DNA of 62,117 nucleotides from Gemmatimonadales bacterium (GTDB lineage: Bacteria; Gemmatimonadota; Gemmatimonadetes; Gemmatimonadales; GWC2-71-9). A program made the translations under genes and the position numbers. The DNA lies in the NCBI GenBank assembly GCA_013694695.1, contig JACDBX010000111.1, positions 1-62,117 on the forward strand, written 5' to 3'. This document shows, in pieces, positions 1-62,117 of this stretch (positions are counted from its first letter, which is position 1; the number at the start of each line of letters is the position of its first letter). The notes under the pieces were generated by a model. That model ran no database searches. It was given only the letters and a program-made list of their open reading frames with translations, and had not been told where the DNA came from.

Positions 1-2
1 GG

Positions 3-134
3 GCGGGGGGGCGCGGCATACTGCCTCTGGGTTGGAACAACTCCGTGGATGAACCGATGAAGGGGGACGGCATAGGATATGCCCCCTACAATTCGCTGTC
101 AACGGACCCCAACCCCGTGCAGGAAAAACTCTAA
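3..134 (+). CDS. possible 3' end of a CDS entering from upstream of the window (hypothetical)
   Basis: Frame 3 is open from the window edge to TAA at 132-134 with mostly G/C third positions (...LPLGWNNSVDEPMKGDGIGYAPYNSLSTDPNPVQEKL*). No family recognised. Absent from the ORF track because it has no start in the window. Confidence 0.2.
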   Translation, partial: AGGRGILPLGWNNSVDEPMKGDGIGYAPYNSLSTDPNPVQEKL

Positions 135-182
135 CGTGCTGCCGAACCCGGCGCTTTGGCGAGTTGCCCAGCCCGCGGCACG

Positions 183-1247
183 CTAGCCCATCCGTTTACT
201 CGCGTGCGCCTTCGCAATCGCCCCGATCAGCGGTGCCGGATCAAACCGCACCGGGTCGGTGCATGGCAACCCGGTCTCGCGCGCCGCGTCGTCGCATGCC
301 TTCCGCGCAGCCGCCTCGCCCAAGTCGTAGGTGTTCATCGCGATGCCGATCACCTTGGTCGGGTGCACCGCGCTACCGAATTCCTCGTACCATTTCACGT
401 ACTGTGACAGCGGCGGGATCTTGAGCCACGACGCATTCCGGTAGTCACCGATGTACTCGCGGCTCGCCTGATGGCAGAGGATCATCGCATCGGGGCACGA
501 GCCGTGGAGCAGGCCGAGCGTGACGCCGCTGTAGCCCGGGTGGTTGATGCTCCCCTGCCCCTCCACCAACACGACATCCGCCCCTTCGGCGCCCTGCACC
601 GTGATCCGCTCGGCGGCACCGGCAATGAAATCGGCGACCACCGCGTCGACCGCGATCCCCCAGCCCTCGATCATCATCCCGGTCTGCCCGGTGGGGACAA
701 ATCGCGTCTTGACGCCAGATGCATTGAGCTTGTCAACGAGCTGGAGCTGCGCCGTCATCTTCCCGACGTTGCAGTCGGTCCCCACGGTGAGCACCACCAG
801 CGCATCGACCTGCTTGGCCAGTCCCGATGCCACAGGGAGATCGGCAGGCGGACGCCGGATGTCGACGATCGTGCCGCCGTGCTCGCGCGCCGCCTTTGCC
901 AGCAACGGGTCATCAGCGAGGAAAGTGTGCAACCCGCTCACCACACCGCAGCCAGCTTCAAGCGCCTCACGCAGCCACTCACGCCATGCTTCGGGGAGCC
1001 GGCCACCCTGTGGCGCGATTCCCACCAGCACCGAGTTGGCGCCCAGCGCGAGGCCTTCTGCCATGCTCGCTACCACGGGGGTGTCGCCCCCAAACCCAAG
1101 CACGTCCTGCACGGTCTTTCCGGAGAGCTGCCGATCGAGCACCGCTACCACCCGGTCGGGTTGGTAGCGGATGATCGAGTTCGCGGTCTTCGACGTCATC
1201 GGGCCGAAGTCGCCATCGGCCAAAATCAGGTGTCGCGGTGCGTTCAC
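183..1247 (-). CDS. DUF1611 family protein (Rossmann-like N-domain plus P-loop-like C-domain; DgcN-like)
   Basis: 354-aa ORF. The GTG start at 1247 overlaps the pspA stop (GTGA). Sequence resembles the DUF1611 family (VLVEGQGSINHPGYSGVTLGLLHGSCPD, TVGTDCNVGKMT). Confidence 0.8.
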   Translation of the reverse strand: MNAPRHLILADGDFGPMTSKTANSIIRYQPDRVVAVLDRQLSGKTVQDVLGFGGDTPVVASMAEGLALGANSVLVGIAPQGGRLPEAWREWLREALEAGCGVVSGLHTFLADDPLLAKAAREHGGTIVDIRRPPADLPVASGLAKQVDALVVLTVGTDCNVGKMTAQLQLVDKLNASGVKTRFVPTGQTGMMIEGWGIAVDAVVADFIAGAAERITVQGAEGADVVLVEGQGSINHPGYSGVTLGLLHGSCPDAMILCHQASREYIGDYRNASWLKIPPLSQYVKWYEEFGSAVHPTKVIGIAMNTYDLGEAAARKACDDAARETGLPCTDPVRFDPAPLIGAIAKAHASKRMG

Positions 1248-1993
1248 GGCGTACCGATCTCCCCGTCACGCGGCTTGCCGCCCTGGCCGATCTGCTTCGG
1301 TGTCTCGGTGGTGCCCGCCTTGAGCGCGCCCATCTTCGCCTTGAGTTCAAGCAATTGCTGGTCGGAGCTGCCGTGGTACTCGAGCTGCTCGAACTCCTTC
1401 ATCAGGTTGTCGCCAGTGAACTCCTGCTGCAGCTCGGCGGCAGCCAAAGCCTTGCGCTCGTTGTTCTCGATCTTCTCCTGCATCCGCTCGAACGACTCGA
1501 ACGCGCTCTTGTCGCCCATCCCCGACAGCGTGTCCTGGATCCGCTGCGTTGCCTCGGCGCGGCGCGCGCGGGCCACGAGAATGTTCTTCTTGCGCTTCGC
1601 CTCCTCGATCTTGTCGTTGAGCTGGCGGAGCGACTGCTTGAGGGCCTCGGTTTCGGTCTTGCTCTTTGTCCAGGTCTCGTGGAGCTGCTGTGCGCCCTGC
1701 AGCGCCTCGTTGTAGCGCATCAGCGCCTGCTTGGCGAGGTCGTCGCGGCCCTCCTGCACGGCCAGCATGGCGCGCCGCTCCCAGTCCTCCGCCTGCTTCT
1801 TCATCGCCTGCGCGTCGGATTCGAGCTTCTTCTCGTCGGCGATCGCCTGCGCCACCTGCTGGCGGGCCTTGTCGAGCTGGGTGCGCATATCCACGATCAA
1901 CGTCGTCAGCATCTTCTCGGGATTCTCGGCCCGGGAGATGAGGTCGTTGAGGTTCGAGCGCACCATCGTCGCGAAACGTTCAAACATTCCCAT
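1244..1993 (-). CDS. pspA: phage shock protein A / IM30 family protein
   Basis: The N-terminus MGMFERFATMVRSNLNDLISRAENPEKML closely parallels E. coli PspA [28 protein letters not shown]. The protein is coiled-coil rich. GGGAGGGG Shine-Dalgarno lies 8 nt upstream of the ATG at 1993. The track ORF starts at GTG 2002. Confidence 0.9.
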   Translation of the reverse strand: MGMFERFATMVRSNLNDLISRAENPEKMLTTLIVDMRTQLDKARQQVAQAIADEKKLESDAQAMKKQAEDWERRAMLAVQEGRDDLAKQALMRYNEALQGAQQLHETWTKSKTETEALKQSLRQLNDKIEEAKRKKNILVARARRAEATQRIQDTLSGMGDKSAFESFERMQEKIENNERKALAAAELQQEFTGDNLMKEFEQLEYHGSSDQQLLELKAKMGALKAGTTETPKQIGQGGKPRDGEIGTP

Positions 1994-1998
1994 CGTGG

Positions 1999-2385
1999 TC
2001 ACCCCTCCCGGTACGGCGCGAGCGCGCTCACGTGTGACGCGAGAGCGAGCGAGAGCGAATCGACGCTCGCCTCGAACTCGGTGAAGTCGAGATCAGCCAG
2101 CAGCAACGCATCGGTCAGCACCACCACGTCACCCTCCAGGCCATATGAGCCGTGGACCAGGTCGCGGGCATTGTACTCCAGAAGCTGGCGCGACATCGCT
2201 GCCGCTCGTGTGGGATCCGCCGGAATCGGCATCACCCGCACCCGCATGACCAGCACTGGCGGCGCATAGTGCACCACCAGCTCCGCATCCTCGTTGGTTC
2301 GCACAAGCCACATGTCCTCTGCGACCGACTCGACGCTCAAGTCGAGGCGATCGAGGTAGGCCTGCACGTCCTCACACGTCGTCAT
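1999..2385 (-). CDS. YbjN-like (type III secretion chaperone-fold) protein
   Basis: 128-aa ORF from ATG 2385, preceded by GGAGGAG. The acidic alpha/beta protein (MTTCEDVQAYLDRLDL...VVHYAPPVLVMRVRV) resembles the YbjN family. Its stop overlaps the GTG at 2002. The longer track ORF (to 2613) overlaps the upstream gene. Confidence 0.6.
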   Translation of the reverse strand: MTTCEDVQAYLDRLDLSVESVAEDMWLVRTNEDAELVVHYAPPVLVMRVRVMPIPADPTRAAAMSRQLLEYNARDLVHGSYGLEGDVVVLTDALLLADLDFTEFEASVDSLSLALASHVSALAPYREG

Positions 2386-2470
2386 CGAGACTCCTCCGGC
2401 CCGGCGAACCGGGTATTGGTGATCGGGAAACGTAGTGCGGGCCACGACGCCCTCCAACGCAGGCGCGACG

Positions 2471-2818
2471 TCACGGTGCGCCGGGCTGGTCCGGACGACT
2501 CGCCAGCAATCGCTCGGCGAAATCAGTGCGCTCTTCCAGCTCGGCCAAGCGACCGCGGAGTTCATCAAGCTCGGCGTACACCTCAGCCGGGACATCGAGC
2601 ACGCCCGTTTCATGCACCGCGTGACCCGTGATCCGGTGGGCCAGTGCCTGGCCCACGGCGCTGCGGGAAAAAACCCAGAGCCCGCCCAGCGTCATTCCCC
2701 AGATCGGGATCGCCGCCGGGCCAAGAATTCCGGTGACCGCGACCAGCCCGGCCATGAGGAAGAGCGTGGGCCAGCCGAGCCCCATCGGATCGGTGCGGTG
2801 GGCGTCATCGCGGCTCAT
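2471..2818 (-). CDS. small membrane protein, DFAERLL-motif paralog (PspB-like?)
   Basis: 115 aa with two hydrophobic helices, then LDELRGRLAELEERTDFAERLL. ATG 2818 is preceded by GGAGAG. It overlaps the upstream paralog by 14 nt. Confidence 0.7.
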   Translation of the reverse strand: MSRDDAHRTDPMGLGWPTLFLMAGLVAVTGILGPAAIPIWGMTLGGLWVFSRSAVGQALAHRITGHAVHETGVLDVPAEVYAELDELRGRLAELEERTDFAERLLASRPDQPGAP

Positions 2819-3188
2819 TCACGCTCTCCGTGTTGGCGCCCTTGACCAGCATACGCTCGGCGAAATCGAGCCGCCCTTCAAGCTCCATCACGCGCGACTG
2901 CTCGAGCGAGAGCTCATGCAGACGCGCCTCGATGTCCTCGACGCGCATCACCAGCTGGTCGTCGGGAAGGGCATCGCGTTCATCGTCGAGCATTCGGGCG
3001 ATCGCGCGACCGATCGAGCTGCGGACGAATCCCGCAAGCAGCACCATCCCCGCCGCGAGGACCACCAGCGGCATCGGATTGCTTGCGTGCTCCGACTGGT
3101 CGAGCACCACCATCAGGAAGGTGAAGGCTGCCGCGACGATTCCCGCCGTCAACAGGATCCCGAGGCCCCTCGATCGTCCGCCGCTCAT
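2805..3188 (-). CDS. small membrane protein, DFAERLL-motif paralog (PspB-like?)
   Basis: 127 aa with two hydrophobic helices, GRAIARML, then VMELEGRLDFAERML. ATGA overlap with the upstream paralog. GGAGGA Shine-Dalgarno. Confidence 0.7.
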   Translation of the reverse strand: MSGGRSRGLGILLTAGIVAAAFTFLMVVLDQSEHASNPMPLVVLAAGMVLLAGFVRSSIGRAIARMLDDERDALPDDQLVMRVEDIEARLHELSLEQSRVMELEGRLDFAERMLVKGANTESVNEPR

Positions 3189-3493
3189 GATTCCTCCGTG
3201 ACCGGCAGCGCGCCGGGCTTGGCCTGCGTCAGCAACCGTTCCGCGAAATCGACACGCTCCTCCAGTTCGGCAAGGCGGATGAACTGGTTGTCGACCTCGC
3301 CCGACGTGAGCGCGCGATTCTCGATATCCGTCAGCCGCGCCTCGAGGGCCACGATGTGCACGTCATCCGAGCCGCCGCGGCCCTCGATCCGTCTGGCGAA
3401 CGCCTTGATCAGCGGTGTCATCGCCGCCCAGAATGCGACTTGTCCGACACCGATCGCGATCCAGAATGCGAAATCGCCGACGCCATCCCCCAT
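3185..3493 (-). CDS. small membrane protein, DFAERLL-motif paralog (PspB-like?)
   Basis: 102 aa with one hydrophobic helix, IKAFARRI, then LAELEERVDFAERLL. The start overlaps the stop of the upstream mini-ORF (TGATG). AGGAG Shine-Dalgarno. Confidence 0.7.
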   Translation of the reverse strand: MGDGVGDFAFWIAIGVGQVAFWAAMTPLIKAFARRIEGRGGSDDVHIVALEARLTDIENRALTSGEVDNQFIRLAELEERVDFAERLLTQAKPGALPVTEES

Positions 3494-3582
3494 CAGGGTT
3501 GCTCCTGACCGGGCAACTGCGCATGCTGACGCTGCGTCAACAGGCGTTCCGAGAAATCGAGGCGATCCTCCGGCTGCATCAT
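3493..3582 (-). CDS. 29-aa mini-ORF carrying only the motif (MMQPEDRLDFSERLLTQRQHAQLPGQEQP); truncated paralog or micropeptide
   Basis: Not in the ORF track; I translated it by hand. Its ATG overlaps the upstream stop (ATGA at 3579-3582) and its TGA overlaps the downstream ATG. GAGGGG lies 6 nt upstream. Confidence 0.35.
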   Translation of the reverse strand: MMQPEDRLDFSERLLTQRQHAQLPGQEQP

Positions 3583-3860
3583 GTCAGCCCCTCGGTCCGG
3601 GAGGAGCCCGCTGCCTGGTCCGCACCTTTCGCGAGCAGGCGCTCCGCGAAGTCGACTCGTTCATGCAGTTCGGTCATGTCGGCACGTAGGCGATCAAGCT
3701 CATCCCAGACCGCGTGATCGGGCTCGGGGTTCGCCAGCGGCTGGGGGCCGTGCCGCAGGCGATCAGCGAAGGCCCGGCCTACCGGCGACACCGCCAGCAG
3801 GAAGAGCGTACCGCCGCCAAATATGAATGTGATCGCGAGGATGTCTTCCACGAGTCCCAA
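3579..3860 (-). CDS. small membrane protein, DFAERLL-motif paralog (PspB-like?)
   Basis: 93 aa with one hydrophobic helix, GRAFADRL, then MTELHERVDFAERLL. The track start is TTG 3860. GTG 3851, with GGGAG 9 nt upstream, is an equally good start. Confidence 0.7.
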   Translation of the reverse strand: MGLVEDILAITFIFGGGTLFLLAVSPVGRAFADRLRHGPQPLANPEPDHAVWDELDRLRADMTELHERVDFAERLLAKGADQAAGSSRTEGLT

Positions 3861-3927
3861 CTCCCGAATCGAAGTGAACAGGAAGACTTACGCAGCTCGC
3901 CGCGCCGATGTTTCAGTCGGAAACAAC

Positions 3928-4806
3928 CTACTTCCGGGGCTTGAGCTGGACCAGCCGCTCCCGAGCCAGCCGCCGTCCGGTTGGCGTCGCGGCGAGCCCG
4001 CCACCAGCGGTTTCCCGGTACCTGACGTCCATGTCGCGGCCGATCTGCCCCATCGTGTCGACCACCTCATCGACCGGGATCGGGAAGGCGACCCCTGCCA
4101 GCGCCATCTCGATGCCGGCGAGCGCCATCGCCGCGCCGGTGGCATTGCGGTAGACACACGGCACCTCGACCAGCCCGCCGAGCGGGTCGCAGACCAGGCC
4201 GAGCGTTCCCTGCATGGTGAGCGACACGGCGTGCATCGCTTGACGGGGAGTTCCACCGAGAAGCTCGACCCCGGCTGCGGCAGCCATCCCCGCCGCCGCG
4301 CCGGTTTCGGCCTGGCACCCACCTTCGGCGCCTGAGAGCGAGGCGCGCACCGCCACGACGGCGCCCACCAGGCCGGCTGTGGCCAAAGCACGCACCATCG
4401 CGTCGTCATCCAGGTTGTGCCGCCCGGCCAGTCCGAGAAGGACGCCGGGAAGGACTCCGGCGCCGCCTGCGGTCGGTGCGGCGACGATCACGCCCATCGC
4501 TGCGTTGACCTCCTGCACAGCAAGCGCCGCGGATAGTGCGTCGGTGAACACCGTGCCGGCGAGCGGCCCGGTCCCGTTGCGCAGCTTCGCCGCATCTCCG
4601 CCGACCAGCCCCGACACTGAGTAAAGATCTCCCTTGAGGCCACGTTCGACGGCGCCGCGCATCACGTCGAGCGCGCGCTGAAGCCCGTGCTCAACCTGTT
4701 CGCGGGTGCGAAGCCCACCAGCGGCCTCGGTTTCGAGGGCAAGCTCACCCAGCGACACGCCTGCCGCTTCGGCGGCCTCGACGGCTTCCAACAATGAATC
4801 GTACAT
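3928..4806 (-). CDS. sdaAA: L-serine ammonia-lyase (iron-sulfur dependent), alpha subunit
   Basis: 292 aa, collinear with B. subtilis SdaAA (NAAMGVIVAAPTAGGAGVLPG, GGCQAETGAAAGMAAA, GLVCDPLGGLVEVPC). Confidence 0.9.
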   Translation of the reverse strand: MYDSLLEAVEAAEAAGVSLGELALETEAAGGLRTREQVEHGLQRALDVMRGAVERGLKGDLYSVSGLVGGDAAKLRNGTGPLAGTVFTDALSAALAVQEVNAAMGVIVAAPTAGGAGVLPGVLLGLAGRHNLDDDAMVRALATAGLVGAVVAVRASLSGAEGGCQAETGAAAGMAAAAGVELLGGTPRQAMHAVSLTMQGTLGLVCDPLGGLVEVPCVYRNATGAAMALAGIEMALAGVAFPIPVDEVVDTMGQIGRDMDVRYRETAGGGLAATPTGRRLARERLVQLKPRK

Positions 4807-5471
4807 CAGGACACTCGCTCCACGACTCGCAATGTTTTCACCGCCTTGATCGCGCGGATCCGTTCCAGCGCGTCTGGCGTCGGAGGCGAGTCGAGTTCGT
4901 AGATGTGAATGGCATCGCCGCCCTTCTGGCGCCGCGACACCCGCATGGTTGCGAGATTCACCGCTCCCTCCGACAGCGCCGTGGCCACCGACGCGACGAT
5001 CCCCGGCTCATCATGCGCCACAACCACCAGGGTGGGATAGGTGCCGGTGATCTCCACAGGGAAGTTGTCGATCGCGGTAACGAGGATCCGCCCGGCACCC
5101 AGCGATGATCCGGTCATCACCGCGCTGCGTCCTTCACGCCGCACCGTGATCCTCGTGGTGTTCGGATGGTGCTCGCCACGCAGCTTGGTGTTGTCGAACG
5201 TGATCGTCATGCCGGCGCGTTCAGCGTGGTCGAGTGCCTCGCGGATTCGTTCGTCGTCGGGTTGGTAGCCCAGCAGGCCCGCTGCGATGGCGCGGTCGGT
5301 GCCGTGACCAGTGCCGGTGCGTGCGAACGAACCGTGCAACTCCACCTTCGCGGTCTCGGGTGTACCGCCGAGAAGGGCACGCGCGATCAGCCCGAGGCGG
5401 CACGCGCCTGCGGTGTGCGACGATGACGGACCCACCATCACAGGTCCGATGATATCGAGCAGCGAGACCAT
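4806..5471 (-). CDS. sdaAB: L-serine ammonia-lyase (iron-sulfur dependent), beta subunit
   Basis: 221 aa. LLDIIGPVMVGPSSSHTAGACRLG N-terminus plus a C-terminal ACT-like domain. One-nt overlap with the sdaAA start. Confidence 0.9.
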   Translation of the reverse strand: MVSLLDIIGPVMVGPSSSHTAGACRLGLIARALLGGTPETAKVELHGSFARTGTGHGTDRAIAAGLLGYQPDDERIREALDHAERAGMTITFDNTKLRGEHHPNTTRITVRREGRSAVMTGSSLGAGRILVTAIDNFPVEITGTYPTLVVVAHDEPGIVASVATALSEGAVNLATMRVSRRQKGGDAIHIYELDSPPTPDALERIRAIKAVKTLRVVERVS

Positions 5472-5689
5472 CAGGCCACCAACTCCGCGGATCGGATCGC
5501 TTCGAAGGACACCCCGATTTCGGTATCGTCGTCGCCCCCAACCTGCAGGAACACCTCGTGGGCGGTGACATGATCATCGACGCTCACCGGCACCCCCGTG
5601 ACCTCGGTGTCATCGCGCAGCACGAGCCGGACGGGCAGCATGTTCCCATTGGCATAGCCCAGGATCTCGAGGATGGCTTCGGTGGTCAT
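5471..5689 (-). CDS. hypothetical small acidic protein
   Basis: 72-aa ORF. GGAGGG Shine-Dalgarno upstream of the ATG at 5689. Its stop overlaps the sdaAB start. No family recognised. Confidence 0.5.
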   Translation of the reverse strand: MTTEAILEILGYANGNMLPVRLVLRDDTEVTGVPVSVDDHVTAHEVFLQVGGDDDTEIGVSFEAIRSAELVA

Positions 5690-5758
5690 GGTGGGCCCTC
5701 CGCGTCAAAAGACGGTGGCGGTCAGGAGGCGCAAGTCGGTCGGGACGGAATGCATCCC

Positions 5759-7570
5759 TTACCCCTTCAATCTACCCCGATCGCCCGCTGAAAGACCTCC
5801 GCGCGAACCCGTGCCGAACACGTCCTGCGAGCGAGCGAGCGCCTGGACGGCATCGAGGAGGCCATCGAGCTCACTGCGCGCCTTGCGGACGGCGTGCCGA
5901 TATGCAAGGCGCATCCCGCCGAGCGAGAGGCCGCCGACAAGCGCCAGGATGGCGGCGCTGAACGGCAGGGCGAAGAGGAGTGCCCCCTCAGCGATCCCGA
6001 TCCCGATCCCGATCGATGCCCCCACCGACCCGAGTCCGGCACCCATCCCGAATCCGAATTTCGCGTTCTTCCCGATGCCGCCCCTCACATCAGTGGTGAT
6101 CACCAGCTCGCATCGCCTGGGATCGCCGGGCAGCGCATGGAGCGTCACCCGCAGCAGCGTGGCGCCGACGCTGGAGAGGTGATAGCGCAACATGTTCACC
6201 CCGGCGGCCGTGGTCATGTAATCACTCATGGTCATCGGCCGGCTCAGGAACGTGAGCACCCCGCCATCGAGGGGGTGGCCGCCAACCGTGTCACGGAACA
6301 GAAGGTTATGGGGGGCCGCTGGGAGTACCTGGCCGACGGCATCGAGCACCTCGCGCGGGCTCGCGCCGATTACCCGCGACACTCGCAGCGATTGCTCCAC
6401 GTTGCCCAGTACGAAGCGGTCGAACTTCGAGCCGCCTGCCTCCATCCTTGCTGGCAGCGCTGCTTCATCGTCGGGAAGCTCGGCGAGTGCCAGGTGGACG
6501 AACTCTTCGGCGATGCCCGCCTCGACCGCTGCCGCCTCCACGTCGCCCATCCGGTAGCCGCTGGTGGGCGATGAGGAGTGCATGCCGGTCGCAAACTCTT
6601 CCGCCTGTGCGGTGCGTTCCCGCACCCGTCGTGAAGCATCAGCCTGAAGCTGCGCCGCGCGAAGCCAGATTGCCTTGGCCGAGGCCTCATCGAGAACGCG
6701 CTCGGGGGCAGCTTGCGGGCCGCTCTGGACCTCACTCAGCGCCGCCACCAACGCTTCGGCCAGCGCTTCGCCGCTGGGGTACCGCGCGGCGGGGTCCTTC
6801 GCCAGGCACTGCTCCACCACCGCCACCAGCGGTGCCGGCACCGTGGGCGCCACGTCGCGGAGCGACGGCGCCTCGCGCGTGGCCTGCATCAGCAGCACCG
6901 CCGACGCCTGCGGCGCATCGAATGGCAGCTTTCCCGAAAGGAGCTGGTACGCCACCACGCCGAGTGAGTACAGGTCGGCCCTGCCGTCACCGACCTCCCC
7001 TGCGACGCGTTCCGGTGCCATGTAGTGCACCGAGCCCAGCACCATGCCGTCGGCGGTCATGCCCGTTGCACGCGCGTCACGCGCGATGCCGAAATCGGTG
7101 ACCATGACACGACCGGTACCACGCTCGATCATGATGTTCTCCGGCTTGACGTCGCGATGGGTGACGCCGCGCGCATGCGCGTACGCCAGCGCCCACGCCA
7201 CCTCCCGGACGATTCGCACCACGTCGGCCGGCGGGAGTGGGCCCCGCGCCAACAGGCGTTCGGCCGCTGTCTCGCCATCGACGTAGCCCATGGCGAAGAA
7301 CGCCACTCCGTCGAGCTCGTCGGCGCGGAAGATCGGGACGATGTTGGGGTGCGAGAGCTGCGCCGCGGTCCGCGCCTCGCGGAGGAATCGTTCGCGCAGG
7401 TCCGCGTCGCCGGCCATCGCAGGCGGGAGCACCTTCACCGCCACCAGCCGGTCGAGCATCAGTTCGCGCGCCAGCAGGACGATGCCCATGCCACCGCGCC
7501 CGAGTTCGCGCTCGATGGCGTACTGCGACGCCAGGCGGGGGCGGAGCGAGTCGACCGTGGTGTCGTTCAA
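5759..7570 (-). CDS. serine/threonine protein kinase with uncharacterised C-terminal domain and glycine-zipper membrane segments
   Basis: Hanks kinase motifs are present: [27 protein letters not shown]. The only start upstream of the Gly loop is TTG 7570, which overlaps the uvrA stop (TTGA). The rest of the 782-aa track ORF overlaps uvrA and is rejected. Confidence 0.85.
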
Positions 7571-10416
7571 CCCAGCACCCGCGCGAGGAAACGTCCGGTA
7601 TGACTCGCCGCAACCTCCGCCACCTCTTCCGGGGTGCCCTCGGCGAGAATGGCCCCACCACGAACGCCGCCGTCCGGCCCGAGATCGATCACCCAGTCGG
7701 CGGTTTTGAGCACATCGAGATTGTGTTCGATCACGATCACGCTGTTCCCCTTCCCGACAAGTCGGTGGAGCACGTCGAGCAGGAGTCGCACATCCTCGAA
7801 GTGCAGCCCCGTGGTCGGCTCGTCGAGGATGTAGAGCGTGCGGCCGGTGTCCCGCTTCGAGAGCTCGGTGGCGAGCTTGACGCGCTGCGCCTCGCCACCA
7901 GAGAGCGTCGTGGCGGCCTGGCCGAGATGCAGGTACCCGAGTCCGACATCGTTGAGCAGCCCCAGCTTTTCGGCGATGCGTGTCTGCGCTGCGAAGAAGT
8001 CCATCGCCTCTGCGACAGTGAGCTCGAGCACGTCGGCGATGCTGCGACCCTTGTAGCGGACCTCGAGGGTCTCGCGGTTGTACCGCCTCCCCTTGCAGAC
8101 ATCGCACGGCACGTACACGTCGGGAAGGAAGTGCATCTCGATCTTCACGAGACCGTCACCTTGGCACGCCTCGCACCGGCCACCCTTCACGTTGAACGAA
8201 AAGCGACCTGGGCCGTAGCCACGCATCTTCGCCTCGGGAAGCTGCGTGAACAGCTCGCGGATCGGCGTGAAGAGGCCGGTGTAGGTCGCGGGGTTCGATC
8301 GCGGCGTGCGCCCGATCGGGCTCTGGTCGATCTCGATCACCTTGTCGATGTGATCGATTCCCTCGATCCGCTTGTGCTCTCCGGGAATCACCTTGGCACG
8401 ATAGAACTGCCGAGCCAGCGACTTATAGAGGATGTCGGTGACCAGTGTCGACTTGCCGGAACCCGATACGCCGGTCACCGCGACGAAGACGCCAAGTGGT
8501 ACGTCGACGGTGATGTTCCGGAGGTTGTTGGCCTTGGCACCAACGATCCGGAGCATCCGTGCGGGATCAACGGGGCGCCGCACGGGAGGAACGGCGATGC
8601 GGAGTTCACCGCGCAGATAACGGGCGGTGAGCGAGTCGGGATGCTTGAGCACCTCGGCCACCGTGCCCTCGGCCACGACCTCGCCGCCAAAGCGACCAGC
8701 GCGGGGCCCGAGGTCGATCAGGTGGTCGGCCGCGCGGATGGTGTCTTCGTCGTGCTCCACCACGATGACCGTGTTGCCCAGGTCACGCAGCCCGCGGAGG
8801 GTGTCGAGCAGCCGCTCATTGTCACGCTGGTGCAGGCCGATGCTCGGTTCGTCGAGGATGTACAACACACCCACGAGTCGCGACCCGATCTGGGTTGCGA
8901 GCCGGATCCGTTGCGCCTCGCCGCCTGACAACGACCCCGCAGGTCGTCCCAGGGTGAGGTACTCCAGGCCCACGTCGCGCAGGAACCGCAACCGCTCGAC
9001 GACTTCCTTGAGAATCGGGCCCGCGATGTCGGGATCAATCGCGCCCGCGCGGCCGCGGCCGACCGGGATCGATTCGAAGAACGTGGTGGCATCCTCGACA
9101 GCGAGTTCGACCACATCGCCGATGCTCTCGCCGTGAATCAGCACCGCGAGCGATTCCGCCTTGAGCCGCTTGCCCCCACACACGATGCACGGCTGCTCGA
9201 TCATGTAGCCCTCGAGGCTGTGCCGCACCGCGTCACTCGACGAGTCTTTCCACCGACGCCGGAGGTTCTGCAGTACGCCTTCCCACTCGCCCTCGACCGC
9301 ACGCCCCTTCCCGCCGTCGGCCACGTACGTCACGCGCTTTCCCGGTGCACCGAGGAGGAGGATCTTGCGGGCCGCCGCCGGGATGTCCTCCCACGCGTCG
9401 TGCAGGTTGAAGCCGAAGGTGCGGGCCAGCGTGGGGAGCACGACCTTGCGGAGATAACCGCTGGGCTCTCCCCATGGCAGGACCACGCCCTCGAGGATCG
9501 AGATGCTCGGGTCGCCGAGGACGAGGTCGGCGTTCGGAACGCGCGAGGTGCCCACGCCGTGGCATTCCTCGCACGCGCCGAACGGCGAGTTGAACGAGAA
9601 CTGTCGCGGTTCGAGTTCGGGAAGTGAAAGGCCGCAGGTCGGGCACGCGAAACGTTCCGAGAACATCCGGGTCTCGACTTCCTTGCTCTTGCCCGCGCCG
9701 TGTCGGACCACCTCGACCACGCCGTCAGCCACCCGGAGCGCGGTCTCGACCGAGTCGACGAGCCGGCTCCGCTCCGACTCACGCACCACGAGGCGATCAA
9801 CCACCACTGCGATGTCATGGTTCTGGCGACGGTTGAGTTTCGGAACCGCGCCGAGGTCGTGGGTCTCGCCATCGACCCGTACCCGGGCGTATCCCTGCTT
9901 GCGAAGGTCCTCGAAGAGGTCGCGGAACTCGCCCTTCCGACCGCGGACCATCGGCCCCATGACCTCGATCCGTGTGCCCTCGGGCCAGCCGAGCAGCGTG
10001 TCGGCAATCTGCCCCGCACTCGATCGGGTGATCGGCGTGCCATCGTCGGGGCAGTGCGGCACGCCGGCCCGCGCCCAGAGAAGGCGCATGTAGTCGTACA
10101 CCTCAGTGACGGTGCCGACGGTCGAGCGTGGATTGTGTGCCGTGGACTTCTGCTCGATCGAGATCGCCGGCGAGAGTCCCTCGATCGCATCGACGTCGGG
10201 CTTCTCCATCAATCCCAGGAACTGCCGGGCATACGCTGACAGCGATTCGACGTAGCGTCGTTGACCCTCGGCGTAAATCGTGTCGAAGGCGAGCGACGAC
10301 TTGCCGGATCCCGACAGCCCCGTGATAACGGTGAGGGCATTGCGCGGGATCCGCACGGTCACGTTCCGCAAGTTGTGCTCGCGGGCTCCCCGGACGATCA
10401 GGTACTCTTCGGCCAT
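7567..10416 (-). CDS. uvrA: excinuclease ABC subunit A
   Basis: 949 aa from [19 protein letters not shown]. Two ABC ATPase modules ([18 protein letters not shown]) and zinc-finger cysteines. Confidence 0.97.
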
Positions 10417-10498
10417 AGCCCGGAAGAGTAAGGTCAACGGGGAACGTGGAGCAACGCGGAAACCCCGGATCGGCCCGTTGCTTGCTATCGTTGGGCCC

Positions 10499-12049
10499 AT
10501 GAGCTCCTACCGGCCCACCCTTCGCGCCCTCGCGGCGGTCGCCGTGCTCACGGCATGGGGAGGAAGCCTGACGTGGCTGGGCCTGCGCCGCCTCGACGCG
10601 GGGGCCACCCCCGATCTCTCGCTCCTCGCATCGCGCCGCCTTGCGCCGGGCGAGGCGCGCTTTGCCGTCCAGATCGGCGACGTCCAGATCGGTAGCGGCG
10701 GGCTCACCCTCGACACCCTCTCCCCGGGGTATCGAATCGTCGAGACGCTGACTCTCGAAACCCGTGGTGACACGGCGCTCTCCCGGGCGCTTCGGATGAC
10801 AGAGACGGAACTGGCTCCCGACCTGACCTTGCGCCAGGTGCGGAGCCGATTCGTGCGCCCCGGACTCTCGCAATCGGGACTCGGACGATATGCCGACGGG
10901 CGCCTCACGTTCCGGTACGACAGTGGGGGCACCGGGAGTGCGGTGCTGGATTCCACCACACCCGCCGTCCCGATCGTGGCGCTCGCTTACCAACTCGCTA
11001 TCCGGGGCGAATTGCGCATCGGGCGGAACGGGAGGGACCTCACCACCGGTGGGTGGCCGAGCGTCGCACGCAATGCATCCTGGAAAGTGACGGGTGACAC
11101 CACGCTCGTCTTCCCCGACAGCGCCGAGTTCGACCCTCGGACACTCCGATGGAAGGCCGTCCACTGGGACACAGCCCGAGTGGTGCGAATGGTCGTTACC
11201 GCCCCGACCGGTCCGTACACCGCATGGGTCGAGCAGAATGGCACGCTGGCGGGCATCGAATACCCGCTCGGCACTCGCTGGATCCGTACCGACTTCAACC
11301 TGGCTGTGTCGGCCTTTCGGCGGACACTTGATTCGGGGCGAGACGCGATTCGCTCTGTGCTGCCGCTGATGGAGCCGTATGCGACATCGGTGGTGCGGCG
11401 TGATACGGCAACCACGGAGCGACGCTTCCTGGTCACCCGCGCCTCGTCGCGGGAAATAGACCTTGCGGCGCTGGCGCAGCTTGCGGGAGCGCGACAACGC
11501 GTGTCGCACGACACCCTGTCGATCGGGCCGACGACATTCGCCGACGGCCTCACCCCGACCAGCGACGTGGCGACCGACCCGCTGGTGCAGCGTGATGCTG
11601 CACCCCTGGTGGCGCTGGCCCGGGACGTCTCCCGTTCAGGTGACCGCGCGGCGATCGTGGCGCGGCTGGCGAACGTCGTGGCTGCGAAGGTTGCGCTGGA
11701 CACTGCTTATGGCGCACCGGTCGACGCGCTCGGATGCCTCCATGCACGGCGCTGCCGCCCCGATGGCATTGCCCGGCTCTTTGTCGCGGTTGCGCGGGAG
11801 CTCGGGATCCCGGCACGGTACGTCGTCGGGTTCGCCGCGATTCCCGGCGGCGTGGCGACTCACGCCTGGTCGGAGGTCTGGTACGATGGCGGAGCGGGAT
11901 GGGTGGCGGTCGACCCCGTCATGGGCCGCGCCGTTGCCAGTACCGCGCTCGTTCGGATCGGATTCGGCGGATCCAGTCATCCCGAGGAACTGCTCACGAG
12001 CCTTGCCGATGTACGGCTCATCCCCCTGCCGGACGTGAGGACGCCGTGA
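10499..12049 (+). CDS. transglutaminase-like domain protein with N-terminal membrane anchor/signal
   Basis: 516 aa from ATG 10499. Hydrophobic N-terminus. C-terminal transglutaminase core pattern ([29 protein letters not shown] ... HAWSEVWY ... WVAVDP). Confidence 0.75.
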
Positions 12050-12801
12050 TCCGACTGCGCCAGGTGAAGAAGATGTACGGCAACTTTGCGGCGGTGCACG
12101 GGCTTGACCTGCACATTCGCCGCGGCGAGCTCTTCGGCCTGCTCGGCCCAAATGGCGCTGGCAAGACCACCACGATGCGGATGATCGCCGGGATCGTGGC
12201 CCCCTCCGGGGGCACGGTCGAGGTGGGCGGGATCGACATTTTCCGCGAACCGATGCGAGCCAAGGCGATGCTCGGCTTCATCCCCGATCGGCCATTCGTG
12301 TACGACAAGCTCACCGGCGCCGAGTTCCTGCGGTTCAACGCAGGGTTGTACGGGCAGGAGGGGCCGAAGGTAGAGTCGCTGATCGACGAACTGCTAGACC
12401 TCTTCGAGCTCTCGCGCTGGAAGGACGAGCTCACCGAGTCGTACAGCCATGGCATGAGGCAGAAGCTGATCATCTCGGGCGCATTCGTGCACCGACCGGA
12501 AGTCATCGTGGTCGACGAGCCGATGGTGGGCCTCGACCCGAAGAGTGCACGGCTGCTCAAGATTCTGTTCCGTCGTTTCGTCGAGCGGGGAGGCACCGTG
12601 CTGATGAGCACCCACACACTCGAGATCGTCGAGGGGTTCTGTGACCGGGTGGGAATCATCCGTCAGGGTGAACTCGCCGCGTGCGGCACGATGGACGAGC
12701 TGCGCCAAGACGCGGCCTCCGCGGGCGCCGGACTGGAGGAGCTCTTCCTTCGCCTGACCGGCGAGCATGTCGAGCCGGATCTCGATGCCATCATCGGTTG
12801 A
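12046..12801 (+). CDS. ABC transporter ATP-binding protein (ABC-2/DrrA-like)
   Basis: The GTG start overlaps the upstream stop (GTGA). Walker A GPNGAGKTT, signature SHGMRQK, Walker B IVVDEP. Confidence 0.9.
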   Translation: MIRLRQVKKMYGNFAAVHGLDLHIRRGELFGLLGPNGAGKTTTMRMIAGIVAPSGGTVEVGGIDIFREPMRAKAMLGFIPDRPFVYDKLTGAEFLRFNAGLYGQEGPKVESLIDELLDLFELSRWKDELTESYSHGMRQKLIISGAFVHRPEVIVVDEPMVGLDPKSARLLKILFRRFVERGGTVLMSTHTLEIVEGFCDRVGIIRQGELAACGTMDELRQDAASAGAGLEELFLRLTGEHVEPDLDAIIG

Positions 12802-14497
12802 TTCGCGCCGCGAGCCGGGGGTGTTCCATATCCTCCGCCCGAAGCTGCTGAGCGCCCGCGCCCGGTTCCGCACCAATTCGGATCGCGCACCGCGCGGACG
12901 GAATGTCGTGCTTGGCCTCACCGCCCTCGTGGCGCTGGGCGCTGCGTTCGTCATCGCGTTCCGGCTGGTCTCGTACTTCAAGAACGTCCCGGAGATCGGC
13001 TCGCTGCTCGCGGGGAAGCTCCTGGGCGTCGCGTTCCTCGCATTCATGTCGATCCTGCTGCTATCCAACCTGGTGGCGGCACTTTCGACCTTCTTCCTCG
13101 CGCACGACCTCGACCTGCTCGTGGCCGCGCCGCTCGATTGGGGCCGGTTCTACCTCGCCAAGCTCGGCGAGACGGTGGTGCACTCGTCGTGGATGGTCGC
13201 CCTGCTCTCGGTACCGCTGCTCGCGGCGTACATGATCGTGTGGGATGGCGGATGGATGTTCCCGGTGGTGGCGATCAGTGCGCTGGTACCGCTGTTCGTG
13301 ATCCCCGGCGTGATCGGATCCGCCGTGACGCTGCTGCTGGTGAACATCTTTCCGGCCCGGCGCGCACGTGACCTGCTCGGACTGGTGACCATCCTGGCGG
13401 CCGGTGGCCTGGTGCTGCTGCTCCGGCTGGTGCAACCCGAGCAGCTGGCGCGCCCCGAGGGCTTCGCCTCGCTGGTTGACTTCATCTCGGTGCTGCGCAC
13501 GCCTTCGCACCCGCTGCTGCCGAGCGAGTGGGCGAGTTCGATGCTGATGAACTGGCTCACCCGGATTGCCGACCCGCTGCCGATCCTCCTGCTCTGGACC
13601 ACTGCAGGTGCGTTCGTCGTGATCGGTGCCGCGCTCCACCGTCGTCTTTACGTCGCCGGCTTTGCGAAGGCGCAGGAAGGTCGCAATGAGGGCGTCCGCA
13701 GCGGCCCGATGGGATGGATAGGGCGCCACTCGCTCGGGTGGCTGCGGGTCACGACCCGGGAGTTCGTGCTCAAGGACATCCGCATCTTCTTCCGCGACAG
13801 CACCCAATGGAGCCAGTTGATCCTGCTGGCAGTGCTCATTGCGGTGTACCTGTTCAACATCCGCGCGCTGCCGCTCTTCACCGGCGAGCAGGTCCCGGTG
13901 TTCCTCGTGACCCTGATCGCGTTCCTCAACCAGGGCCTGGCCGGTTTCGTGATCGCCGCCGTGGCGGCGCGGTTCGTCTTCCCCGCGATCTCGCTGGAGG
14001 GGCGCCAGTTGTGGCTGCTGCGTTCGTCGCCGCTTGACCCGCGCGCGATGCTGCGCAGCAAGTACTGGGTGGGGATGGTGCCGCTCATCATCCTCGCCCT
14101 GATCCTGACAGTGACCACCAACAGCATCCTGCGGGCGAGCGGATTCATGATGGCCGTGAGCGTCGGGACCGTGCTGGCGTACACCCTCGCGGTCGGCGGT
14201 CTCGCGCTTGGCACTGGCACCCTTTATCCGCAGTACGACACCGAAAACGCCGCCCAGATCCCGACATCGTTCGGGGGCCTGATCTTCATGCTGCTCGCCA
14301 TCGCGCTGCTCGCCGCGGTGATCGTGCTCGAGGCAGTCCCCGTCACCAGCTACCTGCGCGCGCGGCAGTCGCGTGCCGAGTGGTCGCCGTCGGTGTTTGA
14401 CGTGGCAGCCTTTGTCGCGGCGGGCGCGTGCTGCATTGCCGCGACCTGGATCCCGATCCGCCTCGCAGCCGCCCGACTCGACGAACTGGAGACCTGA
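12767..14497 (+). CDS. large multi-pass ABC exporter permease (putative ABC exporter family)
   Basis: 576-aa ORF with more than 10 hydrophobic helices directly after the ATPase. The start is uncertain (ATG 12767 or ATG 12785). Confidence 0.8.
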   Translation: MSSRISMPSSVDSRREPGVFHILRPKLLSARARFRTNSDRAPRGRNVVLGLTALVALGAAFVIAFRLVSYFKNVPEIGSLLAGKLLGVAFLAFMSILLLSNLVAALSTFFLAHDLDLLVAAPLDWGRFYLAKLGETVVHSSWMVALLSVPLLAAYMIVWDGGWMFPVVAISALVPLFVIPGVIGSAVTLLLVNIFPARRARDLLGLVTILAAGGLVLLLRLVQPEQLARPEGFASLVDFISVLRTPSHPLLPSEWASSMLMNWLTRIADPLPILLLWTTAGAFVVIGAALHRRLYVAGFAKAQEGRNEGVRSGPMGWIGRHSLGWLRVTTREFVLKDIRIFFRDSTQWSQLILLAVLIAVYLFNIRALPLFTGEQVPVFLVTLIAFLNQGLAGFVIAAVAARFVFPAISLEGRQLWLLRSSPLDPRAMLRSKYWVGMVPLIILALILTVTTNSILRASGFMMAVSVGTVLAYTLAVGGLALGTGTLYPQYDTENAAQIPTSFGGLIFMLLAIALLAAVIVLEAVPVTSYLRARQSRAEWSPSVFDVAAFVAAGACCIAATWIPIRLAAARLDELET

Positions 14498-14550
14498 CGC
14501 GCGTTCCTGCGTCCCGCCTCGCACGCCCACGATCCAGCCCGCTCGCTGCA

Positions 14551-14621
14551 CACCCCCGATGATGGCCCTGCGTACCGGACGCGTCCGCCCGGCTCGCACG
14601 GTTCATCCATCATCGGGGGTG
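14551..14621 (+). promoter_or_regulatory. perfect 15-bp inverted repeat (CACCCCCGATGATGG ... CCATCATCGGGGGTG) whose 3' arm contains the ribosome-binding site of the downstream lipoprotein gene
   Basis: Arms at 14551-14565 and 14607-14621, with a 41-nt loop containing the 12-nt palindrome CGGACGCGTCCG (14576-14587). The GGGGG of the 3' arm lies 5-10 nt upstream of the ATG at 14626. Confidence 0.5.
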
Positions 14622-14625
14622 CTTC

Positions 14626-15846
14626 ATGTCTCGCTGGTCGTTGCCGATTCTCCTCCTCGCGTTGGCCACTGCGTGTGCCGACCGCGACCTTCCATCCACC
14701 GCAGTGCCGCCGGCCGATGCCGCGCCTGCCGGTACCAGTGCCGCCGCCGCGCGCGAGCGTCTTGCCGAGCGACTCGCGATCGCGCTCCGCGACCCGGCCA
14801 CTCGCGCGGCGCTGAAGCAGAAGCTCGATCGCTCCCGGGCACCGGAGCACAAGCTGCAGTTCCAGGCGCTCGCGCGAGCGGAAGCGGCGAAGCTGCTCGC
14901 CTCCCTCGCCACAGGCAGCACCAGCATCGACGCGGTGCTGGCCGACCTCGACCAGGCGCGGCACCTCGAGTTGTACCTGCCGGTAGAATCCCACCGGGCA
15001 GCCTGGCAGGGCGACGAACAGTTCCTGGTCGCCACCGCAGCAGCCGATGGGGAAGCGCCGGTCGCGTTTGACACCCGCGGGGTGCGCCACCGCCTCGATC
15101 CCGCGACTCCCCCAACCATGCCGGTACTCGCACTGGTTCCCCAGGAGACAGACTTCACCGGTGGGCGGCCGCACCTCCAGATGTCATGCTGGGACTATTG
15201 CGGGGGTGGTGATGCCGGAGGCGGTGGCGGCGGGGGCGGGAGCTGGACCCCACGCGTGACGGTTCCTGGCCTCTACCTCACCACCAGCCACTTCGAGGAG
15301 ACGTTCGAAAGCTGGATCAAGGGGAACCCGGAATTCGAGTACCACGTGTATGGCGACGATGCGTCGGGGAACGCGGTCCAGCTCGCGTGCACTGGCGAGC
15401 ACAGCGGTGGAATGTACGCCTTCGACCAGAATGACCCCGACTGGAGCGGATCAGCGCTGCTGATCTCCGACGCCGAGCGGCAGACGTATGAACAGCGGGC
15501 GCCCGGGAAGCCGATCCGGATCATCGCGATGGAGGATGATGACGAAGCGTGCGTCGCACGCGTCGATGTGCAGCGGACCATGGACCTCATCCAGGCGATC
15601 GACGCGTTCTACAAGGCGTACACGAGCGGGAAGCTCGACCCGACGCTGTTCCGGGGGATCAAGGCAGCGCCATCGGCGTTCAACCTGCTCAAGGCCATGC
15701 GGAGTTGGCTCACCACGGCGGACGACTTCATCGGCACCGCTGTCGAGGTATCGGTCGCCGGGGGGGTGCCAGGTGGAGCCAACCTGGTGCTGAAAGGCGA
15801 GGGAACGAGGACGTTCGGTTGGTTCGGCACTGAATCCCGACGTTGA
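14626..15846 (+). CDS. uncharacterised lipoprotein with internal poly-glycine linker
   Basis: 406 aa. Signal peptide with lipobox LALATAC. Two domains separated by CGGGDAGGGGGGGGS. No family recognised. Confidence 0.7.
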   Translation: MSRWSLPILLLALATACADRDLPSTAVPPADAAPAGTSAAAARERLAERLAIALRDPATRAALKQKLDRSRAPEHKLQFQALARAEAAKLLASLATGSTSIDAVLADLDQARHLELYLPVESHRAAWQGDEQFLVATAAADGEAPVAFDTRGVRHRLDPATPPTMPVLALVPQETDFTGGRPHLQMSCWDYCGGGDAGGGGGGGGSWTPRVTVPGLYLTTSHFEETFESWIKGNPEFEYHVYGDDASGNAVQLACTGEHSGGMYAFDQNDPDWSGSALLISDAERQTYEQRAPGKPIRIIAMEDDDEACVARVDVQRTMDLIQAIDAFYKAYTSGKLDPTLFRGIKAAPSAFNLLKAMRSWLTTADDFIGTAVEVSVAGGVPGGANLVLKGEGTRTFGWFGTESRR

Positions 15847-15851
15847 CCACG

Positions 15852-15886
15852 GTGCGGTGCGTCAGCGTCGTGCTGGCGCACCGCAC
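15852..15886. terminator. 10-bp perfect GC-rich hairpin between convergent genes (no U-tract)
   Basis: GTGCGGTGCG (15852-15861) pairs with CGCACCGCAC (15877-15886), 15-nt loop. It starts 6 nt after the + gene stop and overlaps the 3' end of the - gene. Confidence 0.3.
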
Positions 15887-16278
15887 ATTGCGCAGAACGC
15901 AGCGTCGGCGGGCAATCGAGCGCCGCACTGCTCGCAGAACCCGTTCGCGCCATCGCTGATGGTCGCCACCCGTGCCGCAATCATCCCCTCGATCGCATCG
16001 CTCGCGGTGACGCCGGCGGGATCGGCCTCGATGGCCGTGACGGCGGCCTTCGTGTAGCGGGCATGCAGCTCGGCGAAGTCGTCATCGGACAGCTTGCCGG
16101 TTGCCTGGTCGAACTCGATTTCGCGAAGCGCCAGGAGGGCCCGTCCGCGGTCGGTTTCCTCCATGTCGGGGGGATCGTCCGGTTGCTCACTGGTGTTCCC
16201 CGGCAGCACCATGGGCTGCACGATCAGCCACAGCAGGGCAATCATCACCAGCACGGCGGCGATTGCCTCAGCGCCCAT
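15862..16278 (-). CDS. membrane-anchored zinc-ribbon protein, last gene of the ccm operon (CcmI-N-like?)
   Basis: 138 aa from ATG 16278 (TGATG overlap with the ccmH stop). N-terminal TM helix, LREIEFDQATGKLSDDDFAELHARY segment, C-terminal CEQCG...CAMCG zinc ribbon. Confidence 0.7.
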   Translation of the reverse strand: MGAEAIAAVLVMIALLWLIVQPMVLPGNTSEQPDDPPDMEETDRGRALLALREIEFDQATGKLSDDDFAELHARYTKAAVTAIEADPAGVTASDAIEGMIAARVATISDGANGFCEQCGARLPADAAFCAMCGAPARR

Positions 16279-16877
16279 CACGACTCCACGTCTTCGAGGG
16301 CGCGGCGCAACCGCTCCATCTGCTCCGCATCGGGAGCTGGCAGTGGAGGTGAAGTGACGGCGCCGGTGCCCGGCGAATCGGCCGCGACCGCCATCCGACG
16401 ACGGCTCAGCCAGGCGGCCAGACCGAGCGCCCCCGAGGCCATGACGAGTCCGGGAACGAGATAGCCGGCGAGGTTGAAGCCTCGCGCCGGCGGCGCCATC
16501 AGCATCGCCGGCCCCTCGCGGGCCACCAGTGCGGCCACCACGTCCTCGGGTGTCTGGCCGCCCTTGACCATCGCGATCACTTCTCGATGGAGCGCCGGCG
16601 AGAACGTGCACGAGAAATCGGTGGTCCGGCAGGTGTAGATGTCGAGCGTGCAGCCGCAGGTGCAGCGCAGGCGCCGCTCGATGCTGACCACCACCGGGTC
16701 GTTGTCGTACTCCGACGCTGGATCGCGCAGGCGGCCGAGCAGCGACGGATCCCGCAGCAGGTCGGCCTGCAGCGTATCCGGCGATGCACCACCCTCCTGC
16801 GCGCCGAGCGACCGAACCGCGACCGCAAATGGCAGCGCGCGCAGGGCGCCGCGCACGAGTGCCCGTCGATCGATCAT
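16278..16877 (-). CDS. ccmH: cytochrome c-type biogenesis protein, CcmH/NrfF family, non-canonical cysteine motif
   Basis: 199 aa from ATG 16877 (TGATG overlap with the ccmF stop). Signal-like N-terminus, RLRCTCGCTLDIYTC in place of LRCxxC, C-terminal TM helix. Confidence 0.7.
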   Translation of the reverse strand: MIDRRALVRGALRALPFAVAVRSLGAQEGGASPDTLQADLLRDPSLLGRLRDPASEYDNDPVVVSIERRLRCTCGCTLDIYTCRTTDFSCTFSPALHREVIAMVKGGQTPEDVVAALVAREGPAMLMAPPARGFNLAGYLVPGLVMASGALGLAAWLSRRRMAVAADSPGTGAVTSPPLPAPDAEQMERLRRALEDVES

Positions 16878-18916
16878 CACTCGCTGACCGATGCAAGCGG
16901 CACGGCGTAACCGGCCTGCGGCATGATTCGCCGGGCGGCCCGGATCTGCGGCCCGCCGGGCCACATCGTCAGCAACCCGCCGATGACGAGCACCACGCCG
17001 CCGATCCAGAACCAGGACACCAATGGATTGACGACAATCTTGTACTGCGCCCGTTCGGTGCCGTCGGGCGTTCCGCCGAACACGACGTACAGGTCTTCGC
17101 GAAGGTCGGAGCGGATGCCGACCTCGGTCGAGGGCTCGAACGTGGGGTTGCCGAAAGAGTCGACGTGTTGGCGCTTCTCCGACTTGATCGATCCGATGCG
17201 GACGCCATCACGGGCGACGTCGAGCGTCGCCGCCGACACGTGCCGGTTCAGCGCAGCGTACTGCGACACGCCCAGGTGGGTGAGCGTATAGGTGTGGCCG
17301 TATGGCGATTCGATGGTGGCGCTTTCCAGCGGCGCCAGTTCGACCGTCTGCTCGGTGCGGAATGCCATCCCGGTGAACGCGATGAAATAGAGCACGATGC
17401 CGATGTGCACCACATAGCCGCCATAGCGCCGTCGATTTCGCCCCACCAGGTGCACCAGCGCGAGCAGCGCGTTCTCGGCGTGCAGCCGCATCCTGGCTCG
17501 CACACCGCGGGTGAACTCCTGGATCACCGTCACGGTCACGAAACCCGTGAGCGTCAGGGAGACCAGCGGGTAGAAAGCGCGCATCCCGAACCCGAGCATG
17601 GTCGCGAGCGTGACCAACCCGCCGAGGGTGGGAGCGATGAATTGGCGGCGCAGGTTGGCGGGGGAGGCCTTTCGCCAGGCGATCAGCGGTCCCACCCCGG
17701 TGAGCAGCAGGAGGAAGAGACCGAGCGGCACATTGACCCGATTGAAGAACGCCGGTCCGACGCTGATCTTGGTGCCGTGTACCGCCTCGGAGAGGATCGG
17801 AAAGAGCGTGCCCCACAGCACCGAGAATGCGATGCCCACGAGGGCCAGGTTGTTGTAGAGGAACGCCCCCTCTCGACTCAGCATTGACTCGAGCTTCGCC
17901 TCTGGCGCAAGCGCCGGCCAGCGGGTGTACAGCAGCGTGAACGACGCGATCGCCGTGACGAACAGGAAAGCCAGGAAGAAGTAGCCGACGTCGGACTGGG
18001 TGAACGAGTGCACCGACGCGATCACCCCCGAGCGGGTGATGAAGGTGCCGAAGATCGACAGCAGGAAGGTGCCGATCACCAGGCCCACGTTCCAGCGCTT
18101 CAGCATCCCCCGCTTTTCCTGGATCATCACCGAGTGGAGGAACGCGGTGAGCGTGAGCCAGGGATGCAGCGACGCGTTCTCGACCGGATCCCATGCCCAC
18201 ACCCCGCCCCACCCAAGCTCGATATACGCCCACCACATCCCGATGGTGATGCCGATGGAGAGGAAGAGCCACGACGCCAGGGCCCACTTTCGCATCGCGA
18301 TGATCCACCCGGTGTCGAGCCGCCGGGCGAGCAGCGCCGCGATCGCGAACGCGAACGGAATGGTGATGCTGATATAACCCAGGTAAAGCGTAGGGGGATG
18401 CGCGATCATCCCGGGGTTCTGGAGCTGCGGGTTGAGCCCGCGCCCATCGGGCGGCGTGAACGGCAGCCGCTCGAACGGATTGGCCCCGTCGCCGAAGAGC
18501 ATCACACCAACGAAGAACGCCAGCACGACGCTGGTGACACCAGCTACGTAGGGAAGGAGGTCACGATGCCTCGACGGCGTGAGGAGCTGCGCCAGCGCCC
18601 CGAAGATCGAGAGCACCACCGCCCAGAAGAGCAGCGAACCCTTCTGGCCAGCCCAGAACGCGGTGACGAGGTAGTAATCCGGGAGGTTGCGCGCGGTGTA
18701 GGCCGCGACGTACTCGATGTTGAAGTCGTGGGTGAAGAGCCCGCGCCAGAGCGCGACCGCAGCCACCAGCAGGGCCAGACATGCCGCATGTGCACCACGC
18801 GTGATCGATGTCGCGAGCGCGGGACGCGACTGCCACGGGACGAAGAAGGCCATGGCAGCCGTCCACAGTCCGATCAGCATGGCCGCCCAGAGGGCGAAAT
18901 CGCCGAGCAGGGTCAT
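16877..18916 (-). CDS. ccmF: cytochrome c heme lyase subunit CcmF
   Basis: 679 aa, polytopic, with WWD motif WGGVWAWDPVENASL. ATGA overlap with the ccmE stop. Confidence 0.95.
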   Translation of the reverse strand: MTLLGDFALWAAMLIGLWTAAMAFFVPWQSRPALATSITRGAHAACLALLVAAVALWRGLFTHDFNIEYVAAYTARNLPDYYLVTAFWAGQKGSLLFWAVVLSIFGALAQLLTPSRHRDLLPYVAGVTSVVLAFFVGVMLFGDGANPFERLPFTPPDGRGLNPQLQNPGMIAHPPTLYLGYISITIPFAFAIAALLARRLDTGWIIAMRKWALASWLFLSIGITIGMWWAYIELGWGGVWAWDPVENASLHPWLTLTAFLHSVMIQEKRGMLKRWNVGLVIGTFLLSIFGTFITRSGVIASVHSFTQSDVGYFFLAFLFVTAIASFTLLYTRWPALAPEAKLESMLSREGAFLYNNLALVGIAFSVLWGTLFPILSEAVHGTKISVGPAFFNRVNVPLGLFLLLLTGVGPLIAWRKASPANLRRQFIAPTLGGLVTLATMLGFGMRAFYPLVSLTLTGFVTVTVIQEFTRGVRARMRLHAENALLALVHLVGRNRRRYGGYVVHIGIVLYFIAFTGMAFRTEQTVELAPLESATIESPYGHTYTLTHLGVSQYAALNRHVSAATLDVARDGVRIGSIKSEKRQHVDSFGNPTFEPSTEVGIRSDLREDLYVVFGGTPDGTERAQYKIVVNPLVSWFWIGGVVLVIGGLLTMWPGGPQIRAARRIMPQAGYAVPLASVSE

Positions 18917-19347
18917 CGGCGGGTGAGGGTCCCCGCGGGTTCTTCCCAGACCGCCTCATAGCGCGATCCGCACTTGGCGATCACGTCGACAGCGTGGAAC
19001 ACCCCGTCACGACCGTACTTCCCCTCCACCACGACATCGATGTCGTTCGCGTCGGTGAAGGTGTCAGGCACCAACCCGACATACCGAACCGGGAACTCGG
19101 CCGTCCCGTCGCTGATGCGGAAGTCGATCTGCCGGCTGGCGACGTCGCGACTGATCGAGCCCCGAACGACCTTGGCGCTCACCTTCAGCCCGACGTCGTG
19201 GAATGTCGTGTCGTCACGAACGCGTTCGACGAGCTGGGTCGGCGTCAGGAAGTAGGTACCTGTCTGCCGGACACCTTCGACGATCAGGAGCGTCACCGCG
19301 CTGACGATCACGGCCGCGCCAATGGCAAATTTTGTGGCGGGCTTCAC
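18913..19347 (-). CDS. ccmE: heme chaperone CcmE, CXXXY (cysteine) variant
   Basis: 144 aa from GTG 19347 (GGAGAG 8 nt upstream). N-terminal TM helix and OB-fold region. The heme-binding position reads AKCGSRYE instead of AKHDENY. Confidence 0.85.
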   Translation of the reverse strand: MKPATKFAIGAAVIVSAVTLLIVEGVRQTGTYFLTPTQLVERVRDDTTFHDVGLKVSAKVVRGSISRDVASRQIDFRISDGTAEFPVRYVGLVPDTFTDANDIDVVVEGKYGRDGVFHAVDVIAKCGSRYEAVWEEPAGTLTRR

Positions 19348-19385
19348 GACATCTCTCCAGTGCTTGGCATGGTGCGGAATATAAG

Positions 19386-20864
19386 TCAGCCGGTGGCACC
19401 GTCCGCGTCGTCGGCCCATGCCAGCGCGGCGCCCACCGCACGCCGCCACTCCCGGCGTCGCGTTGCTCGATGGCCGGCGTCGACCACGGGCCGAAAGATG
19501 GTCAGCTCACCGATCCCCGCTGCGGCCCGGAGGGGTGCCCCGATCCCCGCCGCCGCGAGCCGGGCGGCCCCATACGCAGTGAGCTCCACCGCCGCCGGTC
19601 GCTCGACCGGCGCGCCGAGGAGGTCCGCCTGCGCCTGCATCAGCCAATTGTTCAGGCTCGCGCCGCCATCGACGCGCAGCGCCTCGACCCCTCCCATCGC
19701 CTCCACGAGGTCGACAGTGGAGTGCGCAATCGCCTCCAGGACGGCCCGGGCGAGGTGGGCTGAGGTGGTGCCACGGCTTATCCCGGTGATCGTCCCGCGC
19801 GCCTCCGCGTGCCAGTGCGGCGCCCCCAGTCCGGTGAACGCCGGGACCACCACCACGCCGCCGGTGTCGGGGACGCTCGCGGCCAAAGCCGCCGTGTCCG
19901 AAGCTTTCTCGATCAATCCGAGCCCATCGCGGAGCCACTGGACCGCCGCACCTGCGATGAAGACGCTGCCCTCGCTGGCCCACGCCATTTCATCACCGGC
20001 GGTCGCGGCGACGGTCGTGAGGATCCCCGGCGCGGCGTTCTCGGGCTGCGGCACATCCGCCCCGAGGTGGCGCAGCAAGAACGCGCCTGTGCCGTAGGTG
20101 ACCTTGGCCGCACCCGCCGTTTCGCACCCCTGCGCGTACAGCGCCGCCTGCTGGTCGCCCGCTAGGCCGCAAATCGGGATCTCGTGGCCGAACCACGAGG
20201 CCTGACACACCCCGAAGGATCCGGTACTCGGCACGATCTCCGGGAGTGCGGCGCGAGGCACGCTGAACAGGGCCAACAAGTCGGCATCCCAGGTGGCGGT
20301 GGTGACGTCGGCCAGCATCGTGCGCGACGCATTGGTGCGGTCGGTGACGTGCGCACCGCCGGTGAGGTTTGCCACCAGCCAGCTTTCGACGGTACCGAGC
20401 CGGAGCGTCCCCTGCGACACTCGACCGCGGAGCCCAGCGTCACGAAGGATCCACTCGAACTTGGTCGCCGAGAAATAGGGATCGATCAGGAGTCCGGTTC
20501 TCCGACGTATATCGTCGCCGTGTCCCATCGCCCGGAGCTCGGCGCAGCGCGCACTGGTCCGCCGGTCCTGCCAGACAATCGCCCGGCCAATCGGCGCCAT
20601 GGTCGCGGCGTCCCACGCCACCACCGTCTCTCGTTGATTCGTGATCCCGATCGCGTCAATGTGCACGCCGGCAGCGGCGATCGCGTCGCGGCCGGCGGCC
20701 ACGGCGGTCGACAGCAGGTCGGCGGGATCGTGCTCGACCTCGCCGGGTTGCGGGAAGAACTGGGGCACTTCCCGATAGCCGGCGCCGATCACCGACCCGT
20801 TGGCGTCTACGACGATCGCGGTCGAGCCTGTCGTTCCCTGGTCCAGCGCGAGGATGTTGGGCAT
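19386..20864 (-). CDS. glpK: glycerol kinase (FGGY carbohydrate kinase family)
   Basis: 492 aa. N-terminus ILALDQGTTGSTAIVVD...FPQPGEVEHDP. FGGY N- and C-domains. Confidence 0.82.
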   Translation of the reverse strand: MPNILALDQGTTGSTAIVVDANGSVIGAGYREVPQFFPQPGEVEHDPADLLSTAVAAGRDAIAAAGVHIDAIGITNQRETVVAWDAATMAPIGRAIVWQDRRTSARCAELRAMGHGDDIRRRTGLLIDPYFSATKFEWILRDAGLRGRVSQGTLRLGTVESWLVANLTGGAHVTDRTNASRTMLADVTTATWDADLLALFSVPRAALPEIVPSTGSFGVCQASWFGHEIPICGLAGDQQAALYAQGCETAGAAKVTYGTGAFLLRHLGADVPQPENAAPGILTTVAATAGDEMAWASEGSVFIAGAAVQWLRDGLGLIEKASDTAALAASVPDTGGVVVVPAFTGLGAPHWHAEARGTITGISRGTTSAHLARAVLEAIAHSTVDLVEAMGGVEALRVDGGASLNNWLMQAQADLLGAPVERPAAVELTAYGAARLAAAGIGAPLRAAAGIGELTIFRPVVDAGHRATRRREWRRAVGAALAWADDADGATG

Positions 20865-20903
20865 CCTCCATTATATGCCCGACACCCGCCACTATCTTTG
20901 GAC

Positions 20904-21689
20904 ATGACCTACTCCACCCTGCTCATCGAACGCGACGATGACGGTGTCGCCACCGTCACGATCAACCGTCCTGACAAGCTCAACGCCCTCAACGCCGCGG
21001 TGATCGCCGACCTGGCTGCCCTCGCCGGGCACCTGCGCGATGACGACAGTGTGCGCGGGTTGGTGCTGACCGGCGCCGGTCCGAAGGCATTTGTGGCGGG
21101 CGCCGACATCGCCGAGATCTCGGCGATCGACGGAGACGATGGCCGCGCCTTTGCGGAGCGCGGTCAGGCGGCGTTCCGGTCGCTGGAGCAGCTCGGCAAG
21201 CCTGTTGTCGCGGCGGTAAATGGCTTTGCACTGGGGGGCGGGTGCGAACTCGCGATGGCGTGTCATATCCGCCTCGCATCGCCCAATGCCCGGTTCGGCC
21301 AGCCAGAGGTGAAGCTCGGCGTCATCCCCGGGTACGGTGGCACGGTTCGGCTTCCACGCCTCATTGGTCGGGGCCGCGCCCTCGAGCTGCTGCTTACCGG
21401 TGCGATGATCGATGCCGAGGAAGCGCATCGCATCGGCCTCGTCAACCGGATCGTGCCGGCGGAGTCGCTGCTCGACGAAGCCCGCGCGATGGTCCGCACC
21501 ATCACCCAGATGGGACCCCTCGCGGTGCGACTCACGCTCGCCTCCGTGGATGAAGGGCTCGACGTTCAGATCGATACCGCACTAGCGCAGGAAGCCGAAA
21601 AGTTCGGTGCCTCGTGCGCAACCCATGACCGGGTCGAGGGCACGCGGGCGTTCATGGAGAAGCGTCCGGCGAAGTTCGTCGGCAAGTGA
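20904..21689 (+). CDS. enoyl-CoA hydratase/isomerase (crotonase) family protein
   Basis: 261 aa from ATG 20904. VATVTINRPDKLNALN, GAGPKAFVAGADI, NGFALGGGCELAMAC. Confidence 0.9.
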   Translation: MTYSTLLIERDDDGVATVTINRPDKLNALNAAVIADLAALAGHLRDDDSVRGLVLTGAGPKAFVAGADIAEISAIDGDDGRAFAERGQAAFRSLEQLGKPVVAAVNGFALGGGCELAMACHIRLASPNARFGQPEVKLGVIPGYGGTVRLPRLIGRGRALELLLTGAMIDAEEAHRIGLVNRIVPAESLLDEARAMVRTITQMGPLAVRLTLASVDEGLDVQIDTALAQEAEKFGASCATHDRVEGTRAFMEKRPAKFVGK

Positions 21690-21699
21690 TCGACTGACA

Positions 21700-22770
21700 A
21701 TGCGGGCGGTGACGCTGGTGGTGCGGGGTTTTCGGAACCTTGCCGACGCCGAGTTCGCCGTGCCCGAAGCTGGCGTGGCGTTGGTCGGTCCCAACGGCCA
21801 CGGCAAGACCAACCTGATCGAGGCGCTTGCGTACCCGGTGCTCCTGCGGTCGCTGCGCGGTGCGCGCGACCGGGACCTGGTTCGCTTCGGGGGCCCGGGC
21901 TTCCATGTCGGTCTCGATCGCGATCAGGGCCCCTCCATCCGGATCACGTACGTCGCGGAGGCGGCACGCAAGACGGTGCTGATCGACGGCGCCGAGCAGC
22001 GAACGATTACGGAAGCACTTGGGCATTGGCTGGCCGTCGCGTTCCTCCCGGCCGACATCTCGATCGTTCAGGGGGGTGCGCTGGAGCGCCGGAAATGGCT
22101 CGACAGGCTCCTTTCGCTGGCCGACCCTCATTATCTTTCGGGGTTGCTTCGGTACCGCGCGGCGCTCGCCCAGCGCAACGCCGCTCTCAGGGCTGGCGAT
22201 GCTGCAGCTGCTGCTGCGTTCGAGCCCGCGCTGGCGAGCTACGGTGCGGCGGTCACGGCCGCGCGGCTGGCTTGGGCGGAGGCCGCCGCATCTGGCTGGC
22301 AGGCCGAACTCGACGCCTTGGGTGAGACCGGAGAGGTGGGCCTGCGCTACCGCGGTGACGACGCGCTCATCGACCCCGCTGCGTGGCCCGATCGGCTCGC
22401 CGCCAGTCGGCGCCGTGACCTCCAGCAGGGGCAGACCCACGTCGGCCCGCAGCGCGACGACCTGGTGCTCACGCTCGACGGCCGAGCCCTCCGCGCCTAC
22501 GGCTCGACCGGGCAGCAACGTGCCGCCGCGATTGCGCTCCGGTTGCTGGAGCTCGAGACGATTCGCCGGGAACGCTCGGCCGAACCCGCCCTGCTGGTGG
22601 ACGATGTGTTTGCGGCGCTCGACGGAGACCGCCAGGCCAGGTTGGCGTGCCGACTGATGCGTGGCCAGGCACAACGGGTGGTGGCGGCGCCGCGGGCGGC
22701 GAGCCTCCCCACAGAGCTCGATCTCCCACGATGGTCTGTCGATCACGGCGTGGTGCGGGAGGACGGATGA
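21700..22770 (+). CDS. recF: DNA replication and repair protein RecF
   Basis: 356 aa from ATG 21700. FRNL...GPNGHGKTNLIEA Walker A, SMC-like signature GSTGQQRAAAIALRL, Walker B LLVDDV. Confidence 0.9.
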   Translation: MRAVTLVVRGFRNLADAEFAVPEAGVALVGPNGHGKTNLIEALAYPVLLRSLRGARDRDLVRFGGPGFHVGLDRDQGPSIRITYVAEAARKTVLIDGAEQRTITEALGHWLAVAFLPADISIVQGGALERRKWLDRLLSLADPHYLSGLLRYRAALAQRNAALRAGDAAAAAAFEPALASYGAAVTAARLAWAEAAASGWQAELDALGETGEVGLRYRGDDALIDPAAWPDRLAASRRRDLQQGQTHVGPQRDDLVLTLDGRALRAYGSTGQQRAAAIALRLLELETIRRERSAEPALLVDDVFAALDGDRQARLACRLMRGQAQRVVAAPRAASLPTELDLPRWSVDHGVVREDG

Positions 22771-23084
22771 TCGACCGGAAAAATCAGCCGGTCCCGCTGG
22801 GCGACGCGCTCGAGGCGTGGCTGACGCGGCGCGGCTTCAGCAAGCGTCTCGAGCAGGCAACAGTAGTCGAGGCATGGGCGGAGCTGGTCGGTCCGCAAAT
22901 TTCGGCCGTCACGCGGGCGCTGTCGGTGACCCCGGACGGCACACTGATGGTTCGCGTGGCGAGCCATGGATGGGCCACCGAACTCGGCCTGATGACACCG
23001 CGGATCCTGGCGCGTGTGAACGGTTCACGTGCCCACCGGGTCCTGCACATTCGATGGATGGTCGGAGCACTCGACCAACCCTGA
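22767..23084 (+). CDS. dciA: DUF721 / DciA family protein
   Basis: 105 aa with ATGA overlap with the recF stop. Conserved recF-DUF721-gyrB position. The sequence pattern (PLGDALEAWLTRRGF...VEAWAELVGPQI...GTLMVRVASHGWATEL) fits DUF721. Confidence 0.72.
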   Translation: MIDRKNQPVPLGDALEAWLTRRGFSKRLEQATVVEAWAELVGPQISAVTRALSVTPDGTLMVRVASHGWATELGLMTPRILARVNGSRAHRVLHIRWMVGALDQP

Positions 23085-23095
23085 TGCACACCTGA

Positions 23096-25048
<1,953 letters not shown>

Positions 25049-25057
25049 GCAGTCAGC

Positions 25058-25312
25058 TCAGAGCACGCCCGGGAGGCGGTTTCCACCGCTTCCCGGCGTG
25101 CCAGGTCCCCAGTCATCCGGGTCGTCGACCGCCTCCTGGATCGGCATCGCCGCGGGGTCATTGCGAACATCCCGCTCTGCATCCGCAAGCTCTCCGGTGT
25201 CGATCCGCGTGGTGATGTCGTCTTCCGGGGCCACCGCGCGCCCGGCCTTCCCGATCCCGATCAACCAGACGAACAGCACCGCCAGCAGTCCCAGCCCGAT
25301 GTAGAAGCCCAT
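25058..25312 (-). CDS. small membrane protein (hypothetical)
   Basis: 84 aa from ATG 25312 (GGGAGGG Shine-Dalgarno). One TM helix and an acidic tail. It lies directly downstream of deoA. Confidence 0.5.
   Translation of the reverse strand: MGFYIGLGLLAVLFVWLIGIGKAGRAVAPEDDITTRIDTGELADAERDVRNDPAAMPIQEAVDDPDDWGPGTPGSGGNRLPGVL
25069..25096. terminator. 11-bp hairpin (one G-U pair) 21 nt after the gyrB stop, inside the 3' end of the convergent small gene
   Basis: CCGGGAGGCGG (25069-25079) pairs with CCGCTTCCCGG (25086-25096). There is no U-tract, so its function is uncertain. Confidence 0.25.
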
Positions 25313-25313
25313 T

Positions 25314-26645
25314 TCATCCCTCCCACGGTGTCGTGTGTTCATGGGTGACGCGCCAGCCGATCAGCGGCAACACCACCGGCGCGTCGTCACCGATCGTGAT
25401 CGCAGCGCCCACCTCGCTGCGCGCGCGCTCGGCATCGATCGCACTGCGGGCATGCACCCTCGCGATGAGGTCGCCTGCGGCGACCATCTGGCCCGGCTTG
25501 ACGAGCACCTCGAGCCCGACCTCCGGACGGACCATGTCGTCCACCGTACGCCGGCCGCCGCCGAGCTCCACGATCACGCGGCCGAGCGGACGCGGCGCAA
25601 CTGCGGTGACGGTTCCCCCATCAACGGCATTGACATCAATGATCGTATCGGCCGATGGAAGCATGTCGGGGCGCGTCGCCACGTCGGCATTCCCGCCCTG
25701 AGCGGCGACCATCATCGCCAACCGCTCGAGCGCGTCGCCGCTACGGATCGCTCGTTCGAGCATCGACCGCGCGGTACCGTCATTTACCGCAAGCCCCGAG
25801 AGGCGGAGCATCTCGATGCCGAGCGCCATGGTGACCTCCATCAGGTCGGGGGGCCCGTCGCCGGAGAGGCCGGCAATGGCCTCCCGCATCTCGAGTGCGT
25901 TGCCGCACGCGATCCCGAGCGGGCGGTCCATCGCGGTTACCAGGGCGACCACCGGACAGCCCCGGGTACGCCCCAACCCGATCATGGTGCGGGCGAGCTC
26001 GAGGGCGCGCGCCGACTCCGGCAGGAAGGCCCCAGACCCGTGTTTGACGTCGAGGACCAGGCCGTCGAGGCCCTCTGCGAGCTTTTTCGACATGATGCTG
26101 GCCGCGATGAGCGGAATCGACTCGACCGTGGCGGTCACGTCGCGAAGCGCGTACAGCTTGCGATCGGCGGGGGCGATCTCCGCCGTCTGCCCGAGCATCA
26201 CCAGGCCGATCTCGCGAGCCTGCCGCACGGCACGATCGAGTTTCAGGTCGGTCCGGAAGCCGGGAATCGCCTCCAGCTTGTCGAGCGTTCCGCCGGTGTG
26301 ACCCAGCCCACGTCCAGACATCATGGGCACCACGGCACCACACGCCGCCAGCATCGGGGCGAGCAGCAGCGACGTCTTGTCCCCGACTCCGCCGGTCGAG
26401 TGCTTGTCGATGACCGGGCGGTTCTCGTCGGAGAAGTCCATTCGGTCACCCGACGCGAGCATCGAATCGGTCAGCGCGGACAGCTCATCGGGGTCGAGGC
26501 CGCGGAAGTACACGGCCATCGCCAACGCGGCCATCTGGTAGTCGGGCAGCGAGCCGTTTGCGTACGCATCAATGATCCCGCGCCACTCATCGTCGCGGAG
26601 GGAGCCACCATCTCGCTTGCGCTCAATCAGGGGCGGAACAACCAT
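25314..26645 (-). CDS. deoA: thymidine phosphorylase / pyrimidine-nucleoside phosphorylase
   Basis: 443 aa. IERKRDGGSL, DYQMAALAMAVYFRG, DKHSTGGVGDKTSL. Confidence 0.92.
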   Translation of the reverse strand: MVVPPLIERKRDGGSLRDDEWRGIIDAYANGSLPDYQMAALAMAVYFRGLDPDELSALTDSMLASGDRMDFSDENRPVIDKHSTGGVGDKTSLLLAPMLAACGAVVPMMSGRGLGHTGGTLDKLEAIPGFRTDLKLDRAVRQAREIGLVMLGQTAEIAPADRKLYALRDVTATVESIPLIAASIMSKKLAEGLDGLVLDVKHGSGAFLPESARALELARTMIGLGRTRGCPVVALVTAMDRPLGIACGNALEMREAIAGLSGDGPPDLMEVTMALGIEMLRLSGLAVNDGTARSMLERAIRSGDALERLAMMVAAQGGNADVATRPDMLPSADTIIDVNAVDGGTVTAVAPRPLGRVIVELGGGRRTVDDMVRPEVGLEVLVKPGQMVAAGDLIARVHARSAIDAERARSEVGAAITIGDDAPVVLPLIGWRVTHEHTTPWEG

Positions 26646-26687
26646 TCATCCTCCGGGACCTTCCGGGCAACGACGGAGCTGGTGAAC

Positions 26688-27467
26688 GTGATTCGTGCGC
26701 GGGTGCTGCTGCTGATTGCCATGGGGGCGCCGAGTGCGGGTGCTGCGCAAGCCGCACCGCTGATCGCGGGCCGTGCCGCGATGGAGGCGATGGACCTCCC
26801 TGCCGCGCGTCGGAACCTCGAGGCCGCGGTCGCCCGGGATCCATCGGGGTACGAGGCAAACTGGCGGCTCGCGCTCGTGCTGCTCGACCTCGGGAAGCAG
26901 GTCCGCGATGATGCCGGGCGGTCCGAACGCGACTCTCTCTATGCCCTGTCGGAAAGGTACGCGCGCCGCGCCGTGGCGGCGAACGAGCGGGGTGCGGACG
27001 GGCACTTCGCGCTCGCCAACGCGCTTGGTCGCTCAGCGCTCACGCGCGGGACGAAAGCGCGGATTCGCATTGCCGGCGAGATCCGCTCGGAGGCGGAACG
27101 GGCGATCGCGCTCGACCCGCGTCACCACGGTGCACTCCACGTGTTGGGCCGATGGCACGCCGAGATCCGCCGGCTCTCCGGCACCGAGCGCTTTCTGGCC
27201 CGCACATTCATGGGCGGCGGGATCCTCGGATCGGCATCATGGGATGCGGCCGAATCGAACCTGGTGGCGGCGGTTCGGTACGGACCCGACGTGATCTACC
27301 ACCGACTCGACCTCGCCGAGGTGTTGACGGAGCGAGAGAAGTGGGCAGCGGCGCGGGCCCAGCTCGACACCCTTGCGCGTCTTCCGGTGCGTGATCCGAT
27401 GGACACGCTGTATCAGGCGCGCGGTCAGGCGCTGGGCAACCGGATCGCGCGCCGGGGCCGGCAGTGA
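26688..27467 (+). CDS. secreted TPR-like repeat protein
   Basis: About 259 aa from GTG 26688 (GGAG 9 nt upstream; GTG 26682 is an alternative). Signal peptide VLLLIAMGAPSAGAAQA, helical repeats. Its stop overlaps the ligA GTG (GTGA). The upstream part of the 710-aa track ORF is antisense to deoA. Confidence 0.6.
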   Translation: MIRARVLLLIAMGAPSAGAAQAAPLIAGRAAMEAMDLPAARRNLEAAVARDPSGYEANWRLALVLLDLGKQVRDDAGRSERDSLYALSERYARRAVAANERGADGHFALANALGRSALTRGTKARIRIAGEIRSEAERAIALDPRHHGALHVLGRWHAEIRRLSGTERFLARTFMGGGILGSASWDAAESNLVAAVRYGPDVIYHRLDLAEVLTEREKWAAARAQLDTLARLPVRDPMDTLYQARGQALGNRIARRGRQ

Positions 27468-29479
27468 GCGGTGACGCCCGGGCCGAGATCGCATCGCTGC
27501 GGGGCCAGCTTGAGCATGCGAACCGCGCCTACTACGAGCTGGACGATCCCGCGATCAGTGACGCCGAGTACGACATCATCTTCCGTCGGCTGCAGGAACT
27601 GGAGACCGCGCACCCCGGGTTCGCCACACCGGACTCCCCGACGCGGCGGGTGGGAGGCGGCGTCGCGTCGCACCTGCCACGCCACGTTCACCGCCGGCCG
27701 ATGCTCTCGCTCGCGAATGCATTCAGTGACGAGGAACTGCATGCATGGGAAGAGCGGATCACCAGGGTGCTCCCATCGACGCGTGCAGCTGGGTACACCG
27801 TTGAGGTCAAGATCGACGGTACCGCCGTGTCGCTGACCTACCGAAACGGCGAACTGATGACCGGCGCCACTCGCGGCAATGGCCTGGTGGGCGAGGAGGT
27901 CACTGCGAACCTGCGCACCATCGACGACATCCCCCTTGTACTGCGCGGGTCGGGTTGGCCTGCGCTGATGGAGGTGCGCGGCGAGGTGTACTTCACACGG
28001 ATCGCGTTCGCAAAACTGAATGCACGACGTGCGCAGGACGGTGATCCACTGTTGGCCAACCCTCGCAACGCCGCGGCGGGATCACTGCGGCAACTCGACT
28101 CGTCCACCACCCGGTCGCGCCGCCTGCGTTGCTTCGCCTTTCAGGTCGAGGTCATCGAGGGCGATGCCGTGTCGCCCACGCAGCACGGCCTCCTCGAGCG
28201 TCTTGCAGAGTGGGGGTTCGCGATCGAACCGCACGCGGGCTGGCATCCTGATCTCGCAGCGGTGCACCGTCGGATCGTCGAGCTCGAGGGATCGCTTGGG
28301 ACGCTGCCGTTCGACGCCGACGGCGTGGTGGTCAAGGTTGACCAGCGGTCACTGCACGACGAGCTCGGCACGATCGGGGGCCGCGAGCCGCGCTGGGCGA
28401 TCGCACGCAAATTCGCGCCCGAGGTGGCCATCACGCGCCTGCGTGACATCGGCGTGAATGTCGGACGCACCGGCGCGCTCACGCCGTACGCCGTGCTCGA
28501 GCCGGTCGAACTCGGTGGCGTCACGATCTCGAGCGCCACGCTGCACAACGACGACAACGTGCTGCAGAAGGACATCAGGATCGGGGACACGGTGGAGGTG
28601 GTGCGCGCCGGGGAGGTCATCCCCCGCGTGGTCGGCCCGGTGGTGGCGGTCCGTGACGGATCCGAGCGCGTGTTTGTCCCCCCGGCAGCGTGCCCCGCAT
28701 GCGGGACCCCCGCAGTGCGGGATCCCGACGAGGTGATGCGCTACTGCCCGAACGCCTCGTGCCCAGGGCGCGCGTTCGAGGGAATCGTGCACTTTGCCGC
28801 GCGCGACACCATGGACATTCGCGGGCTGGGCGAGGAGCGTGTGCGCCAGTTGCTGGACGCGGAGCTGGTAACCGACGTGGCCGACCTGTACGCCCTCACC
28901 ACCGACCAGCTCGTCGGGCTCGACCGTTTCGCGGAGCAGTCTGCGTCGCAGCTTGTCGCGGCAATCGATGCGTCGCGCCAGCGCCCGCTGTCGGCGCTGC
29001 TGTTCGCGCTCGGCATCCGCCATGTCGGACGAACCGTGGCGATCGCCCTGGCACGCCACTTTCACGAACTCACCGCGCTCCGTGAGGCGGGCGAAGAGGA
29101 GATCGCCGGGGTGCACGGCGTGGGGCCCACCATCGCGAACGCGGTGCGGTCGTATCTTGACGATCCGGCGAGCGCCCGCCTCGTCGATCGACTGACCGAC
29201 CACGGTCTCACCACGTCCGAGCCTCGCGCGGAGGCGGTCGGTGGACCCCTGGAAGGCCAGACATGGGTGCTGACCGGTTCGCTGCCAACGCTCACCCGGA
29301 GCGAGGCCAGCGCGATGATCGAACAGGCAGGCGGAACGCTCGGGACGAGCGTGAGCAAGAAGACCAGCGTGGTCCTGGCCGGCGAGGAGGCCGGCAGCAA
29401 GCTCGACCGCGCCCGAAAACTCGGCGTCGAGGTGATCGAAGAGGCGGAACTCTTGCGGCGTCTCGGTCGCCCGGCCTAG
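27464..29479 (+). CDS. ligA: NAD-dependent DNA ligase
   Basis: 671 aa. Adenylation KIDG lysine motif (VEVKIDGTAVS), Zn finger CPACG...C, HhH repeats, C-terminal BRCT. Confidence 0.97.
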   Translation: MSGDARAEIASLRGQLEHANRAYYELDDPAISDAEYDIIFRRLQELETAHPGFATPDSPTRRVGGGVASHLPRHVHRRPMLSLANAFSDEELHAWEERITRVLPSTRAAGYTVEVKIDGTAVSLTYRNGELMTGATRGNGLVGEEVTANLRTIDDIPLVLRGSGWPALMEVRGEVYFTRIAFAKLNARRAQDGDPLLANPRNAAAGSLRQLDSSTTRSRRLRCFAFQVEVIEGDAVSPTQHGLLERLAEWGFAIEPHAGWHPDLAAVHRRIVELEGSLGTLPFDADGVVVKVDQRSLHDELGTIGGREPRWAIARKFAPEVAITRLRDIGVNVGRTGALTPYAVLEPVELGGVTISSATLHNDDNVLQKDIRIGDTVEVVRAGEVIPRVVGPVVAVRDGSERVFVPPAACPACGTPAVRDPDEVMRYCPNASCPGRAFEGIVHFAARDTMDIRGLGEERVRQLLDAELVTDVADLYALTTDQLVGLDRFAEQSASQLVAAIDASRQRPLSALLFALGIRHVGRTVAIALARHFHELTALREAGEEEIAGVHGVGPTIANAVRSYLDDPASARLVDRLTDHGLTTSEPRAEAVGGPLEGQTWVLTGSLPTLTRSEASAMIEQAGGTLGTSVSKKTSVVLAGEEAGSKLDRARKLGVEVIEEAELLRRLGRPA

Positions 29480-29506
29480 GTTGGCACTCCCCGAACGTGG
29501 TTCGCC

Positions 29507-30049
29507 ATGCCCGCACTCATGATCACCGCTGGCTCCCTGCATCGCCTGCGCCGCCAACTCGACGCGGTAGGCGATGGTACCGCCGCCACCATCCTTGAGG
29601 ATGCGGGTCGGGTCACCGGCGAGGCCATGCACGAACACTGGCGGAACCGGATCGCCGAGCGCACGGGGCTGGACGACGCCGGGCACCTCGACGTGCGGTG
29701 GTTCGGTCCGCTGCTCGATGAACTCTGCCTTGATCGCGGCTGGGGATCGGTGGCGGCGACACTGATGGGCGATCGAGCACTGCTGCTCGAATCCGGTGAC
29801 TGGGCAGAAGCAGATCCATCCAGCTCAACCGCGCCCGGCTGCCACTTCTCGCGCGGATGCTTCGAGGCATTCCTGAGTGCCCAGGCGGGCACTTCCGTGA
29901 GGGTTATCGAGGTGGAATGCCGCAGTCGCGGCGACGCCGCGTGCCGTTTTCTCGCGATGAGCGCCGCATCACTCATCGACGTCCAGGACCTGATCGCGGC
30001 AGGTGGCTCATGGCGAGACGCCTACCCCGCCGATGAGCTCCCCGGCTGA
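29507..30049 (+). CDS. V4R (4-vinyl reductase) domain protein
   Basis: 180 aa. The C-terminal CHFSRGCFEAFLS...VIEVECRSRGDAACRF pattern is typical of V4R small-molecule-binding domains. Confidence 0.65.
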   Translation: MPALMITAGSLHRLRRQLDAVGDGTAATILEDAGRVTGEAMHEHWRNRIAERTGLDDAGHLDVRWFGPLLDELCLDRGWGSVAATLMGDRALLLESGDWAEADPSSSTAPGCHFSRGCFEAFLSAQAGTSVRVIEVECRSRGDAACRFLAMSAASLIDVQDLIAAGGSWRDAYPADELPG

Positions 30050-30561
30050 TCATGCCGGCCAAGCCACGCCCGAAGGTCGGGGCGGGTCACCAGTTCCCCC
30101 TCCTCGATCACCTCCCGGTCCCACGGCAGGATGATGGCCTTGTCAGTCTCGAACGCGTGGAAATCGGCCTGCCATGCCCCGGTCGTGAACGACACCGCGG
30201 TGCGCACTTCGGCAGGATGAAGCTTGCGCACTTCGTTGAGCGCCAGCTTCATCGTGTCGCCGGTGTCGCAGGTCTCGTCGACCACGAGCACGCGCTTCCC
30301 CCGCACTGACGGCGGCGGACCGATCCGGAGCTCCGGCTCGGCGTCGTCGGTCTGGCGACCGATCACCATCGCGGCAAACTCCCGCTGGAGGATGCTGGCG
30401 ATGATCGCGGCGGGAATCACGCCAGCCTTCGCCACCCCGATCACGATCTCGGGATCGTAGCTCCGGGCGACCTTGAGGGCGAGCGCCCGGCACAGCTCGC
30501 CGAAAAACGCCCAATCGGCGTCGAGGATGTCGCGGGTCGGGGCGGGACGCTGGCGGGGCAT
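30022..30561 (-). CDS. phosphoribosyltransferase family protein
   Basis: 179 aa from ATG 30561. PRPP-binding loop VLVVDETCDTGDT. The rest of the 395-aa track ORF is rejected. Confidence 0.8.
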   Translation of the reverse strand: MPRQRPAPTRDILDADWAFFGELCRALALKVARSYDPEIVIGVAKAGVIPAAIIASILQREFAAMVIGRQTDDAEPELRIGPPPSVRGKRVLVVDETCDTGDTMKLALNEVRKLHPAEVRTAVSFTTGAWQADFHAFETDKAIILPWDREVIEEGELVTRPDLRAWLGRHDQPGSSSAG

Positions 30562-30684
30562 GGTCGGCACCTCGGTGCGGGTGAGCGGCAGCCGCAAGCT
30601 AACATACGGGCGCGCGTTGCCCCGCTCCCGGGCGCGACCTACTTTACCGGCAATGGCTGCATTCGCGTCGTCCGGTGGTCCCGC

Positions 30685-31122
30685 ATGAGCTGGTGGAAAC
30701 GAATCCTCCTCGACGAGGACGACGCTGTCGCGCCCAAGCGCCTCGACTATCTCAACGAGGGGATGGCACTGGAGCGCCACGGTGACATCGAGGGGGCGGT
30801 CACGTCGTATCAACTCGCCCTCCGTGACCAGCCGCACGACGTCCGGATCCTGCAGTACATCGCGATCGCGCTGTCGAAGACCGGCCGGATCGAGGAGGCA
30901 ATCCGGTACTACCGGCGTGCCCTCGAACTCGACGAGAACCAGGTGGGAGCACACTACGGCCTGGCGTTCCTGCTGCTGCGACGCGGAGACACCGAGCATG
31001 CGGCGCAACACCTGCGCGCGTTTCTCGCGCGACCGGGCCGGGACCCCGAGATGGCGCAGTGGATCCTGCACGCCAACTCCACGCTCGAACAGCTTGACGG
31101 CGAACGCGGGGAGCCTCAGTGA
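30685..31122 (+). CDS. tetratricopeptide repeat protein
   Basis: 145 aa with TPR-like helices (AVTSYQLALRDQP, AIRYYRRALELD). Confidence 0.72.
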   Translation: MSWWKRILLDEDDAVAPKRLDYLNEGMALERHGDIEGAVTSYQLALRDQPHDVRILQYIAIALSKTGRIEEAIRYYRRALELDENQVGAHYGLAFLLLRRGDTEHAAQHLRAFLARPGRDPEMAQWILHANSTLEQLDGERGEPQ

Positions 31123-31469
31123 CCCGCGCCCTGCTCGTGCTGATGCTCGCGGGTTGCAGCAGCCTCCCGGGTGACGCCGACGGCGTGGTCTCCCTCGAAT
31201 TGCGCTCACCCGTCGCCGTGACGCTCAGTCAGGGAGCGTCGTTTACCCTGCAGGCCCAGGCGCTCGACCGCAATGGCGAGATCGTGAACGCGCCGATCCG
31301 CTGGCGAACGGCCGACACCACCATCACGGTGGACTCGGTGAGCGGCGTCGTCACGGCACTCCAGGGAACGGGGACAGGGACGGTGCAGGCTGCCCTCGGG
31401 ACGCTCCGTGGCCCTGATGTCGTGTTCACGCTGCAACCCGCGGCCACCGGAGGCGCAGCGCTCGACTAG
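31119..31469 (+). CDS. lipoprotein with bacterial Ig-like (Big_2-type) domain
   Basis: 116 aa. GTGA overlap with the upstream stop. Lipobox LMLAGC. The pattern FTLQAQALDRNGEIV...WRTADTTITVDSVSGVVTA is typical of Big_2. Confidence 0.62.
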   Translation: MTRALLVLMLAGCSSLPGDADGVVSLELRSPVAVTLSQGASFTLQAQALDRNGEIVNAPIRWRTADTTITVDSVSGVVTALQGTGTGTVQAALGTLRGPDVVFTLQPAATGGAALD

Positions 31470-31523
31470 CGTCCCCGCACGCATCTCACCGTTCGCGCCA
31501 CCGCGGCGCGACGCCCTCACCCG

Positions 31524-33314
31524 GTGCCCATCATGACGCCTGCCACGCTCAACGACATCTTCTTCGGGGCCACCGCACGGTTCCCCGACCGAGCCGCGGC
31601 GATGCGATTCAAGCACGACGGGACATGGCACGACGTGTCGATGGCCACATTCCGGCGTCGCGTGGAGCAGGTGCATGCCGCGCTTCGGGACGCAGGCCTC
31701 AATGCCGGTGATCGTGTGGCCATTCTCTCCGAGAATCGACCCGAGTGGGCGATCGTCGACTTCGCGTGTCTCACCGCACGCCTGGTGGACGTGCCCGTGT
31801 ACCCCACCCTGTCGGCGCCCCAGATCGCCTACATCCTCCGCGACGCCGGCGCGCGAGCGCTCTTCGTGTCGTCGCAGGCGCTCCTGGATCGCGTCCTGGA
31901 GGTGCGGGGCGACGTGCCCGACATCGAGCTGGTGGTCGCCTTCGACGGCTCATCCGATGGCATCATCTCGATGGCGCAACTTGAGGCTCGGGGCGCCGCA
32001 ACGGGAGAACGGTACGCCGACTGGGAAGCCGTGGCCCACACCGCGGAGCCCGATGATGTCGCCACCCTGATCTACACATCGGGCACCACCGGTGACCCGA
32101 AGGGCGTGATGCTGACTCACGGCAACATCACGAGCAATGTGGTGGCTTCGCTCCAAGTCCTCGACCTCAATGAAACTGACGAGTGCCTCTCGTTCCTTCC
32201 GCTCTCGCACATCTTCGAGCGAATGGTCGGTCACTACACGATGCTGCAGGCGGGTGTGGTGATCTCGTACTCGAGCGGCATGGAGGCGCTCGGCACAGAG
32301 ATGCTCGAGCGTCGGCCCACGATGATGGCCGCGGTGCCGCGGCTGTATGAGAAGATCTACGCGCGAGTGGTGGAGCAGTCGTTGCGACACGGTGGCGCCA
32401 AGCGCGCGGTCTTCGAATGGGCCCGGGCCACCGGCGAGAAATACCTCGACTATCGCCTCAATCGCCGCACCGTGCCCACGGGTCTCGGCATCGCGATGAA
32501 GGTGGCCGACTTCTTGGTGTTCCGGAAGATTCGAGCGGTGACCGGCGGGCGACTTCGCTACTTCGTCTCGGGAGGTGCACCGCTCAACCCGGAAATCTGC
32601 CGATTCTTCATCGCCGCCGGATTGCCGATTCTCGAGGGTTACGGCCTGACCGAGACATCGCCGGTGATCACCGTCAACACCTTCGAGTTGCTCAAGCCGG
32701 GGACGGTGGGGCCCCCAATCCCGGGGGTTGAGGTGGCGATCGCACCCGACGGCGAGATCCTGACGCGCGGTCCCCATGTGATGAAAGGCTACTACAACCG
32801 CCCGGATGCAACGGCCGAGGCGATCGACGCCGACGGCTGGTTTCACACGGGGGACATCGGACTCATCGACGGCGACGGATGTCTGCGGATCACCGACCGC
32901 AAGAAGGACATCATCGTCACCGCTGGCGGCAAGAACATCGCTCCACAGCCGATCGAGGCGATGCTCAAGACCAACCGCTACTTCGTCAACGCCGTGATGC
33001 TGGGAGATCGCAAGGCATTCCCGGTCATGCTCCTGGTCCCGAACTTCGGGACGCTGGCTTCGTGGCTCGACCAGCACGGACTCTCTGGGCTCGCCCCGGC
33101 CGATGCCGTGGTCCATCCCCAGGTGATCGACAAGCTCGAGCGCGAGGCGCGATCGAGCCTCCGGGATCTCGCCCAGTTCGAGACCCCCAAGAAGTTCCTG
33201 ATCCTTGCCAACGACTTCAGCATCGACAGTGGCGAGCTGACCCCGAAAATGTCGATCCGGCGGAAGGTGGTGCAGGAACGACACGCAGATGCGATCGCCG
33301 GGCTCTACGCCTGA
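31524..33314 (+). CDS. long-chain fatty acid-CoA ligase (AMP-dependent synthetase)
   Basis: 596 aa. AMP-binding motif IYTSGTTGDPKGV, GYGLTETS, TGDIG...DRKKD. Start at GTG 31524 or ATG 31533. Confidence 0.9.
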   Translation: MPIMTPATLNDIFFGATARFPDRAAAMRFKHDGTWHDVSMATFRRRVEQVHAALRDAGLNAGDRVAILSENRPEWAIVDFACLTARLVDVPVYPTLSAPQIAYILRDAGARALFVSSQALLDRVLEVRGDVPDIELVVAFDGSSDGIISMAQLEARGAATGERYADWEAVAHTAEPDDVATLIYTSGTTGDPKGVMLTHGNITSNVVASLQVLDLNETDECLSFLPLSHIFERMVGHYTMLQAGVVISYSSGMEALGTEMLERRPTMMAAVPRLYEKIYARVVEQSLRHGGAKRAVFEWARATGEKYLDYRLNRRTVPTGLGIAMKVADFLVFRKIRAVTGGRLRYFVSGGAPLNPEICRFFIAAGLPILEGYGLTETSPVITVNTFELLKPGTVGPPIPGVEVAIAPDGEILTRGPHVMKGYYNRPDATAEAIDADGWFHTGDIGLIDGDGCLRITDRKKDIIVTAGGKNIAPQPIEAMLKTNRYFVNAVMLGDRKAFPVMLLVPNFGTLASWLDQHGLSGLAPADAVVHPQVIDKLEREARSSLRDLAQFETPKKFLILANDFSIDSGELTPKMSIRRKVVQERHADAIAGLYA

Positions 33315-33332
33315 GCGTCGCCGCGCGAACGC

Positions 33333-33905
33333 TCACGGCTTGTGAACGACAACCCACGAGTCACCGCCGCTCGCCAGCAGGGTGAACTCGCTGCCTGCGG
33401 GGATTGCACCGCTCCCGCAGGCCCGCAGCCCCGGAAGCACACTCCGCACGGCGGCCTCGACATTGCCCGCGCCGTCGCCCACCACAACGCCTCGCATTGC
33501 GTGCTGCTTGATCGGCCACGAACCGCTACGGATCACGCTCACCGCACCCGCCGACTGAACGTCCTCCGGAGGATTCACCGCAACCACGTGGACACCCGGC
33601 AGAAGCAGCGTCAGGTCGGCCGCAATCGAGCCGGTGTTGCCCGCCGTCGCGATCCATCCACCCGGTCCATCGAGTCCCAGCATCGCGACTGCCGCCGCAG
33701 CATCGAACGGTGCCACGCTCTGCACTGCAACACTGCCGCCGAAATCGGGCGTGCCGTCCTCCCATGCAATTCCCCAACCGCATACCGGGCATCCAAGGTG
33801 ACCGCTGACAACCCTCCGACCCTGCACGTCTTGCGGCAGGAGCACCAGGAATGCCTCCGCGTGGGGTCCCGGGCATCGCAGGTGATCGGTCAGTTCAATG
33901 AACAT
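33333..33905 (-). CDS. hypothetical protein with N-terminal Trm112-like zinc-ribbon
   Basis: 190 aa. MFIELTDHLRCP...CPVCG. The remainder is weakly methyltransferase-like without clear SAM motifs. Confidence 0.5.
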   Translation of the reverse strand: MFIELTDHLRCPGPHAEAFLVLLPQDVQGRRVVSGHLGCPVCGWGIAWEDGTPDFGGSVAVQSVAPFDAAAAVAMLGLDGPGGWIATAGNTGSIAADLTLLLPGVHVVAVNPPEDVQSAGAVSVIRSGSWPIKQHAMRGVVVGDGAGNVEAAVRSVLPGLRACGSGAIPAGSEFTLLASGGDSWVVVHKP

Positions 33906-33969
33906 GTTGCCACGGCCGGTGCCTGAGCCTGGTCACACCCGCTGGCCGGCACCGATCGGGCGCAACACG

Positions 33970-34653
33970 TCATGCCGGTCCCAGGCGAACGAGTTCAAGC
34001 TGGACATGCCGCGGGCGCGTTGCGGCGAAGCAGATGACGTCCGCCACGTCGTCGGGTGTCAGCATCTCGGCGCGACTCGGCAGGTCCGGCCGACAATCCG
34101 GATCCAGCGGATCCCAGACGGCGGTATCGGTCGGACCCGGTGAGACCAGGGTGCATCGCACCCCCGACCCGCGGTACTCCTCCAGCAGTACGTCGTGCAG
34201 GCCCCGTACCGCGTACTTGCTGGCGGCATACGCGGCGTTGCCCGCAAAGCCTCGCCAGTCGGCGATGCTCCCCACGATGATGTGCACACCGCTGCCGCGT
34301 TCGCGCATCGACGGAAGGAAGTGCCGTGCGACAGCGATCGGCGCCTCGACATTGATCCCGAGCTGTTCGCGCACCAACTCGTCGCTGGTGCCCGCCAGCG
34401 GCGCGAGCAGGAAGGCGCCCGCATTGCTGACCACCACGTCGGGGACACCTGCCTGCGCGCTCACCTGCATCAGCGCTTCCAGGCGGCTCCCGACCTCGGC
34501 CAGGTCGGCACGGATGTCGAGGGAGCCCGGAAGCGGTGGCATGTCCGAGCGGGCGATGCGCACCAGACGGGCGCCCGCCTGGTGCATCCGCCGCGCGGTG
34601 GCCGCACCAATCCCGCGCGACGCCCCGGTGACCAGCGCCAGTTGCCCGGCCAT
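33970..34653 (-). CDS. short-chain dehydrogenase/reductase (SDR)
   Basis: 227 aa from ATG 34653. TGASRGIG cofactor motif, NAG, catalytic YAASK. Confidence 0.88.
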   Translation of the reverse strand: MAGQLALVTGASRGIGAATARRMHQAGARLVRIARSDMPPLPGSLDIRADLAEVGSRLEALMQVSAQAGVPDVVVSNAGAFLLAPLAGTSDELVREQLGINVEAPIAVARHFLPSMRERGSGVHIIVGSIADWRGFAGNAAYAASKYAVRGLHDVLLEEYRGSGVRCTLVSPGPTDTAVWDPLDPDCRPDLPSRAEMLTPDDVADVICFAATRPRHVQLELVRLGPA

Positions 34654-34657
34654 CGAC

Positions 34658-35071
34658 TCACTCACCCGTGTACTCCACGAAGTTGCGCGGGGTCTCCCAC
34701 AGGCGGATGCACACCAGTCGTCCCGTCGGGATCCGCGATGCGAGCTGCTCCCAGATGAACACGGCGATGTTCTCCGCGGAGGGAAGGCGCTCCCGGAACC
34801 ACTCGACATCAAGATTGAGGTTGCGATGGTCGAGGTGTGCATGAACATGCTGGTCGATCAGCGTGCGCAGGATTCCCACGTCGACCACGTATCCGGTGTC
34901 GGGGTCGATCTCACCCTCGACACACACCTCGACCTCGTAATTGTGGCCGTGAAAATTCGGATTGTTGCACGGGCCGAACACCTCGCGATTCCAGGCATCG
35001 GGGTGCGCCGGATTGTGAAGGCGGTGGGCAGCGTTGAAATGGGCACGGCGGACGACGATGGCGCGGGGCAT
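34658..35071 (-). CDS. queD: 6-carboxy-5,6,7,8-tetrahydropterin synthase / 6-pyruvoyl-tetrahydropterin synthase family
   Basis: 137 aa from ATG 35071. FNAAHRL, CNNPNFHGHNYEVEV, LDHRNLN motifs. TTG 35101 is the track start. Confidence 0.87.
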   Translation of the reverse strand: MPRAIVVRRAHFNAAHRLHNPAHPDAWNREVFGPCNNPNFHGHNYEVEVCVEGEIDPDTGYVVDVGILRTLIDQHVHAHLDHRNLNLDVEWFRERLPSAENIAVFIWEQLASRIPTGRLVCIRLWETPRNFVEYTGE

Positions 35072-35103
35072 CGGCGGGATCCCGGAGGTGGAGAGACACA
35101 AAC

Positions 35104-35131
35104 GGCGTCGCCTCGCGCAGGAGGCGGCGCC
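35104..35131 (-). promoter_or_regulatory. 11-bp GC hairpin (one G-U pair) followed on the minus strand by GTTTGTGTCTCTCC, in the queD 5' leader
   Basis: GGCGTCGCCTC (35104-35114) pairs with GAGGCGGCGCC (35121-35131), 6-nt loop. It lies 33 nt upstream of the queD ATG. Function unknown. Confidence 0.3.
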
Positions 35132-35371
35132 GGAGTGGCCGCACGATGAGGGGAGGAACTATCGAAGCCCGGGGAGACAGTCTCGGCGCCCTCTCCGCGT
35201 CGTCCGTCTTCCCCGTGGGGCCTGACGTTGGACGTGGAATGTGGGCCCATCCTCGGACACGTTGGCTCGATAACGTGGATTCCCCACCATCGTCCGGCCT
35301 CGGCTATAATACGCCGCATCATCAGCGCGGTCAATGGAACCGCACCCCCCTCCCCTCAACTCGGCAGCCGC

Positions 35372-35533
35372 ATGATCGAACTCGTCCTTGGTGTCGCCCT
35401 GCTGGCGGTCTGGGGGGTGCTCCAGTTCGTCGTCCAGCCCTCCACGCCGATCATTCACGTGCTGCTTGCAGCAGGCGTCGTGCTCGTGGTTCGCGGCATT
35501 GCCTTGTCCAATCCGGGCACGCCAACGCGGTAG
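35372..35533 (+). CDS. lmo0937-family small membrane protein
   Basis: 53 aa from ATG 35372. Two TM helices with an IHVLLAAGVVLVV core, similar to the about 50-aa lmo0937 family. Confidence 0.5.
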   Translation: MIELVLGVALLAVWGVLQFVVQPSTPIIHVLLAAGVVLVVRGIALSNPGTPTR

Positions 35534-35534
35534 G

Positions 35535-35942
35535 CTAGCGCGCGGCGCCGCCTCGATGCAGGTCTGGCCGCAGCGCGACAGCATCCCGCAGGTAGACATG
35601 CGCCGGCGCAACATCCCAGCGTCGCTCGACGTGGACCAGGACACGCAGGCACCGCGGTAGTGATCCCGGCACGGCGATCTCGGCCGAACAGAGCAGCGGC
35701 ACATCCTCCCACCCTGCCCTGCGCGCCGACTCTGCGGGAAACGCACTGGTGAGGTCGGGTGTCACGGTGAAGATCGCCGACACCAACTCTCCCACCTCGA
35801 AATTGTTGCCGCGGCGAAGCGCCTCCAGAAGCTCGGTCACCGCCAGCGCGATGTCGTCCGGAGTGTCTGCGGGAACCGTGGTTGCGCCGCGCACGGCTCG
35901 GATCCGGGGCAACCGGAACACGCGACCCAGTCGGCCCCTCAT
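35535..35942 (-). CDS. aroH: chorismate mutase, AroH class
   Basis: 135 aa from ATG 35942 (ATGA overlap with the pheA stop). RAVRGATTV...ELVSAIFTVTPDLTSAFPA...GWEDVPLLC...VPGSLPRCLRVLVHV matches the B. subtilis-type AroH fold. Confidence 0.85.
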   Translation of the reverse strand: MRGRLGRVFRLPRIRAVRGATTVPADTPDDIALAVTELLEALRRGNNFEVGELVSAIFTVTPDLTSAFPAESARRAGWEDVPLLCSAEIAVPGSLPRCLRVLVHVERRWDVAPAHVYLRDAVALRPDLHRGGAAR

Positions 35943-36493
35943 GCCGCAGCCACCGCAGCGCTCCGACGGATGACGACAAAGCGCGTGGTGTTGTCGGCGA
36001 GGTCGGCGATGTCCTCCGCGAGCACCACGAGACCATACAGTTCGGCAGCTTCCGCCGACGCCACGGCAGCCCGCGTGAAATCCCGATCGGTGGCGATCGA
36101 TTGCGCTGCAGCGGCTGTGTCCACCACGTCTCGCGAGCTGATCCCACGTTGCGCGAGCCAACCGGCGCATTGCGCGAGCGCGGCAGGATGGCTCTCGGCG
36201 CTCCGGATCATGTCAGGCGTCGCACCCGGCAGCGCCACCAGGCAGAGCACCACCCGAAGCGCGACCAGATCGGCCACCACGACGCCGGACGTGTCCAGCG
36301 CCGCGTGGGCCGCGTCAATCGGTCCGATGCTGCTGTTCTCCACTGGCACCAAGCCGGCGTCGACCGCGCCGTCGCGCACCGCACGAACGACCGACTCGAA
36401 ATCCACCATCCCGACGAGGCCGGCCCCGGGTTGCCACGCCTGCGCGGCGAGGAAACTGAAGGCCCCCGGCACTCCTTGGTACGCGATCCGCAT
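35939..36493 (-). CDS. pheA: prephenate dehydratase catalytic (PDT) domain only, no ACT domain
   Basis: 184 aa from ATG 36493 (MRIAYQGVPGAFS...NTTRFVVI). It ends right after the PDT domain. Confidence 0.85.
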   Translation of the reverse strand: MRIAYQGVPGAFSFLAAQAWQPGAGLVGMVDFESVVRAVRDGAVDAGLVPVENSSIGPIDAAHAALDTSGVVVADLVALRVVLCLVALPGATPDMIRSAESHPAALAQCAGWLAQRGISSRDVVDTAAAAQSIATDRDFTRAAVASAEAAELYGLVVLAEDIADLADNTTRFVVIRRSAAVAAA

Positions 36494-36531
36494 CCCTGCT
36501 CCCTGGCGCCCGACGCGCCGGTGTGGAAATG

Positions 36532-36560
36532 AAAAAAGCCCCCTCGCGATTGGAGGGGGC
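36532..36560 (-). terminator. intrinsic terminator of the pheA-aroH leader (attenuator)
   Basis: The minus-strand RNA reads GCCCCCTC-CAATCGC-GAGGGGGC-UUUUUU. It ends 38 nt upstream of the pheA ATG. Confidence 0.72.
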
Positions 36561-36586
36561 CCGGGCAACTCGCTCGATCGTCTGCG

Positions 36587-36673
36587 CTATCGCATGCGTC
36601 GGTGCCCGGCCCCCTCAGTGAGGTAGGCCGCAAAGAAGAACGCAACGCGATAGGTGCTGGAGTGTGTCATCAT
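36587..36673 (-). CDS. Phe-rich leader peptide (MMTHSSTYRVAFFFAAYLTEGAGHRRMR)
   Basis: 28 codons with TTC-TTC-TTT at 36632-36640 and two Tyr codons. These are the last codons of the 117-aa track ORF. Alternative pairing segments overlap its 3' half. Confidence 0.6.
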   Translation of the reverse strand: MMTHSSTYRVAFFFAAYLTEGAGHRRMR

Positions 36674-36743
36674 CCTGCCGCACGTTACCTTCCGACCCAC
36701 GGGCGCGTCAAGGGGACCGCCGGCACGTTCATCGGGAGACAAC

Positions 36744-37049
36744 ATGCTTGACAGTGGTCCGCTGGCAGCGGTGGGTTGGCTGATATTCGTGCTGGGCCTG
36801 GGAATCATGGGTCTCGCCACGCTCTCCAAGGGTGCGCGGCTCAAGTCCCATGCGCGCCGGGCCGCGGATGCCCTCACCGGGTCGTCGCTGTGCCTTCTCG
36901 CCCTTGCACTGATCGTGACAGGCGCCGGACGCAACGTCACCTACGGCCTGCTCGGCGCCACCGTCCTCGCCATTTTTGCGAGCTGGTACATCGGGCGCCA
37001 TGCGCGCCAGATCGATCGTGCCACCAAGCGTGCGAAGGACAAGCGCTAG
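36744..37049 (+). CDS. hypothetical membrane protein (3 TM helices)
   Basis: 101 aa from ATG 36744, hydrophobic helices, basic C-terminus. No family recognised. Confidence 0.55.
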   Translation: MLDSGPLAAVGWLIFVLGLGIMGLATLSKGARLKSHARRAADALTGSSLCLLALALIVTGAGRNVTYGLLGATVLAIFASWYIGRHARQIDRATKRAKDKR

Positions 37050-37051
37050 GG

Positions 37052-38020
37052 TCAGATCTCCCAGTTTGACAACACCACGCCCTTCGACTGGTCGACCCCG
37101 GTGCCTGCGAGGGTGAGTCGGAGGTCGGTCCACTGCACCCGATACCCATCGGCGATCAGCGCCGCGTACAATTCGTGATGCGCTGTCTGGCAGCGCACCG
37201 TCAGGTGCCGGAGCGCCTGCGCCGCCGTCTCGCGCTCCAGCGCACCAACGACTTTGATGGCTGCGTCGAAATCGCGGGCAACCAGCTTCAGCAGTCGCAG
37301 TTCCTCGCGCGGACGACCCTGCACCAGTGGCACGGTGTGCCAGAGTCCGAAGCCGATCGCGCGCCCATCCGTGTCGCGAAGCACTGTCACGTCGCCCAGT
37401 CCGAGGCCAAGGGTCAGGTCCAGCTCCGCAGTGAAATCGACGCCAGCGCCGAGTTCACGGCTGAGGTGACCGCATTCACCGATCACCGCAGCGCGGCCCG
37501 GTTGGTCGAGCGCGCCAACTCGGGATGCATCGATCGCCAGCGCGCGTGGTCGGTCCCGCTGCAGGCTGACGGTGAGATGGCCGGGCAGGAAGCCGAGCCG
37601 TGAATAGAAGCCGATGTTGTCGATGGTGCGGGGCATCGTCTCCAGGCCAATGGTGCGTGCACCGTGCTGCTGCAGCCACTTCACCCCCGCCTCGACGATC
37701 TCCCGGCCGAGGCCCCCGCCCTGTCGATCGGTGCGCACGGCAAGCGGTCCCATCCACCCCTCGGTGCCGGCGAGGTGAACCATGTTGAATGCCACGACCT
37801 CGCCCCGGGCGTCGCGCCACACCATCGCGCCGTCCCCGGCATCGGCAATGGCGTAGCGCCAGATCGCCGGGTTCAGGTGGGGCACTCTCACGCCGCCGAG
37901 TCCGTCCTTGCGGTAGCGATCGGTGAACGCCTCCGAGAAGACCCGATTGAGTGCGTCCACATCGGCGTGGGTAGCGCGCTCCGGACCCGTCACTGCTCGA
38001 TCAGGCTGCCACATCGCCAT
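37052..38020 (-). CDS. GNAT family N-acetyltransferase (two-domain, Eis-like size)
   Basis: About 322 aa. Acetyl-CoA motif RQGGGLGREIVEAG. The start (ATG 38020 or 38014) overlaps the sbcC 3' end. Confidence 0.8.
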   Translation of the reverse strand: MAMWQPDRAVTGPERATHADVDALNRVFSEAFTDRYRKDGLGGVRVPHLNPAIWRYAIADAGDGAMVWRDARGEVVAFNMVHLAGTEGWMGPLAVRTDRQGGGLGREIVEAGVKWLQQHGARTIGLETMPRTIDNIGFYSRLGFLPGHLTVSLQRDRPRALAIDASRVGALDQPGRAAVIGECGHLSRELGAGVDFTAELDLTLGLGLGDVTVLRDTDGRAIGFGLWHTVPLVQGRPREELRLLKLVARDFDAAIKVVGALERETAAQALRHLTVRCQTAHHELYAALIADGYRVQWTDLRLTLAGTGVDQSKGVVLSNWEI

Positions 38021-40415
38021 GGTCCGGGGCCTCCTCGATCGCGGTGGTAACGGCGCGTGCGACATCATACGACATCCGGATCACCCGATCGAACACGTCC
38101 TGCATCCCTTCGACATGGGTGATGAGGATGACCTGGGGAAAACGGTCGGAGAGGCCGCGAAGGAGGTCGAGGACTCCAGCACGGCGCTCGTCGTCAAGCG
38201 AACCGAACACCTCGTCCAGCACCAGCAGGGACAGCGGGTGACCGGCGCGCTCGGCGATCATCTGGGAGATGGCGAGGCGCAGCGCCAGGTTGACGATGTC
38301 CTCCTCGCCGCCGGATATCACCGGCTTCGCCTCGCCGTCTTCCACGATGAGCGGGACGTAGTGTTCGTCAAGCTCGAGATCGGGGTAGCGACCCGCCGTG
38401 AGATCACTCAGGAGCGTCGAGGCATGCTCCTGAAGATCGGGACGCATCTGGAGCGTGAGCTCGGTGCGAAGGTCGCCGAAAGCGCGGTCGAGTTCGTGAT
38501 GGAGGTTGACCTGCGCGCCGAGGCGGAGTGCTGCCTCGGCCTTCGCCACGCGATCCGCGCGCCGGGCCAGGGCCGCACCGCGCAACCGCTCCGCGCCCTC
38601 GACATTTGCCGTGGAGCGGGCGAGTTCGACGCGCGTCGCAGCGAGTGCGGCCTCTCCTTCGCGCACCTGGCGCTCGATCGCCGCAAATGCTTCGGCGTTC
38701 CAATCGAGCGCAACAAGCCTCCCGTCGAGTGCAGCGAGTTCTGCCTCCACCTTGCTGGCCGTCACCTCGGCCGCCTCCGCCTCGGATGCGAGCGCCTGCG
38801 CCCGGGCAGCAAGTCCCACGGCTTGATCGCGCTCGAGACGCAGCGGCTCGAGCTGCGCGAGCTCGGTTCGAACCGCCTCGTGTCGCACCGCATCGTAGTT
38901 CGCCTCGGGACCGGTGAGCTGCGCCTCGAGCGCGCGAATCTCCTCGCCGAGCTCGCTGCGCTCAGCCTCCAGCGCGGTACGCTGCCGAAGCTGAGCCTGC
39001 GCCTGGCCCAGCGCCTCCGCGCGTCGGCGCAACTCGGTCTCGAGTTCCTCCCGCTCTGCGTCCAGCTGGCGCAGGTCCTCCGGCGTCGCCTTGAGCTGAT
39101 CGGCACGTTGACGGAGATAGGTGCCATCAACCTTCACCTCGTCGATCTGCCGGCCAAGGAGCTGGAGCAACGCCGTGAAGTCCTTGCCGAGCGGACGACC
39201 GCAGGTGGGACAGATGCCCTCCGGCCCACGCTCGTCGATGAGCGCGCGCTGTTCCTCCAGCTCGCGATATCGTTCGCGAAACGCCGCCAGCTTGGTGCGC
39301 ACCTCCTGATCGTCCTGGGTCCAGCGGGTGCGGCGCTCGGCACGCCTTCGCTCCAGTTCCTCGAAGACCACCCCCACTTCGGCGCGGCCCGCCGCGAGGG
39401 CGCCGACCTGCTCGTCGGTGGCCAGGAGCGAGATCTGCGGCTCCAGGTCCGCCAGCCGCTTTCGTACCTGGTCGCGGCGTGCCACCGCCCGGCTGTGCTG
39501 GGCATGCGCCGCAGCGGCCCGGTCGAGCGCGTCGCGTTCCGAAGCAAGTCCGTCCCACGAAACAAGCGCAGCAGCCAGTTCACTGATCCGGGACTGTGCA
39601 CGTGCGGCGGTGGCGAGTTCGCGGTCGATCGCCTGGAACGCACCCCGGGCGCGGGCAACCTTCCCCTCCACGATGCGCCGTTCGCCATCGAGTCCTTGCC
39701 ATGCAGTGCGTCGTTGCTGGGCAGTTGCCCACTGCGGTGCCTGCGTCGCCACCTCGGCAATCGCCGCTGCCTCCGCAGATTCCGCCGCCTCGCGGGCGTG
39801 ACGTGCGGCATCGAGCGCGGCCACGGCCGATGCCAGGTCGGCCTCGATCTGCACCGGGTCGGCGAGTCCCTGCTCGATCCCGGCGAGTTCGGCGCGAAGC
39901 TCGGAGCGTACCGCACGTACCCGGTCCTGTGCCTGTCGCAACCGCTCGTATCCCAGCACCCTGGACAGGAACTGCTGCCGCTCCATCGGAGTCATCGACG
40001 CCATCACCGCCAACTGCTTCTGCCCGGTGAAGTAGGTGTTGAAGAACTCGTCGCGCGACATCCCGAGCAACCCGGCGACACGTTCGGTGACGGCGTTGGT
40101 GCTGTTCGCGATCGAACGCCCGTCCTGGAAGAGCTCCGCCACAGTCATCGTGCGAACCAGTCGATACTGGTGCGGCCCAAGTGCAAACTCGAGCTCGACC
40201 TCGAAGCGCGCCCTGGTCGGGGCACCGCGACGGCGCATCGTCTCGCGGGTGCCCCTGGCCGCGGGCACACCGTAGAGGGCATACGCAATCGCCTCGAGCA
40301 CGGTGGTCTTTCCCGACCCGTTCGGACCCACGATGCCGGTGAGGCCGAGGCCGAACTCGAGCTCGGTGTACTCGTGCTGCCTGAAGTTGACGAGTTTCAG
40401 CCGGAGCAATTGCAT
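38001..40415 (-). CDS. sbcC: SbcC/Rad50-type SMC-like ATPase
   Basis: 804 aa. N-terminal Walker A GPNGSGKTT, long coiled coil with zinc hook CPTCGRPL, C-terminal signature and Walker B LLVLDEVF. Confidence 0.9.
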   Translation of the reverse strand: MQLLRLKLVNFRQHEYTELEFGLGLTGIVGPNGSGKTTVLEAIAYALYGVPAARGTRETMRRRGAPTRARFEVELEFALGPHQYRLVRTMTVAELFQDGRSIANSTNAVTERVAGLLGMSRDEFFNTYFTGQKQLAVMASMTPMERQQFLSRVLGYERLRQAQDRVRAVRSELRAELAGIEQGLADPVQIEADLASAVAALDAARHAREAAESAEAAAIAEVATQAPQWATAQQRRTAWQGLDGERRIVEGKVARARGAFQAIDRELATAARAQSRISELAAALVSWDGLASERDALDRAAAAHAQHSRAVARRDQVRKRLADLEPQISLLATDEQVGALAAGRAEVGVVFEELERRRAERRTRWTQDDQEVRTKLAAFRERYRELEEQRALIDERGPEGICPTCGRPLGKDFTALLQLLGRQIDEVKVDGTYLRQRADQLKATPEDLRQLDAEREELETELRRRAEALGQAQAQLRQRTALEAERSELGEEIRALEAQLTGPEANYDAVRHEAVRTELAQLEPLRLERDQAVGLAARAQALASEAEAAEVTASKVEAELAALDGRLVALDWNAEAFAAIERQVREGEAALAATRVELARSTANVEGAERLRGAALARRADRVAKAEAALRLGAQVNLHHELDRAFGDLRTELTLQMRPDLQEHASTLLSDLTAGRYPDLELDEHYVPLIVEDGEAKPVISGGEEDIVNLALRLAISQMIAERAGHPLSLLVLDEVFGSLDDERRAGVLDLLRGLSDRFPQVILITHVEGMQDVFDRVIRMSYDVARAVTTAIEEAPDHGDVAA

Positions 40416-41596
40416 CAGGACGCCTGGGTGTCCTGCTCGAGCGTCGTCATCAAGTCGGTGCCAACCCGGACGAAGGCCTCCCGATCAACCGACGCCGGCA
40501 ACGGACGCGCTGCGAGATGCGCGGCCACGATCTCGGGTAGCGTCTGTCGCGTGCCGGGTGCGCCGATCCCGACCACCCGGCCGGCTGCCTCGGGGCGACG
40601 AAGGTCAAGCTGAAAGTGCAGCGCACGCGCCTTCCAGTTGCGGATCTCGGCGTGATCGAGTTCGCGCGCCATGGTCCGCGGCACGTTGATCACCACCTGT
40701 CGCACCACGGCGTCGTCGATTGCACCGGGCACCGACTCGACCGCCTCCTCGAGCATCCGGTCGAGCTCGGCCGACGCGAAGTCGCCGGCGTCGATCGTCC
40801 GCAGGTCGATCACCCGTCGCGGTGGCTCGATGAAGTGCGGAGTCACGGTCCCGGACGCGAGATCGGCCAGCAACCAGCCCTTGCCGGGGATCGCCCGCTC
40901 CCGCTCCTCGCGCAACTCACCCCAGGGATTCGGGCTCACGTAGTCGAGGGCACCCGCGTACCAGATGCGCTCCCGCACCTGGTGCTGCACGTGGTAATGA
41001 CCGAGCGCGACATAACTCCAATCCCCGCCGGTCAGCTCCTCGGTGGAAAGGAATGCACCACCCGGCTCAGCGCCGCCCCGATCAGGCCCGAACAGTCCCG
41101 GGGTTTCCCCGTGCAGCACGAGTACCTGGTGCGGTGCCTGGCCCGCCGGCTCGAAGGCCAGCCGCGGCTCGCGGAACAGCGCCTGATGCGGCACGGCGAG
41201 AACGCTCAGGCCGCGCTCGGGGAAGTCGAGCCTCCGCGCGTCATCATGCACGACATGGATCCCGAGCTCGTGGAAGAGACCGAAGATCGACACCGTGTCG
41301 GTGGAGCGTGGAGTGTCATGGTTCCCTGCGATCGCGATCACCGGTACGCCGGGCAACCGGTCGACGAGGCGTGCCAACTGGCGGAAGGCAAAGAGGATTG
41401 CAGAGTTCGTGGGGCGGACGGAATGGAAGATGTCGCCCGCGACGATCACGACATCGGGCGCGCTCGCGATGACGCCGTCGATCGCGCGCCCGAAGGCCGT
41501 TGCCACGTCCGCCTCACGTTGGTTGAGCCCGCGCGACGTGAGCCGGGTGTACTGGCGGAACCCCAGGTGGGGGTCGGCGACATGTGCGATGCGCAT
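40415..41596 (-). CDS. sbcD: SbcD/Mre11-type nuclease
   Basis: 393 aa from ATG 41596. Calcineurin-like phosphoesterase motifs (HVADPHLG, AGDIFH, GNHD, LHG, GHYH). Its stop overlaps the sbcC ATG. Confidence 0.92.
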   Translation of the reverse strand: MRIAHVADPHLGFRQYTRLTSRGLNQREADVATAFGRAIDGVIASAPDVVIVAGDIFHSVRPTNSAILFAFRQLARLVDRLPGVPVIAIAGNHDTPRSTDTVSIFGLFHELGIHVVHDDARRLDFPERGLSVLAVPHQALFREPRLAFEPAGQAPHQVLVLHGETPGLFGPDRGGAEPGGAFLSTEELTGGDWSYVALGHYHVQHQVRERIWYAGALDYVSPNPWGELREERERAIPGKGWLLADLASGTVTPHFIEPPRRVIDLRTIDAGDFASAELDRMLEEAVESVPGAIDDAVVRQVVINVPRTMARELDHAEIRNWKARALHFQLDLRRPEAAGRVVGIGAPGTRQTLPEIVAAHLAARPLPASVDREAFVRVGTDLMTTLEQDTQAS

Positions 41597-41600
41597 CGCT

Positions 41601-43535
41601 TCAATATGGCGCGAAAGGATCGTCGTCGTCGCTTGCGAGTGGCGCGATGCCGCGCCGCGGCTCGGGTGATTCCGACGGGATTGTCCGCCGGACCCAGGCC
41701 CGGAAGAAGGCAAACGGGTCATCGGGTCGGCGCCGGACGGTTGCCGACAACGCCCGGCGCACCTCGGCCTCAGGCCGGCCATCGATCACGGCACGCACCT
41801 GGTCGGCGATGATGCCGGGCGTGAGGGCGCGGAGGCGCTGCACCACCGCTTCGGCGAACGGGAGGTCCGGCGACGGGGGAAAGCGCTCGACCCCCTCGCG
41901 ACCAGAGAGCGCCGCCGGTCGGGGAAACCGCACGAAGACCGGCTGCGTGAAGTGGGGATGGCGGAGCAGCAACTCACCCTTGGGCAGTGCGGCCAGCTTG
42001 GCCTTCACCGCCGGCGAAAGGGTAGAGTACGCCGGCAATGCCAGCTCATCAGTGTCCATCCGTCCATAGATGGTCGTGCCCGCATTGCCCGTCACCCGCC
42101 GGATCACCTGCGACCGGAACTGTTGCGCCGAAAAGAGGACCAGGCCGAGATATCGTCCACGCTCGGAGAGATCGAGCAGCATCTTGCGGACGTAGGTGTC
42201 GGGACCGTCGGCCGGCGCGTATTTGTTGAGCTCGTCGACGAACACCACCACATGATCAACGCCAAGATCGCGCCGCTCGAGGTGCTCACGGAGTCGTGAG
42301 ATGACCCGGGCAAAGACCAGGTCCTGGGCGAGCGGATCGACACCGGCGACGTCGATCACGGTGAGCGATCGATCGCGAAACGCCCCCCACGGCAGGTCAT
42401 TGGCCACGCCGTCATCGGTCACCAGCCCCTTTGATCGGGTAGCGATGTTTCCGAGTCGATTGCGGATCTTGCGGATCGTCGCAACGTGGTGAGTGCGCCA
42501 GACCTCACCTCCCCGGGAAGTCTCGAGGTGATCGAAGATCGCGCGGAAGAATTCCTCGAGGTCGGCGAAACTCAGGACCTCGAACGGCGCGCCTCGCAGC
42601 TCCAGCGCCTCGAACTGCCGTCCCACCACCCGCTCGGCGAGGAAGTCGATGAGCGCATCGGCCTTCGCGTCCACGTCGTCGCGGTTGAGCACCACCTCGG
42701 CGTAGTCAAGAATTTCGCGCAGGCCCCAGACGAGGGGCTGCACCGTGTCCGCGAGTGCGGCGTTGCTCCGCAGCGTGTTGAGGTTGACCCCGTCGGCCTT
42801 GAAGGGGGCGTAGAGCGTCATGTCGGGAAACGGAGCGGGTTCGAGCCCGAGCCGGCGCCACAGCGCGAGGTCTGCGTCGCCGAGTGGTGCAGGCTGGTCG
42901 AGAAAGCAGAGGTCGGGGCCCTTCACGTTGAAGCAGACCGCGGCAACGCTGCCCTTTTCTGCCGGGAACGTCTGGAAGATGCTGCTCAGCATGAACGTCA
43001 CCGCGCTCGTCTTCGTGGCGAGCCCCGACACCCCCGTGATGTTCAGGTGTGCTGCTTCGGGGCCCAGCAGGAAGTCGGCGTCGAGGAACACCGGCGCCGA
43101 CAGTCCGCCGGCGGCGTACACCCCGATCGGCAGACCCGTCGACTTGTCCGGTTGCATGTACGCATCCATCCGCAACGCGACGCGCACGTCGGCGTCGCTC
43201 GCCGCGGCCACGCCGCCAAACGGAACGGGCTGCAATGGTTCCTCGGGGAGCTGCCGGAGCACGGCCGCGGTCCAGAGCCGGATCTCCGGCCGCGAGGTCG
43301 GCGCGTCGTCCTCGCGACCCGGATCGCCATCCGCGCCGATCACCGCGTCGAGAGGGCGGGCGAGGTCGGAGTATGCAAACGCCTCGGTCACCACGCCATA
43401 CACCACGCGCTCGTCGCCGTCGACCCGGACGATCGACCCGATTCCCAACGGCGCGTGCGGCGCCGTCCAGAACGAGAACTGATGTGGTGTGCTCGGGCGC
43501 AATTCGGTCGCGACCACACGTCCGAGGAGTGTCAT
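41601..43535 (-). CDS. herA: HerA-like FtsK/HerA-superfamily ATPase (DUF87)
   Basis: 644 aa. N-terminal HAS-barrel-like region, P-loop NITGVSGLATKTS, Walker B VVVFVDELNKY. ATGA overlap with the nurA stop. It ends 4 nt before sbcD. Confidence 0.82.
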   Translation of the reverse strand: MTLLGRVVATELRPSTPHQFSFWTAPHAPLGIGSIVRVDGDERVVYGVVTEAFAYSDLARPLDAVIGADGDPGREDDAPTSRPEIRLWTAAVLRQLPEEPLQPVPFGGVAAASDADVRVALRMDAYMQPDKSTGLPIGVYAAGGLSAPVFLDADFLLGPEAAHLNITGVSGLATKTSAVTFMLSSIFQTFPAEKGSVAAVCFNVKGPDLCFLDQPAPLGDADLALWRRLGLEPAPFPDMTLYAPFKADGVNLNTLRSNAALADTVQPLVWGLREILDYAEVVLNRDDVDAKADALIDFLAERVVGRQFEALELRGAPFEVLSFADLEEFFRAIFDHLETSRGGEVWRTHHVATIRKIRNRLGNIATRSKGLVTDDGVANDLPWGAFRDRSLTVIDVAGVDPLAQDLVFARVISRLREHLERRDLGVDHVVVFVDELNKYAPADGPDTYVRKMLLDLSERGRYLGLVLFSAQQFRSQVIRRVTGNAGTTIYGRMDTDELALPAYSTLSPAVKAKLAALPKGELLLRHPHFTQPVFVRFPRPAALSGREGVERFPPSPDLPFAEAVVQRLRALTPGIIADQVRAVIDGRPEAEVRRALSATVRRRPDDPFAFFRAWVRRTIPSESPEPRRGIAPLASDDDDPFAPY

Positions 43536-44461
43536 GTCGCCGCGCCTCGGACGCGGAGGTAGCGATCCACGTCATGAATGCCATATAGCAGGCGGTCGCT
43601 GCGCGGCCCGGTTGCGAGCGGGGACCGTTCGGCGAGAAGCCGGCGGGAGAGCAGGTCGGCGCCACCGGCATCGGCGTTACCGGCAGCGACCTCGACCCGC
43701 ACCAGACCGTGGAAGAGATCGTGTCCCTCCCACGCGCGCAGTCGCAGTCCCCATGCGTGAAGCGGTGGGCGCCCACCGCCGCTGACAACGAAGACCGAGC
43801 TGCGATGGCCCGCTGGAATGGTGAGATACGTGTCCAGGTCCGTGCCCTCGAATGGCAGCGCACCGTGTGACTTCACCACACCCACCATGCGCCGGTCGGT
43901 GGCCCACTCGGGTGACACCGCGAGGGTCCCGTCGGCGATGAGCCAGTTGTCGCGGCCGGTGCGGTAGCTCCGTGACACCTCGACCTCCAGCGCGGCCCGG
44001 GCGCGGTCAATGGCCGCGTGCGCGCGGTCGAGGTCGTGCAGCGGATGGGGCGGGACGCTTGCGTCGAGGGCGATGCAGTCGTGCCCGGTGATCGTGGTCG
44101 CGAGCCGGTCGAGCACGTGCGGCCGCGCCACGACCACCCGCCTCGACAACTCCTCCCTGACCTGCAAGCGGCGGCCAGAACGCTCTCGAACGGCGGCCCG
44201 CACGACCGCCGCGACGAGCGGATCGGTGCCGACGTGACCGACCAGCTCCACGTGCTGCGAGCCGTCGAGGAACGCGACGTCGGAGTTCCACGCTTCGGGT
44301 TCACCGACGCACACGTGCCGCAACGGTGGCTCCAGCACGTCCGCGCTCCCGGTTTCGCGTCCCGGTCCGGCACGGGTGAGCTCGCCCCAGGGCGTCGTCG
44401 CGGGATTGGCGCCCGCGGCGGCCAGGTCGCGTCGCAGCCCGTCGAACGGTGAAGCGGGCAT
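43532..44461 (-). CDS. nurA: NurA-like 5'-3' nuclease
   Basis: 309 aa. NurA hallmarks AFLDGSQ, LIADGTL, GVVKSH. Confidence 0.78.
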   Translation of the reverse strand: MPASPFDGLRRDLAAAGANPATTPWGELTRAGPGRETGSADVLEPPLRHVCVGEPEAWNSDVAFLDGSQHVELVGHVGTDPLVAAVVRAAVRERSGRRLQVREELSRRVVVARPHVLDRLATTITGHDCIALDASVPPHPLHDLDRAHAAIDRARAALEVEVSRSYRTGRDNWLIADGTLAVSPEWATDRRMVGVVKSHGALPFEGTDLDTYLTIPAGHRSSVFVVSGGGRPPLHAWGLRLRAWEGHDLFHGLVRVEVAAGNADAGGADLLSRRLLAERSPLATGPRSDRLLYGIHDVDRYLRVRGAAT

Positions 44462-44465
44462 TGCT

Positions 44466-45680
44466 TCAGCCCTTTGTGTTCGGTTCGGCCAGCCGGGCGA
44501 TGAAGTGCATCAACCGGTCGGTTGCCGTCTCGAGTTCCCGATCAGAGACCGAGTACGAAAGACGTACCCACCGATCGTCGCCGAACGCCGAGCCGGGGAC
44601 GAGCGCCACACCCTCTTGCGCCATCAGCAGTTCGCAGAACTTCGCGCCGCCGATTTCGCGACCGGGCGCGATGCCATCGACGCGGAAGAAGAGGTAGAAG
44701 GCGCCGTGCGGTTCGACGAACTCGACGCCGGGCGCCTGGTCCTGGAATCGTGCGACGAGGTAATCACGGCGACGCCGGAAGGCCCCGACCATGCGTTCGA
44801 CATCGGCATCGACCTCCGGGCTCTCGAACGCAGCCGCAGCGGCCCACATCGCGGGATGGTTCGCACCCGTCGTGGTGTGCGTCTGCAGCGCAGCCATGGC
44901 CCGCCCGACTTCCAGAGGGGCATATGCCGCACCGATTCGCCACCCGGTCATGGCGTATGCCTTGGACGCGCCGTAGATCACGACGCTGCGTTCGAGGGCT
45001 GCGTCGTCGAGGTCGAACATCGAGGGGGCCGGCCCGGGGCCGTAATGGATCCTCCGGTAGATCTCGTCGCTGATCACCCACACGTCGTGCTCGGCCGCCC
45101 AGGCTGCGATGGCGCGCAACTCCGCAGTGGTGTAAACCGTGCCGGTGGGGTTGCACGGTGAGCAGAGGATGATCCCGCGCGTGCTGTCGTCGCGGTGCCG
45201 CTCGAGATCAGCCACGCTCACCTTGAGACCCCATTCTGCCGCACCGGGAACCATCACAGGCCGCGCGCGGCAGAGGTGCACGATCTGGGGGTAGGAAACC
45301 CACGCCGGAGAGGGTATCAGGACGGAGTTGCCCGGCCCGAAAAGGGTGAAGCACGCGTTGAACAGCGACTGTTTCGAACCGTTGCTGACCACGATTCGTT
45401 CGGCGTCCACGACCCGCCCGCCACTCATCCGGGACAACGCGCCCGCCATCGCGTTGCGGAGGGGGGCGATGCCCACATTCGGTGCGTAACGGGTGCAACC
45501 ACGCTGGATGGCATCGATGCCCGCCGCGCTGGCCACGGCAGGGGTGTCGAAATCCGGCTCGCCCACGCCGAGATCGAGGACATCCTCGCCGGCCGCCTTG
45601 CGGCGCTTCGCCTCGGTGCTGATGGCAACCGTCTCCGATGCCTTCAGGTGTTCGAGGTTGGGCGAGCGGCGGAAGGTCAT
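44466..45680 (-). CDS. pyridoxal-phosphate-dependent aminotransferase, class I (aspartate aminotransferase-like)
   Basis: 404 aa. GEPDFDTP, SNGSKQ, PCNPTG, PLP-lysine region YGASKAYAMTGWRIG. Confidence 0.93.
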   Translation of the reverse strand: MTFRRSPNLEHLKASETVAISTEAKRRKAAGEDVLDLGVGEPDFDTPAVASAAGIDAIQRGCTRYAPNVGIAPLRNAMAGALSRMSGGRVVDAERIVVSNGSKQSLFNACFTLFGPGNSVLIPSPAWVSYPQIVHLCRARPVMVPGAAEWGLKVSVADLERHRDDSTRGIILCSPCNPTGTVYTTAELRAIAAWAAEHDVWVISDEIYRRIHYGPGPAPSMFDLDDAALERSVVIYGASKAYAMTGWRIGAAYAPLEVGRAMAALQTHTTTGANHPAMWAAAAAFESPEVDADVERMVGAFRRRRDYLVARFQDQAPGVEFVEPHGAFYLFFRVDGIAPGREIGGAKFCELLMAQEGVALVPGSAFGDDRWVRLSYSVSDRELETATDRLMHFIARLAEPNTKG

Positions 45681-45824
45681 GGGACAGTTCCCGATGGAGT
45701 GGTCGAAGGTGACAAACCGTCAGCACCGGTGACGGCGTCCGGAAAGGTTTGCCGCTCGCATCGCTGAGTCAACGCCCAGTCGCGGGTGAAGGCACTCCGC
45801 GACACCGCACTGGGTTGGCTGCAG

Positions 45825-45867
45825 GCCGCGCGCGCGGCTACCTTGCGCGCCCCGCGGCGGTTTTTTT
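45825..45867 (+). terminator. intrinsic terminator-like GC hairpin plus T7 tract with no annotated upstream plus-strand gene
   Basis: GCCGCG(45825-45830)/CGCGGC(45853-45858) outer stem plus a 5-bp GCGC inner stem, followed by GG and TTTTTTT (45861-45867). It lies 26 nt upstream of the GTG at 45893. Confidence 0.6.
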
Positions 45868-45892
45868 CGTCGCCTTGACAATCGAGGGACCC

Positions 45893-47425
45893 GTGTCGGA
45901 ATTCGAGTCGTGGCAGATCACGCCGGCGGTGGCCGCCCGCCTGGACAATCTTGGATGGACACCGGCGTCGGTCGACGGAATCGACGCCCTGGTTCCCATC
46001 GTGCGCGGTACCAGCGTGGTGAGTGTCCTCCCACCGGTGCCCGCCACCGCTGCACCGATCGCGGCGGCGATCCTGAGCGGCCTGTCCTCGCGCGGCGGAC
46101 GAGTGCTGGTGCTCACCACGCCCGCACTGGTGGGTGAGTGGGGTGCCACGATGGCCGCAATCACCGCCGGAACGCCGTGGCGCATCGAGGCGGCGCGGGG
46201 GCCGGCACGTGCCGGCCGTCGGATCAAGGCTGACGAAGTCGATGTGGTGATTGCTGCCCCCGAAACGGCTCTTACCCTCCTGACACGCTCCGCGCTTGCC
46301 CCCGATGCCGTGACCACGATCGTCCTGGCGTGGCCCGAAGACTGGGACGCAGAGGAGGCGGTCACGGTCCTGCTGCAGGACCTGCCAAAGGACGCGCAAC
46401 GGGTCGTGATCACCGCGCGCCCGGAGCAGGCCGGCGCGCTGGTGGAGCGATACGCGCGGCGTGCTCTACTTTTCGGCGCGCCCTCTGCCGATCCCGCGGT
46501 GGGGTCCCCGGCCCTCCCCGCGCTTCGTGAATCGGCGCGCACTCTCGCGACGTCGTGGCCCGGGCGCGCCGCCGCAGTTGCCGAGCTGATCGACGCGACC
46601 GATCCCTCGGACGCCACGATCTGGACCGTGGACACTCGCGACCACGAACTCCTCCGGATTGCACTGGGTGGTGGTGCCGAGGGGGTGCGAATCGTGATGC
46701 GGGGCGCACCGCTTTCGGGCGTGGTGATCTGCTACGATCCGCCGGCGCGCGCAGACCTGCCCGCCTTCGCGTCCACCGACGACCTCACGATCCTGGTGCC
46801 GCCCGGCACCGAAGGCCATGTCGCCCGGATCGTCACCCGCCGACGCCCCGTCCAGGCAGCGACCAGCGCCGCCGCCCTTCTCACGCGCGACGCCGCGTTG
46901 CGCAGCGAGATCACGCGCGAACTCGCCGGTGGGACGCTCGACGCACCGCTGTACGCCCTGGGCCCGCTATTCGAGCGGCATGAGGCGCAGGCGATCGCGG
47001 CGGCGGTGTTCGCGCTTTGGCGGCGCGCCGTGGCGCCGGCAGCACCAAGTGCGAATGCTGCCGGTGCATCGGCGTCGACTCCCGTCGGCGGGATTGCAGC
47101 CACGAAGATCTGGGTGGGGGTCGGCAAGAAGGATGAGGCGACGGTAGGCGATCTTGTCGCCGTGATGGTGAAGGAGCTCGGCGTCGACCGCACCCTGATC
47201 GGGCGGATCGAGCTCCGGGACACCTTCGCGCTGGTCGAAGTGCCCGAGGCGGATGCGGAGCGGATCGCGGCCCGCCTGACGGGGCTCACGATCCGCCGCC
47301 GGAAGCTGGTGGCCAGGGTGGACCGGGGCCCCGGCGAGTCGCGCGGGGGTTCCGGGGCACCGCGAGGCGGGCCGCGTGGAGGGGGCAGCGGTGGCTTCCG
47401 TGCACCCCGGGCCGACCGCAGGTAG
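45893..47425 (+). CDS. DEAD-box helicase-like protein with degenerate catalytic motifs, C-terminal DbpA RNA-binding domain and RGG tail
   Basis: About 510 aa from GTG 45893 (GAGGGA upstream). The fold-level motif order is retained but the motifs are changed (see findings). The DbpA domain reads KIWVGVGKKDEATVGDLVAVMV...FALVEV. Confidence 0.75.
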   Translation: MSEFESWQITPAVAARLDNLGWTPASVDGIDALVPIVRGTSVVSVLPPVPATAAPIAAAILSGLSSRGGRVLVLTTPALVGEWGATMAAITAGTPWRIEAARGPARAGRRIKADEVDVVIAAPETALTLLTRSALAPDAVTTIVLAWPEDWDAEEAVTVLLQDLPKDAQRVVITARPEQAGALVERYARRALLFGAPSADPAVGSPALPALRESARTLATSWPGRAAAVAELIDATDPSDATIWTVDTRDHELLRIALGGGAEGVRIVMRGAPLSGVVICYDPPARADLPAFASTDDLTILVPPGTEGHVARIVTRRRPVQAATSAAALLTRDAALRSEITRELAGGTLDAPLYALGPLFERHEAQAIAAAVFALWRRAVAPAAPSANAAGASASTPVGGIAATKIWVGVGKKDEATVGDLVAVMVKELGVDRTLIGRIELRDTFALVEVPEADAERIAARLTGLTIRRRKLVARVDRGPGESRGGSGAPRGGPRGGGSGGFRAPRADRR

Positions 47426-47441
47426 GGGGAAAAGCCGACGA

Positions 47442-47459
47442 GCCGCCCAGCGGGGCGGC
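47442..47459. terminator. 7-bp GC hairpin between convergent genes (helicase-like and HU)
   Basis: GCCGCCC-agcg-GGGCGGC. On the minus strand a TTTT run lies 8 nt further downstream. Weak evidence. Confidence 0.25.
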
Positions 47460-47504
47460 CCGTAGTCCGTCATCCTTCAGGACGACGACTTTCCAGCGTA
47501 TTAC

Positions 47505-47795
47505 TTACTTGCCCTTGTTGACCAGGTCCTTGAGACCCTTGCCCGGCCGGAACGCGGGAACCTTCGACGCCTTGATCTTGATCGTTGCGCCAGTCTGCGG
47601 ATTGCGGCCGTCGCGCGCAGCGCGCTTGCGGACCTCGAACGAACCGAAGCCGGTGAGGTTGATGCTGCCGCCCTTCTTGAGCTCGCGTGCGAGCAGGCCG
47701 TCCGTCGAGAAGAAGAGGTCGACGATCTCGCCGGCATGCGCCTTGGAGGTGTCGAGCGCCTTCGCGACGGCCTCGATGAGTTCCATCTTGTTCAT
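47505..47795 (-). CDS. hup: HU family DNA-binding protein
   Basis: 96 aa from ATG 47795 (GGAG Shine-Dalgarno). MNKMELIEAVA...GFGSFEVRKRAARDGRNPQTG. Confidence 0.95.
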   Translation of the reverse strand: MNKMELIEAVAKALDTSKAHAGEIVDLFFSTDGLLARELKKGGSINLTGFGSFEVRKRAARDGRNPQTGATIKIKASKVPAFRPGKGLKDLVNKGK

Positions 47796-47965
47796 GGTGG
47801 CTCCTGCGGAGTGGGTGGGGCTGATCCCGGGCCGGCGGCCCGGATAGCCGAGAATATGGGACACGTGCACGAAACTCCGCAAGTACTCTGGTTTTCCCGC
47901 GGGTGGTCCGCTGGACCCCGCACGGCGCCTGAATTTCCGGGTGACACCCCCTTGACGAACGGCCC

Positions 47966-48577
47966 ATGACCACTTCACAGCGCCCCGGGCGGATCGAAAT
48001 CGTTGCCGGCGTCATGTTCAGCGGCAAGAGCGAGGAACTCATCCGGCGGGTGCGGCGAGCGATCATCGCGCGCACGCCGGTGAAGGTGTTCAAGAGTCAC
48101 CTCGACGCGCGATACGTGGGCCTGCAGCACGTTTCCAGTCACACTGGCCTGAGCTTTTCCGCTCAGCCGATCGATCGCAGCGAGGAGATCCTGCGTCACG
48201 TCGCCGACACGCCGGGCGTCGGGGTGGTCGCAGTCGACGAGACCCAGTTCCTTGATGCCGGGATTGTCGAGGTGGCAACGCACCTCGCGGAGCACGGCGT
48301 GCGAGTGATCCTCGCGGGCACCGACACTGATTTCCGCGGCGAGCCGTTCGGCATGATGGGACACCTGATGGCGATCGCCGAGGACGTCACCAAGCTCCAG
48401 GCGATCTGCGTGCTGTGCGGCGACCTCGCGTGTCGAAACCAGCGGCTCGTGGCCGGACAACCTGCACGATGGGACATGCCCGTGGTGATGGTCGGCGGCA
48501 GCGAGACGTACGAGGCGCGCTGTCGGCGCTGTTTCCAGATGCCGCGGCTCAACGAAGACCAGGTACCACTGCTCTGA
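47966..48577 (+). CDS. tdk: thymidine kinase
   Basis: 203 aa. P-loop GVMFSGKSEEL, VAVDETQF, C-terminal zinc cysteines CVLCG...CRRC. Confidence 0.93.
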   Translation: MTTSQRPGRIEIVAGVMFSGKSEELIRRVRRAIIARTPVKVFKSHLDARYVGLQHVSSHTGLSFSAQPIDRSEEILRHVADTPGVGVVAVDETQFLDAGIVEVATHLAEHGVRVILAGTDTDFRGEPFGMMGHLMAIAEDVTKLQAICVLCGDLACRNQRLVAGQPARWDMPVVMVGGSETYEARCRRCFQMPRLNEDQVPLL

Positions 48578-49170
48578 TGCGCCACTATGCACTCACCGGG
48601 ACCGTGGCGGCCGGAAAGTCCACCGTGGCGGCGCTTTTCGAGCGGTGGGGCGCGACGCGCATCGATGCCGACGCGATCGTTCGGACGCTTCAGCAACCGG
48701 GTGAACCGGTGCACGACCAGATCGTTGCGCGATTCGGGTCGGAGGTTGTGACACGCGATGGCCAGCTCGATCGCAGCGCGCTCCGCCGGATCATGCTTGC
48801 CGATGTCGATGCGCGCCGCGACCTCGAGGCGATCATTCATCCCGCCGTCGAGGAGCGTCGCCATGCGCTGCTCGATGCGGCCAGGACGCGGAACGACGCG
48901 GTCGTGGTATCGGAGATCCCGCTGCTGTTCGAAGCAGGTGACCCGTCGGCCTTCGATGGCGTGATCGTGGTCGATGCGCCAGTCGATGTGCGGAGGGACC
49001 GTTTGGTCGCCGACCGCGGGTTGTCGAGGACGGAAGCCGACGGCCTGATGGCGGCGCAGTGGGCACCATCGCGGAAGCGCGCCCAGGCCACGTGGATCAT
49101 CGAGAACGAGCAGTCTCGCGTCGCGTTGCATCACCGCGCGCGAATCGTGTGGGATGCGATGAACGCATGA
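48577..49170 (+). CDS. coaE: dephospho-CoA kinase
   Basis: 197 aa. The ATG overlaps the tdk stop (TGATG). GTVAAGKST P-loop, IDADAI, SEIPLLFE. Confidence 0.9.
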   Translation: MRHYALTGTVAAGKSTVAALFERWGATRIDADAIVRTLQQPGEPVHDQIVARFGSEVVTRDGQLDRSALRRIMLADVDARRDLEAIIHPAVEERRHALLDAARTRNDAVVVSEIPLLFEAGDPSAFDGVIVVDAPVDVRRDRLVADRGLSRTEADGLMAAQWAPSRKRAQATWIIENEQSRVALHHRARIVWDAMNA

Positions 49171-49922
49171 GTACGTCACTGGTGTGGACGGACCTCGTCC
49201 CGCGACCCGGTTGGCAACAGATGGCGCTCGACGAGGCCGCGATGACCGTTGCACGCGAACAGGACGTGGCGCTGCTGCGGCTCTACCGGTGGGACACCGA
49301 CACGGTCTCGTTCGGCGCCCACGAAATGGCCACCCGAACCTGGAATCGGGCAGCCCTCGAGGCCGCCGGAGTCCCCACGGTCCGACGGCCGACCGGGGGA
49401 CGGGCCGTCTGGCACGACGCCGACGACCTGACATACTCCTGGGCTGCCCGCGCGGGCACGGCGCTTCGCGATTTCTACCGCACGACCCACGAGGAGTTGG
49501 CCGCGGCGCTCGACTCCCTGGGCCTCGCTACCGCCATGGCGCCTGGCCTCCGCCACACGCCCGGACTGGCGGCCGGCGCCTGTTTCGACACCGCGGTGGG
49601 CGGTGAAGTGCTGGTGGCGGGCGCCAAGGCGATCGGCAGCGCCCAACTGATCCGGAGTGGCGTGCTGCTGCAGCACGGTGCCATCGCGCGCCGGGATCCG
49701 CTGGCGCGGCTGGATGCGTTTCTATTGAATGCGGCAGAATGGCGGACTACCGGGGCACGGGACGTGCTGCCCGACGCTTCTGACATCGCGGCCGCCATCG
49801 AGGCCCGCTGGCGTGCAAAAGGCGCCAGGTCAGCCTCGGCCCGGTTGACCCAATGCGTCGAGGCGACGAGCCTCCAGTACGGAACCCGGTATCAGGACGC
49901 CACGTGGACGTGGGGCCGTTGA
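49167..49922 (+). CDS. lipoate-protein ligase / octanoyltransferase family (BPL_LplA_LipB domain) protein
   Basis: 251 aa with ATGA overlap with the coaE stop. RRPTGGRAVWH and the GAKAIGSAQ lysine motif. Confidence 0.75.
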   Translation: MSTSLVWTDLVPRPGWQQMALDEAAMTVAREQDVALLRLYRWDTDTVSFGAHEMATRTWNRAALEAAGVPTVRRPTGGRAVWHDADDLTYSWAARAGTALRDFYRTTHEELAAALDSLGLATAMAPGLRHTPGLAAGACFDTAVGGEVLVAGAKAIGSAQLIRSGVLLQHGAIARRDPLARLDAFLLNAAEWRTTGARDVLPDASDIAAAIEARWRAKGARSASARLTQCVEATSLQYGTRYQDATWTWGR

Positions 49923-49960
49923 ACAGAGTCTCCCCTCCAACCGTCACATCCAGGAGTAGC

Positions 49961-51610
49961 GTGATCCAGCGCATCATCCTTGCCTGCCTGCTGGGAATCG
50001 GCGGAATGATCTCATCCGCCACCCCTGCCATCGGCCAGTCCAACGCCGCCGTTCGCGGGACCGTGGTCCTGGCGATCCCGGCCGACGTGAGCGTCCCCGT
50101 CCCGGTGGTCGGTCTCCCATACACCCACGTGGCCGACGTCACCGATCAGCTCTTTCTCCGGCTGGGATTCCTGAAGTCCTCGTTCCGGACCGTCGGCGAC
50201 GACGCACTCACCCCCATGCTCGCCCGTTCCTGGCGGCGCGTCGACTCGCTCACGCTCGCATTCGAACTCGACCCGCGAGCGATGTGGCATGATGGCGCCC
50301 CGGTGACGACGCACGACGTGATGTTCACCTGGCGGCTCATGGTGAACCCGGCCGTCGGCGCCGATCACGCTGTCATCGAGCCGATCGCCGGCATCGATTC
50401 CACCGGCGTTCGCACCTTCAGGGTGCGGTTTCGGCGTGCCTTCGCCGAGCAACTCTACCTGATCGGCTTCAACCTGCAGCCGCTGCCGGCGCACCTTCTG
50501 GAGCGGGTTCCGGTGGACTCGATCACGACGTCGGAGTACGCGTCGGCTCCGGTCGGCAACGGCCCGTTCCGCTTCGAGCGGCGCGTGCCAGGCGAGTTCG
50601 TCGAGTTGCGTGCGTATCCCGCCTTCTTCCTCGGCAAGCCCACCATCGGACGGGTGGTGTTTCGCGTCATCCCCAATCCGGCCACGCGCCTCAACTTGCT
50701 CTTGAGCGGCGAACTCGACGTGCTGGAGTATGCGCCACCAAGCGCCATGGCACAGATTCGCGCCAAGCGCGATCTCCGGGTGGTGACATTCATGTCCAAC
50801 CTGGTTTTGTACGGCCGTTTCAACACGAGGGCACCCGGCGATACCTCACGACCCCACCCGGTGCTCGGTGATCGTGCGGTGCGCGATGCGCTGGTCAGCG
50901 CGCTCGACCGTGGCGTGATGGCCGAGCGGATCTATGGCCGCAACGCGTCGGTGCCCGGTGCGGTGCAGTCGGTGTCGTGGAGTTGGATCCGCCCGGTGCG
51001 CGGGACGGCCGGCGCGACGTCGCGTTCCGCCGTGCGCGCCGCCCTGGCGAAGGCTGGTTGGCGCGACAGTGACGGCGATGGCATCCTCGACCGCAACGGG
51101 GTGCCACTGCGCATTGGCCTCTTGTATCCAGAGACCAGCGCAGTACGACACGACTTCGCGTTGCAGATGCAGGCGATGTGGCGGGCCGTGGGGATCGATG
51201 CCCATCTCGAGCGGCTCCCGGGTCCAGTAGGCAGCGAACGGCTCAACGCCGGTCGCTTCGACGTGGAGATGGGGAGCGTGAACCAGGACGCATCGCCGAT
51301 GTCGCTCACCCAGAGCTGGTCGTGCGCATCGGCGCGGGAGGCGAGGTCGAGCAACAAGACGCGCTGGTGCAATCCCGAATTCGATCGCTTGCTCGCCAAT
51401 GCGATCACCGGCAAGGACCCGGTGGCCGGATATCGCGTCGCGCTCGCACACATGGCTCGCGAAACGCCGGCGGCATTCCTGGCTGCGCCGTACAACAACA
51501 TCGCCCTTCACTCGCGGTTCGAGAACGTGCAGGTCTGGCCGGTGAAGGCCTGGACGTCGCTCTGGCAATGGCGGGTGCGCCGGGGCGCCGAACTGCCACG
51601 CGACCGCTGA
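49961..51610 (+). CDS. ABC transporter substrate-binding protein, family 5 (peptide/nickel)
   Basis: About 549 aa from GTG 49961 (GGAG upstream). Signal peptide. SBP_bac_5-like sequence. Confidence 0.88.
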   Translation: MIQRIILACLLGIGGMISSATPAIGQSNAAVRGTVVLAIPADVSVPVPVVGLPYTHVADVTDQLFLRLGFLKSSFRTVGDDALTPMLARSWRRVDSLTLAFELDPRAMWHDGAPVTTHDVMFTWRLMVNPAVGADHAVIEPIAGIDSTGVRTFRVRFRRAFAEQLYLIGFNLQPLPAHLLERVPVDSITTSEYASAPVGNGPFRFERRVPGEFVELRAYPAFFLGKPTIGRVVFRVIPNPATRLNLLLSGELDVLEYAPPSAMAQIRAKRDLRVVTFMSNLVLYGRFNTRAPGDTSRPHPVLGDRAVRDALVSALDRGVMAERIYGRNASVPGAVQSVSWSWIRPVRGTAGATSRSAVRAALAKAGWRDSDGDGILDRNGVPLRIGLLYPETSAVRHDFALQMQAMWRAVGIDAHLERLPGPVGSERLNAGRFDVEMGSVNQDASPMSLTQSWSCASAREARSSNKTRWCNPEFDRLLANAITGKDPVAGYRVALAHMARETPAAFLAAPYNNIALHSRFENVQVWPVKAWTSLWQWRVRRGAELPRDR

Positions 51611-51611
51611 C

Positions 51612-52583
51612 ATGACCGGTTGGCTGGCCCGCCGGTCGGTGGATGCGGTCGTCTCCGCCGCCGCGGCCATCCTGCTGCTCGTCGCGCTGGTGCACGTCAT
51701 GCCGGGCGACCCACTCGCGGTGATCCTCGGCGATCGACCCGCTGACGCCGCCACCGTGGCGAGACTCCGCGAACGGTACGGCATCGACCGGTCACTGCCG
51801 CAGGCCCTGGGCGACTTCGCGCGCGGCGCCGTTCGCGGCGATCTTGGCATCGCGCTGAGCGAACAACGTCCGGTCACCACAGTGCTCCGCGAACACGTGG
51901 GCCCCACCCTGCTTCTCGGCTCCCTCACCCTGCTCATCAATTTCACCGTGGGCCTCGCGCTCGGGCTGTGGTGGGCACTCCACCCCGGGACGATGCGCAG
52001 CCGCATCGTCAGCGCCGCCACCGTCGTCGGCTACGCGCTGCCGACATTCGCCATCGGCATGGTACTCGTCTGGATATTCGCCGTGGAGCTGGGCTGGCTG
52101 CCCGTCGCCGGAAGCAGCGACCCGTTGCTCCCGGCCGACGCACCGCTGTCCCAGGCGGTCGTCGATCGTCTTGAGCACCTCGTGCTCCCCCTCACGACGA
52201 TGGTGATGGCAACCATCGCGGTTCCGATCCGGCAGCAGCGATCCGCCGCGCGCGCGGTGGCGGCGCAACCCTGGGTGCGAGCCGCGCGTGCGCGCGGGCT
52301 GTCGCCCGTGGTCGTTGCGTGGCGCCACTGCTGGCGCCCTGCCCTCACCCCGATCGTCACCCTCCTCGGCCTCTGGCTGCCGATGCTGGTGTCTGGTGCT
52401 GTATTGGTCGAATCGGTGTTCGCGTGGCCTGGACTCGGGACGCTGCTTGCCGAGGCGACGGTCAATCGTGATGTCCCGCTCGTGATCGGGGCTGGCGTTT
52501 TGCTGGTGATCGCGGTTCAACTCGGCTCGCTCCTCGCCGACGTGCTGTACCGCGTGGTCGATCCCGCGCAGCGTCAACCGTGA
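51612..52583 (+). CDS. peptide ABC transporter permease (DppB/OppB-like)
   Basis: 323 aa, 6 TM helices, N-terminal MPGDP motif. Confidence 0.92.
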   Translation: MTGWLARRSVDAVVSAAAAILLLVALVHVMPGDPLAVILGDRPADAATVARLRERYGIDRSLPQALGDFARGAVRGDLGIALSEQRPVTTVLREHVGPTLLLGSLTLLINFTVGLALGLWWALHPGTMRSRIVSAATVVGYALPTFAIGMVLVWIFAVELGWLPVAGSSDPLLPADAPLSQAVVDRLEHLVLPLTTMVMATIAVPIRQQRSAARAVAAQPWVRAARARGLSPVVVAWRHCWRPALTPIVTLLGLWLPMLVSGAVLVESVFAWPGLGTLLAEATVNRDVPLVIGAGVLLVIAVQLGSLLADVLYRVVDPAQRQP

Positions 52584-53377
52584 CGCGAACGCCGTGGGGT
52601 GGCGCGGCACTCGCAGCGGCACTGCTGGCACTCGCCGTCATCGGCCCGTGGATCGCGCCAGACCCACTCCTGATGGAAGCCGGAACGCTCCTCCCGCCGT
52701 CCAGCGCTCACCTGCTCGGCACCGACCAGCATTCCCGAGACGTGTTCGCCCGCCTGGCGCACGGCGCCAGGGTGTCGCTCACCGTCGCAGGTGTGGCGGT
52801 GATCATCGCGCTGGTCATCGGTTCGACGGTGGGCGTCATCGCGGGTGCAGGCGGATCGGTGCTTTCCGCCTCGTTGCGGCGGATCACCGATCTCGCCCTC
52901 GCATTGCCCCGCATCGTGGTGCTCATGGTGCTCCTCGCCGCGCTGGGCACGCTTCCGCCACTTACCTTCGCGATGATCATCGGCGTCACGGGATGGCCGG
53001 CGATTGCCCGGCTCGTGCGCGGCGAAACGCTGCGGCTCCGCCAAGCCGAGTACGTCATCGCGGCACGCGCGCTCGGTGCACCCCCGCCGCGCGTGCTGTG
53101 GCGGGAGATCCTTCCGGGCGCACTGGCCCCCGCGATCATTGCGGCCACGCTCGGAGTGGCAGATGCGATCCTCCTCGAGGCCGGACTCTCCTTTCTCGGA
53201 CTGGGAATCATGGCACCGGCACCATCATGGGGCGGAATGATCCTCGAGTCGCGCGATTACCTGCACGCCGCACCGTGGCTCCTCCTGGTCCCGGTCGCGG
53301 CCTTGGTCGCTGCCACGTCATCCGCCACATTGCTTGGCGAGGCACTCCGCCGCTTCCTCCAGCCTGACACGCAATGA
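52580..53377 (+). CDS. peptide ABC transporter permease (DppC/OppC-like)
   Basis: 265 aa. Overlaps the upstream stop. EAA-loop region [18 protein letters not shown]. Confidence 0.92.
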
Positions 53378-54357
53378 CCCCGCTTCTCGAGATATCCAAC
53401 TTGCGCGTCATGTTCCCGGTCCGCGGTGCGGACCCGGTCGTGCCGGTCGACGACGTCTCGTTCTCGCTTGCACCGGGCGAACTCGTGGCACTGGTCGGCG
53501 AGTCCGGATGCGGGAAGAGTCTCACCGGGTTGTCGATTCCCGGTTTGCTGCCGACCGGTGCCTTGTTGGGCCCGGCCACGTCGGTTCGCTATGACGGGGC
53601 GGAACTGACCGGACTCGATGAGCGCGCACTGCGCCCGTTCCGCGGACAACGGATCGCGATGATCTTCCAGGACCCGATGGCGTCGCTCAACCCGGTGATG
53701 CGGGTCGGCGCCCAGATCGGCGAGGCGATCACCGCGCACCGCCGAGTGCCGCGTGCCGAGGTGGACCGCAGGGTCGTTGATCTCCTCGCCGAAGTCGGGA
53801 TCGCCGATCCTGCTTCGCGGGCGCGGAGTTATCCGCATCAGTTGAGCGGGGGAATGCGCCAGCGGGTGATGATCGCGATCGCCCTTGCCGGAGAGCCGGG
53901 CCTGCTGATTGCCGATGAACCGACGACTGCGCTCGACGTCACCGTGCAGGCCCAGATCCTCGAGTTGCTCGATCGGCTCCGGGTCGCGCGCGGCATGGCG
54001 GTGCTGCTGATCACGCACGACCTCGGGATCGTCGCCGGGCGCGCCGACCGCGTGCTGGTGATGTATGCCGGGCGGATCGTCGAGACCGCTCCGACCGGTC
54101 CGCTGTTCGCGCGCCCGGACCATCCCTACACCGCCGGATTATTTGCGTCGATCCCGCGGCTGGGCGGCAGTGCCGCGCGTCTGTCGCCGATCCCTGGTAC
54201 CGTCCCGCGTCCCGACCAGTGGCCAGACGGCTGTCGATTTCACCCGCGTTGCCCGGTGTGCGTGGACAAGTGCACCCGCGAGCGTCCGTTGCTCCTTCCG
54301 ATCGAGCGCGACGATCACCTCGCAGCGTGCTGGGTCGCGCAGGGGAATGTTGCATGA
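53374..54357 (+). CDS. peptide ABC transporter ATP-binding protein (DppD/OppD-like)
   Basis: 327 aa. [29 protein letters not shown]-terminal oligopeptide-type Cys motif. Confidence 0.93.
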
Positions 54358-55352
54358 CCCAGTTGCTCGAGGTGGAGGGCCTGGTCAAGCACTACCAATC
54401 AGGCGGATTTCTCTCGCGCCCCAAGCCACCGGTCCGCGCGGTCGACGGGGTCTCGTTCACGGTCGCGCCTGGCGAGACCCTTGGTCTGGTTGGCGAGTCG
54501 GGCAGCGGCAAGAGCACAATCGGTCGCAACATTCTGCGCCTGGAAGTGCCCACGGCGGGCACGGTGCGGTTCGAGGGGGTCGATCTCGCCACGGTGTCGC
54601 CTGGCGAGCTCCGTGCGCTCAGGCGGCGGATGCAGATCATCTTCCAGGATCCATTCGGATCGCTCAACCCGCGCCGGTCGATCGGTGCATCGGTGGCCGA
54701 AGGGCTCGAGATTCACCAGATGCTCCCGAAACGGGAGGTCGCCAGCCGCGTTTCCGAATTGCTCGCTGAGGTGGGACTCGACCCCGCGTATGCGTCGCGG
54801 TACCCGCATGAGTTCTCCGGTGGCCAGCGCCAACGGATAGGCATCGCACGGGCACTCGCCGTGGAACCCCGGTTCGTGGTGTGCGACGAACCCGTCTCGG
54901 CGCTCGACGTGTCGGTGCAGGCACAGGTCATCAACCTCCTGCTCGACCTGCGCGATCGCCGCGGTCTTGCCTACCTGTTCATCGCCCACGACCTGGCGGT
55001 GGTGCGGCAGATCGCGCACCGCGTCGCCGTCATGTACCTCGGTACCATCGTGGAACTCGGTGCAGCGAGCACCGTCATCGAGGCGCCACGCCATCCGTAC
55101 ACGCAGGCACTCGTGTCGGCGGTGCCGGACCCCGATCCCCGCTCAGCGCGATCACGGATCGTGCTGGCCGGCGAACCGCCGTCGCCCTCGGCGCCGCCGC
55201 CAGGATGTCCATTCGAGCCGCGCTGTTTCCATCCCTTGAGGGACGCGCGCTGCCGCACCGAGCGTCCGGTGCTGCGCCGCGTCGCGGAACAGGATGTGGC
55301 ATGCCATTACGCAGAAGTGATCGCCGCGCCCCCCCTGGTCCCGACGTCGTGA
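54354..55352 (+). CDS. peptide ABC transporter ATP-binding protein (DppF/OppF-like)
   Basis: 332 aa from ATG 54354 (ATGA overlap). [29 protein letters not shown]. Confidence 0.93.
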
Positions 55353-56143
55353 CTGCCTCGCTGCACCTGATCGACGCGTTCGCCGACGAGGCCTTCCGCG
55401 GCAACCCGGCGGCCGTCGTCCTGCTCGGTGCGGAGCGCCCCGATACGTGGTTGCAAGCTGTCGCGGCTGAGATGAACCAGGCCGAGACCGCGTTCCTGCA
55501 CCTGGTTGATGGAGGCTTTGCGTTGCGCTGGTTCACGCCGCTCGCCGAGGTTGATCTCTGCGGGCATGCCACGCTTGCCAGTGCGCACTTCCTGTGGACT
55601 GAGCAGTTGCTGGCGTCCGACGAGACCGCGCGGTTTCACACCCGCAGCGGTCTGCTCACCGCGCGAAAGGATGACAACGGCTGGATTACGCTCGATTTTC
55701 CGGCGATTCCACCCTGTGATCCGATCGTGCCCGATGACCTCGCGGCGGTACTTGGCGTCCAGCCGATGGCGGTGCAAGGTGGTGCGTTCGACCTGCTGTG
55801 CGTCCTGGACAGCGCCGACGCCGTGCGCGCATTGACTCCGGACCTGCATCGCATGGCTCGATGGGAGGTCCGCGGCGTCCTGGTGACCGCAGCGACCGAC
55901 GAGCCAGGCATCGACTTCGTTTCGCGCTGTTTCTACCCCCGACTCGGGGTGCCCGAGGATCCGGTGACGGGATCGGCGCATTGTGCGCTCGCGCCGTACT
56001 GGCACGGCGTCACCGGGCGGGCTACGCTCGCCGGGCTGCAGGCCTCGCGGCGTGGCGGCGTGGTGCGTTGCAAGGTTCGTGGCGACCGCGTGCACCTGGC
56101 GGGCCGTGCGGTGACGACCGTGACCGGGACGCTGCTGGCATGA
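55349..56143 (+). CDS. PhzF family isomerase-like protein
   Basis: 264 aa from GTG 55349 (GTGA overlap). [48 protein letters not shown]. Confidence 0.88.
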
Positions 56144-56973
56144 GCGGGGGGCCTCGGATCTACATCAGCGTCGACATGGAGGGGGTCGCGGGGATTGTCC
56201 ACGAGGACCAGACCAACCCCTTCGATCCGCGGTGGAGTTCCGAGTACAGCCGGGCGTGCCGGCTGATGACGAACGAGGCCAACGCGGCAATCGAGGGTGC
56301 GCTCGCCGCGGGGGCATCACGCATCGTCGTGAACGATTCCCACTGGCACATGCGAAACATCATCCCCGAGTTGCTGCACCCCTTTGCGGAGCTCTCCAGC
56401 GGGTCGCCCAAGCCATGGTCGATGGTGCACGGGATCGACGACGGCTTCGACGCATTGTTCCTCGTCGGGTATCACGCCCGCGCCGGCACAGCGAACGCCG
56501 GGATCGACCACACGTACACCGACGTGATCCACGGCGTGCGCCTCGAGGGCGAGGTCGTCGGCGAACTCGGCCTCAACGCCGCATTCGCGGCGGCACACGG
56601 GGTGCGCACCACATTGGTGACGGGAGACGCAGCCGTCTGCCGGGAAGCGGAGGAACGGCTTCCCGGTGTTGCCACGGTGTCGGTCAAGGAGAGCCTGGGC
56701 CGTCAGTCGGCGCGATCGGTGCACCCCGACGTGGCGTGTGCCCGGATCCGTGACGGTGCCACCCGGGCGGCGACACATGACACGCCCCTCCGGCGGGTCG
56801 GGTCACCGTGCACGATCGAGGTGGATTTCGTCCGCACCCACCACGCCGACATGGCGGAACTCGTCCCGGGATCGATCCGGAACGGCGACCGGACAGTGAC
56901 CTTCCGGCACGCCGATTATCGTGAGGTGTTCCGGGCGTGGCGGGCGATGTACAACCTGGCGAACGTTCCCTGA
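56140..56973 (+). CDS. dppA: D-aminopeptidase DppA (peptidase M55 family)
   Basis: 277 aa from ATG 56140 (ATGA overlap). IYISVDMEGVAGIV, VVNDSHWHMRN, GYHARAG. Confidence 0.88.
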   Translation: MSGGPRIYISVDMEGVAGIVHEDQTNPFDPRWSSEYSRACRLMTNEANAAIEGALAAGASRIVVNDSHWHMRNIIPELLHPFAELSSGSPKPWSMVHGIDDGFDALFLVGYHARAGTANAGIDHTYTDVIHGVRLEGEVVGELGLNAAFAAAHGVRTTLVTGDAAVCREAEERLPGVATVSVKESLGRQSARSVHPDVACARIRDGATRAATHDTPLRRVGSPCTIEVDFVRTHHADMAELVPGSIRNGDRTVTFRHADYREVFRAWRAMYNLANVP

Positions 56974-56984
56974 ACACCGGGCGC

Positions 56985-57806
56985 TCAGGGCAAAGGCAGC
57001 GGCTCGACCGGCGCAAGCTGCACCCTTGGAATCCGGCCGCCACGCACCATCCGCACACGGTCGCCGTCGGGCCCGGGTAGCTCGCGCCGCATGACGGTGC
57101 GGTCGTCACCGGCCACCCAGTACTTCCGTTGCACGTTGTCGAGTTCGGTCGTCACCACCCATGTGGGGCGGAACTTCACGACGCCGCGGTGCACCGACAC
57201 CATTGCCTCGCCGCGCAGCACGTCGAACTTCATCCAGCGCATTTCATCTGGCCGGTTCTCGAGGACGATCGGGAGCGACCCGCTATATCCGGCCTGCAGC
57301 GGCAGGGTCGCAATGATCAGGTCGATTCCGGTCATCGCGTAGGGTTCCGCGGGCAGCAGCACCTTTCGTCGCGCGGTGCGGCCATTCGGGGTGCGCCGCT
57401 CGATCTCGACCGCACGGCGGTTGATCGTCATGCGCAGGTCGCCCGATGCGTCGCGACGCCAGGTCGCAAGGGTCTTGAGTGACCAGCGATCGTACCACAC
57501 GCTGTCCTCGATGGTCGTGCCACCGGCGATCGGCATCCGCCGGGTCAGGAGCCACGCTTCGTCCTTGCCCCACCTGGCCGTGTCAAGTTCAACGCTCCCC
57601 TCTGCAAGCGTGGTCGTGTCTCCCTCCGCCCGGATCATGCGTTCCGTCGACAGTGCCGGAGCCAGGATGGCGCCATCGGGACGCGGCGCAAAACCGTAGA
57701 AACCGTAGTTGGGAAGTTCGAAACCGACCGCAGAACAGGCACTGATCAGCACCGAAAGCGAACAAACCGCGAAACCGCCCATCAGGGGGCGCCGGAAATG
57801 AGTCAT
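56985..57806 (-). CDS. hypothetical lipoprotein
   Basis: 273 aa from ATG 57806. Signal peptide plus lipobox VLISAC. No family recognised. Confidence 0.6.
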   Translation of the reverse strand: MTHFRRPLMGGFAVCSLSVLISACSAVGFELPNYGFYGFAPRPDGAILAPALSTERMIRAEGDTTTLAEGSVELDTARWGKDEAWLLTRRMPIAGGTTIEDSVWYDRWSLKTLATWRRDASGDLRMTINRRAVEIERRTPNGRTARRKVLLPAEPYAMTGIDLIIATLPLQAGYSGSLPIVLENRPDEMRWMKFDVLRGEAMVSVHRGVVKFRPTWVVTTELDNVQRKYWVAGDDRTVMRRELPGPDGDRVRMVRGGRIPRVQLAPVEPLPLP

Positions 57807-57947
57807 CGGCCCAGGAAGTTGGAGGAAGAGGCGCACCGCGGGGGGATCTACCTTGGACCCGTCATGGTTGTCCACAGTCACAAGCATCCTCGCATCGGGT
57901 CGAAAATGGAAGCCTTAACATCGAGTGGCGGCCGCCGTCGACAACGC

Positions 57948-59561
57948 ATGAGATACAGATTCATGGCGGCACTGGTGGCCACGTCCCTGATGGCAGCGCC
58001 GCTCCCGGCCCAGGTCGCGATGTCGACACGCGACTCCGCTCGACACCTGCTCGACCGCCTCGGATACGGCCAGGCACCGGGAAACGTTGAGTCCATTGCC
58101 CGGACCGGCGTGCTGCAATGGGTCGAGGCCCAACTGAACGAACCCGGCGTCGACCGGGCACTGGCAGCGCGTGAAACGCGGTTCGAGGTGCTCAGCGTTC
58201 CCACCCGCGACATGGTCGCGATGCATGCAGGCCAGGTTCGCCGAGCCGCAGCCGACACCGCAGCGGGCCGGCGAGCTCCAGCGCGAACGATGGCGGATGC
58301 ATCCAATGGCCGCAGTCTCAGGAGCCTCAACGCCGAGCTCGCTGCGGTGACGCTGGTGCGGGCGGTCGAGGCCGAGGCACAGTTGCACGAAGTGCTCGCC
58401 GACTTCTGGCTCAATCACTTCAATGTCTTCGTCAACAAGGGTTTCGATCGTGCGTACTTTCGCGATTACCTGGAACGCACCATCCGTCCCAACGTCATGG
58501 GAACATTCTCGGCGCTGCTGAGCGCCACGGCCCACAGCCCCGCGATGCTCTTCTACCTCGACAATGCGAAGAGTGTCGCGCAACGTACCGGCGACGAGCG
58601 CGACCGGACACCGCGAGTCGGGATGGTCGGCCGGCGCCGCGGTGTCGATCCGGCGCGCCCGCCCGCCGCATCGCGCGCGCCGAGCGGGCTCAACGAGAAC
58701 TACGCGCGGGAGCTGCTCGAGCTGCACACCGTCGGCGTCGATGGCGGGTACACCCAGCAGGACGTGGTGGATGTCGCCCGGATCCTCACCGGCTGGAGTG
58801 TGGGACGTGGCAACCAGGGGCCGGGATTCGTCTTCAACGCGCGCCAGCACGACCGGGGTGCAAAGCAGGTGCTCGGGGTCACATTTCCTGCGGGCGGCGG
58901 CGAGGAGGAGGGCGCCCGTCTCCTCTCGATGCTCGCCATGCATCCCGCGACGATGCGACACGTGTCGGGCAAGCTGTGTGCACGGTTGGTTTCCGATGAA
59001 ACCGCGCCCGGGTGCATCGACGCGGCCGTTGCCGCGTGGAGAGCGAGTGGCGGCTCGATCGCCGAAGTGGTCCGGGCGATCGTCCATGCACCGGACTTCT
59101 GGGCCCCGGAAAACCACCACGCGAAGTTCAAGTCGCCACTGGAGTTTGTAGTCAGCGCCGTCCGCGCGATCGGCGCGCGCCCCGATGGCACGCCCCGACT
59201 GGCGCAGCAGCTCGCCCTCCTCGGCCAGCCGCTCTTCCAGCAAACCGTCCCCACCGGTTACCCCGAGTCGGAGGAGGCGTGGACCAACAGTGGCGCACTC
59301 CTCGCCCGCATGAACTTCGCGATCGCTCTGGCAGCCGGGAGCATTCCCGGGGTCACGACGGACCTGGACCGAATCGTCCCTGCGACGGCGGATCAGGCTG
59401 CGTTGATCGACGGTATCAACCGCGACATCCTGGGCGGTGCACTGGGACCGCGAACTCGCGAGACGATCGCGCGCGATATCGCCGGGATCACCGACCCAGT
59501 CGCAGCTCGGGCGAGGGCGGTCGGACTCGCACTCGGCGGGCCCGAGTTCCAGAGACAGTGA
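57948..59561 (+). CDS. DUF1800 domain protein
   Basis: About 537 aa. Signal peptide MRYRFMAALVATSLMAAPLPAQ. DFWLNHFNVF motif. ATG 57906 is an alternative start. Confidence 0.85.
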   Translation: MRYRFMAALVATSLMAAPLPAQVAMSTRDSARHLLDRLGYGQAPGNVESIARTGVLQWVEAQLNEPGVDRALAARETRFEVLSVPTRDMVAMHAGQVRRAAADTAAGRRAPARTMADASNGRSLRSLNAELAAVTLVRAVEAEAQLHEVLADFWLNHFNVFVNKGFDRAYFRDYLERTIRPNVMGTFSALLSATAHSPAMLFYLDNAKSVAQRTGDERDRTPRVGMVGRRRGVDPARPPAASRAPSGLNENYARELLELHTVGVDGGYTQQDVVDVARILTGWSVGRGNQGPGFVFNARQHDRGAKQVLGVTFPAGGGEEEGARLLSMLAMHPATMRHVSGKLCARLVSDETAPGCIDAAVAAWRASGGSIAEVVRAIVHAPDFWAPENHHAKFKSPLEFVVSAVRAIGARPDGTPRLAQQLALLGQPLFQQTVPTGYPESEEAWTNSGALLARMNFAIALAAGSIPGVTTDLDRIVPATADQAALIDGINRDILGGALGPRTRETIARDIAGITDPVAARARAVGLALGGPEFQRQ

Positions 59562-59568
59562 GCCGACC

Positions 59569-60816
59569 ATGATCTCGCGGCGTGCATTCATGAAGGCTGG
59601 TTCACTCGCGCTGGTATCGCTCGGCGCCGATCCGCTCTTCGTCGACCGCGCCGCCTATGCGCTGCGCCATGCCGGGGGCCGGGCACGGGGACGGACGCTG
59701 GTGTGCCTCTTCCAGCGGGGCGCGGTCGATGGCCTCTCGATGGTCGTTCCGGTTGCGGATCCGGCCTACTGGACCAATCGTCGCCGGATCGCGATTGCCC
59801 GCCCCGAGTTGCTCGCGCTGGACGGACAGTTCGCGCTTCATCCGCGGCTCGCTCCCCTTCGCGCGCTCTGGGACCGGAAACAACTTGCGATCGTGCATGC
59901 CGTGGGTTCGCCATCATTGACGCGATCGCACTTCGACGCGCAGGATTTCATGGAGACCGGGGCGCCCGACCAGCGCTCGACCACCGATGGCTGGGCCAAC
60001 CGGTACTGCCAGAATCCCACCCAGCATGCCGACACGCCGTTCAGGTCGGTGGCGTTCGGTGCTCAGCTGCCGCGTACCCTTGCCGGCAGCGCCCCCGCCC
60101 TCGCCATCAAGGATCTTCGCACCTTCGGCCTGCGCGAAGCGCGGGAGGATGGCGACCGTCCCCTCACCACTGCATTCGAGTCGCTGTATGGTGGCAACGC
60201 CACCGGGCTCGTGGCGTCATCGGCCGCCGAGGGCTTCGAGGCGATCCGGATGCTTCGGGTCGCGAACCCCGCGAACATCGGGACTGCCAATGGTGCCGAG
60301 TATCCTCGCGGCGAACTGGGGAGCTCGATGCGGCAGGTGGCTCAGCTCATTCGCGCCGACCTGGGGGTGGAGATCGCATTTGTTGACGTCGGCGGCTGGG
60401 ACACCCACGTGAACCAGGGAGCGGCGCAGGGCCAGCTCGCGACGCGGCTGAACGACCTGGGCGCAGCGATCGGCGCCTTCGTGACCGATCTCGGTGATCG
60501 AATGGCGGACGTCGCGCTCATCACCATGAGCGAGTTCGGGCGAACGGTGCGGGAGAACGGCACCGGCGGGACCGACCACGGACACGGTACCGCGATGTTC
60601 GTCATCGGCGGGGACGTGCGGGGTGGGGCGGTGCACGGCAACTGGCCCGGGCTCGGCGCTGACGCCTTGCACGAGGGACGGGACCTCGCCGTTACCACCG
60701 ACTTTCGAACCCTGTTCTCCGAGGTTCTTCAGGGCCACTTGGGCGCGGTCGACCTGAAGGGAGTGTTCCCGGGCTTCACCGGGAGCCCGACCCTCGGAGT
60801 CTACCCTTCCTCGTGA
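59569..60816 (+). CDS. DUF1501 domain protein (sulfatase/phosphatase-like fold) with Tat signal
   Basis: 415 aa from ATG 59569. Tat motif SRRAFMK. GGWDTH and TMSEFGRT...GTDHG motifs. Confidence 0.9.
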   Translation: MISRRAFMKAGSLALVSLGADPLFVDRAAYALRHAGGRARGRTLVCLFQRGAVDGLSMVVPVADPAYWTNRRRIAIARPELLALDGQFALHPRLAPLRALWDRKQLAIVHAVGSPSLTRSHFDAQDFMETGAPDQRSTTDGWANRYCQNPTQHADTPFRSVAFGAQLPRTLAGSAPALAIKDLRTFGLREAREDGDRPLTTAFESLYGGNATGLVASSAAEGFEAIRMLRVANPANIGTANGAEYPRGELGSSMRQVAQLIRADLGVEIAFVDVGGWDTHVNQGAAQGQLATRLNDLGAAIGAFVTDLGDRMADVALITMSEFGRTVRENGTGGTDHGHGTAMFVIGGDVRGGAVHGNWPGLGADALHEGRDLAVTTDFRTLFSEVLQGHLGAVDLKGVFPGFTGSPTLGVYPSS

Positions 60817-61071
60817 TCTGACCACGGGTCCAGGGCGACCACGAACCATGTGACGACCTGCGCACAGTCAAGGTCTCAACGGCTACCTTCGGACCACACC
60901 GTTGCGTTCCTCGCCGGGCCGCAGGACATCAATGGGCCGAATCCCGGCAATCCTCCCGTCCCTGTCCGCCTGCGGTCGATCAGGCGGGGCCCGATGGTGG
61001 CCCCGCCGGGAAGTTGCGGGGTGGTGAGGGAGTCGCGGCGGGGGCGCTGTAGAGCGACGCACACAGTGATC

Positions 61072-62117
61072 ATGATGCTCGGCGTCGCATGCAGTCATTC
61101 CCCCACCACCGCCACCGTTCCCTACACGCCAGACGACGCGCCATTCACCGCGACTACCCCGATCCGGCTCACATACGATCCGGGCATTGATGCGTTCGCG
61201 TCGTTCTCACCCGACGGTGCGACGATGCTGTACGCATTCCAACCCCGTGATCGCGATGATCACGACCGTTGCATCGGCTTCATGCCGGCCGGTGGTGGAA
61301 GCCGGGAGGAACATTGCGACAACACTGGCATCGGGGCGGCACGAACCGACGCACTCGAGTATCCAGCCCTCAACAATCGCGGCGACCTGCTCTACGCCCG
61401 CTACGCGTCTGCCATCGGCGATTTCATCCCCAACACCGCCGAGATTTCGCTCCAGCTCGCGACCCGCGACGCACCGCTGGCTGCGCGGAACATCCTGCAG
61501 CTCCCGATGCTGGTCGAGGGCGTGGGTCTGACACGGATCGGGCGAATTCGCTGGGCGAGCGACGACGTACTCTACTTCGCGGCCGAGGAGATGACCCTGC
61601 TCCGCAATCCGATCTCCACGAGCTTCCGCGACACGGTGGTCACGGGCAACGGTCTCATCCGGGGGACCCGGATGGCGTCGGGCTTTCGATTCGAGACCGT
61701 CGGCGGGATTCTCGATGCCAGCGACTTCGACTTCTCGGTCGGTCGCGACACCATCTTCTTCACCCGGAGCCGTGGCAACCGATTGTACGCGGTGGCCACT
61801 GACGGGACGGTCGGGTCAGTCGTATACTCTGCCCCTCAATCGCCGGGTCGGCCACGCCAATTGCGGAGCCCGGCCAGGGTCGGGAGGCTTGTGGTGGCCG
61901 CCTTGCAGGACATCGACAGGTCCGAGCCGCCGCTCTATCCGGCGGGACTGGCTGCCGGCGCAAGTCTCCAGTTGATCGAAACCCGAAACGGGACGGCAAC
62001 GACGCCGCAGGAGGCGTCGGTGGTGGTGCCCTCGTTCGGACGGGTAGCCACCATGCCCGGCAGTTGCAGGATCGTGGTCGAGTTCAGGCACCGTCAATCA
62101 GTCAGCTTCACGACTGA
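61072..62117 (+). CDS. lipoprotein, possibly beta-propeller (TolB-like repeats), 3'-truncated by the window end
   Basis: I translated this open frame by hand from ATG 61072 to the window end. It contains no stop and is not in the ORF track. Lipobox MMLGVAC. FSPDGATMLYAF-type repeat. Confidence 0.5.
   Translation, partial: MMLGVACSHSPTTATVPYTPDDAPFTATTPIRLTYDPGIDAFASFSPDGATMLYAFQPRDRDDHDRCIGFMPAGGGSREEHCDNTGIGAARTDALEYPALNNRGDLLYARYASAIGDFIPNTAEISLQLATRDAPLAARNILQLPMLVEGVGLTRIGRIRWASDDVLYFAAEEMTLLRNPISTSFRDTVVTGNGLIRGTRMASGFRFETVGGILDASDFDFSVGRDTIFFTRSRGNRLYAVATDGTVGSVVYSAPQSPGRPRQLRSPARVGRLVVAALQDIDRSEPPLYPAGLAAGASLQLIETRNGTATTPQEASVVVPSFGRVATMPGSCRIVVEFRHRQSVSFTT

Follow-up and report, generated by a model that had tools for sequence, protein, structure and literature searches.

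To our knowledge, the targeting of PspA/IM30/Vipp1 proteins to damaged membranes is understood in only a few model lineages. These lineages use different small membrane partners (PspB/C, LiaI, YdjG/H or PspM), and the role of anchor or sensor for PspA falls to PspB/PspC in Escherichia coli and to LiaI or YdjG/YdjH in Bacillus subtilis. The B. subtilis pspA-ydjGHI operon is controlled by sigmaW and encodes membrane anchors of PspA, the operon-encoded membrane proteins YdjG/YdjH (via YdjI) being required to bring PspA to the membrane (PMC8581546). A second described arrangement, the CesT/Tir-PspA dyad, is an established phage shock protein (PSP) module (Ravi et al. 2024, PMC11237479), in which the two genes are paired with band-7/flotillin, AAA+ ATPase, YqiJ/YuaF or spermine-synthase genes. 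Duplicates of PspB inside psp operons are also already known, and the main text of the same paper mentions neither an array of DFAERLL-motif genes, nor DUF1611, nor Gemmatimonadota (PMC11237479).

We analysed a 62,117-nt stretch of DNA from a Gemmatimonadales bacterium (hereafter the window), in which a head-to-tail array of small membrane protein genes lies upstream of a pspA gene. The initial annotation suggested that such an architecture would differ from pspABC, liaIH and the actinobacterial clgR-pspAMN modules. It is not entirely unlike known modules, in that the shortest paralogue may be a strongly diverged PspB and the CesT/Tir-PspA half has been described before: in the window, as in the dyad, a CesT/Tir gene directly precedes a PspA/IM30 gene in the same orientation. 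The features of the locus, in the direction of the minus strand, are as follows.

3889–3915, minus strand: predicted ECF-sigma-type promoter TGAAAC-N17-CGTA (-35 at 3915–3910, -10 at 3892–3889)
3579–3860, minus strand: paralogue 1 (class A), 90 aa from GTG 3851 (probable) or 93 aa from TTG 3860; one transmembrane (TM) helix; the PspB-like member
3493–3582, minus strand: mini-ORF (class-B relic), 29 aa; retains RLDFSERLL, a Shine-Dalgarno (SD) sequence and both overlaps (ATGA, TGATG)
3185–3493, minus strand: paralogue 2 (class L), 102 aa; one TM helix
2805–3188, minus strand: paralogue 3 (class E), 127 aa; two TM helices
2471–2818, minus strand: paralogue 4 (class G), 115 aa; one clear and one weaker hydrophobic helix
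2400–2457, minus strand: conserved four-part intergenic element between the array and the CesT-like gene
1999–2385, minus strand: CesT/Tir-like (YbjN-like) chaperone gene, 128 aa; PF22550 CesT_Tir_1 E=5.8e-27, PF10722 YbjN E=6e-4
1244–2002, minus strand: pspA (PspA/IM30, ESCRT-III-like), 252 aa; PF04012 E=1e-46; the CesT-like stop and the pspA start overlap
183–1247, minus strand: DUF1611 (DgcN-like P-loop/Rossmann) gene, 354 aa; PF07755 E=3.5e-72, PF17396 E=4.7e-30

The array genes and a gene relic

The four overlapping minus-strand ORFs and the 29-aa ORF that had been reported at 2471–3860 are all present as described, with their motifs and with the overlaps ATGA (3579–3582 and 3185–3188), TGATG (3491–3495) and 14 nt (2805–2818); the gap of 85 nt between the end of the array and the ATG of the CesT/YbjN-like gene (at 2385) is likewise correct. 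Each array gene, the mini-ORF included, is preceded by its own SD-like sequence. The most likely start of paralogue 1 is GTG 3851 (90 aa, MEDILAITF...) rather than TTG 3860, since its orthologues begin likewise and an SD sequence (GGGAG) is positioned 9 nt upstream of the GTG. Against three relatives, dN/dS across the array is 0.04–0.31 (paralogue 1, 0.04–0.15; paralogue 2, 0.09–0.15; paralogue 3, 0.11–0.30; paralogue 4, 0.11–0.31), and the GC3 of the array (0.75–0.82) is similar to that of neighbouring genes; the array genes are therefore real and under purifying selection. A reading of these frames as spurious ORFs is ruled out by dN/dS together with conservation.

The locus type to which the array belongs is represented by 80 loci overall, and 66 Gemmatimonadales species loci have enough downstream DNA for gene order to be scored. 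Paralogue classes, which come from average-linkage clustering (single linkage merged all sequences into one cluster), retain a conserved order across these loci, with class-A (paralogue 1) orthologues found in all 80 and with junctions that are mostly -4 or -1.

The 29-aa mini-ORF exists as first reported, although it is a gene relic and not a designed mini-gene: judged from alignment with relatives, it is the 3' remnant of a fifth, class-B paralogue. A full-length class-B gene (108–112 aa) occupies its position in the close relatives L001 and L003, and DNA alignment with these two loci places the loss at ~250 bp of the class-B 5' part. The C terminus of the mini-ORF aligns with the ...ELEERLDFAERLLTQR...LP of full-length class-B genes, and the mini-ORF matches the family HMM at E=6e-12.

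A Gemmatimonadota-wide family

All five ORFs share the motif R-x-D-F-[AS]-E-R-[LM]-L. In a six-frame translation of the 62-kb window the pattern [RK].DF[AS]E[RK][LMIV][LMIV] has five matches, every one of them inside the array, and it has none in 300 triplet shuffles. Among 149 diverse members, F, E and R of the motif are invariant, and D, R, L and E are conserved at 90% or above. The five ORFs are members of a single, uncharacterised family of small inner-membrane proteins that spans Gemmatimonadota; it comprises at least 6,946 clusters at 90% identity and 1,776 representatives at 50% identity (E<=1e-3). Its members are all annotated as hypothetical, and the named matches are all from Gemmatimonadota. 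The more divergent members (P0110, P0090, P0161 and P0192) are encoded in the same locus type. One member, P0008, is a natural fusion of two paralogues. The initial annotation placed the motif in no named family, and profile scans agree with it, with no Pfam-A or NCBIfam family above threshold.

The small size of the proteins, their 1–2 TM helices and charged C termini, and noise-level matches of a few members to holin or lysis families, raise the question of whether the paralogues are membrane-damaging or holin-like, with PspA protecting the membrane from them; alternatively, they could be clients of the CesT-like chaperone, as CesT-type chaperones bind client peptides. Either role is highly improbable. 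A scan of 2.9 million viral contigs turned up no relatives, no paralogue matched the PADLOC models, and the PHROGs scan returned a single noise-level match (E=0.0026). The locus shows no mobility hallmarks and is chromosomal, order-wide and syntenic, and its conserved paralogue classes are under strong purifying selection.

Relationship to PspB

The resemblance to PspB noted in the initial annotation is real, though weak and below family thresholds. TIGR02976 (PspB) is the top NCBIfam family, matched by 43 of the 149 members (best E=3e-6). Class-A orthologues match it at E=1.4e-5 to 2e-3 over profile positions 5–69 of 75. The similarity to PspB amounts to 18–25 bits (best class-A score 25.3) against a curated cut-off of 51.7; paralogue 1 of the window scores 16.2 bits (E=0.0094). 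The Pfam PspB family (PF06667) is matched by 3 of 149 members (best E=0.017), and reciprocal HMM comparison yields 7–11 bits only. The class-A score was reached by 6 of 1000 architecture-preserving shuffles, and other families that combine a TM segment with a helix also match weakly, including CcmI (4.8e-5) and GspM.

A search with E. coli PspB returned near-identical enterobacterial sequences only, as did tblastn against plasmids, and a diverse PspB set was obtained with an Aeromonas PspB query. Aligned with hhalign to 32 diverse PspBs, class A gives a probability of 38% (P=3.3e-4) over 63 colinear columns; the corresponding probability is 22% for the whole family, with the register shifted by one heptad, and 6.9% against an enterobacterial-only PspB profile. 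The register of the PspB alignment also differs by one heptad between methods. The PspB architecture (~75–90 aa, with one TM helix at the N terminus followed by a basic stretch and a C-terminal helix in the cytoplasm) is found in class A only, the other classes being longer or having two TM helices. Conserved PspB residues were compared in or near the TM helix (P9, P19, W21, H25 and Y26) and at the C terminus (R56, L60, E61, L64, D65, E67 and W71); hhalign brings only the P, R, E and L positions into agreement, and the HY and ILDAE.P.W signatures are absent. The shortest paralogue class, A (paralogue 1 in the window), may represent a PspB that has diverged very far. Neither a PspC-like ORF nor PspF was found in the window or the loci by phmmer with the E. 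coli proteins as queries, a search of low sensitivity.

Synteny with pspA and the intergenic element

The association of DFAERLL-motif genes with pspA, proposed from this one locus, extends to its relatives. The array-CesT-PspA order is near-invariant across Gemmatimonadales: pspA comes directly after the array in 66 of 66 loci, with a CesT/Tir-like gene between them in 65. All 80 loci are orthologues of one ancestral locus with one order, so the perfect synteny represents a single evolutionary association and not many independent ones. Array copy number varies from 2 to 14, and the upstream neighbour is variable, sdaA being found there in only 26 of 66 loci. In ~17 loci the final gene of the array overlaps the start of the CesT-like gene and is coupled to it in translation. 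One locus (L045) has an extra family copy 4 kb upstream, and this is the sole array copy away from CesT-pspA among the 66 loci. Given that the array-pspA layout is kept in every related species examined, the array proteins are probably the membrane partners of PspA in Gemmatimonadota.

Downstream, the pspA product scores 143 bits against TIGR02977, under the equivalog cut-off. The DUF1611 gene, which overlaps the pspA stop by 4 nt, scores 279 bits against NF041892 DgcN (cut-off 480); in most loci it is found 3' of pspA, and in 16 the two are coupled at -4.

The conserved element between the array and the CesT-like gene consists of a -35-like TTGGAG (2457–2452), a GC hairpin within the 17-nt spacer, an invariant CTACGTTTC that includes the -10-like TACGTT (2434–2429), and a hairpin CCCGG/CCGGG (2413–2400) just 5' of the SD sequence of the CesT-like gene. 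The pattern TTG[GC]NG-N15-20-TA[CG][GA]TT occurs at the array-CesT position in 24 of 78 loci and 14 times elsewhere in 1.55 Mb. Both hairpins, with covarying stems, are present in 15 of 15 loci of the window's clade; they were identified by per-sequence folding, RNAalifold having given no structure on a MAFFT alignment in which the hairpins were misaligned. An Rfam search of 2300–4000 found no match, and a generic sigma70 and terminator scan found nothing in 2000–4000. The element is a putative internal promoter and/or leaky terminator, and it could partly uncouple expression of the array from that of the CesT-like gene.

A putative ECF-type promoter

The array is preceded by a conserved, position-specific putative ECF-type stress promoter, which was discovered by k-mer counting. 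TGAAAC-N17-CGTA has its sole match in the 62-kb window at this site (0.09 expected), and in 67 of 76 loci the motif lies no more than 160 nt 5' of the first array gene, the spacer being 17 nt in 61 of them and 16 nt in 6. Eight further matches occur in 1.57 Mb, seven at the array start and one elsewhere. The TGAAAC and CGTA elements equal the B. subtilis sigmaW-type consensus and define sigmaW-type ECF promoters (PMC5758882). In the window, GTTTC (3924–3920) before the -35 forms an imperfect inverted repeat, GTTTC-N5-GAAAC, and the upstream G-T-T-n-C is kept at 79–86% across loci. A phmmer search with E. coli RpoE detected no ECF sigma gene in the window or the 80 loci. An ECF sigma and TPR-kinase pair downstream in two loci (L087 and L088) was considered as a candidate regulator and rejected, as it is not conserved in other loci.

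ECF-dependent operons frequently encode their own regulators, and the array genes are promoter-proximal, behind a conserved ECF-type promoter whose -35 is overlapped by an inverted repeat that hints at further regulation. The paralogues might accordingly feed back on the operon's own ECF sigma factor, as unconventional membrane-tethered proteins of an anti-sigma or anti-anti-sigma-like kind or as protease decoys, with the cytoplasmic motif binding sigma or a regulator. We regard this as quite improbable: the proteins have no similarity to anti-sigma domains in Pfam or NCBIfam, their N-terminal TM segment and C-terminal cytoplasmic helix are the reverse of the classical anti-sigma arrangement, phmmer with E. 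coli RpoE gave no ECF sigma gene in the window or the 80 loci, and the ECF-kinase pair near two loci is not conserved.

Predicted architecture of the paralogues

AlphaFold2 (AF2) modelling predicts a family plan of 1–2 N-terminal TM helices, a basic juxtamembrane helix (G-R-A-x-A-R-R-I) and one C-terminal helix of 43–49 residues, a length taken from the models of paralogues 1 and 3. The model of paralogue 1 (pLDDT 86) has helices at 2–21 (TM), 23–34 and 46–88, and that of paralogue 3 (pLDDT 88) has helices at 3–32, 39–56, 58–71 and 76–124; the long C-terminal helix reaches pLDDT 96–98 in both. This helix ends in E-L-E-E-R-[LV]-D-F-A-E-R-L-L, and the distance between the juxtamembrane motif and DF varies little (median 34, IQR 31–35). 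A PDB profile search returned coiled-coil noise only (best E=0.0019), and Foldseek with the paralogue 3 model found nothing at E<=10.

Positions -15, -12, -8, -5, -1, +2 and +6 relative to the motif D form a regular a/d heptad core along the C-terminal helix, whose other faces carry the invariant residues: R(-2), D(0), F(+1), E(+3) and R(+4) occupy heptad positions g, b, c, e and f, respectively. A regular core and a fixed helix length would suit homo- or hetero-oligomerisation, and a stoichiometric assembly built from the paralogues themselves is suggested by their conserved order and tight translational coupling. The paralogues could then be co-regulated stress effectors that act independently of PspA, a coiled-coil scaffold that might stiffen or organise the inner membrane and uses the motif for self-assembly only; adjacency to pspA would reflect a shared ECF regulon and not a complex, and the element with promoter-like and hairpin parts that precedes the CesT-like gene would mark a separable downstream unit. 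Such independence of PspA is unlikely, given that the invariant residues are mostly at the exposed b, c and f positions and not in the core, as is more typical of a partner-binding surface, that the array departs from CesT-pspA just once in 66 loci, as the extra copy noted above, and that its last paralogue is translationally coupled to the CesT-like gene in one clade.

Proposed mechanism

The explanation that we prefer, and to which we give about an even chance, is an ECF-driven envelope-stress operon, a variant of the PSP system, in which the paralogues anchor PspA or sense stress on its behalf through a physical link that we infer. The operon would comprise, in order, the ECF-sigma-type promoter, the array, the CesT/Tir-like chaperone gene, pspA and DUF1611. 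Membrane stress would lead an ECF sigma factor to turn the operon on, and translational coupling would ensure that the paralogues are produced in fixed proportions. The paralogues are predicted to insert with the C-terminal helix in the cytoplasm, following the positive-inside rule in both the one-TM and two-TM forms, and would pair via the coiled-coil core. The invariant R-D-F-E-R surface would then provide a common docking site for PspA, either direct or via the CesT-like protein as adaptor, with the ESCRT-III-like PspA polymer being anchored at or recruited to the stressed membrane and/or the stress being sensed.

A simple anchor does not obviously need 2–14 paralogues.

A more elaborate proposal, doubtful when taken jointly with all its parts, is that the array represents a new class of membrane receptor for the bacterial ESCRT-III (PspA) polymer. 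Co-translated, stoichiometric paralogues would form a hetero-oligomeric coiled-coil assembly beneath the membrane; the CesT-like adaptor would read the shared R-D-F-E-R surface and nucleate PspA; copy number would set the size of the platform or the range of stress covered; and the paralogues would have no common descent with PspB, LiaI or PspM.

The locus provides a phylum-wide, so far unannotated candidate for the PspA partner in Gemmatimonadota, with features amenable to testing in its short invariant putative docking motif, its predicted stress promoter, its proposed CesT-like adaptor and its natural copy-number variation. A new protein family model could be built on the ~1,800 sequence clusters. 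PspB-like proteins may occur more widely than in Proteobacteria, and a PspA operon would be linked to an ECF-type promoter outside Firmicutes.

Comparison with known PSP systems

The array family resembles PspB in that both are small proteins with an N-terminal TM segment and a cytoplasmic C-terminal helix, encoded beside pspA, and a colinear alignment of class A with PspB runs from the TM helix as far as the helix end, where ELQERVDFAERLL corresponds to the PspB RMxERIxTLEAIL. The array family, however, mostly lacks the PspB signatures, P..W..HY within the TM helix and a terminal ILDAE.P.WR, and has an invariant D-F-x-E-R-L-L and a juxtamembrane G-R-A-x-A-R-R-I of its own. It comprises 2–14 paralogues, some with two TM helices, and its genes are upstream of pspA, whereas that of PspB is downstream. 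In contrast to pspABC, the locus has a putative ECF-type promoter, and PspC and PspF/sigma54 were not detected.

LiaI-LiaH of Firmicutes and PspM-PspA of Actinobacteria are comparable systems: each pairs a PspA homologue with a small membrane protein that is specific to the lineage, is encoded together with it and acts as its anchor or partner. They differ in having a single partner gene each and in being regulated by LiaRS or ClgR and not through an ECF-type promoter, and homology of the array proteins to LiaI or PspM is not detectable, with weak PspM matches in 2 of 149 members and LiaI matches in none.

By analogy of arrangement, the closest functional counterpart of the proposed mechanism is pspA-ydjGHI, where an ECF promoter of the TGAAAC/CGTA type likewise precedes an operon that encodes PspA and small membrane proteins. 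The two systems share no sequence similarity, and in B. subtilis the partners follow pspA and include a flotillin-like SPFH protein, whereas in the Gemmatimonadales locus the partners precede pspA, are multi-paralogue, and are accompanied by a CesT-like protein and DUF1611.

Organization of the array and its flanking genes

The array lies on the minus strand at 2471–3860 and comprises ORFs of 93, 102, 127 and 115 aa together with one of 29 aa (the mini-ORF).

Features of the locus (window positions)
3579–3860, minus strand: paralogue 1 (class A)
3493–3582, minus strand: mini-ORF
3185–3493, minus strand: paralogue 2 (class L)
2805–3188, minus strand: paralogue 3 (class E)
2471–2818, minus strand: paralogue 4 (class G)
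2400–2457, minus strand: composite element between the array and the CesT-like gene, conserved in the window's clade
1999–2385, minus strand: CesT_Tir_1/YbjN-like gene (PF22550, E=5.8e-27)
1244–2002, minus strand: pspA (PF04012, E=1e-46)
183–1247, minus strand: DUF1611/DgcN-like gene, translationally coupled to pspA by a 4-nt overlap with the pspA stop
Upstream of the array: L-serine dehydratase alpha and beta chain genes

The window sequence confirms exactly the ORF lengths of the initial annotation, its stop/start overlaps (ATGA at 3579–3582 and 3185–3188, TGATG at 3491–3495, and 14 nt at 2805–2818) and the 85-nt gap to the next gene, and the profile matches bear out its ybjN-like, pspA and DUF1611 assignments downstream. 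One adjustment concerns paralogue 1, which is present as an ORF of the length given but probably starts at the in-frame GTG at 3851 to encode 90 rather than 93 aa, because orthologues begin MEDILAI... and GGGAG is positioned 9 nt before this codon. The four array ORFs are genuine genes. A Shine-Dalgarno-like sequence precedes every array gene, including the mini-ORF, the GC3 of the array genes (0.75–0.82) is on par with that of flanking genes, and dN/dS against orthologues in three related genomes is 0.04–0.31 for all four.

Alignment of the five array products shows that R, D, F, E, R and L are invariant in the motif R-x-D-F-[AS]-E-R-[LM]-L. Six-frame translation of the 62-kb window yields five matches to the regular expression, always within the array, and 300 triplet shuffles yield none. 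The motif had been described for the four larger ORFs, all of which contain it; the mini-ORF, not credited earlier, carries it as RLDFSERLL. At the mini-ORF position the two closest five-gene relatives (L001 and L003) encode a full-length class B paralogue of 108–112 aa, while in two other relatives (L002 and L006) the class B gene is entirely absent. The window is missing ~250 bp of the 5' part. What it retains are the final 29 codons, matching ...ELEERLDFAERLLTQR..LP in intact class B genes, and both overlaps with neighbouring array genes. The mini-ORF is a relic of a class B paralogue.

Two further features of the upstream region were observed. The serine dehydratase beta chain gene is closely preceded by a 72-aa ORF without a Pfam match (5471–5689, minus strand), and a 71-aa gene is called at this position in five related loci (L083, L085, L086, L087 and L088). 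The longest ORF of a Ser/Thr kinase gene (5759–8107, minus strand) overlaps the 3' part of the uvrA ORF (7567–10500, minus strand) by ~540 nt; the kinase domain begins at residue 196, so translation of the kinase probably starts far 3' of the listed GTG.

Conservation of the locus across species

Among 80 species loci the array contains 2–14 copies, with gene junctions mostly of −4 or −1. The proposed synteny with pspA holds in related genomes: among loci with 1.4 kb or more of DNA past the array, pspA comes next in 66 of 66, with a CesT-like gene between the two in 65, though all of these loci trace to one ancestral locus in one order and are not independent associations. Four more members from the weaker part of the match lists belong to the same locus too. 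The upstream side is more variable, with sdaA immediately adjacent in only 26 of 66 loci with enough upstream DNA and a DPP-IV-type peptidase gene in its place in others.

Paralogue classes were defined by average-linkage clustering. The order is A-B-L-E-G in the window's clade (A, B-relic, L, E, G in the window itself), H-F-N-A-B-D-C-J(-I) in another clade, and A-M-B-A and F-A-D-I-A in further clades. Because class order is conserved within clades, the paralogues are old and differentiated and have stayed together, with genes gained and lost in particular lineages. In A-M-B-A arrays the final gene runs into the CesT-like start, stop and start overlapping in an ATGA. Copies can also sit outside the array: locus L045 has an extra class H member (1573–1824) ~4 kb upstream of the main array, with the serine dehydratase genes between. 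Most Gemmatimonadales loci have a DUF1611 gene after pspA. An insertion of ~1.05–1.7 kb separates the two genes in 12 loci, and the one checked (L054) encodes an AI-2E family transporter. Two PSP surveys make no mention of a PspA-DUF1611 link.

An unannotated protein family of Gemmatimonadota

The initial annotation could not place the motif in a named family, and likewise scans of the array paralogues against Pfam-A and NCBIfam gave no family above threshold. A profile of the five copies matched at least 6,946 clusters at 90% identity and 1,776 representatives at 50% identity (E≤1e-3), the latter all of 73–137 aa. Wherever a match carried a name, it was 'hypothetical protein' from Gemmatimonadales, Gemmatimonadota or Gemmatimonadetes. 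Scanning one genome per GTDB species gave 463 relatives, and 78 of the best 80 loci were from Gemmatimonadota MAGs. The other two are labelled Bacillota (L058, a Gemmatimonadales-type array with CesT-PspA-DUF1611 genes) and Chloroflexota (L073, a Gemmatimonadales-type array with just two array genes on 1.9 kb); both contigs share the locus and are probably mis-binned. No relatives were found in a viral contig collection, PADLOC gave no match and PHROGs nothing meaningful, and a literature search found no paper with the motif or on PSP systems in Gemmatimonadota. Five database proteins of 120–209 aa (P0008, P0045, P0090, P0096 and P0110) contain two motif copies each, apparently fused adjacent paralogues; several come from short or long-read contigs in which frameshifts are visible, so errors of assembly or gene calling may account for them instead of natural fusion.

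Relation to PspB

The initial annotation named the C-terminal helix of E. coli PspB as the nearest likeness. TIGR02976 (PspB) is the top NCBIfam family, matching 43 of 149 diverse members (best E=3e-6), alongside other families with a TM segment plus helix, GspM (27/149) and CcmI (18/149, best E=4.8e-5); the suggested comparison with Pfam PspB (PF06667) matched only 3 of the 149. The likeness is closest for class A, whose members cover positions 5–69 of the 75 in TIGR02976 (E 1.4e-5 to 2e-3), but at 18–25 bits they fall below the curated cut-off of 51.7. Against an alignment of 32 PspB sequences, down to 36% identity, hhalign aligned class A colinearly across 63 columns with 38% probability (P=3.3e-4); the matched region begins at the TM helix and extends as far as ELQERVDFAERLL in class A, opposite RMxERIxTLEAIL in PspB. 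The whole-family profile gave 22% with the register off by one heptad, an enterobacterial-only PspB profile 6.9%, and reciprocal HMM comparison 7–11 bits; the class A score was reached by 6 of 1000 architecture-preserving shuffles. The PspB signature residues P..W..HY and ILDAE.P.WR are largely missing from the array family. The family is PspB-like in architecture and position and is not PspB by any curated criterion; the class A alignments are suggestive of homology but inconclusive.

Predicted structure and the conserved motif surface

Across 486 members, taken from the window and the 80 loci, a hydropathy scan predicted a single TM helix for 361 (median length 96 aa) and a pair for 102 (median length 122 aa). 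AlphaFold models paralogue 1 (pLDDT 86) with helices at 2–21 (TM), 23–34 and 46–88, and paralogue 3 (pLDDT 88) with helices at 3–32 and 39–56 (both TM), 58–71 (juxtamembrane, GRAIARML) and 76–124, with pLDDT of 96–98 for the long helix of each. Single-TM members have acidic residues before the TM helix, two-TM members have basic residues on both cytoplasmic sides of the hairpin, and basic residues also come after the final TM helix. The positive-inside rule predicts a cytoplasmic location for the long C-terminal helix in both forms.

Spacing from the juxtamembrane motif to D-F is tight (median 34, IQR 31–35). When 443 members are anchored on D-F, R(−2) is conserved in 100%, E(−3) and L(+6) each in 95%, and E(−6) in 92%; the frequencies of D(0), F(+1), E(+3) and R(+4) in this set are partly fixed by the anchor, and in a separate alignment of the 149 diverse members these four are invariant or at least 90% conserved. 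Hydrophobic residues at −15, −12, −8, −5, −1, +2 and +6 relative to D form a regular a/d heptad, a register that places the invariant R, D, F, E and R at g, b, c, e and f, a mostly exposed face. This pattern fits a putative coiled coil that also displays a conserved docking surface.

Promoter motif and intergenic element

By k-mer counting, 70 of 77 loci contain TGAAAC in the 120 nt that precede the opening gene of the array. TGAAAC-N15-18-CGTA has a single match in the window, against 0.09 expected by chance, at 3889–3915 on the minus strand between the sdaA stop and the first array gene. In 67 of 76 loci the pattern lies no more than 160 nt before the array; its spacer measures 17 nt in 61 of these and 16 nt in the other 6. 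Eight further matches occur in 1.57 Mb: seven are at an array start, where the start codons chosen made the genes too long, and only one lies elsewhere. Bacillus subtilis sigmaW-type ECF promoters share this consensus, TGAAAC at −35 and CGTA at −10 (PMC5758882). Upstream of the −35, G-T-T-n-C is 79–86% conserved in 70 loci and forms an imperfect inverted repeat, GTTTC-N5-GAAAC (3910–3924, minus strand), which overlaps the −35 and is kept in most loci. The repeat may serve a dimeric regulator as its operator, or extend the −35. No ECF sigma gene was found in the window or, as a rule, in the loci. The exception is L087 and L088 (11587–14375), where an ECF sigma gene (PF07638) lies beside a TPR Ser/Thr kinase gene on the strand opposite to the operon, the kinase ~0.8 kb and the sigma gene ~3.5 kb downstream; the position is not conserved in other loci, and the pair is at most a candidate regulator of the operon.

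The composite element is found at the equivalent position in L001–L008, L012, L023, L026, L027, L030 and L061. It consists of a −35-like TTGGNG, a GC hairpin with covarying stems, the invariant CTACGTTTC and another covarying hairpin, which abuts the Shine-Dalgarno sequence of the CesT-like gene. CTACGTTTC includes a −10-like TACGTT spaced 17–18 nt from TTGGNG. Rfam has no match to the element, which could initiate transcription internally, terminate it leakily or do both, or could stabilize the 5'-UTR.

Proposed model and comparison with known PSP systems

We propose that an ECF-type promoter would drive the translationally coupled, differentiated paralogues and, after them, the genes for the CesT-like protein, PspA and DUF1611. 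In the cytoplasm the coiled-coil helices of the paralogues would probably pair and display the common invariant surface, for which the most economical partner would be either PspA or the CesT-like adaptor. On this model the array would be the membrane anchor or sensor of the PSP system. The main weakness of the model is that the case for partnership is contextual throughout and derives from a single ancestral locus in one order. Less likely, the paralogues could be independent scaffold-type effectors, regulators of the ECF sigma factor, or toxic or client membrane peptides.

The locus is best seen as a variant of the PSP envelope-stress modules, centred on an unannotated phylum-wide protein family. 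The initial annotation regarded the architecture as distinct from known modules. This stands for the DFAERLL-motif family, for its ordered arrays of 2–14 genes before the CesT/Tir-PspA dyad and for the ECF-type promoter of this locus, none of which is described in PMC11237479 or PMC9239133, but not for the dyad itself, which is already known (PMC11237479). The closest parallel is the sigmaW-controlled pspA-ydjGHI of B. subtilis, which encodes membrane proteins that anchor PspA (PMC8581546); both operons combine pspA with membrane-protein genes behind a TGAAAC/CGTA-type promoter, here a predicted one.

Follow-up and report, generated by a model that had tools for sequence, protein, structure and literature searches.

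The pheA-aroH operon of a Gemmatimonadales bacterium is, judging by its upstream region and the corresponding regions of relatives, very probably controlled by a ribosome-mediated transcription attenuator that responds to phenylalanine and probably also to tyrosine. The element lies in a window of 62,117 nucleotides (contig JACDBX010000111.1), a term by which we denote the whole stretch of DNA that was analysed. An earlier note, made from the letters of this window, had proposed an attenuator resembling E. coli pheL-pheA. This proposal is supported here by a leader mini-ORF and three helices that covary at 43-62% identity of the prephenate dehydratase (PDT), and by folds that switch when parts of the leader are masked.

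The leader region and its operon

The elements discussed below, in the order in which they are met on the minus strand, are the following, together with the gene on the other side of the intergenic region.

36706-36711, minus strand: -35-like box TTGACG
36682-36687, minus strand: -10-like box TAACGT, 18 nt 3' of the -35-like box
36587-36673, minus strand: leader ORF with ATG at 36673 and TAG at 36589-36587, 28 codons plus TAG, product MMTHSSTYRVAFFFAAYLTEGAGHRRMR
36652-36650 and 36625-36623, minus strand: Tyr codons of the leader
36632-36640, minus strand: putative regulatory Phe codons TTC TTC TTT, leader codons 12-14
36620-36630, minus strand: segment 1, 5' arm of the 1:2 hairpin, CGGCCUACCUC (first read as 36629-36620, GGCCTACCTC)
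36604-36616, minus strand: segment 2, GAGGGGGCCGGGC, which pairs with segment 1 or, as antiterminator, with segment 3
36553-36566, minus strand: segment 3, GCCCGGGCCCCCTC / GCCCGGGCCCCCUC, which serves the antiterminator as 3' arm and the terminator as 5' arm
36545-36538, followed by U6 at 36537-36532, minus strand: segment 4, GAGGGGGC, which with segment 3 makes up the intrinsic terminator
36499-36503, minus strand: pheA Shine-Dalgarno sequence GGGAG, 5 nt before the ATG
35939-36493, minus strand: pheA, prephenate dehydratase of 184 aa, ATG at 36493, PDT domain only (PF00800, E 2.6e-45)
35535-35942, minus strand: aroH-type chorismate mutase (CM_1; PF07736, E 4.4e-40)
36744-37049, plus strand: divergent gene for a 101-aa membrane protein, upstream of the leader

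On re-reading of the minus strand, the leader ORF, its FFF triplet and Tyr codons, the segments, the U6 tract and the promoter-like boxes stood exactly at the positions given in the earlier note. The window leader contains three Phe and two Tyr among its 28 residues. Segment 1 begins 1 nt past the third Phe codon and itself holds the Tyr codon TAC at 36625-36623, which is replaced by Phe in most relatives. Segments 2 and 3 form a helix of 13 bp with a single bulge, and the terminator, an 8-bp GC stem with U6 (36560-36532) and a hairpin energy of -19.2 kcal/mol, was found by an independent pattern scan as well as in the minimum free energy (MFE) fold. Without constraints, the latter consists of hairpin 1:2 and the terminator and reaches a z-score of -3.37 against shuffled sequences. 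The MFE fold of the window also holds an outer helix between CUAUCGC (Tyr-Arg codons) and GCGAUAG (Arg-stop codons), which we do not count as part of the element, since several relatives lack it or have it interrupted, for instance by an uncompensated G-to-A change in the locus L083. We likewise rejected an assignment of the hairpin as terminator of the divergent upstream gene, which points away from it, and no T-tract follows the hairpin on the plus strand. With the upstream gene diverging, we assign the 250-nt intergenic region to pheA.

The start of aroH overlaps the stop of pheA (ATGA), and the two genes also occur as a pair in relatives. A domain search detected no ACT domain in the dehydratase of the window, which is one of a family of PDT homologs of about 180-187 aa; the short homologs carry source names of Gemmatimonadota or Gemmatimonadales. 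Since this dehydratase is without the Phe-binding ACT domain, a transcriptional Phe sensor fits, and the proposed attenuator would offer an explanation for how end-product control is exerted on a prephenate dehydratase that has no allosteric ACT domain. A search of sequencing runs located the locus in hypolith and soil metagenome DNA only and in no RNA run, and the organism is known solely from metagenomes.

Upstream of the leader ORF, TTGAC is present at the equivalent place in 18 of 19 aligned loci and absent from the divergent copy L168. A box of the family consensus TAnnnT, in whose alignment columns the T, the A and the last T are conserved, follows in 19/19 loci at 17-19 nt downstream of the -35 box. 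A consensus promoter scan of this region of the window called no promoter because the -10 box TAACGT is weak. The leader ATG lies 8 nt behind the end of the -10 box in the window and at a distance of 5-9 nt in all 19 loci, none of which has a Shine-Dalgarno sequence before the leader ATG; pheA has GGGAG, whose GGAG column is conserved in the alignment. These observations agree with the earlier suggestion that the transcript starts beside the leader ATG. Therefore, translation of the leader ORF probably takes place on an mRNA that is leaderless or nearly so, a statement for which promoter spacing is the basis, and leaderless translation may serve regulatory small ORFs in Gemmatimonadota. In one table of a published survey, the class Gemmatimonadetes ranks near the lowest in a per-class column that we read as the share of genes with a Shine-Dalgarno sequence (PMC10783764). 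Further downstream, a small GC hairpin (36519-36505) abuts the Shine-Dalgarno sequence of pheA.

Codon register and covarying helices in relatives

Regions upstream of the dehydratase gene were scanned at 80 loci each from genomes and metagenomes, with six additional contig look-ups; the metagenome scan with the PDT alignment yielded L086 and L087 as its only useful additions. We found an equivalent architecture before an ACT-less pheA-aroH pair in 18 further Gemmatimonadota loci, whose dehydratases are 43-90% identical to that of the window. Four contigs are close relatives (dehydratase 77-90%, intergenic region 89% identical) and share with the window the gene order sbcC, GNAT, small divergent gene, pheA, aroH, queD. 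The remaining 14 loci are distant copies with a protein only about 43-62% identical to the window's, and they carry source names of Gemmatimonadota, Gemmatimonadales, Gemmatimonadaceae and Longimicrobiales or come from metagenomes. Flanking genes vary between lineages, and the element is always found immediately 5' of pheA-aroH and in the same orientation.

This constant position bears on a reading in which the leader simply encodes a small protein and brings along a terminator, or in which the terminated RNA of about 140 nt works chiefly as a trans-acting sRNA; control of pheA would be a side effect in either case. Conservation of the peptide would suit a functional product, and in Sinorhizobium both an attenuator-derived RNA, rnTrpL, and a leader peptide, peTrpL, are documented to act in trans (PMC6614838, PMC7298713). 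However, the element adjoins pheA-aroH in the same orientation despite differing flanks, the conserved antiterminator would have no role in a simple unit of gene plus terminator, and a role in trans would supplement attenuation in cis rather than replace it. We therefore regard this reading as highly improbable.

The reading frame, start and stop of the leader are kept in 19/19 loci, with lengths of 25-28 codons throughout the family. The 3-nt deletion in the leader of L081 is in-frame, in L084 the FFF block is displaced by one codon (AFFFD), and the leader of L083 reads FAFVFAAFSF. Five of the leader peptides are given below.

L001: MPRALFTATYRFAAFLAEGVGHRRTR
L002: MSRAYRFPFAFAAFLVERVGGRRAR
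L004: MQRAAYRFAFVFTAFLPEGVGHRRMR
L170: MRLATFVFAFTYRAFLREEAGHRRMR
L074 (Longimicrobiales): MQRATRFFGLSFTFATRPAGRGRRRSRD

The leaders follow the consensus x-AYRFxFxFAAFLxEGxGHRRxR even where PDT identity is only about 50%, and Phe and Tyr make up 14% and 4.8% of the 495 residues of the 19 leaders. In nearly every sequence, aromatic codons start at -22, -16, -10, -4 and +5 nt if the first paired base of segment 1 is taken as reference, and the window adds a further aromatic codon at -7. Among 16 non-redundant sequences, 15-16 have Phe or Tyr at each of the positions -10, -4 and +5. Here, the codons TTT/TTC and TAT/TAC vary synonymously, so that the class of amino acid is kept and not the nucleotide. 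The stop codon lies exactly 15 nt past segment 2 in 17/19 loci. The expectation that mini-ORF and alternative stems would be conserved consequently holds for the ORF, its aromatic codons, its stop and all three stems. It is to be refined as regards the FFF triplet, for the Phe codons of most relatives alternate (F-x-F-x-F) and interchange with Tyr instead of forming a run. Together, fixed codon register and stop spacing would constitute a natural experiment on the geometry of the ribosome footprint in attenuation.

The conservation of the peptide could also be taken to mean that the nascent chain itself senses free Phe or Tyr, as an arrest peptide in the manner of TnaC or SecM, and the leader peptide is indeed more conserved than classical leaders are. 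Most of its conserved residues, however, are explained by RNA pairing or as regulatory codons, its N-terminal part varies freely, and a regulatory position may hold Phe in one locus and Tyr in another. The logic would moreover be inverted, as ribosomes arrested at these codons by abundant Phe would promote the antiterminator and thereby start synthesis at a time when there is no need for it. Sensing by the nascent peptide thus appears to us as having a very slight probability, comparable to that of a function in trans.

Covariation was evaluated for both alternative states, with the qualification that the sequences are related and part of the signal in the counts is inherited. For the terminator state (1:2 plus 3:4), 95.7% of the cells of the 19-sequence alignment are paired and 12 of its 20 pairs are changed on both sides, values reached by 0/500 shuffles, and in slid controls 46-64% of cells are paired. 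Taken separately, helix 1:2 is 95% paired, with 6/10 pairs changed on both sides, and helix 3:4 is 96% paired across relatives; RNAalifold predicts both of them without guidance. In L083, the inner part of helix 1:2 has turned from CCUC/GAGG to CUCC/GGAG by a double compensatory change. Helix 2:3 is 95.7% paired in a 17-sequence alignment, compared with 49-69% when slid, and shows compensatory changes in seven cells, at two columns. If the exact 2:3 pairing of the window is imposed on all sequences, the paired fraction is 82.8%, which is lower because the position of the single bulge differs between lineages. G-to-A changes in segment 2 have counterparts in segments 1, 3 and 4: CCCUCUC in place of CCCCCUC in segment 3 co-occurs with GAGAGGG in segment 2, UCUC in segment 1 and usually GAGAGGG in segment 4. 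Such coordinated changes across segments are the pattern that alternative pairing predicts. As judged from these alignments, the alternative-helix arrangement is conserved with covariation in 18 other loci, far beyond chance.

The hairpin with its U-rich tail is kept in nearly all relatives, even if some U-tracts are poor (L007). These poor tracts would be accounted for if the structures, instead of causing termination, regulated translational coupling or the exposure of the ribosome-binding site of pheA, a form of control to which the GC hairpin next to the pheA Shine-Dalgarno sequence and the apparent leaderlessness, reminiscent of the mycobacterial leaderless Cys small ORFs (bioRxiv 10.1101/834739), would also lend themselves. 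Against such translational control, the 3:4 hairpin of the window is followed by U6 and sits about 30 nt upstream of the Shine-Dalgarno sequence, which no predicted structure sequesters, and the U-rich tail behind the hairpin is the rule among relatives. We consider translational control to be extremely unlikely and retain transcription attenuation as the preferred reading.

Folding energetics and proposed course of regulation

The free 148-nt leader of the window folds best into hairpin 1:2 and the terminator at -59.6 kcal/mol, and a fold in which the antiterminator 2:3 is forced reaches -57.3 kcal/mol, 2.3 kcal/mol above the MFE, so that the two conformers are nearly balanced. When the 5' part is masked up to 36622, corresponding to a ribosome with the third Phe codon in its A site, the antiterminator is formed and the terminator is absent (-41.3 kcal/mol). 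With masking only up to 36625, the terminator persists (-44.6 kcal/mol). Masked folding thus reproduced the switch proposed in the earlier note: with segment 1 covered, as it would be if a ribosome stalled at FFF, the MFE of the window flips to the antiterminator. Masking the footprint of a ribosome at the stop codon, in turn, gives hairpin 1:2 and the terminator (-41.8 kcal/mol). In the modelled geometry, hairpin 1:2 is placed such that a ribosome stalled at the Phe codons would disrupt it.

For nascent RNA that extends to segment 3, in the absence of a ribosome, the equilibrium already favours 2:3 (-44.8 kcal/mol). Therefore, termination without stalling would be a matter of folding kinetics or of the ribosome. 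Several relatives have longer terminator stems, and in these the terminator is the MFE even with segment 1 masked. In every case, the stretch from the loop following segment 1 through segment 3, which comprises the 2:3 helix along with the hairpins that its arms enclose, is more stable than the terminator hairpin alone.

Conformers of nearly equal energy are also a trait of riboswitches, and one might ask if the switch is real and set by a small ligand, an RNA-binding protein or uncharged tRNA, the ORF being incidental. The helices by themselves would explain why the C-terminal half of the leader is conserved, its AAFL and EGxGH codons being segments 1 and 2. However, neither the aromatic codons upstream of the helices, in fixed register and with synonymous third-base variation, nor the maintenance of frame, start and stop in 19/19 loci, even through an in-frame indel, is predicted by a constraint on RNA alone. 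The stop codon, too, keeps a fixed distance from segment 2, and Rfam gave no T-box or riboswitch match at E values up to 10. A switch operated by such a factor is, in our view, very unlikely. The alternatives considered here and above are weaker because each of them leaves the register of the codons, the constant place of the stop or the conservation of the antiterminator without explanation.

We propose a model of ribosome-mediated attenuation in which transcription would start on the leader AUG or no more than about 3 nt away from it, and in which a ribosome would translate the 28-codon leader as RNA polymerase moves on. If Phe-tRNA is scarce, the ribosome is expected to stall at 36640-36632 with its footprint over segment 1, leaving segment 2 free to pair with segment 3. 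The resulting 13-bp antiterminator would block the terminator, and the polymerase would enter pheA-aroH. If Phe-tRNA is plentiful, the ribosome would reach the TAG, at its conserved distance of 15 nt from segment 2, and hairpin 1:2 could re-form behind it; 3:4, with its 8 GC-rich bp and U6, would then form and transcription would end about 45 nt before pheA. Since the ribosome at the stop codon resides just 3' of segment 2 and not on it, termination is likelier to proceed via the re-formed hairpin 1:2. The signal sensed would accordingly be the supply of charged tRNA-Phe, probably also of tRNA-Tyr, to which the operon would respond physiologically.

Known attenuators and the wider aromatic leader family

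To our knowledge, leader-peptide attenuation is documented almost only in Proteobacteria and Actinobacteria. Gemmatimonadota is a common but little-studied soil phylum. For Actinobacteria, Seliverstov et al. in 2005 reportedly predicted leader-peptide attenuators via comparative genomics, and the element described here resembles those predictions in combining leader ORFs with alternative helices in a high-GC phylum outside the Proteobacteria. The mechanism would itself be a textbook one, and from its sequence the family appears to be new in its phylum, its probable leaderlessness and its pairing with an ACT-less enzyme, besides being uncatalogued in Rfam. It would extend the taxonomic reach of attenuation, which appears fully formed in Gemmatimonadota with strong comparative support, and for annotation it contributes a small ORF that had gone unannotated, along with a cis-regulatory RNA family. 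Open-access full-text literature searches returned no report that joins Gemmatimonadetes, leader peptide and attenuation, and none of relevance for Gemmatimonas and attenuator. In the region 36400-36800, Rfam gave no match to Phe_leader or T-box even at E values up to 10, the only matches being chance ones to the terminator hairpin. At the Rfam gathering threshold, nothing relevant was found in the whole window or in 13 related loci.

The closest known counterpart in arrangement is the pheL-pheA attenuator of E. coli (Zurawski 1978; Gavini and Pulakat 1991, both as cited in PMC11802643). Common to both are a leader ORF with Phe codons before pheA, a terminator before the structural gene and four segments with mutually exclusive pairings 1:2, 2:3 and 3:4, in which stalling on Phe codons leads, or here would lead, to read-through. 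In contrast, homology in sequence or structure was not detectable with Rfam at E values up to 10. The Gemmatimonadota leaders comprise 25-28 codons compared with about 15 in pheL, their Phe codons mostly alternate and interchange with Tyr where pheL has runs, and they are without a Shine-Dalgarno sequence and probably leaderless. Furthermore, pheL controls an AroQ-PDT-ACT P-protein, whereas the operon of the window encodes a PDT-only enzyme and a separate AroH (CM_1). A published survey counted 53 unique pheL genes in gammaproteobacterial genomes and, beyond proteobacterial pheL, named only Bacteroides and Desulfobacterium autotrophicum as potential users of such a leader (PMC3082878).

Two further systems share single features with the element. 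The aroR-aroF attenuator of Corynebacterium glutamicum (Neshat et al. 2014), as summarised in PMC11802643, has a leader with Phe-Tyr-Phe, and by that summary it resembles the present case in its mixed Phe/Tyr leader, in ribosome stalling, here a putative one, as the means of controlling an aromatic operon and in its occurrence in a high-GC non-proteobacterium. According to the same summary, it controls DAHP synthase; the phylum is a different one, and homology with the present element is not evident. The mycobacterial leaderless polycysteine small ORFs of the 'Cys ribulon', in which the stalled ribosome unmasks a downstream ribosome-binding site (bioRxiv 10.1101/834739), have in common with it pathway codons that stall, or would stall, the ribosome and an occurrence at several loci, and their leaderless first ORF as sensor has a probable parallel here, to which the promoter spacing points. 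They differ from it in acting on translation; the terminator/antiterminator pair found here indicates transcriptional control.

A covariance model seeded with 17 sequences, from which L074 and L168 had been left out, recovered these two divergent copies with E values of 2.6e-6 and 2.6e-9, respectively. Its weaker matches led to small ORFs rich in Phe, Tyr and Trp, each followed by a terminator, at other Gemmatimonadota loci. Such leaders stand directly before the dehydratase gene in L096, L071 and L114, and before DAHP synthase operons in L057, with two in tandem, and in L049, so that these last two Gemmatimonadota loci do resemble aroR-aroF in having an aromatic leader before DAHP synthase. 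We discarded a reverse-strand control statistic for aromatic leaders as not clean, because divergent Gemmatimonadota genes carry aromatic leaders of their own. By these sequence matches, the element of the window is the pheA-specific branch of a broader set of putative aromatic attenuators in Gemmatimonadota.

A more far-reaching reading, to which we give slightly less than an even chance as a whole, is that of a phylum-wide aromatic regulon read by ribosomes. Leaderless mini-genes rich in Phe, Tyr or Trp may be set in a 6-nt register to a terminator/antiterminator switch, and such leaders may stand before pheA-aroH, DAHP synthase and other aromatic genes across Gemmatimonadota, with a reach that takes in at least one Acidobacteriota locus. 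Within the pheA branch, feedback once exerted through a lost ACT domain may have passed to the switch, and the 15-nt spacing between segment 2 and the stop may mean that the terminating ribosome helps to set the fold. The Acidobacteriota locus, L047, is a weaker candidate: its leader MHQTAQAAGFVFTRSRRAGLGMA has only two Phe codons and is located before a dehydratase gene (E 3.5e-4).

Surroundings of the probable attenuator

Upstream of the leader a divergent gene is encountered, and two further helices were found within and behind the attenuator on the minus strand.

36744-37049, plus strand: divergent gene for a membrane protein of 101 aa, with a weak LapA_dom match
36650-36655 with 36587-36593, minus strand: complementarity CUAUCGC (Tyr-Arg codons) to GCGAUAG (Arg-stop codons), an outer helix
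36505-36519, minus strand: small GC hairpin GGCGC-GUCGG-GCGCC between the terminator and the Shine-Dalgarno sequence of pheA

Since only 33 nt separate the start of the divergent gene from the putative leader promoter's -35 box, the two promoters, as predicted from sequence, must overlap back to back. In the predicted minimum free energy fold of the window sequence, the outer helix lengthens hairpin 1:2 to a long stem around the Phe codons; this pairing is flawed or missing in several relatives. Comparable GGCGC(C)/GCGCC hairpins are located at the same position before the pheA Shine-Dalgarno sequence in close relatives and in the more distant loci L003, L086 and L087, and are absent there from the L001 group, likewise more distant.

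The pheA-aroH pair and its downstream end

35535-36493, minus strand: prephenate dehydratase (PDT domain only, no ACT domain) and AroH-type chorismate mutase
35370-35535 (approximate), plus strand: small hydrophobic ORF (MIELVLGVALLAVWGVLQFVV...), convergent with the aroH end
35095-35131, minus strand: GC hairpin followed by GUUUGUGU, just 5' of queD and about 400 nt past aroH

The dehydratase, at 184 aa, consists of the PDT domain alone, and its gene end is overlapped by the chorismate mutase start (ATGA). Among Gemmatimonadota, short homologs of about 180-187 aa make up a family; Brevundimonas has similarly short forms. At the aroH end, small opposite-strand ORFs are placed by gene callers in the close relatives L081, L082 and L084. 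The hairpin before queD, to which the attenuator model gave a partial match (E 0.34), may terminate the pheA-aroH transcript or serve as a leader for queD.

Aromatic leaders at other loci

L047:2853-2960: leader-like ORF (MHQTAQAAGFVFTRSRRAGLGMA) and hairpin immediately 5' of the dehydratase gene

Because this Acidobacteriota locus carries such an arrangement before its dehydratase, here full-length, the leader design may reach past Gemmatimonadota. Further Gemmatimonadota loci contain distinct Phe/Tyr/Trp-rich leader ORFs (for example MTHAPYQAGRFYFAFYFYGYPMG..., MSLDKLALRAPVLFTGYYYYRLF... and MRSFAATYSYFYFTPSRMGHGVGNSCA), each followed by a terminator, with DAHP synthase downstream of several of them.

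Aromatic-rich leader ORFs with terminator (locus handle:positions)
L057:1518-1901, two in tandem
L049:5309-5418, minus strand
L054:4712-4820, minus strand
L096:966-1064
L071:2774-2883
L114:69-194
L024:1898-2016
L045:495-600

Follow-up and report, generated by a model that had tools for sequence, protein, structure and literature searches.

A block of genes for NurA, HerA, Mre11 and Rad50, a four-protein set best known from archaea, occurs together with an acetyltransferase gene in a soil bacterium, raising the question of whether these genes serve the processing of chromosomal DNA ends, defence against foreign DNA or separate functions. The host is a Gemmatimonadales genome (a 94%-complete MAG), and the window, i.e. 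the whole stretch of DNA that was analysed, spans 62,117 nucleotides. The original prediction described five minus-strand genes at 37052-44461 joined by overlaps or tiny gaps and regarded the four-gene arrangement as an unusual bacterial fusion, acting as either a resection machine or a defence module.

Layout of the gene block

The ORFs and their junctions were read from the sequence and agreed with the predicted layout, including the ATGA, 4-nt and TGATG junctions. The features, in the direction of reading, are as follows.

45681-45867, minus strand, intergenic region before the aminotransferase gene, likely promoter region
44466-45680, minus strand, class I/II (aspartate-type) aminotransferase, 404 aa, stop 4 nt 5' of the nurA ATG
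43532-44461, minus strand, nurA (predicted nuclease), 309 aa, ATGA overlap with herA
41601-43535, minus strand, herA, 644 aa, stop TGA separated by AGCG (4 nt) from the mre11/sbcD ATG at 41596
40415-41596, minus strand, mre11/sbcD, 393 aa, TGATG, a 1-nt overlap with rad50/sbcC
38001-40415, minus strand, rad50/sbcC, 804 aa, 3' end contains the GNAT start
37052-38020, minus strand, acetyltransferase (predicted tandem GNAT), 322 aa (320 aa with a start at 38014)

The predicted overlap of the GNAT start with the sbcC 3' end was also found. As this start is either ATG 38020, with GAGGAGG 9 nt before it, or ATG 38014, from which the product begins 'MW...' and which is conserved in relatives, the overlap measures 14-20 nt. 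A program-made ORF list placed the starts of sbcD and GNAT at upstream positions 41782 and 38068, respectively; these longer versions were rejected because homology favours the shorter ones. Each ORF of the block has hundreds of conserved homologues, indicating that the ORFs are not due to chance.

The aminotransferase gene (PF00155 at 1.7e-64; asp_aminotase_Arch at 1.7e-98) is a sixth tightly coupled gene that was missing from the original prediction. Its junction with nurA reads TGA-AGCA-ATG and, in this genome, the two genes are probably co-transcribed; the aminotransferase is a syntenic neighbour and not a repair component. The region at 45681-45867 is the sole non-coding gap 5' of the six-gene block and is therefore the likely promoter region. 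A sigma-70 consensus scan of 36400-46000 did not find a promoter, and comparison of the region upstream of the aminotransferase with those upstream of lexA and recA did not find a common operator. Terminator-like sites in 36400-46000 were not above expectation (6 versus 3.9 +/- 2.0 in shuffles), the single strong site being located outside the block at 36536-36562. We infer that the block is co-transcribed. The block is flanked by amino-acid biosynthesis genes (the aminotransferase and the pheA region), its G+C content is flat and matches the rest of the window, and it is not accompanied by integrase, transposase or other defence genes.

Identity of the encoded proteins

The 309-aa protein had been assigned to NurA on the basis of hallmark motifs, which were located at residues 64 (FLDGS), 175 (IADGT) and 196 (VKSH). 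Pfam and NCBIfam profile searches of this protein produced no match, including to the Pfam NurA model. Foldseek searches with an AlphaFold2 model (pLDDT 82.8, pTM 0.81) gave D. radiodurans NurA (7f6d_G, 2e-11) and TM1739 (1zup, 2.6e-10) as top matches, followed by S. solfataricus NurA (2ygk, 6.8e-7) and TdpB (8wfd_G), the NurA-like subunit of TdpAB and the fifth-best fold match. Identity to the D. radiodurans protein was ~16% over the structural alignment. Four residues (G67, D177, G178 and H199) are invariant across 32 family members and two others (D66 and H296) reach ≥90% conservation. By its modelled structure, the protein is a divergent NurA nuclease with a predicted RNase H-like/PIWI-like fold, in agreement with the original assignment.

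The 644-aa protein is a HerA ATPase/translocase, as predicted, whose RecA-like core is preceded by an N-terminal HAS-barrel-like domain. In a phmmer search against the PDB, D. radiodurans HerA (7f6d_B) was the only match (6.2e-41, covering residues 15-276 and 364-550) and Sulfolobus HerA was not detected. The Pfam HAS-barrel match was weak (19.7 bits versus a 25.2-bit cut-off), and the predicted Walker A (GVSGLATKTS) and Walker B (VFVDELN) motifs were present at 168 and 431, respectively.

Both domains and motifs confirmed the Mre11-type nuclease and the Rad50-type ATPase with its CPTC hook, and all catalytic motifs of the two proteins are intact. Mre11 matched Metallophos (1.2e-13) and its best NCBIfam models were Mre11_Sulfo (76 bits), Mre11_Pyroc (70 bits) and TIGR00619 sbcd (68.5 bits), each below its own cut-off; the phosphoesterase motifs are DPHLG at 8, GDIFH at 54, GNHD at 91, LHG at 161 and GHYH at 199. 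Rad50 contains SMC_N, AAA_23 and SbcC_Walker_B domains and scored 188 bits against the archaeal model PRK03918 as compared to 99 bits against TIGR00618 sbcc. Its motifs are GPNGSGKT at 30, GQKQ at 131, SGGE at 701, LVLDE at 731 and ITH at 765, with the CPTC zinc hook at 402-405, the exact midpoint of the 804-aa coiled-coil protein. The closest PDB structures were archaeal Mre11 for the nuclease and the Rad50 proteins of M. jannaschii, P. furiosus and T. maritima for the ATPase.

The acetyltransferase identity of the fifth gene product was upheld by a match to Acetyltransf_1 (2e-11, residues 58-144) and a QGGGLG acetyl-CoA motif at 100, whilst a Pfam search of the C-terminal half gave no match. 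Top Foldseek matches for the AlphaFold2 model (pLDDT 93.4) were all tandem GNATs (3ddd, 3tt2, MAB_4324 7q3a, 2wpw, MshD 2c27 and Eis), so that the predicted fold is a tandem GNAT. The C-terminal end, SNWEI, is near-invariant.

Conservation and distribution of the gene set

Among about 100 Gemmatimonadota loci, the gene order (aminotransferase-nurA-herA-mre11-rad50-GNAT) is conserved; the linkage is not sporadic, and the block is one tightly packed, vertically inherited gene set. A HerA orthologue was detected in 289 of 401 genomes of the phylum, comprising nearly all members of families f1 and f2 plus those members of f4 and f5 that were sampled. All four genes were present at 54 of 80 loci, and mre11 was present in 56 of the 58 loci with >3 kb downstream of herA. 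The spacing between mre11 and rad50 was ≤38 nt in all 68 pairs, and Mre11-Rad50(-GNAT) was never split. In 47 of 49 loci GNAT comes ≤150 nt after rad50, typically overlapping it, but it is absent 3' of rad50 in f4 and f5; it is a lineage-specific fifth member, translationally coupled to rad50. The aminotransferase gene lies 5' of nurA/herA in most relatives, many of which have a gap of ~530 nt holding a 167-aa ORF in between.

Losses of nurA alone, or of nurA and herA, have occurred repeatedly. Clean deletion of nurA with retention of herA was observed at 8 of 56 loci, and three same-genus genomes lacking nurA also retained herA. Both genes are missing from family f3 and from scattered f1/f2 genomes in which mre11-rad50-GNAT is kept, indicating that HerA-NurA is dispensable and may not need Mre11-Rad50. 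Unrelated genes interrupt the nurA/herA junction (a GlpD-like oxidoreductase) or the herA/mre11 junction (an opposite-strand ClC channel) at about 15% of loci, and no such insertion separates mre11 from rad50; the cluster is therefore not obligatorily operonic. Over 80 Gemmatimonadota loci, the median identity of HerA (72.6%) was the highest among the repair genes and similar to that of the aminotransferase (72.5%), as compared to 48.1% for NurA and 47% for Rad50.

The novelty of the bacterial four-gene arrangement was not sustained. In all eight of the contexts inspected outside the phylum (Actinomycetota, Cyanobacteriota and Chloroflexota; chromosomes and plasmids), a HerA-like gene adjoins sbcD-sbcC as in Gemmatimonadota, and seven of these contexts have a neighbouring gene of 325-353 aa. 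Five of six neighbours tested were NurA-like: three by profile comparison (NurA probabilities of 97% for Thermomonospora, 95.7% for a Streptomyces plasmid and 92.5% for Chlorohelix) and two cyanobacterial neighbours more weakly (76% and 47%, both also matching PF09376 below threshold). Pfam searches of the 352-aa neighbour in Aulosira, the 335-aa chromosomal neighbour in Streptomyces and the 353-aa ORF 3' of rad50 in Nonomuraea gave no match. The clusters of these three phyla have the orders (nurA)-herA-sbcD-sbcC or herA-sbcD-sbcC-(nurA), their HerA proteins are 24-31% identical to that of the window, SbcC is longer (about 1000-1100 aa in most) and GNAT is absent; several reside on plasmids or on the arms of chromosomes, in some cases together with sigma-factor and ImmA/IrrE genes. 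Plasmid and phage collections contained distant HerA relatives only (≤32% identity). As the four-gene set occurs in other bacterial phyla, the block belongs to the ordinary repair machinery and is neither a rare fusion nor a defence island. The possibility raised in the original prediction, that the arrangement is common and already annotated, was half borne out. The outside-phylum nurA and herA genes are labelled only 'hypothetical protein' and 'ATP-binding protein'.

Probable double-strand-break end processing and alternative roles

The block is probably a chromosomal, vertically inherited housekeeping operon for double-strand-break end processing. By analogy with archaeal and Deinococcus homologues, an Mre11 dimer and the Rad50 zinc-hook coiled coil would find, tether and clip DNA ends; a NurA dimer would dock on the HAS-barrel face of the HerA hexamer, and ATP-driven HerA would feed duplex DNA to NurA, whose degradation of the 5' strand would provide a 3' tail for RecA. 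These physical complexes and the resection activity are putative and extrapolated from the homologues. GNAT may have a role in the block and, at a guess, could acetylate a subunit of the Mre11-Rad50 complex or one of the partners of this complex. RecJ, RecA and LexA are present in the genome, and the search for a second sbcCD found none, Mre11 and Rad50 each being single-copy. PF12705 (PDDEXK_1), the RecB/AddAB/AdnAB-type nuclease domain, was not found in the 94%-complete MAG, which does not prove absence of AddAB; within the order Gemmatimonadales, 24 of 61 genomes encode proteins with this domain. As the sole Mre11/Rad50 lies in the block and no domain of this type could be detected, the candidates for 5'-3' resection in this genome are HerA-NurA and RecJ.

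In thermophilic archaea (Sulfolobus/Saccharolobus, Pyrococcus and Thermococcus), the same four families form one co-directional packed cluster, and the Mre11 and Rad50 of the window are closer to archaeal models and structures than to proteobacterial or firmicute SbcCD. The same division of labour is expected, with end recognition and clipping by Mre11-Rad50 and processive 5' resection by HerA-NurA. The archaeal order is however herA-mre11-rad50-nurA, as compared to nurA-herA-mre11-rad50 here, where HerA and NurA belong to the bacterial, Deinococcus-like type, the predicted tandem-GNAT gene is added, the genome is that of a mesophilic soil bacterium and HerA-NurA is dispensable in many Gemmatimonadota relatives. 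For both proteins, the nearest relatives of solved structure are D. radiodurans NurA-HerA (PDB 7F6D, 7WRW, 7WRX; PMC9960219). The nurA-herA operon order of D. radiodurans and of Thermus thermophilus NurA/HepA is as here, and PF12705 was likewise not matched in a D. radiodurans control genome, as in the RecJ-encoding host of the window. The Deinococcus sbcCD is presumably located elsewhere on the chromosome than nurA-herA, whereas the two pairs are contiguous in this genome. Loss of nurA/herA reportedly raised UV resistance, going by the title of work by Fujii in 2018 as cited in another paper. The SbcCD proteins of E. coli and B. subtilis similarly consist of an Mre11-family nuclease and a zinc-hook SMC-like ATPase encoded by an overlapping gene pair, but equivalog models for E. 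coli and Bacillus scored only 32-48 bits against the window's Mre11/Rad50 (cut-offs of 450-1420 bits), the 804-aa ATPase is shorter than E. coli SbcC (~1050 aa, fitting the 1047-position PRK10246 model) and the pair here is joined to HerA-NurA and GNAT.

Of the two roles originally proposed, end processing is the best reading in its housekeeping form, whilst defence is unsupported at this locus. A defence module, in which Mre11-Rad50 would sense invading linear DNA by its free ends and HerA-NurA would destroy it, appears very improbable. TdpAB is a defence system and a solved HerA-like/NurA-like complex, and its TdpB subunit resembles the modelled NurA fold; SIR2-HerA and DUF4297-HerA, established defence systems, also combine a HerA-family hexameric ATPase with an effector. 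Distant four-gene sets occur on plasmids, one beside a Wadjet-like TIGR02680/TIGR02678/DUF2397 cluster and an ImmA/IrrE protease gene and another behind sigma-factor and ImmA/IrrE genes, and degradation of foreign DNA is the main activity of bacterial NurA-HerA according to a 2026 review (PMC13748450). The present locus, however, has no SIR2 or DUF4297 partner and occupies a core syntenic chromosomal site whose position and housekeeping flanks are constant in nearly all sampled f1/f2 genomes, the opposite of patchy islands; its composition shows no anomaly, mobility and other defence genes are not alongside, and it contains the genome's sole Mre11/Rad50. PADLOC matches were generic ATPase-head hits (mad3, LmuB and mad8) with no system-specific model among them, and the HerA-specific models did not match the window's HerA.

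Inherited synteny of two units, Mre11-Rad50(-GNAT) and an independent HerA(-NurA) with other partners, is unlikely as an alternative to a joint end-processing operon. The persistence of mre11-rad50-GNAT through losses of nurA or nurA and herA, the positions of the insertions and the far higher conservation of HerA than of NurA, without which it can be kept, would all fit such units, with packing due to genome compaction. D. radiodurans HerA binds RecJ, which is also encoded here, and any link of the Deinococcus sbcCD to HerA-NurA was left open in the same study (PMC4663267). Adjacency of HerA and SbcD in four phyla and in two gene orders is, however, hard to explain without a functional link, and archaeal HerA interacts physically with Mre11 (PMC2288612). 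Alternatively, the chief task of HerA might be to pump DNA during chromosome segregation or division, or to regulate other nucleases, with NurA as an optional accessory, an idea with very little likelihood even though a segregation/pumping role was proposed by Iyer 2004 (in the passage quoted in PMC4663267). HerA is indeed as conserved as the aminotransferase, well above Rad50 and NurA, and outlasts clean nurA deletion, but its loss from f3 and scattered genomes indicates that it is not essential, and its invariable neighbours are DNA-end enzymes.

Genes and junctions of the repair block

The original prediction described five tightly packed minus-strand genes (nurA-herA-sbcD-sbcC-GNAT, 37052-44461) and its coordinates, junctions and motifs were all correct on re-reading of the sequence. 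An upstream aminotransferase gene is coupled as tightly as the other genes of the block and is added to these five, resulting in six head-to-tail genes on the minus strand.

Genes of the head-to-tail unit in the window
44466-45680, minus strand, aminotransferase (404 aa)
43532-44461, minus strand, nurA (309 aa)
41601-43535, minus strand, herA (644 aa)
40415-41596, minus strand, mre11/sbcD (393 aa)
38001-40415, minus strand, rad50/sbcC (804 aa)
37052-38020, minus strand, GNAT (322 aa)

The aminotransferase-nurA and herA-mre11 junctions consist of 4-nt gaps (i.e. TGA-AGCA-ATG and TGA-AGCG-ATG, respectively), nurA and herA overlap by ATGA, mre11 and rad50 overlap by 1 nt (TGATG), and rad50 and the GNAT gene overlap by 14-20 nt with a GAGGAGG sequence ahead of the overlap. 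The four repair genes are co-directional and contiguous, with every junction being either an overlap or a 4-nt gap. For sbcD and the GNAT gene, the starts backed by homology are shorter than the longest ORFs. A scan of the block for sigma-70-like promoters found none and terminator-like sites occurred at chance level only. The G+C content is ~67% throughout the window, with no compositional step at the repair block, and the nearest protein relatives are from Gemmatimonadales or Gemmatimonadota. A 131-aa plus-strand ORF (36654-37049) converges on the GNAT gene, with the two stops 3 nt apart, and exhibited only weak, membrane-protein-like Pfam matches (LapA_dom, E = 0.002).

Assignment of the block proteins

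All parts of the block belong to known families. The 309-aa NurA had no match in Pfam (at E <= 0.01), NCBIfam or PADLOC, and a search of the whole source genome with PF09376 found nothing; the same model did match in Deinococcus, Thermotoga, Synechococcus and four archaea, or 7 of 14 control genomes. The sole sequence-level link to NurA was a phmmer match to TM1739 (E = 0.2). Judged by these searches, the NurA family of the window is too divergent for the current PF09376 model and, as the Pfam model fails, a structure model was needed. An AlphaFold2 model built on 32 homologues (pLDDT 82.8; pTM 0.81) adopted the RNase H-like/PIWI-like NurA fold, and the four best Foldseek matches in the PDB were NurA proteins. 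These included 7f6d_G of D. radiodurans (2e-11), 1zup (i.e. TM1739 of T. maritima; 2.6e-10) and 2ygk of S. solfataricus (6.8e-7), each with a probability of 1.00 and TM-scores of 0.45-0.66, and were followed by the NurA-like TdpB and then by PIWI/EndoV folds. Motifs were located at residues 64-68 (FLDGS), 175-179 (IADGT) and 293-297 (YGIHD). Across the family (n = 32), G67, D177 and G178 are invariant whilst D66 and H296 are conserved in at least 90% of members. The DG pairs at residues 66-67 and 177-178, together with the C-terminal H296, agree with the published NurA motif set of two acidic 'DG' motifs and a C-terminal His (PMC13748450).

The sole PDB match of the 644-aa HerA was the D. radiodurans HerA (DrHerA) in the HerA-NurA complex structure (7f6d_B; 6.2e-41), with an alignment covering query residues 15-276 and 364-550 and hence both the N-terminal and ATPase regions. 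Walker A (GVSGLATKTS, residue 168) and Walker B (VFVDELN, residue 431) residues are invariant in 22 homologues. The HAS barrel model (PF09378) matched residues 14-55 at 19.7 bits, under the 25.2-bit cut-off; the DrHerA alignment begins at residue 15. The original assignments of the 309-aa and 644-aa proteins were therefore upheld, by the predicted fold for NurA and by homology to the characterised DrHerA with Walker motifs in place for HerA. A genome-wide profile search suggested an in-frame TGA within herA of dozens of relatives, but recoding was rejected; the five cases fetched have a true stop two codons ahead of the end of the query, and these apparent internal stops arise because the profile alignment runs beyond the true stop.

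Mre11 contains a calcineurin-like phosphoesterase domain (PF00149; 1.2e-13) with all five motifs in place (DPHLG, GDIFH, GNHD, LHG and GHYH) and its best PDB matches were archaeal Mre11 structures. Neither Mre11 nor Rad50 attained the cut-off of any curated NCBIfam equivalog, with Mre11 scoring 76 bits against Mre11_Sulfo (cut-off 500) and 68.5 against TIGR00619 sbcd (cut-off 77.65). On these scores, the window Mre11 is a divergent lineage of the Mre11/SbcD family that lies outside every named equivalog. Rad50 matched SMC_N, AAA_23 and SbcC_Walker_B in Pfam and Rad50 structures in the PDB. Its split ABC head is complete (Walker A, 30; Q-loop, 131; signature, 701; Walker B, 731; H-loop, 765), and a CPTC zinc hook is located within the coiled coil at residue 402 of 804, the exact centre of the protein. 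For both proteins, archaeal models and structures gave higher scores than did the E. coli or Bacillus SbcCD.

The product of the fifth gene matched PF00583 (2e-11) and carries an acetyl-CoA motif (QGGGLG, residue 100) and a near-invariant C-terminus (SNWEI). The AlphaFold2 model (pLDDT 93.4) had full-length tandem GNATs as best Foldseek matches (3ddd, 3tt2, 7q3a, 2wpw and 2c27), and a tandem-GNAT fold is confidently predicted for this protein.

Conservation and distribution of the linkage

A scan of species-representative genomes was performed and the best 80 loci, all from Gemmatimonadota, were searched by tblastn with the six window proteins. The order aminotransferase-nurA-herA-mre11-rad50-GNAT was kept nearly wherever the contig permits. 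All four repair genes were present in 54 of these 80 loci, most of the others being cut by contig ends, and mre11 was downstream of herA in 56 of 58 loci with >3 kb of downstream flank, showing the linkage to be conserved rather than sporadic, a point on which the original prediction depended. The rad50-GNAT gap was <=150 nt in 47/49 loci, with overlap being typical, the herA-mre11 gap in 55/71 and the nurA-herA gap in 51/65; for mre11-rad50 this was so in all 68 loci, with no gap above 38 nt. Median identities to the window proteins were 72.6% for HerA, 57.5% for Mre11, 55.9% for GNAT, 48.1% for NurA and 47.0% for Rad50 in this sample. Some loci are split by insertions. In ~10 loci, nurA and herA are separated by a gene for a GlpD-like FAD oxidoreductase (DAO + DAO_C), and in several loci herA and mre11 flank an opposite-strand gene for a ClC chloride channel with CBS domains. 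Examples of such insertions are found in loci L032 (7918-9975, plus strand) and L059 (11944-13860, minus strand). The possibility that these are mobile or defence genes was rejected as they are unrelated housekeeping genes. A conserved ORF of ~167 aa, with no match in Pfam, occurs between the aminotransferase gene and nurA in many Gemmatimonadales (e.g. L009:8557-9060 and L063:9352-9960, both plus strand) and directly before herA where nurA is deleted. In the window, where 4 nt separate the aminotransferase gene from nurA, this ORF is missing from that place; it may represent another gene with an accessory or regulatory part in the cluster.

Across the phylum, a HerA orthologue was detected in 289 of 401 genomes, comprising nearly all genomes of families f1 and f2 and the sampled genomes of f4 and f5; HerA was absent from f3, and f6-f8 produced weak paralogue matches only. 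Gene content by family was read from twenty fetched regions. In these regions, the cluster was also found in f2, f4 and f5, and the GNAT gene came after rad50 in f1-f3, being missing from that position in f4 and f5. The conserved order and the family distribution indicate that the cluster is old and vertically inherited, with Mre11-Rad50 as a stable core and NurA/HerA as a dispensable half.

Other phyla were reached through a plasmid collection and then by a mixed HerA profile and contig look-ups. The plasmid collection contained only six distant HerA relatives (<=32% identity). In all five records examined, the HerA-like gene was followed directly by sbcD and sbcC: Chlorohelix (Chloroflexota), Sphaerospermopsis and Aulosira (Cyanobacteriota), a Streptomyces linear plasmid and Nonomuraea, the last an 11.85-Mb record that is evidently a chromosome. 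The Calothrix PCC 7507 chromosome carries nurA-like/herA/sbcD/sbcC, and Streptomyces and Thermomonospora chromosomes carry herA/sbcD/sbcC with a gene for 325-335 aa. Neighbouring proteins were compared to the Gemmatimonad NurA profile by hhalign.

Neighbouring proteins outside Gemmatimonadota compared to the NurA profile
Thermomonospora, 325 aa, hhalign 97%, PF09376 match just under cut-off
Streptomyces plasmid, 344 aa, hhalign 95.7%, no Pfam match
Chlorohelix, 331 aa, hhalign 92.5%, no Pfam match
Calothrix, 343 aa, hhalign 76%, PF09376 match just under cut-off
Sphaerospermopsis, 346 aa, hhalign 47%, PF09376 match just under cut-off

No Pfam match was obtained for the Aulosira neighbour (352 aa), the Streptomyces chromosomal neighbour (335 aa) or a Nonomuraea ORF after rad50 (353 aa). 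In most neighbour cases tested, the presence of a NurA-like gene can be demonstrated. In public records, these NurA and HerA genes are named only 'hypothetical protein' and 'ATP-binding protein'. Contexts outside and inside the phylum place the HerA/SbcCD linkage in at least four bacterial phyla and in two gene orders. The block itself is as originally described, but its presentation as an unusual bacterial fusion is not supported, the linkage being common though under-annotated. The four-gene logic is that known from archaea, whose canonical order (herA-mre11-rad50-nurA) differs from that of the window (nurA-herA-mre11-rad50) but does occur in actinobacterial versions; the lineage-specific feature of the block is the conserved coupling of the GNAT gene to rad50. 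HerA-NurA with Mre11-Rad50 is treated as an archaeal operon in the literature surveyed, and the bacterial linkage is at odds with what a 2026 review states (PMC13748450); bacterial examples may already have been mentioned in Iyer 2004 or Constantinesco 2004.

Some plasmid HerA-SbcCD modules adjoin a gene for an ImmA/IrrE-family metallopeptidase. In the Chlorohelix plasmid (L110:3838-6907), this gene is upstream on the same strand together with a sigma-70-family factor, whilst in the Streptomyces plasmid (L113:4745-5917) it is divergent and next to a Wadjet-like cluster. These neighbours suggest a mobile variant that regulates itself and differs from the chromosomal module of the Gemmatimonad. 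No PADLOC system matched the plasmid copies, and phage records contained two distant HerA matches only.

Functional interpretation and alternatives

The block is probably a housekeeping operon for the processing of double-strand-break ends. By homology, Mre11-Rad50 would recognise and clip DNA ends, HerA-NurA would perform ATP-driven 5' resection, and RecA would then take the 3' tail. ATP-driven 5' resection by HerA-NurA was shown both for the Deinococcus complex (PMC9960219) and for archaeal systems (PMC3326311). Mre11 and Rad50 are each single-copy in the 2.8-Mb, 94%-complete source genome, of which the window is contig C70. A second, 'housekeeping' sbcCD, raised as a check on the original prediction, is hence lacking.

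The main alternative is that two independent units merely share a neighbourhood, which we consider unlikely. It would fit the retention of mre11-rad50 in f3 and in HerA-less f1/f2 genomes among the twenty fetched regions. A main role of HerA other than resection would be compatible with the loss of nurA alone, herA being kept, in three genomes belonging to the same genus as the window and with the clean absence of nurA from 8 of 56 loci having both the aminotransferase gene and herA; this alternative is the least probable of those considered. The defence module entertained in the original prediction is also highly improbable. PADLOC-DB v2 produced generic ATPase-head matches (mad3, LmuB, PbeC and mad8) but no system-specific model matched, NurA and GNAT had no match, and the context of the block is conserved and housekeeping, not variable or mobile.

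Beyond the favoured reading of a housekeeping end-processing operon, a broader proposal of low probability can be offered tentatively. In Gemmatimonadales lineages without AddAB/RecBCD, Mre11-Rad50, HerA and NurA might form one physically coupled machine on which the cell mainly relies for long-range end resection. The tandem GNAT coupled to rad50 might serve this machine alone as a regulator, with Rad50/Mre11, HerA or a partner that binds DNA ends as the protein acetylated, and (NurA)-HerA-SbcCD might represent a third general bacterial resection pathway. Such a pathway would have been overlooked so far because the tested Pfam/NCBIfam models fail on these NurA/HerA lineages, and genome-based inventories of recombination pathways would overlook the system for the same reason. 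A synteny known from archaea is retained across a whole bacterial order (~100 related loci), with the same linkage in the few contexts sampled from three other phyla. The value of these data lies in annotation and distribution; we infer the function and propose no new mechanism.

PDDEXK_1 (PF12705), the nuclease domain of RecB/AddA/AddB/AdnAB, was not detectable in the source genome, which has RecJ, LexA and RecA. As PF12705 proteins occur in 24 of 61 high-quality genomes of the order, often as two neighbouring ORFs, this absence is lineage-specific and not absolute. The paired ORFs (~1000-1200 aa, ~3 kb apart, each with a C-terminal PDDEXK_1) look like AddAB/AdnAB and are patchy across the order. 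Pairs were found in genomes G096, G046, G116, G059, G038, G131, G144, G044, G039 and others, with none in the window's genus and an enrichment in f3, the family without HerA-NurA. The idea that HerA-NurA and AddAB-like genes strictly complement one another within the order was rejected as many genomes carry both. Work on a cultivable relative, e.g. Gemmatimonas, could draw on the natural experiments provided by lineages lacking nurA or both nurA and herA, by lineages with and without AddAB-like genes, and by the conserved acetyltransferase coupled to rad50.

Comparison of the regions upstream of lexA, recA, the aminotransferase gene and nurA, made with a possible damage-inducible operator in mind, found no lexA/recA-like repeats before the repair operon. 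Three direct TTCGGGT repeats are located upstream of lexA (source-genome contig C10, ~22440-22520), and TTCGG-containing repeats upstream of recA (contig C12, ~2100-2160), with CTTCGGAGT and ATTCGGTTGT nearby; these repeats may constitute the LexA operator of the phylum.
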